Source of the DNA: Perkinsus olseni
Taxonomy: Eukaryota
Assembly (NCBI GenBank): GCA_013115125.1
Contig: JABANN010000122.1
Span: 48,110 to 68,109 of the forward strand
Length of the DNA stretch: 20,000 nt
Direction: 5' to 3'
The position numbers and the translations under genes were made by a program. Within the stretch, counting starts at the first letter, position 1; every line of letters begins with the position of its first letter. This document shows, one piece after another, positions 1-20,000 of the stretch. Under the pieces are notes generated by a model. That model made no database searches, had not been told where the DNA came from, and saw only the letters and a list, made by a program, of their open reading frames with translations.

Positions 1-870
1 GGTCTTCTCTGAGGTCTTGAGAATTTATTTTTGGTCATCGTCAGTCGCTGTCACATTTTTGGTACTTCATCGTCATTTCTGATTTCAACAAACGAAACAA
101 TAACAACATGGACTCAGTGCCGATCACATCGATCAGCACTAGCATTAGTATCCTCTCTATTCACATCGTAGATTTGTTATCGGTATTGTACTGTCCTCTG
201 CGTAGTATGATCATCCTGATCAACATCATCAACATGATCATCAACACGAGGGCGACGACGAGATGATGTCTCTGAATGCAGAGGACGGAAGTAGAATCTA
301 GCTCACTATGATGAGTGCCAGTAGATACTGGTCTATCACGGGATATCTGAACAAACTAGTTGTCCTACTATGGTTAGTTCAGTATGCTCCTTGGTCGTCT
401 CATACGACCTTATCTGCCTTAAGCAATGGTTGTTGCTCTTGTGAACACGTAGGACTGCTACAACTGTTACTAGACCTTATCGAGATATGCTGTTGCAGCA
501 GCACACTTGTTGTTAGACTGCTGAATCACCACCACAACTCTCATCGATCGGATCGAATCACCTGTTGTGATCCTCTCCAACACGTTGTTGTGATACTTGC
601 TGCTCATGCTGACACCGCTGAGTGCTTAATCGGATACGTGGCGATAGAATCTCGTCGCGCATATTTTGTATTGTCCCCGATGTATGGCGAGTCATAACTA
701 GTCTTTGTGCTTATCATCATCATTATCACCATTGTTATCATCATAATGTTAGCTTCACCTGCGTCCGTGTTGTCATGTTGTATTACCGAGTGCGTTGCTC
801 TTCCTTCAGTATATGCTGCACAACAAGCTGGAGTCAACAGTCGGTTGGAGTCTTAGTGGAGCCCGTCCAT
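1..870 (-). CDS. Possible multi-exon hypothetical protein or gene fragments; structure unresolved
   Basis: Minus-strand GT-AG intron candidates (about 698-758 and 517-560) join open frames (...HDNTDAV MTRHTSGTIQNMRDEILSPRIRL...). No recognisable motif. An ATG at 38 (MTKNKFSRPQRR) may start another gene running off the window. Confidence 0.25.
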
Positions 871-1047
871 TTTATTTTTAGAAAATTGTACGTCTCCGTT
901 GCACAAATTGGCAAAGGAAATTCAAGGTTGATCTGGTCCGGGGGCGGGACGCATCGTCATGTTATTCAACAACAGTTTCACTTGATTGCCTCTTGTGCAT
1001 TACCTATCTTTCCGTATTATTGCACTTATACCTCTTGACACAACATC

Positions 1048-2522
1048 ATGAACGGTATTCCAACCCCGATGCCTGTTGACTTGTCTGATATGGACAAAAC
1101 TCAGCAGAGAGAGGATGACACTACTAGTGGATCTGAGTCTCAGAAGATCGTTCCTAAGGTAGGCGTCGTGGGCTCCCCTCTCTGGCTCCACTTCTCCCTA
1201 CTTTTCCTCGCAATTCGTCGGGTGTGGCGCTGTATAACTCGGATTTCACTAGTTGATGATTCTCAGGAATGTTCGAATTGCGGAAGGATTCCTGAGAATC
1301 CTTTGCGATGCGGTGTGTGTAAGAAGGTAGTCTACTGCGATCGGAAGTGTCAGAAGGAGGACTGGCGGTTCCACAAACGTATTTGCAAGAAGCCTCAACC
1401 GAAGAAGGATCCTGCTGTCGAGGCTGCTGAGAAGAAGGCAAGGCAACAGCGAGCTGCTGAGAAAAGTGAGCTCTGGAGCTATCCATCAGAGGAGATTTCA
1501 GAACAACGTCTCCTGATATCTCAGAGACCGTCGAGCCATTCCGGTCGACTAAGGATGATGATGTTGTGGTGGAGGATGAGAAGCTGTACTGGTAGGATGG
1601 TCATGAGTCATCAGTACGTCGTCCAACCGTCAACGACAAGGTATCGTCATCGGGAGTGGATACCAGAACATAAGCAAGAATTCAAGCCCCACGAGATTGA
1701 CGTATCGACAGCAGTGGAAGCCGACGCGGCGGAGGCCGGTGCTTCTAGTCCTCAAAAAATCCAAGCGACCGAGTCTGAGGGACACACCGGGAAGAGTGTG
1801 TGGAATACAGCTGATACGTAAGGGCCGCATACCGTCTACTTTCGCCCATCCATCCTTTGGTATCATTCTATTGGTCATCCTATCGATATAACCCTGATGT
1901 GGTGGCTATTGGTCGAGCGTGTAGTTGGTTGACTCTCATTAGATACGAAGAGCGGAATACCACCGAGTGGGCCAATGATTGGCTCAACAACAATCTTCCA
2001 GGTAGGAGGAGGAGCAGACACAATAGGGTCGAACGGAGCCTTAAATTCTCCGTCGGTCTAGGCTCTTCCTTTGATGGCCCTGAAGATATCAGTGTGGTGG
2101 TTGATTCCGTGAACAATCTTGAAGGAGATGCTGCCATACCGATCGTCAGAGGTGAGGTCGTCTTAGTTTCCCTTCGAGCTCCACCGTCCCATCGATCATC
2201 CCTCCGAACAGGTACAGCTCGGTATGTATACGACTACAAGTTTAAATTGGGCACCAGTGTCACGTTCAGGGGTGAGTTGTCGCTGAGGGGAGGACCGTCG
2301 TCTGGGAGAGATCCTCGATCAGGTCTTCAACTTGAAGCGGATATAACCGTGGATGACTTTGCTAATGACATGGAGCCCTACACCTTCCACGTGAATGTTA
2401 AGGACAAGCAGGGTGTTGATAGGGACGCCATCACCACAGCACGGTCTATCATAATTAAGGCCATCATCCCGCAGTTTATTTCCAAATTGGGCGAATTTGT
2501 GACGGAGTACCATAAGCTTTAG
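1048..2522 (+). CDS. MYND zinc-finger / Aha1 (activator of Hsp90 ATPase) N-terminal-like domain protein, ~320 aa, 8 exons
   Basis: Exons 1048-1158, 1267-1465, 1525-1591, 1641-1817, 1943-2001, 2062-2151, 2212-2271, 2323-2522; all GT-AG, total 963 nt in frame. The MYND motif is CSNC...CGVCKKVVYCDRKCQKEDWRFHKRIC. The C-terminal half SVWNTADTYEERNTTEWANDWL...VDSVNNLEGDAAIPIVRGTARYVYDYKFKL...FISKLGEFVTEY resembles Aha1_N. Confidence 0.8.
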
Positions 2523-2735
2523 ACAGCTATACTCCACCTCCATCATCAGAGCGGCGTGTTCTCTATGCCATATATACCTCGAGTACTGTACCGGATAACT
2601 CAAAGGATCGACAGAGCTGTTAAAATACCCAAGACACCTCGTCTCCATTGTCCATCACGCGTCTGTGTTCGCAGTGTTAATACCGGTGACGAGCTGGGGT
2701 GGAGGTGGTAAGCAGCGTTACTAGTCGCGCGAATC

Positions 2736-4360
2736 ATGCAAAAGTTCTACACTCCCCAATCGGAGGAGGATGCTCAGTACGAGAGCAACTACTATTTGAC
2801 GTGCTGCGAGGGGCATCCCGTTCCCCTGGCCTGCTGCATACACGTATCGTCATACATAGTTTGTACGCTTCCCGTCGCTAGGGCGCTATCATCATAGTCC
2901 CGATCATAGTGCTTTCTGGAGTTACCAGGGACTAGTTGATGTCATATCTGCATCATGGAAACAACACTTCTTTGGGGCTCTATGGCCGACATATTGAGGA
3001 GCTAATCGATCTGCTCAGGAGGACGAGGGATCACATCAATCATCTGGTCGGTCTGGTCTCTGATGAGATGTCGGGCAATCTGTGTTGTTAATGACTAGGA
3101 GTCTACCATGCGTAGTGTGCAAGAGAGCTTCGACCGAGAGGATGAAACATCAGTCGTTCTTATGGATCGAATGTACACGTCTGCAGGGTGCCTGACTTAT
3201 GGATCACCTCCTCCTGTGTCAAGGTACCAACTAGCACTACGGAATGTTCAACGTAGCCGCGACCTTCTCGTAATACTCACTAATGAGCATCGTAAATCAT
3301 CATCGACGAAATTGGACGATATACGACGGAGTTGTGAGGAAGCAATCGATCGATGCCGCCGAAAGAAGAATGTTCATTCGCAAGAGTGGCTAACTTCATA
3401 TACAACTGCGGTACGGATGGCCGAAAGATTGCGAGCTGCGGGGTCCACAAGTATGATGGCGCCTCTACACGAGTCTACCTCTCGGGCAATGATCATCAGG
3501 CGTGCAGATGTTGGAAGAGGAGATACAGCGTGAAGTTGGGCGGTTTGTGGTACGAAGAGCTTCTCTCCCCCTTCTGGAGTACACCAATGCCCTCACCTGT
3601 TCACCTCTCAGTTTTCGGATTAGTAGAAGTTGCCTCAGGGACGGTTGAGTTCAACCGACATGAATGATGGGCAGCAGACTTGGGTACAGGAGGAAGTCAG
3701 TACTGCGAGATCGCCGTCATACGTCCGAGCGGGTGGAGGATATGTCGCTCTTGATGAGATGATTAAGGATAAGGAGACCAAGTACCTCCGCACCAGATCC
3801 ACCATGCGGTGATTCATGTTCATTATCAAGAGTTGTGTTGCCTAACTGGCGGGCCACCCAGCAGGAGGAGGAGGAGGACGGTATCCTATCTGCTGCAAAC
3901 GAGAGAACTGATCATGTCTCTCGTGACGAGGCGTGAGTGAATATTCCCATGGTACACTCCGGATTGCCCCGAGTAACCCAACACAATGACGGAGAAACAT
4001 GCCGCTCAGCGAGGTCGGAATCTCTTGTTCGATCCGCGGGCGAGACGTGCTCCCAGCGGCGTCCGGTGACTCTGATGGTCGTCCGGGCTGTGTCCATCGA
4101 TGCCAGCGGCCGCTAGGACTCTTACAGCCAGAAGTGACGGCGATCTACCTGACAACCCCGTGGTGTCTTCTCTGGACAGGATTGATTGTGATATATAACC
4201 AGATTCCTGTGGAATACTCCATCTTGCCGACAATGCATGCGATCTGCCGTGTATCCATACGCTAGTACGGAGACGCTTCTTCATACCTTACGAGTCATCG
4301 GAATGAGCATGTAAACGGGCAGAACAACGACTTACACGGTGAGCGTAGTAAAGAGAGTAA
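2736..4360 (+). CDS. Multi-exon hypothetical protein with predicted helical/coiled-coil segment; both ends uncertain
   Basis: ATG at 2736 (MQKFYTPQSEEDAQYESNYY). Spliceable frames: HIEELIDLLRRTRDHINHL|ESTMRSVQESFDREDE...YQLALRNVQRSRDLLVILTNEH...VQMLEEEIQREV...RVVLPNWRATQQEEEED. The 3' exons are ambiguous. Confidence 0.5.
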
Positions 4361-4403
4361 TCCTGATAGTGGGACTCGGGTTGATATCGAGTCCCGAGTT
4401 GGA

Positions 4404-5925
4404 TTAGCAATAGCAACGGAGTCTACTACCCCAGGTCGATGTGGAAGTCTGACCTACAATCGGCTGCTGCTGCTGCACCAGGACTGGTCGGATGGATGAT
4501 GATGATGCCTTTACTTCAACTTCAGCATCAGCTGCCCAATCTGTTGCTCTGATCCTGAGCGCAGGACCATCAGAGTCACCACCACCACAGGGTGGCTGCT
4601 GTCTTATACACACACTAGCCTCAACAGACGCTGCCCCCGGGGCAATCTCTCCTTTCGATCCTGGGAATAATGCATTGGTACGAGCGTATGACACAATACT
4701 GACCAAGATAAGAACTAACGGTTAGCTCCTGGCCGATCGCTGCTAAAACCTCCGTCGCAAGCACATCACATTTAGCTGAGGGTAGATCGTCGGTCTCCAA
4801 TACCTCGTCTGCGTCCAACCTTTCAGCGTCATTGATGGCAACCTAATGGAGAGTATACGATGATGGTGAGATAAGCAGGGGGGGGCACTACAGTATGTAT
4901 CACACACTGGCATTCGGCATCATTCCCGAGGCTTTGATCTTTAACGACGACCTTTAATACAGCATCATCATCCTCCCCATCATCCTCGGTATCATCATCA
5001 GTATGAGCAGCAGCATCGAGTGGTGTAGAATCATAGAGGAGCCGCACCATAGTTGGGGCACGGAATACCTTAGCCATCATCACTGGAGAGCATGAACTAA
5101 CAGGCCTACTTGCAGGGCGTTGATGAGGGGCGATGCATAGATGGCAAACTCCGCCGGGAACTCTTGAACTGGTAGCTCCTGTAGGCGTCCTAGACGATGA
5201 TTGAACGTGAACGCCTGCAGACCAGCAGTGCTACCAACACTAGCAGAGGGGAGGAACTACTACCTTCAAATCGTATCCACGACAAGCATGTGCAGGGAAG
5301 AAGCATCCCGCTAGTACTGTCTTGGATAAGGATTCTAAAGAATGGCATGGCAGGAAGCCTGTGGCTGTTGTTGTTGTTGCTGACCAGTAGTCATGTAGAG
5401 GCCTGCTGTTGTCTGTTCATCATCATCATTAGTTGCCCTTATGTAAAGAATTGTTGAACTGCCGTCCCCATCTGCTTTTGTTGTTGTCTCCTTACCGGCT
5501 ACAGCTCTCAATGATTGAAGTAATAAAAGTAGATTATCGACATTCTGCAGCTGCATGGTGAGCCTATGATAGCATCCACCAGGCCGATCGATGTCGTTAC
5601 GATGATGGTGCTCTGATGCCGGGTTGCATGCCATACAATATTCAATTGCTGAATCATCGTAACGATGCTGAGCAGGCTGCAAGGATCCCTCCCTGTTGCC
5701 CAGCTTTGCCTGAGGTTCCCCCATACCAATTGCACATGACCTGGTGATACTAGAGGTTGTGCTGACAGTACGGGCCACTTCCTATCAGCATAGCGTTGTT
5801 GTTGATTCCATCGGAATAGTCGTGAGGGGCACACGAAGAGCCCATATGATGATGACTAACTCGGTAATGTATCCAAGTGTGATAGGAAACGGCGTCGTCG
5901 ATACAACACGATATTAATAATCATC
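4404..5925 (-). CDS. Multi-exon hypothetical protein; exact exon structure unresolved
   Basis: A series of minus-strand open frames flanked by GT/AG, e.g. VFRAPTMVRLLYDSTPLD..., LDADEVLETDDLPSAKCDVLATEVLAAIGQEL and IVSYARTNALFPGSKGEIAPG. No family motif recognised with confidence. Confidence 0.4.
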
Positions 5926-5957
5926 CATTTTTGTTGTTGTTGTTGTTTCAGTAATCA

Positions 5958-7076
5958 TTAATGTTCTCCTTGCTGTCCTGCAGGTTCTACCACTGCCTTT
6001 TGTGCTACGTACAGCTGCACCACACCCGATACAAAGTGCTTCACTTCGGTGACCTTCAAACCATTAGCATTCATCAGGTCGGTGAACTCCTCAGGGGAAG
6101 GGAACTCGAAAATGGACTTCTCCAGATACCGGTACCTACAGACCCACAGAGTGCACGAAGACTGACCAGGAGGGGAGGGTACTGTTACTCGTCCATGTTG
6201 CCAGATACAACACCACCCAGGATAGGTACCACATACCGAACGAAATACTTAGCAATAGGGGCAAGTATGGTACCAGTAGGAGCAGTAAACTCTAGTATAC
6301 CAACACGACTATCCGGGCTTGATACCAATACTCTACTCATCTCTCGAAGGGCTCTGAAGGAATACGCGCCGATGACGATGGCATGATGAAGACAGCTAGC
6401 TGTTGGGATTGGTGGTGGTGGTGGTGGTAGAACTTACTTGGCTCTGTCTGGAACGTTACGGATACCGAAGGACATGGTGATCTTGTCGATTGACTCATCA
6501 GAAACAGTTGTCAAGTTCTGGGCATCACCAACCTCAAGAGACACTCTATCATCGAGATGCTCCGAGACGATCTTCTCTTTACCAACAGATATCATACCTA
6601 AAAACAGGAGATACATGAATAAAGATTTAAAGGTTAGTAGGAGAGCTCACCAACACTGGGGTCAATACCCCTGACATGAGTAAGGTTGCCCATATGTGCG
6701 GCCATGATAGCGACATCACCGGTGCCTGTTGCCAGGTCAAGCAACTTGTCATCAGACTTCAAGTGAAGGGACTCCAACATAGCCTTACGCCAACTCTGAT
6801 CAAGTCCGAGGGACATGGCTCTGAGGGGCAGGAAATGGAGGTGACTCGAAGGCATCAGTGACCTCACCTGTTGCCCATATCGTAGTACTGAGCAATACGA
6901 TCGAACATCTTGCCGGAACCGAAAGCCTGTCGACTACCATCGGCCACCTTCTGCTGCTGCCCGGCAGTCCTATCAAATGACTGGTCAAGTATGACGTTAA
7001 GTAGGACCAGGGCCAGGGGCACGAGGAGAGCTACCACCCAACAAAAACGGAGACAGGAGAAGGCAGTACTCGCCAT
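5958..7076 (-). CDS. ubiE: UbiE/MenG/COQ5-family quinone biosynthesis C-methyltransferase, ~293 aa, 5 exons
   Basis: Exons 7076-6868, 6820-6651, 6597-6438, 6353-6189, 6135-5958 (882 nt, in frame). Family motifs: MFDRIAQYYDMGNRAMSLGLDQSWRK, SAM motif LLDLATGTGDVA, GDAQNL, ITMSFGIRNVPDRAKALREMSRVL, ILEF and YRYLEKSIFEFPSPEEF. Confidence 0.92.
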
Positions 7077-7240
7077 GGTGCCGGGAAGAAGAAGGAAGAG
7101 AGCAACTGCAGAGGGAAGCAAGTGTAGAGCACTGGCGCCTACGAACTCGACAATACATACACGAAACAGCTGTTACTGCTGTTACTGCTGATTCTAACTG
7201 CCAAACATGCCTTCAAAAACTAGATAATAATATCCACGAA

Positions 7241-9203
7241 TCAGGGTTGTTGCTGATATAGACTGAGGTTGTATCTACGAATACCATGATGGAAACTACT
7301 ATCACTATCCACTCACTATTACGCTGTGGTATTCCTATCGATGTGGGCTTTTAGATCATCGTATCTGACGATACTATCGAGTTGGACCACAACAACAACT
7401 GCTATGACTCCCTACTGTTCTCGGAGATGCCACGGCATATCATCATAAACATCATTGAACATGTCTATGATGGGTGCCCTCTTGTGTTTAGCCGAAGTCT
7501 AACGACAGGGGTGCATCAGCTACTGCTGCTGCTGCTCATGCTCAGACCTGCCTGCTACTACCTTCAAGCAGTCCAGGACCTCTGCGCGGTACTTTTTACC
7601 GCGATTAAGGAACTCATCCTCGGTGATGAGGTCCATCTTAATGAGGAGATTACGGAACCTTAATAATCCAAATCACAATAGTACTTGTTGTTGTTGTTAT
7701 GGACCTGCTGATAGGGTCTACACCATCCGATATCCATCCCTTCACTTCAGCATCAGCTCTGTATCTAACAACTACCCATCTCTGGTATTACCATAAACAA
7801 CAGCAGCACCTGGATGAATCATCAGATGTAGAATGATGACCCCTACGATAAGTCATAAGCTCCAGTAGTACCGGCCCTTCACCACCTTAAGGGGAGAACT
7901 ACCACTCCCTTGTCCCGTGGGAGGTGCTTACCCAGAGTGATCTCTCGCGCTTGTTTAGTTGCCTCGTATACAGCAATAACATCATTACCATCAACTCTTA
8001 GGCTTGGTAGTCCATAAGCTACACCACGTATTGCTATACCATCACCAGCATACTGCTCCGATACAGGAGTACCTGTCAATAATAATGATACATCAGTGCT
8101 ATGAGCAGCCCACAACCTTACTGATGGCATATCCATTATTACGACATACGAAGATGGCCTGACTCTTCATCACACTGGCAAAGTTGATAGCAGTGGCGAA
8201 GTCCCCCTCAGATGCTGCTCCGTCCCCGAAGAAGGTAACAGCACATCGATCAGCACCACTGGGAGGATTAGGAACGGTGGAATGGTGGTGGACAGATCGG
8301 AACGCATTACTCCAATTTGAAACTATATCCAGCTCCAGATGCGTGGGGTATGTTAACTCCTAATGGTGATGATACTGCTTGGATGTTACCCTACTACTAT
8401 GATAGGTAGTGATGATGATGATGATGACTACTACCTGTGGATAGCAGTAGTGTACAGGCATCTGTCTGCCCTTGCCTTGATCATACATGGTACTCATACA
8501 TTGATCGGTAACCTAGTAACGATACAGCTGATGGAGTTGGCGAACTGTGGTTATACTACTTGTTGTGTAGTAAAACCACGATAAAGGAACACACCTAATT
8601 CCCTATACTGAGGCCATACCATATCCTGGAACTTTAGACCAGCAGCTACTCCTGATAGACAGTAGCCGGGCAGTAGTGGATACGTGAGTAGCCCCCCTAC
8701 CGAGTTGTGTGGCCTCCTCACCATAATTTGTCATATAGAAAGATATCCTACCTTGACGCTGAACATCGTAGAGGACCTGGTCGTATGCATTGACCTAAAG
8801 TAGGATGATGCAGTAGTAATAGGAGCCTTCCTAAGGCAGGACCCGTATCATAATATCCAATATATGAAGTGCCTCGTCATTACTAAATGGTAGGCTGCCA
8901 TCTGGTGTCATTAACACGCTGTTTTCATCCAACCTCCGGAATACAGGGAAGGGTTCAACATGGGTTACAAACTTGAGGTCATTGCTCCACTGCCAATACA
9001 TCATCATCCTCACCACTGCTTGCCTCTACTACCTCAGTTGTCCTTGTACCAGCGAACAAAGGTTCCCCAACCCTACCCAGAGTCTGAGTCATACCCTCTC
9101 TTGTTGATACACCACGTGATGCAGGCTTGATACATGATGATAGACCACAACACGAAGCAGCACGACCATGTGCAACAGCCACCCGGCCACTTAACAACAA
9201 CAT
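7241..9203 (-). CDS. BCKDHA: Branched-chain alpha-keto acid (2-oxoisovalerate) dehydrogenase E1 alpha subunit, mitochondrial, ~443 aa, 14 exons
   Basis: Exons 9203-9033, 8989-8843, 8794-8701, 8651-8560, 8512-8435, 8390-8311, 8258-8122, 8072-7932, 7885-7810, 7764-7705, 7658-7562, 7498-7416, 7364-7323, 7274-7241 (1332 nt). Motifs: [32 protein letters not shown], the TPP motif [11 protein letters not shown]...[17 protein letters not shown] and [17 protein letters not shown]. The N-terminus is Arg/Ser-rich and acid-poor, like a mitochondrial presequence. Confidence 0.96.
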
Positions 9204-9331
9204 CTAACAAAGAGGATAATGAGGAAAAGCTGCAATACAGGCCAGGCTTGAGGTCTTGCTGAATCTTGAAATATCTCAACGCTTCTATGTCACCTTCGTC
9301 TACTACTGTCCATTGAATTTCTCTTTTTATC

Positions 9332-10048
9332 ATGGGATTCTGCGGTCGTGATACATCATTCCTGTGCTGCCTACCAGCGCGTTGGGGTACTTTCCTCACT
9401 ACTATTGTTGAAATTATCGTATGTGTTGGTATGGCTATTGTACCAAATATGATGTTATTGCAATCTGCTCTTGCCTTTGATATCCATTGTGATGAGTATA
9501 CCCTTACCCATACACAGGTCTCTCAGCTCACCGAAGACTTTAGACAACAGCTGAGGAGTAGAATATCAACATCAACCATCGAACAGGTCCATACAGCATA
9601 CTATGTGATGTTGGCCTTCATCGCTTTGGGTGCACTTGTCGGTCTTATTGGTTTAGCCTGCCGTAGTCCCTGGATGGTTAAGACTTATGCAGTATTCGAC
9701 GGTCTAAGTATCATTGCTATCATTGCCTTAGCCTGTGTCTATGTGTACCCTAACATATCAGCTGTGGCCGCCTCTACCAACTATATCTACTATCAGGATC
9801 TACCTGAGATCACTGGCCATCCGAGCGAGGATCTTGGAATATCAATCAAGAATGTATCATGGATTGCTGTAACAGGATTCCTAGTAATCCTGTCTATCAT
9901 TCGTATATGGTTTGTATCAGTAGCCGCTGATGCAGCTAGAGAGATCCGTCAAGATAACAAGTATATGGTGGTGGACTACAATCAACAACAACAACCGCTG
10001 TTGGTGGGTGGCCAGCCGAATGGCAGCAGTCGCGTTGTAGTGGTTTGA
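9332..10048 (+). CDS. Intronless four-transmembrane protein (tetraspan/LAPTM-like topology), 238 aa
   Basis: Single 717-nt ORF with four hydrophobic stretches (FLTTIVEIIVCVGMAIV; YYVMLAFIALGALVGLIGLAC; YAVFDGLSIIAIIALACVYVY; WIAVTGFLVILSIIRIWFVSVAA) and an N-terminal FLCCLP Cys motif. Confidence 0.8.
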   Translation: MGFCGRDTSFLCCLPARWGTFLTTIVEIIVCVGMAIVPNMMLLQSALAFDIHCDEYTLTHTQVSQLTEDFRQQLRSRISTSTIEQVHTAYYVMLAFIALGALVGLIGLACRSPWMVKTYAVFDGLSIIAIIALACVYVYPNISAVAASTNYIYYQDLPEITGHPSEDLGISIKNVSWIAVTGFLVILSIIRIWFVSVAADAAREIRQDNKYMVVDYNQQQQPLLVGGQPNGSSRVVVV

Positions 10049-10207
10049 GTGTTGATGGAGTAGATGATCATCATTGCAGCTGTCGTAAACATCATGGATC
10101 GTCGTTAGATAGATTTTCCCACCGCATGTTACTTGTGTTGCCCGTTATATAAATTACTCAACAATATAATAGTAAAAATATCACATAGAGGATGATACAT
10201 TATAAAA

Positions 10208-13200
10208 CTACGCTGCATCAGGTGCGGACGGTAAACTCGGTAAGCCTTCTTCTGCTTGGATTGGTGGTGTGTGTACGCCTGCAGTCGTGCCCTCTTCACT
10301 GACCTCGTTAGATGTACGAGGGGTAGGTGGTGGTGGGAAGGTATCCGATAGGTCAGCAACAACATCTGGGATCTTGATCACAGGCAGCACGTCGTCGTCA
10401 TCATCAGGTCTTCTTGTTCCCTCATTGATTATCTTCTCTCCATTAGACCATGTTGCATTAGTGGTAACACCATTATGTACCTCTAGACCATGACCATCTC
10501 GTACACCCTAACAATGGTATACCCAATATGCTACCGCTGCTGCTGCTACCGCTGTTGATGTTGCTAACCTGTTTGAAGTGTCCATCATACATATACCCAT
10601 CTGGACCTTTCAGTATACCATGTCCACTAGCATATCCTTTATCATCCAACATACCAGCATATCTGTTCATCATCATCATCATCATCATCACAAATCAATG
10701 GCACAATCATCGTCACTTACGTATAACCAAGTTTAGTATATGTAATTTGGACGCTCTGGCCTGTAGCATTACAGCAACGACCACTCAACCACTCTGCCTC
10801 GATGACCACCTACACTAGGACACGTGATAACAACGGGAACAACGCTCTTGGTGTGGTATTGAAGTGATGTTAATAATGATAACGAGTGTTGTTGTTATTA
10901 CACCCTCATTCACGCAGGTTAGAGTACCACTGCCTGTCCTCTGGCCGGCCACCCATGAGCCTTCATACTCGTATCTTATACAACATGATGATGGTAATGA
11001 TAATATGGAGTTCGAAGTTACTTATTAAGATATACACAAGTACCACTACCATTGGGTAGATCATTCTTAAACCCACCAACATATACTCTGGACGATGGAT
11101 TACTAGGGGAAGTACTGAGACATGTTCATGTAGAGCGGCGCTATGAACATCATCATCACTCACCGTAGTTGACCATTGCCACATCGTTTATTGCAATGAT
11201 ATTCCCCAATATAGATGTTACCCTCAGGATCGGTGAAGCGTCCAACACCCTCCTTCATACCATTCCCTGCACTATTCTCTAGTAGGCATAGTTGTTGTAT
11301 TGTTGTTATTACTGAATTCTCCTTCATAAACGTTCCGGTCCTTATCAACTAAGCATCCATAACCATCATAACGGTTATTAGAGAAATGCCCACTGTACTT
11401 CTCTCCAGTCGCCTTATGAGCGCTCCTATCACATAGTGACGATGGTGGTGGTGGTGGTGGATGTGGTACTACTACCTCCCATTGCCCTCTCTTTTATCAT
11501 CCTTCCATTCACCATCATACACATACCCTCCATCTTCACACACTAGTTCGCCCCAACCATTACGCAAGTCATTACACCAATTACCATCATAACTGAATAA
11601 TGACGCATCTTAAACAAAGCCACGACCATGCTGCTGCTGCTGCTGCTGCTGTTTACACGATATTGTGTGATGGGCAGATGTACTTCCCACGACCATGTCG
11701 TTTACCATGTAGCCATTGACCAACATACTGACATCAGAGGCTACTCATGGTCCTTAGTGATGCTGCTGCTGCTGCTCACCTCGTCACCATTATCCCAGGT
11801 AGCATACCCTTCCCCACTACTCGTTGGTCTCTTTAGGAGACGACGACCCTACCAGTAGTATGAGTAGTAGTATTAGGAGGGGAGGGCCTTACCTTGGATG
11901 ATGATTTACCCTTCTGTGGAGGCTCTCCAGTGGCTGAGGCTAGTATAGCTGTTCCTTCTGATAAATGCTGAACACAACATGAACACCACCACCACCTGGT
12001 AGGGAGATGATACCTGAGTCGACCGCCACTTGGCGTAGTTGCTAGTTTGCCTCCATCTATCAGCAAAGGTATTCGTAGACTGTGGGTTACTGCGTATCCT
12101 CGAGGCCTGGGTCTGTAGCCAACCCAACCAATACTTCTGTATAACACCTACAAGGGGTCTGTGTAGTCGTCAACAACCACAACACCAACAACAATGCGTA
12201 CTTATTATATTATCCGTAGCCTTAGTGATAGCAGACGTCTCGTCAGGTACATCCTCGCCTGACCAGCAACAACAACAACAGAGTCCCTCCCAGTCTACCA
12301 CAGCCCAGTAGCCCACTTGATCCAAGCTTAGCTGAGCTGCTATCCTCGATGCCTGCTGCTGCTGACCCCTCGTTAGGCTGTAGCAGTAACAGGGAATACT
12401 CAGTATTGTGCAGTAGTAGTATGATGGCCTACCCTCTCCGATGAATCACTATCATCATCATTATCGTCATCATCAGTGATCTCATCATCTTCTTCAACAC
12501 CAATAGGTGGCTCAAGTGATAGGGGTATTAGTAGATGATCATAGTCTCCACCAGTAGTAGTGCCCTTATTTGATACAACATCATCGTCATCATCTTGACC
12601 AGGCCAGCCACTCGACTGTAAGTTGATATCGGTCATGATGTTATCTCTAACATTACTCCTCTCATGAACGTAGCTACCGAGAATACTCGACGACGACGAA
12701 GACAGCGACGACGAGGAGGAGGAGGAACCTGCGGTTGGGTAATGGATGATCCCAGATGATGTTGTGGACTACCTTTGTGATGACGTCGTCGTGTACGCCT
12801 CGAAGTAAGGATGAGTCGATGGACATCGTCTGTTAAGCCATGAAGAGTCTTCATTAACTTCTTCTCATCTTTATCCAGTTTCAGGTACTTCATAAGCTCC
12901 TTCCCAGCATCATCCACCCCGCCTATCTTGTTGGTACTGAATAGGAATGATAGGTATGAGTATAGTACTACTACTATCGTATTGGTATTACACCACAGTC
13001 CTCTTGTCCATGTCCACGATGATGTCAGCTTGGAGGCTACGATGAGACAATAACAAGGAATTACTTGTACCAATGAGGAAGCCTCGGCACTGAATAGTAG
13101 TAATAATAATAAGGATGATGGGTTTACTGGTCTATCTATCGTCACTTGATAAAGGTCGTCCATGAGCTCCAATGAGACGTAGGTGTAAAGCGGGCATCTC

Positions 13201-15126
13201 CCATTAAATAAGCATAAGGGTAGACCATGCCGCTTCAGTGTATAGGAGGGAGCCCCAAACCCTGGACTGCAGATCAATAATCATCATGATGACATTAACG
13301 CATGGATGCTCATTCAAGTAGTATCACCTATTGAAGCCTAGATAGTTCTGACCAGGCGGTAGGCATGCTAGTATAGCTAAGACGGTACTGGACGCCACTC
13401 TAGCCTTGGATGAGTATACAATAACTCTTCGCTCTAGCATCACTGCCTGAGGGGTGGTCAGATGATGACGATGCTGGGATGGGATGGTACGGAGAGTATG
13501 GTGGAGTAGCTCACCTTAACAATCCACCAGAGTTTATCATCCAATGCTCGGATAAGTGAGACAACATCAATGCCTCTATGCAGCTCATACGGACCTACCG
13601 ATAGTGTACCCTGATGGTGATAATACACTGATTACTCATATTCTGCCATTGAGTAGTCCTATTCAGCTGCTCTACCATCGTCTGTAGTATCGCTACATCT
13701 CCAAAGTCCATTTGCTGATTATGAATAGATGATCAGCATCCATTGTTAGTAATCAATGACGACGTACTTGGAAATATGATACAATTATACACTCTACCCT
13801 CTGGAGGAGGTTGCCGAAGAATGGTACTTTAGATAGGACCACTACCGCTTTCTGAGTAACACGCTCATGTACACTGGTGATACTAGTCGGAGAGCAGTAT
13901 CATCACCTGGACGTATCCTCTTGTTACATCCTTATCTTTATGTATCAACCGACTAGCAGGTACACGGTAGTATATGGATACTCCGAACATGAGCTCTGAT
14001 CACCATCAACATCATTAGGATGTAGTGTATGGTATTACCTCCACAATGGGTAGGGAGGATCATGTACACGTAATCAGGCCTAATGGATAATAGAGTAAAC
14101 GTACAGGGATTCGAACCGGTGACCTATCTTTCACTACTTACTTGTTACTATGAGCACCATCTGGTAAGGCAAGCATGGGAATCCATGGCAATACTGATGC
14201 CAGATCAGTCTTAAGGGATGATGGGGTGGCATCATATTTGATTGGTGCATAGGAGTCAACACTAGGGTAACTTGATAAGGCTACTATCCGATTGGCAGAG
14301 TTATCGCTGAATTCAACCAGGGAGGCGCCTAAGAAGGATACCTAGTGAGAACAACCCCACTGGGGAGTAGAAACAGAAGGCACACCCTGACGACCACTTA
14401 CAATCATCTTCGCTCAACTCAGGAGCATAGACATACTCTATACATGGGCCGTGGTAGTGATGGAAGTTCACAACCTGAATGATGGCGATGATGACCATGA
14501 CAACAACAACAACAGTAGTAGTAATGCAGGGAAGCGCGTAATAGAGGCAGAGCACCAGCACCTACCGCAACAGCACATATAGCATTGCCATGAGCTGTTG
14601 GGTCGTAGAGACAAGCCTCGGTGGTGGTGGATGATGAAGAGGCCGCCGACTGAGGGAAGGATAGCCTTCCTAGATTATCATAATACGACTAATGATGATG
14701 ATGCTCACCATTGATGATGCAGTGGTGGTATCTATGCCTCCTTCTCTTCTCTTATGTCGATGATGGTGATGCTTCCCTTTATGACCATTAGCATAGACAA
14801 TACTCCGAGCATTGGCTGATGACCCCCCACCACGCCCGCCCTCTATTAATGCTCTAACCATAGCGTATCTACAGCCAGCAATGCAACCACCAATGTTATA
14901 CAGTAACATCATCATCATCATCACCCTTGATCATCTTCTACAGTAGAGGTGAGGTCATCATCATCATCATCACTACCGATCTCGTAGATTGTAGGACTGC
15001 TACTAGGGGGGCCTGAGTTCTTGGTAACAACTCTTGGCTACTACAAACATGCCTACCTTCACCACGACCACCAACGCTGGTTGAATGGAGGAGGGGATTC
15101 ATATCATCTACAGCTAGCCTTGAGAG

Positions 15127-15165
<39 letters not shown>

Positions 15166-15285
15166 GCCTGAGAGTCCTGCTACTATCCCTAACTGTCATC
15201 AGGCCCTACCTGATGAGGAGCCATCAGAAGACTCAGAGTCCTTATCGAACCGTCGCTGTACAGAATTCTTCAATTTCTTGAACAT
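10208..15285 (-). CDS. AVL9: AVL9/DENN-domain protein with C-terminal MORN repeats (more than 20 exons)
   Basis: Starts at ATG 15285 (MFKKLKNSVQRRFDK). AVL9 motifs: ICAVAVVNFHHYHGPCIEYVY, PMLALPDGAH, LMFGVSIYYRV...KDVTRGYVQKAVVVLSKVPFFG, AVMLERRVIVYS, HGLPLCLF...YVSLELMDDL, GFLIGTSNSL, FADRWRQTSNYAKW. Then about 10 MORN units (YVGQWLHGKRHGRG, YDGNWCNDLRNGWG, YDGEWKDDKREGNG, YSGHFSNNRYDGYG, YIGEYHCNKRCGNG, YVGGFKNDLPNGSG, YEGSWVAGQRTGSG, YDGHFKQGVRDGHG). TAG stop at 10208-10210. Confidence 0.85.
15128..15163. repeat. (GAT)12 microsatellite in intron 1 of the AVL9-MORN gene
   Basis: Twelve perfect GAT copies. It is the longest of many shorter trinucleotide runs in the introns of this window. 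Confidence 0.95.
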
Positions 15286-15823
15286 GTATTGACAAGCAGA
15301 GCAAAACAAGCTTAATCGATTGGACTGGGCATCTTATCGCACGTCATTGTTGTTATCATTTACGTCAGCCTGCCACCGTACATCCCCTCATCACTATCCC
15401 TCCTCTCAGTGGTGATATGAGCTTGAGCTCAGAACGAAGGTATTGAGTATAGCCCCTTATCGAGGAGAAGGCTACGTACTACGATGATGGGTTGAGTGTA
15501 GAATCAGAGGACGCTGTCCGCGACCAACTAGTATAACACAAGACTAGCATCTCGAGAAGCCAGTGGTGAATTCGAGTAGTAGTAGTAGTAGTAGAAGAGG
15601 TAGGTAACTTCTCTCATCAATGTTAACGGTCATACTACCGCCGCCGCCGCCGCTGCAGCTGCTGGTGCGGGTTGTAAGTATACATCCGCCCCGAAAGGTG
15701 GCCAAGTCCACAACTCGTGAATGTACCAGCGTTTGAGGAACATCTGAGATAGCGTTTATAAATGGGCAGAAATGATGATGAGGATTACTGCTGTGGTGGC
15801 ACAGTCCTCATCTTCTTGGTCTT

Positions 15824-18800
15824 CTATACATCTTCCTCCGGCTCAGAGTCATTGCTGACTAGAGCCTCTACCAACCTCTTAGCAGTGAATATAGCACTAC
15901 CACCAGCTACAACATCTATGCCAAACTCATCAGATAGATCAAACCTGGGAATGTGGACATCACCAAACTGCAGCAGCAGCAGTCATCATCCACAACTTAC
16001 GCTTGACGAATCTCCGCAAGAGTTATACCACCCAATACACATACCTGAGTTATGATGGTACTCATAGTAAGCATAGTATTGTGAGAGCGGTGACCTACTA
16101 TGAGCTTATCCTTGCTGCCTGCTGTAGCAGGCATCCCTCTACCTCCTCTCGGGCTCTCACCTCCCCAATTTGCAGCACTACCCAAGCTTTGAAAGGCACT
16201 ACGGCCGGGTGACAAGCTGCCTCTAAGAATAGCAGCCAGTGGAACATCAACGACTGCCTGACTACCCTGCCTCACCCTCGTTGTTTGCCTCCAGTCCCTC
16301 CACGGACACTAGCAGATGCATAGGCTGTTCTCCCCGAGGCGGCCACAGCTGAGTGGATACTAATGCCTCCTCTCCCCGTCCATGTTGTTGTTGTTGTTAT
16401 TACTATTCCTAGCTGGGCAGACATTGGGGTATGCTTGTTCATCCACCATATTAGTCTGCATCTGCTCCATCACTTCACCAAGTCTTGGTACCTATCGTCA
16501 ACGCTGTCTTGGCTGTTGTCGTCCATCGACCATGCTGATAATGACGATGTTGATGATGCTCATCAGCTAGCTTACAAAACGACTGATTCTAATAGGAGCT
16601 TTCCTCGCCCTCTCTTTATTCCTCTTCAACATAGTCTTATTCTTGGCATAGATATGAGTCTGTTTAGTGGTTGAAGCAGTAGCACCTAAGGATGCGGTAT
16701 GAGTAGTTGTGGTAGGTAGGATACACCGATGATGATGCAGTATTGATGATTACTAGGGACATTGTGTGCTTGATGTAATCTCAGTTTAAGTAGATTCTTC
16801 ACTGCACTCACCATCACTTCATCCAACCCCGCCTTCTGTAATAATGACTCTGCGAAGGGCTCGGTACACCCATCCATGTACGTGAGGTATCTAGTCATTA
16901 GTACTAATGATGAGTGTTATCAGTAACGCTACGAGCCTGTTACAATGCTATCAGCCTGAGCTTCTGTTCATCTCCTATGGTACTGCTTGTTAATAATGGA
17001 TTCAGCTTAGGTAATATAGTATCACTAGTAATAGCATGACCATCATCATCCACACCAGTAGCCAAGGCTTGCTCGATCTAATCATCACACAATCAGCCTC
17101 TGGGCGATACTGCTGCAGTACTAGCTACTACTACTACCTCAGCTACTTGCCCTAGGTTCAATGTCTCAATACAATTATTACAGGCATTAATGATATCAAC
17201 ATGCATAGAGTACCTTCCATAACAACAGTGAGGAGTAGATGTTGTCCTTGGGGTTTCTACTACTTTTTCAGCTTTTCCTTATATACTGGCAACTCCCTGA
17301 CGGCCTCTACACCATCCTTAACCCCGTCACCGCCATTGTCATTATCTCCAGCAGCATTCTGTAGTTTACCTGTTACAGCAAGTGAAGCAGACTACGACTG
17401 GTAGTAGGGTGAAGTAGGTTGAGTAGTAATATTCTTACTTATCTTGCTAGTATCATTGAATTCCTGTATATCCTGTTGAATGATTGATGATACCTCAGCT
17501 ATGTGCAGATGACGATACTTAGCCCACATCTCATCAGACCTCTCCGACAATAGCATCTACCAACAGCAACAGCAGCAGCTGGAGGAGGAGAAGGAGGAGG
17601 AGGACAGTATCTTGGTGATGGTCATCTTACTCGCTCCTCCTTAGTTTCACCATTTTCTTCATACTTGTACAGATAGCTGGGTACAACAGATACTTTAGTG
17701 GCGGCTGAATAGAAGCATCATCATGACGACGAGTGATGATGAGGATGATGAGTAGTAGTCTGGAGTCGGTGAAGAATGGTGATGGTGGTGAGTTGGACGT
17801 ACCATCATTATCATCATCATCCTCATCATCGCCAAGACTCCATTCAACTCCTGCTGAATCCAGGCAATCCAGTACCATATCTTCGTAATGGAAATCATGA
17901 ACTAATAACGTAGCGATGTCGATAGACCTGAGTATTGATAATACTACCCCTACTTATACGACTACGACTACGACTACTACCGATCAACAATAAGGACTTT
18001 AGAGTTGCTTTGTGGTGGCTTCCCTGAAGCTTCTGAATAAACCTGAATGGGGTGTGGTGAGGGGAGGAAGAGCTACGATAGAGGAGCTAATAAAGCATGA
18101 TTACCAGATCTAGATTCTGCATCAACTTCTCTGCTATTATCTTAGGGAATCCTGATCGTGTCCCAGCTTGGTATCGTATGACGCTTGGCTGATGATGGCG
18201 ACGATGATGATTTAGATTGTGGTAGTTTATTCATGTTATTACCTTCTGATTCAATGTAGTACATACCGACAATATCGAATTCAAGTGAGCATTCACGAAG
18301 TACGAGTCAGAGCTCTCTGCGGACAGCCTGATACGCAGCAAATACGATATTGCCAGCATGATTTGGAGAAAATGTGGTATTACGCGTTTATTGCCAACGG
18401 CCTATCACACTGGTAGGAGCGTTCATCAAAGCAAACATAGTCTTGGAAGAAGTCTACCAGAGCTCCACAACGATTAACAAACTGAATAATAAAAGATAGG
18501 TAACATCATCATTATTGAGGATGCACGTGGTGGTGTTGGTGATGCTGTTGTTGGTAATATAACCTCAGAAACTGCTGCCAACTGATCCATCATCCTCTTG
18601 GGTATCGGGCTCGTGCAGTATACGAATGCTGAGCGATACTTGGGACGAAACTGAACAGTAGTCATCATCATGCGCAGTCATCATGTGTAGTAGCCATTAC
18701 CTTCTCTTTATTCTTCTTAGTTTTAGAATCACCACCATCAACATCTTTGAAATCACGTACTATATAATCAATAGAATCCTAAAACATTGAACTGTAGCTG

Positions 18801-19465
18801 TCCCGTATCTTCCTCGGATAACCTCCAAGATATCCCTCTCTCCCATACTACCGGTGTAGGTTGCACTAGGTAAACCGCATCATAGTCAGAGGCCAACTCT
18901 CGATCATTCTCAAGTAAATCGATAATACCAATATCTAACAAGGGCCTCTGAAATTACTGTGACTGATCCTGCTGCTGGTATCGGTGGTCTATGCAGCATG
19001 ATAGGAGTATAGCCATGATGAATGGGTACGTAAGGTGTAGGGGTTAATGGTGGTTAAGACACTCCTAACGATCCTCCCCACTACCTTCTTCTAGTAAATC
19101 AGTAGTAGTACAACATCCAGACACCACCTTCAATGCATGATAGTCCAGTATCTAACCAAGCCATTCTACGTACCACCGACTATGACTACTACTAGTACTA
19201 CTACCAGAGCTAATGGGCGGACAGAAGGTGATTGACGATTATTAGAGGTATCCTGAGATAGATCAAACACTGAGTCTGCCATGGGAAGTCTCAAGGGTCA
19301 CCAAAAGGTAGTAGTCTCCTCGGCTACTAGAAGATGTATTACCCGTTGGTCGGCCGTTCCCTTAGGTCCCAGCTTGGTTCTCACTTGCCGTATCATATCC
19401 TGTATGATATGGTTTTTAGATAGATCAGTGAGTGAAAACTCCGATGATGGAGGACTAGGCAGCAT
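15824..19465 (-). CDS. SEC1: Sec1/Munc18 (SM) family syntaxin-binding protein, multi-exon; start uncertain
   Basis: Spliced frames give LALILDYHALKVVSGCCTTTDLLEE, DAVYLVQPTPDSIDYIVRDF, KYRSAFVYCT, KVLIVDRSIDIATLLVHDFHYEDMVLDCL, DEMWAKYRHLHIAEVS, RELPVYKEKLKKYSMHVDI, IEQALATGVD, KLRLIALY, ISRFVP, KLIVCVLGGITLAEIR and VVAGGSAIFTAKRLV. These match the ordered Sec1/STXBP motifs. TAG stop at 15824-15826. Confidence 0.92.
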
Positions 19466-19506
19466 TAATAATAACAATGGAAGGACAACGAAAACTGATG
19501 AGCATA

Positions 19507-20000
19507 TCAAAGTAACACTCTAGAGCACCTAACCGTCACGCTGGGCTGCTGAGTCACCGGCCAGTCGCGGGTCTGCTCCTACCCATTCACCTGGATAACA
19601 CTGTAGTAATACAACTATAATGGTACAGAAACTGGTATGAATGAAAACGAGCATCATAAGGATTGGCAAGAGCAGGATGGTCCATCCCTAGGCGATGGTC
19701 CTGACGAATCCCTGCCTCGTCATCATGTCCGGATGATGTATGTTCACAGTGGTCATCGGGCTGATGGTGGGCTTCTTAGTGTACCTGGAGGAATAACACT
19801 GAGAGTAGGATGAAGAGGGCAGTCGACTGTTATTATTACCACTGCCAGCGGTTAGTAAATCAGCAATAACATCAAATACACAGTATTGTGTCCTGAATAG
19901 GGGATGATGCACTCCACAACAACAACAGAGTGAATGATAACAGATTAATAGCAGCGATAATTGGTCGCAGTAGTTGATTGCAGTACCCCGCGAAACGCTT
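19507..20000 (-). CDS. 3' part of a hypothetical multi-exon gene truncated by the window end
   Basis: Open frames KRFAGYCNQLLRPIIAAINLLSF, TQYCVFDVIADLLTAG and HPALANPYDARFHSYQFLYHY, separated by intron-like GT-AG tracts. The stop position is uncertain. Confidence 0.35.

What the first reader, a model, noticed from the sequence alone, without database searches (positions are those of the whole stretch)
10208..15285. AVL9/DENN domain fused in frame to a ~10-unit MORN array
Seen: the AVL9 C-terminal motif (RWRQTSNYAKWRSTQ, ~12015-12060) is joined by phase-0 GT-AG introns through exons HLSEGTAIL...KSSSK and GRRLLKRPTSSGEGYATWDNGDE directly to the first MORN unit (YVGQWLHGKRHG, ~11727). There is no intervening stop, so this reads as one polypeptide. 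Known: yeast and animal AVL9 are DENN-fold small-GTPase regulators of late secretion and, to my knowledge, lack MORN repeats. MORN arrays are scaffolds in alveolate pellicle proteins and are paired with a Rab-GEF (VPS9) domain in alsin. Inference: this is an alsin-like architecture built from a different GTPase-regulator domain, possibly tethering exocytic traffic to the alveolar/apical cytoskeleton.
Basis: partly seen in the sequence, partly recalled or inferred. Interest (0 to 1): 0.7.

Follow-up and report, generated by a model that had tools for sequence, protein, structure and literature searches.

The report
AVL9–MORN fusion gene, conserved, not new
This is one real, spliced gene of a Perkinsus-like protist that joins an AVL9-type trafficking-regulator domain to about eleven MORN repeats, but the same fused design is shared by many related protists including malaria and Toxoplasma parasites, so it is an untested yet already catalogued protein family.

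Summary
On the minus strand a 28-exon reading frame (ATG 14861 to stop 10208-10210, 1038 aa, 27 GT-AG introns of 41-92 nt) runs from an AVL9/DENN module through three phase-0 introns into 10 clear and 1 degenerate MORN units. Single spliced contigs from three runs in three studies cross the junction. The model's spliced length equals the contig coordinates exactly (3118 nt).

The novelty claim fails. The closest proteins are Perkinsus chesapeaki (75% identity) and P. marinus (64%) predictions with the same Avl9+MORN design. Of 37 representative relatives scanned with Pfam, 31 carry both domains. By a local count, 44 of the 150 best hits do. The 17 clusters named to an organism are all alveolates or stramenopiles, among them Toxoplasma, Babesia and Theileria. 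A 2011 paper already listed P. falciparum PFE0560c as an "AVL9 ortholog with MORN domains".

I found no functional study. Mechanism is inferred: a DENN-type small-GTPase regulator positioned or paired through its MORN array.

The parts
10208..14861 (-). Minimal coding region: 28 exons, 27 GT-AG introns (41-92 nt, mean 57), 1038 aa, stop TAG at 10208-10210
   Evidence: Model built from the joints. Spliced length from 14868 to 10214 is 3118 nt, equal to the coordinates of X2 contig record 9.
14869..14941 (-). Inferred 73-nt intron (GTAGAA..CTGTAG) upstream of the exon that holds ATG 14861
   Evidence: X1 and X2 contigs both extend exactly 185 nt beyond 14868. 14942 to 15126 is 185 nt, and 15126 abuts the perfect (TGA)13 repeat at 15127-15165. 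This is an inference; the joint itself was not among the 15 listed.
14942..15195 (-). Upstream exon or open frame: either 5' UTR or an N-terminal extension, with an in-frame ATG at 15102 and a poly-Ser tract over the triplet repeat
   Evidence: The frame is open from 15195 to 14942 and in phase with 14868. Coding status is unresolved.
13328..14474 (-). AVL9/DENN core (aa 80-330 of the model), starting with VVNFHHYHGP
   Evidence: Colinear Pfam Avl9 fragment hits. The orthologue P0001 scores 186 bits on Avl9 against a cut-off of 22. phmmer of the spliced model against 4 MORN-less AVL9 proteins gave 94-114 bits over aa 146-402.
12202..13266 (-). Rest of the AVL9 module and a Ser/Asp-rich low-complexity insert (aa about 330-596)
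   Evidence: Alignment with P0001 and P0002. Composition of aa 401-620: S 34, D 29.
12026..12067 (-). AVL9 C-terminal motif FADRWRQTSNYAKW (aa 623-636)
   Evidence: The tryptophan at this position is kept in at least 90% of 32 fused family members.
11968..12013 (-). Junction intron 1 (46 nt, phase 0)
   Evidence: Joint in X1, X2, X3 and X11.
11893..11967 (-). Linker exon 18 (HLSEGTAIL...KSSSK)
11849..11892 (-). Junction intron 2 (44 nt, phase 0)
   Evidence: Joint in X1, X2 and X3; not in X11.
11780..11848 (-). Exon 19 (GRRLLKRPTSSGEGYATWDNGDE): end of the linker and a leading half MORN unit
11728..11779 (-). Junction intron 3 (52 nt, phase 0)
   Evidence: Joint in X1, X2 and X3; not in X11.
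10439..11815 (-). MORN array (aa 677-962): 10 clear units starting at aa 689, 713, 737, 761, 784, 807, 834, 857, 909 and 933, plus one degenerate unit near aa 881
   Evidence: Pfam MORN hits in 6 pieces; regex and coordinates. A family profile hits MORN1 structures, 6t4r at 204 bits.
10211..10438 (-). Acidic and Pro-rich C-terminal tail (aa 963-1038)
   Evidence: Partly alignable to P. marinus P0002.

Best explanation
This is a single nuclear gene of a Perkinsus-lineage alveolate. It is the orthologue of P. marinus Pmar_PMAR018749 and P. chesapeaki FOL47_011002, and it belongs to a protein family shared by alveolates and stramenopiles. In that family an N-terminal AVL9-type DENN module is permanently fused, through a short linker placed after the conserved WxxTxNYxxW motif, to a C-terminal array of about 11 MORN repeats.

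Shown: the gene structure, the splicing across the join, the continuous reading frame, the two domain identities, and the conservation of the architecture.

Inferred mechanism: the AVL9 module acts like other DENN-superfamily modules, as a regulator or binding platform for a small GTPase of post-Golgi or recycling-to-surface traffic. The MORN array forms a rigid beta-sheet rod that pairs the protein or docks it onto a protein partner at a defined cortical site, so that GTPase regulation is localised.

My confidence in the identity is about 0.95. My confidence in the mechanism is about 0.35.
For: Gene and fusion. Single spliced contigs cross the junction: X1 record 2 (2828 nt), X2 record 9 (3303 nt) and X3 record 11 (3085 nt), from three studies. 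All 15 listed joints read CT..AC on the + strand, which is GT..AG on the minus strand. The model is one open frame of 1038 aa, and its spliced length equals the contig coordinates.

Domains. P0001 scores Avl9 186.3 and MORN 115.9 bits; P0002 scores Avl9 116.7 and MORN 107 bits.

Orthology. Identity is 75.2% (607 of 807) to P0001 and 64.4% (566 of 879) to P0002, colinear through the junction. The three form a 100/100 clade in the AVL9-core tree.

Conservation. 31 of 37 Pfam-scanned representatives have Avl9 plus MORN. In all 31 the first MORN lies after the Avl9 match. A local phmmer over all 150 best hits found 45 with an AVL9 core; 43 of these have at least 3 regex MORN units, and P0098 adds one more by its Pfam MORN hit. 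The family consensus is continuous across the join.

Mechanism leads. The related DENND6/FAM116 proteins have Rab14 exchange activity, and human Avl9 overlaps recycling endosomes and is needed for cell migration (passages of PMC3383995). MORN1 proteins dimerise through their MORN repeats and did not bind membranes (abstract of PMC7725318). The array's best solved relatives are those MORN1 chains.
Against: No exchange activity could be measured for human Avl9 on any Rab tested, and the same paper mentions some evidence that yeast Avl9 is not a Rab exchange factor. So the catalytic step is unproven even for the founding members.

No solved AVL9 structure exists in the PDB copy. The only DENN-type sequence hit of the family profile was DENND10 (8p0v_M) at E = 2e-4.

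Three of the four runs are RNA only by the tool's guess, and contigs cannot show transcript ends or rare isoforms.

The individual window exons each score below or just under the Pfam Avl9 cut-off (best 21.7 against 22). The spliced window protein itself could not be passed to Pfam, so membership rests on colinearity, on the orthologues and on a local phmmer.

The 5' end is unresolved. No localisation, partner or phenotype data were found for any family member.
Confidence: 0.7

Rival explanations
1. These are two adjacent genes, AVL9 and a MORN protein, joined only by read-through transcription, by an assembly chimera in the contigs, or by my gene model.
For: The tool itself warns that a contig across two genes shows no single transcript. 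Contigs were laid, not raw reads. Linker exons 18-19 are poorly conserved in sequence between the Perkinsus species.
Against: The same spliced contig was recovered in three runs from three studies, with three phase-0 introns in the linker and no stop. The model's length matches the contig exactly at 3118 nt. The fused order Avl9 then MORN recurs in 31 of 37 scanned representatives from two major lineages, among them transcriptome-derived proteins (Polykrikos, Selenidium and Ancora).
Confidence: 0.03
2. The MORN array is a direct membrane or phosphoinositide anchor. It would hold the AVL9 module on the plasma membrane or alveolar sacs, so the protein tethers exocytic carriers to the pellicle.
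For: MORN motifs are described as implicated in plasma-membrane binding in alsin (passage of PMC6032885). Junctophilin and PIP5K MORN chains are among the PDB sequence matches of the family profile. [quoted passage not shown]
Against: The same study found no binding of TbMORN1 to membranes or lipid vesicles, in vivo or in vitro, and redefined MORN repeats as protein-protein modules (abstract). The architecture also occurs in stramenopiles, which by my recollection have no alveoli. A pellicle-specific role therefore cannot be the ancestral one.
Confidence: 0.2
3. The AVL9 module is non-catalytic. The protein would then be a scaffold or adaptor, for example one subunit of a larger complex, rather than an exchange factor in its own right.
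For: No exchange activity was measurable for human Avl9. The authors suggest a missing subunit may be required and state that whether Avl9 is a Rab exchange factor is unresolved. The only DENN-type chain matched by sequence, DENND10, was solved as one chain (M) of a multi-chain entry (8p0v).
Against: The close relatives DENND6A/B are active on Rab14. The AVL9 core is the best-conserved part of the family across distant lineages, which fits a conserved binding or catalytic surface.
Confidence: 0.25

Closest known systems
Perkinsus chesapeaki FOL47_011002 (P0001, partial) and P. marinus Pmar_PMAR018749 (P0002; UniRef name 'AVL9/DENND6 domain-c...')
   Same: They are orthologues at 75% and 64% identity, colinear through the junction, with the same Avl9+MORN Pfam content. 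The three form a 100/100 clade.
   Different: Both are database predictions. P0001 lacks the last MORN units and has a different predicted N-terminus. P0002 lacks about 42 aa of the AVL9 core present in the window and in P0001, probably a missed exon. The window's species is neither of the two.
[quoted passage not shown]
   Same: It has the same two-domain combination, recognised by domain-context scoring (table passage).
   Different: It is known to me only from that table row. I did not fetch its sequence, so orthology was not tested here. My equation with PF3D7_0511300 ('MORN repeat protein') is recalled, not shown.
Yeast Avl9p and human AVL9
   Same: They share the AVL9-type DENN module, including the FHHxxGP start and the WxxTxNYxxW end motif. 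They have roles in late secretory and recycling traffic.
   Different: The 4 MORN-less AVL9 proteins examined (one named, the fungus Wolfiporia; three unnamed) have no MORN. The biochemical activity of AVL9 is unknown.
DENND6A/B (FAM116A/B), Rab14 exchange factors
   Same: They belong to the same Pfam-level 'AVL9/DENND6' grouping, by the UniRef names. They are DENN-related with demonstrated Rab14 activity.
   Different: They are a different subfamily with no MORN array. No target GTPase is known for the AVL9-MORN family.
Alsin (ALS2/ALS2CL): MORN repeats plus a VPS9 Rab5 exchange domain
   Same: It has the same design logic: a MORN array joined to a Rab-regulator module.
   Different: The catalytic fold differs, because no VPS9 hit was found in P0001 or P0002. 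The order is opposite, since alsin's MORN motifs lie before the VPS9 domain. Alsin orthologues were reported absent from all SAR taxa, whereas every named AVL9-MORN protein here is from SAR. It is not a family member.
MORN1 of Toxoplasma, Plasmodium and Trypanosoma (PDB 6t4r, 6t4d, 6t6q, 6t69)
   Same: These are the best solved sequence relatives of the MORN half, at 171-204 bits. They are MORN-only rods that dimerise tail to tail.
   Different: MORN1 has no other domain. Whether the array here dimerises was not tested.

Membership tests
AVL9 family (Pfam PF09794, AVL9/DENND6-type DENN module) | Significant match to the Avl9 profile over the core | tested here: met
   Five colinear fragment hits from the window's exons, each at or below the 22-bit cut-off (best 21.7) because the exons are short. 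Orthologues P0001 and P0002 score 186.3 and 116.7 bits. The script-spliced window protein scores 94-114 bits by phmmer against 4 MORN-less AVL9 proteins. The spliced protein itself could not be passed to Pfam.
AVL9 family (Pfam PF09794, AVL9/DENND6-type DENN module) | N-terminal FHHxxGP start and C-terminal [FW]xxxWxxTxN[YF]xxW motif (my working description, not a curated definition) | tested here: met
   VVNFHHYHGP lies at aa 80-89 and FADRWRQTSNYAKW at aa 623-636. The C-terminal motif is found in 4 of 4 MORN-less AVL9 proteins, in 3 of 3 Perkinsus-type sequences, and by strict regex in 7 of 31 other fused representatives at the expected place, plus 1 off-site match in P0021.
DENN superfamily | Tripartite longin / DENN / d-DENN fold | not tested
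Sequence hints only: Pfam DENN PF02141 scores 25.6 bits for P0002 (cut-off 23.4) and 23.1 bits for P0001 (below cut-off), with SPA PF08616 at 38-39 bits. The family profile hits DENND10 8p0v_M at E = 2e-4.
DENN superfamily | Nucleotide-exchange activity on a Rab or other small GTPase | not testable with these tools
   This needs biochemistry. It is unresolved even for human AVL9.
MORN repeat proteins (Pfam PF02493) | Tandem units of about 23 residues of the type YxGxWxxGxxxGxG, matching above the cut-off | tested here: met
   Five window pieces score above the 22.5-bit cut-off (36, 28.3, 26.2, 25.6 and 22.9 bits) and one scores 20.2. There are 10 regex units at 23-27-residue spacing plus 1 degenerate unit.
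AVL9-MORN fusion family of alveolates and stramenopiles | Avl9 module followed by a MORN array in one protein, with a homologous junction | tested here: met
   31 of 37; consensus continuous across the junction; clade with the Perkinsus members.
Alsin / ALS2 (MORN-VPS9 exchange factors) | VPS9 catalytic domain | tested here: not met
   No VPS9 family appears among the Pfam hits at E <= 0.01 for P0001 or P0002. None appears in the window pieces.
MORN1-type dimers | Antiparallel dimerisation through the C-terminal MORN repeats | not tested
   The complex-prediction job was never accepted because the queue was full.

The most novel reading that the evidence does not exclude
AVL9-MORN is the functional counterpart of alsin in alveolates and stramenopiles. 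Published work could not find alsin (MORN plus VPS9) in these lineages. They instead keep a MORN array fused to a different GTPase-regulator fold. That protein would pair or dock through MORN-MORN contacts, possibly with MORN1-type cortical scaffolds, and would locally switch on a Rab11-like GTPase that delivers vesicles to the cell cortex or pellicle. That would make it a conserved and so far unstudied control point of surface and pellicle biogenesis in Plasmodium, Toxoplasma, Babesia and Perkinsus.
Probability: 0.12. Interest if true: 0.6.

Novelty: new member of a known kind. Interest (0 to 1): 0.27.

Why it matters
As a discovery it matters little. The gene is a further orthologue of a protein already predicted in two Perkinsus genomes. 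Its two-domain design is catalogued in public databases and was remarked on for P. falciparum in 2011.

The family itself is a fair open problem. It is conserved across alveolates and stramenopiles, including several important parasites. It joins a regulator domain whose biochemical activity is unresolved even in humans to a repeat array now thought to mediate protein-protein contacts. In the paper searches I ran I found no functional, localisation or structural study of it.

Every named member found here is from SAR, while alsin has been reported absent from SAR. That pairing offers a simple comparative hypothesis that tagging and depletion experiments in Toxoplasma or Perkinsus could test.

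Tried and rejected
Unavailable resources
- No whole genome is held for this window. Paralogues and a MORN-less AVL9 copy in the same organism could not be sought.
It says nothing either way.
- The yeast Avl9 paper (PMC1838974) is not held. Yeast statements come second-hand.
- Earlier scan notes: nothing found.

Searches that gave little
- The word-indexed homologue search with full-length P0002 found only 7 proteins and was too insensitive to judge distribution.
- A literature search with min_terms 2 was badly built, because AVL9 was not required, and gave nothing useful.
- 'DENN + MORN + Toxoplasma' matched names such as Dennis. None of the 12 listed titles concerns this protein.
- In two of the 'AVL9 + MORN' papers, 'morn' is only the author name Mornon.

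The 5' end
- Enumerating ORF-preserving GT-AG paths from upstream ATGs gave thousands of solutions in the low-complexity region. It therefore cannot fix the start.
- One translate call used the wrong frame and was repeated.

Read evidence set aside
- Depth figures come from contigs and from repeats. I did not use them for expression, apart from a rough comparison with the neighbouring gene.
- Loose ends at 11460, 12706 and 14905-14974 sit on triplet repeats. I read them as other transcripts sharing the repeat, not as alternative ends.

The tree
- The position of the four MORN-less AVL9 proteins next to the ciliates (84/85, unrooted) is not strong enough to say anything about the origin of the fusion.


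Full report
**1. What is in the sequence**

The region is eukaryotic, with many short exons on the minus strand. I translated 25 stop-to-stop minus-strand pieces and scanned them against Pfam.
- Five pieces gave Avl9 (PF09794) fragment hits in the same order as the profile: positions 1-34, 27-49, 70-101, 95-127 and 172-212, from 14561 down to 13327. One of these pieces also hit DENN.
- Six pieces between 11733 and 10818 hit MORN (PF02493), five of them above the family cut-off.
- The other 14 pieces had neither domain.

**2. RNA evidence for the join**

A search of public runs found 24 holders, none with more than 0.46 of the sampled words, which is what spliced RNA would give. I laid four of them, from four different studies, on 9900-15600.
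- X1, X2 and X3 each contain one long contig (2828, 3303 and 3085 nt) that covers the gene in pieces from about 10200 to 14868 with the introns removed.
- All 15 listed joints have CT..AC ends on the + strand, which is GT..AG on the minus strand.
- The joints around the AVL9-to-MORN transition are 12145/12200 and 11967/12014 (seen in all four runs) and 11847/11892 and 11727/11780 (seen in X1, X2 and X3).
- Only X11 is on record as RNA; the other three are RNA by the tool's guess. Contigs that lack 40-90-nt GT-AG introns can only derive from processed transcripts.
- Limits: these are contigs, so they show presence but not ends, abundance or rare isoforms. Eleven further joints were not listed.

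**3. Gene model**

I combined the listed joints, the piece coordinates of X2 record 9, GT-AG rules, an open-frame requirement and similarity to the Perkinsus orthologues.
- The model has 28 exons and 27 introns (41-92 nt, mean 57), from ATG 14861 to TAG 10208-10210. It is one open frame of 1038 aa.
- Its spliced length from 14868 to 10214 is 3118 nt, exactly the coordinate span of the X2 contig. This is an independent check on the 12 introns I had to infer.
Exon 17 ends ...FADRWRQTSNYAKWRSTQ. Exons 18 and 19 form a 48-residue linker. Exon 20 opens with YVGQWLHGKRHG. The three introns between them are phase 0.
- Ten MORN units fit a regex at 23-27-residue spacing and an eleventh is degenerate.

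**4. The 5' end is not settled**

- The X1 and X2 contigs both run exactly 185 nt beyond the acceptor at 14868.
- A 73-nt intron 14869-14941 followed by unspliced sequence from 14942 to 15126 gives exactly 185 nt. It ends at the edge of a perfect (TGA)13 repeat (15127-15165), where a k-mer assembler would stop. I take this as the likely structure, but it is an inference.
- That upstream exon is open and in frame back to 15195, with an in-frame ATG at 15102.
It could serve only with an unobserved 69-nt intron (15193-15261).
- The ATG at 14861 aligns with the annotated start of the P. marinus protein.

**5. Whose gene and which family**

- A 67-residue exon found two longer proteins: P. chesapeaki FOL47_011002 and P. 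marinus Pmar_PMAR018749. Both were precomputed as Avl9 plus MORN, and my own Pfam scan confirmed this.
- The spliced model is 75.2% and 64.4% identical to them and colinear through the linker.
- In a maximum-likelihood tree of the AVL9 core the three form a 100/100 clade.
- The window therefore comes from a Perkinsus-lineage organism that is neither of those two species.

**6. How widespread the architecture is**

- An exhaustive HMMER search of 1.84 billion representatives with P0001 returned 39,050 hits at E <= 0.001. Most are MORN proteins. The best 150 were listed.
- I Pfam-scanned 37 of the 150: all 24 whose best stretch lay in the AVL9 part of the query, plus 13 top scorers whose best stretch lay in the MORN part. 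Of these, 31 had both Avl9 and MORN, 5 had MORN only and 1 had Avl9 only. The other 113 were not Pfam-scanned.
- A local phmmer of the window's AVL9 core against all 150 found 45 with an AVL9 region, P0001 included. Of these, 43 have at least 3 regex MORN units. P0098 has one regex unit plus a Pfam MORN hit, and P0026 has none.
- In all 31 Pfam-confirmed cases the MORN array follows the AVL9 module.
- Cluster look-ups for 30 of the 31 gave an organism name for 17.
  - Twelve are alveolates: Polykrikos, Cladocopium, Amoebophrya, Ichthyophthirius, Stentor, Selenidium, Ancora, Porospora, Toxoplasma, Besnoitia, Babesia and Theileria.
  - Five are stramenopiles: Aphanomyces, Thraustotheca, Globisporangium, Nannochloropsis and Chrysoparadoxa.
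  - I checked lineages with the taxonomy tool only for Chrysoparadoxa, Ancora and P. chesapeaki. The rest are from my own knowledge.
- The AVL9-core tree groups sequences by organismal lineage: oomycetes 96/82, dinoflagellates with Amoebophrya 99/97, ciliates 94/90, piroplasms 100/100 and coccidia 100/100.
- The family consensus runs unbroken from the WxxTxNxxxW motif into YxNGDxYxG...GxRHGxG.
- Together these results point to an old fusion inherited vertically. I did not root the tree or test a single origin formally.

**7. What is in print**

- 'AVL9' with 'MORN' is held by 22 papers. I read passages in four of them. In two, 'morn' is the author Mornon.
- 'AVL9' with 'Toxoplasma' gave 0 papers. 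'AVL9' with 'Plasmodium' gave 2, which are the same 2011 paper and an unrelated yeast survey.
- Searches on the two gene identifiers gave only population-genomic listings.
- Within this library I therefore found the architecture noted once and never studied functionally. Subscription journals and supplementary tables, for example localisation or fitness screens, were not searched and may hold data.

**8. How it most likely works (inference)**

- From passages of Linford et al. 2012: DENN modules are Rab exchange factors. DENND6/FAM116, the nearest relatives of AVL9, act on Rab14. Human Avl9 overlaps recycling endosomes and is needed for cell migration. Yeast Avl9 was found as a late-secretion mutant. 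No exchange activity could be measured for Avl9, possibly because a partner subunit is missing.
- From the abstract of Sajko et al. 2020: MORN1 from Trypanosoma, Toxoplasma and Plasmodium did not bind membranes or vesicles, and it dimerised tail to tail. MORN repeats were recast as protein-protein interaction modules. Those MORN1 chains are the best solved sequence relatives of the array here (171-204 bits).
- My best reading is a small-GTPase regulator or platform of post-Golgi or recycling traffic whose MORN rod pairs it or docks it to a protein scaffold at a fixed site.
I could not run structure or complex predictions to sharpen this.

**9. Comparison with alsin**

The analogy is fair as design logic, since both join a MORN array to a Rab-regulator module. 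It is not membership.
- No VPS9 domain is present.
- The domain order is reversed.
[quoted passage not shown] This complementarity is suggestive and untested.

**10. Verdict**

This is a new member of a known but functionally unstudied family, of modest interest.

Noticed in passing
window 10667-10690, 11443-11460, 11629-11651, 11761-11776, 12171-12194, 14500-14514: Perfect or near-perfect triplet microsatellites (TCA, TGG, TGC, CAA, ACA; 5-8 copies) sit inside six of the gene's tiny introns (against the intron table). Others lie in coding or 5' sequence (12451-12489, 12688-12714, 14907-14923, 14955-14972, 15127-15165). Three of the repeat sites the tool skipped in X1 (10659-10698, 11619-11658, 12443-12477) and loose ends at 11460, 12706 and 14954-14974 fall on these repeats.
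   Followed up: partly
window 9317-10121 (+ strand): A convergent neighbour: a 243-aa open frame (9317-10048) with no Pfam hit at E <= 0.001. Its RNA contigs have far higher word depth than this gene (bin 9900-10090: 5114 in X1, against about 55-90 across most bins of the AVL9-MORN gene). They end near 10119-10121, only about 65-90 nt from this gene's 3' end and stop (10186-10208).
   Followed up: partly
window 1039-1821 (+) and 1815-2522 (+): Open frames with a MYND zinc finger (PF01753, 50 bits) and an Aha1 N-terminal domain (PF09229, 46 bits), presumably exons of other genes.
   Followed up: no
window 14808 and 14826: The X2 contig differs from the window at two places (A>T and C>T). By my arithmetic from the piece coordinates, the X3 contig ends at about 14808. 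This looks like strain polymorphism among the organisms in the runs.
   Followed up: no
P0002 (P. marinus Pmar_PMAR018749), aligned to model aa about 230-271: The annotated P. marinus protein lacks about 42 residues of the AVL9 core that are present in the window's model and in P. chesapeaki. A missed exon in that annotation is the likely cause. Its Pfam Avl9 score is correspondingly lower (116.7 against 186.3 bits).
   Followed up: partly
P0018 (Globisporangium splendens, 2092 aa, partial): This protein has Avl9 plus MORN followed by a C-terminal protein kinase domain at residues 1593-1870. It is named 'Tkl protein kinase'. It is either a merged gene model or a three-part variant of the family.
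   Followed up: no
P0009, P0016, P0025 (unnamed representatives): Among the top MORN-only hits are long proteins that combine large MORN arrays with a kinase plus NB-ARC/STAND NTPase (P0009), with a kinase (P0016) or with a TIR domain (P0025).
   Followed up: no
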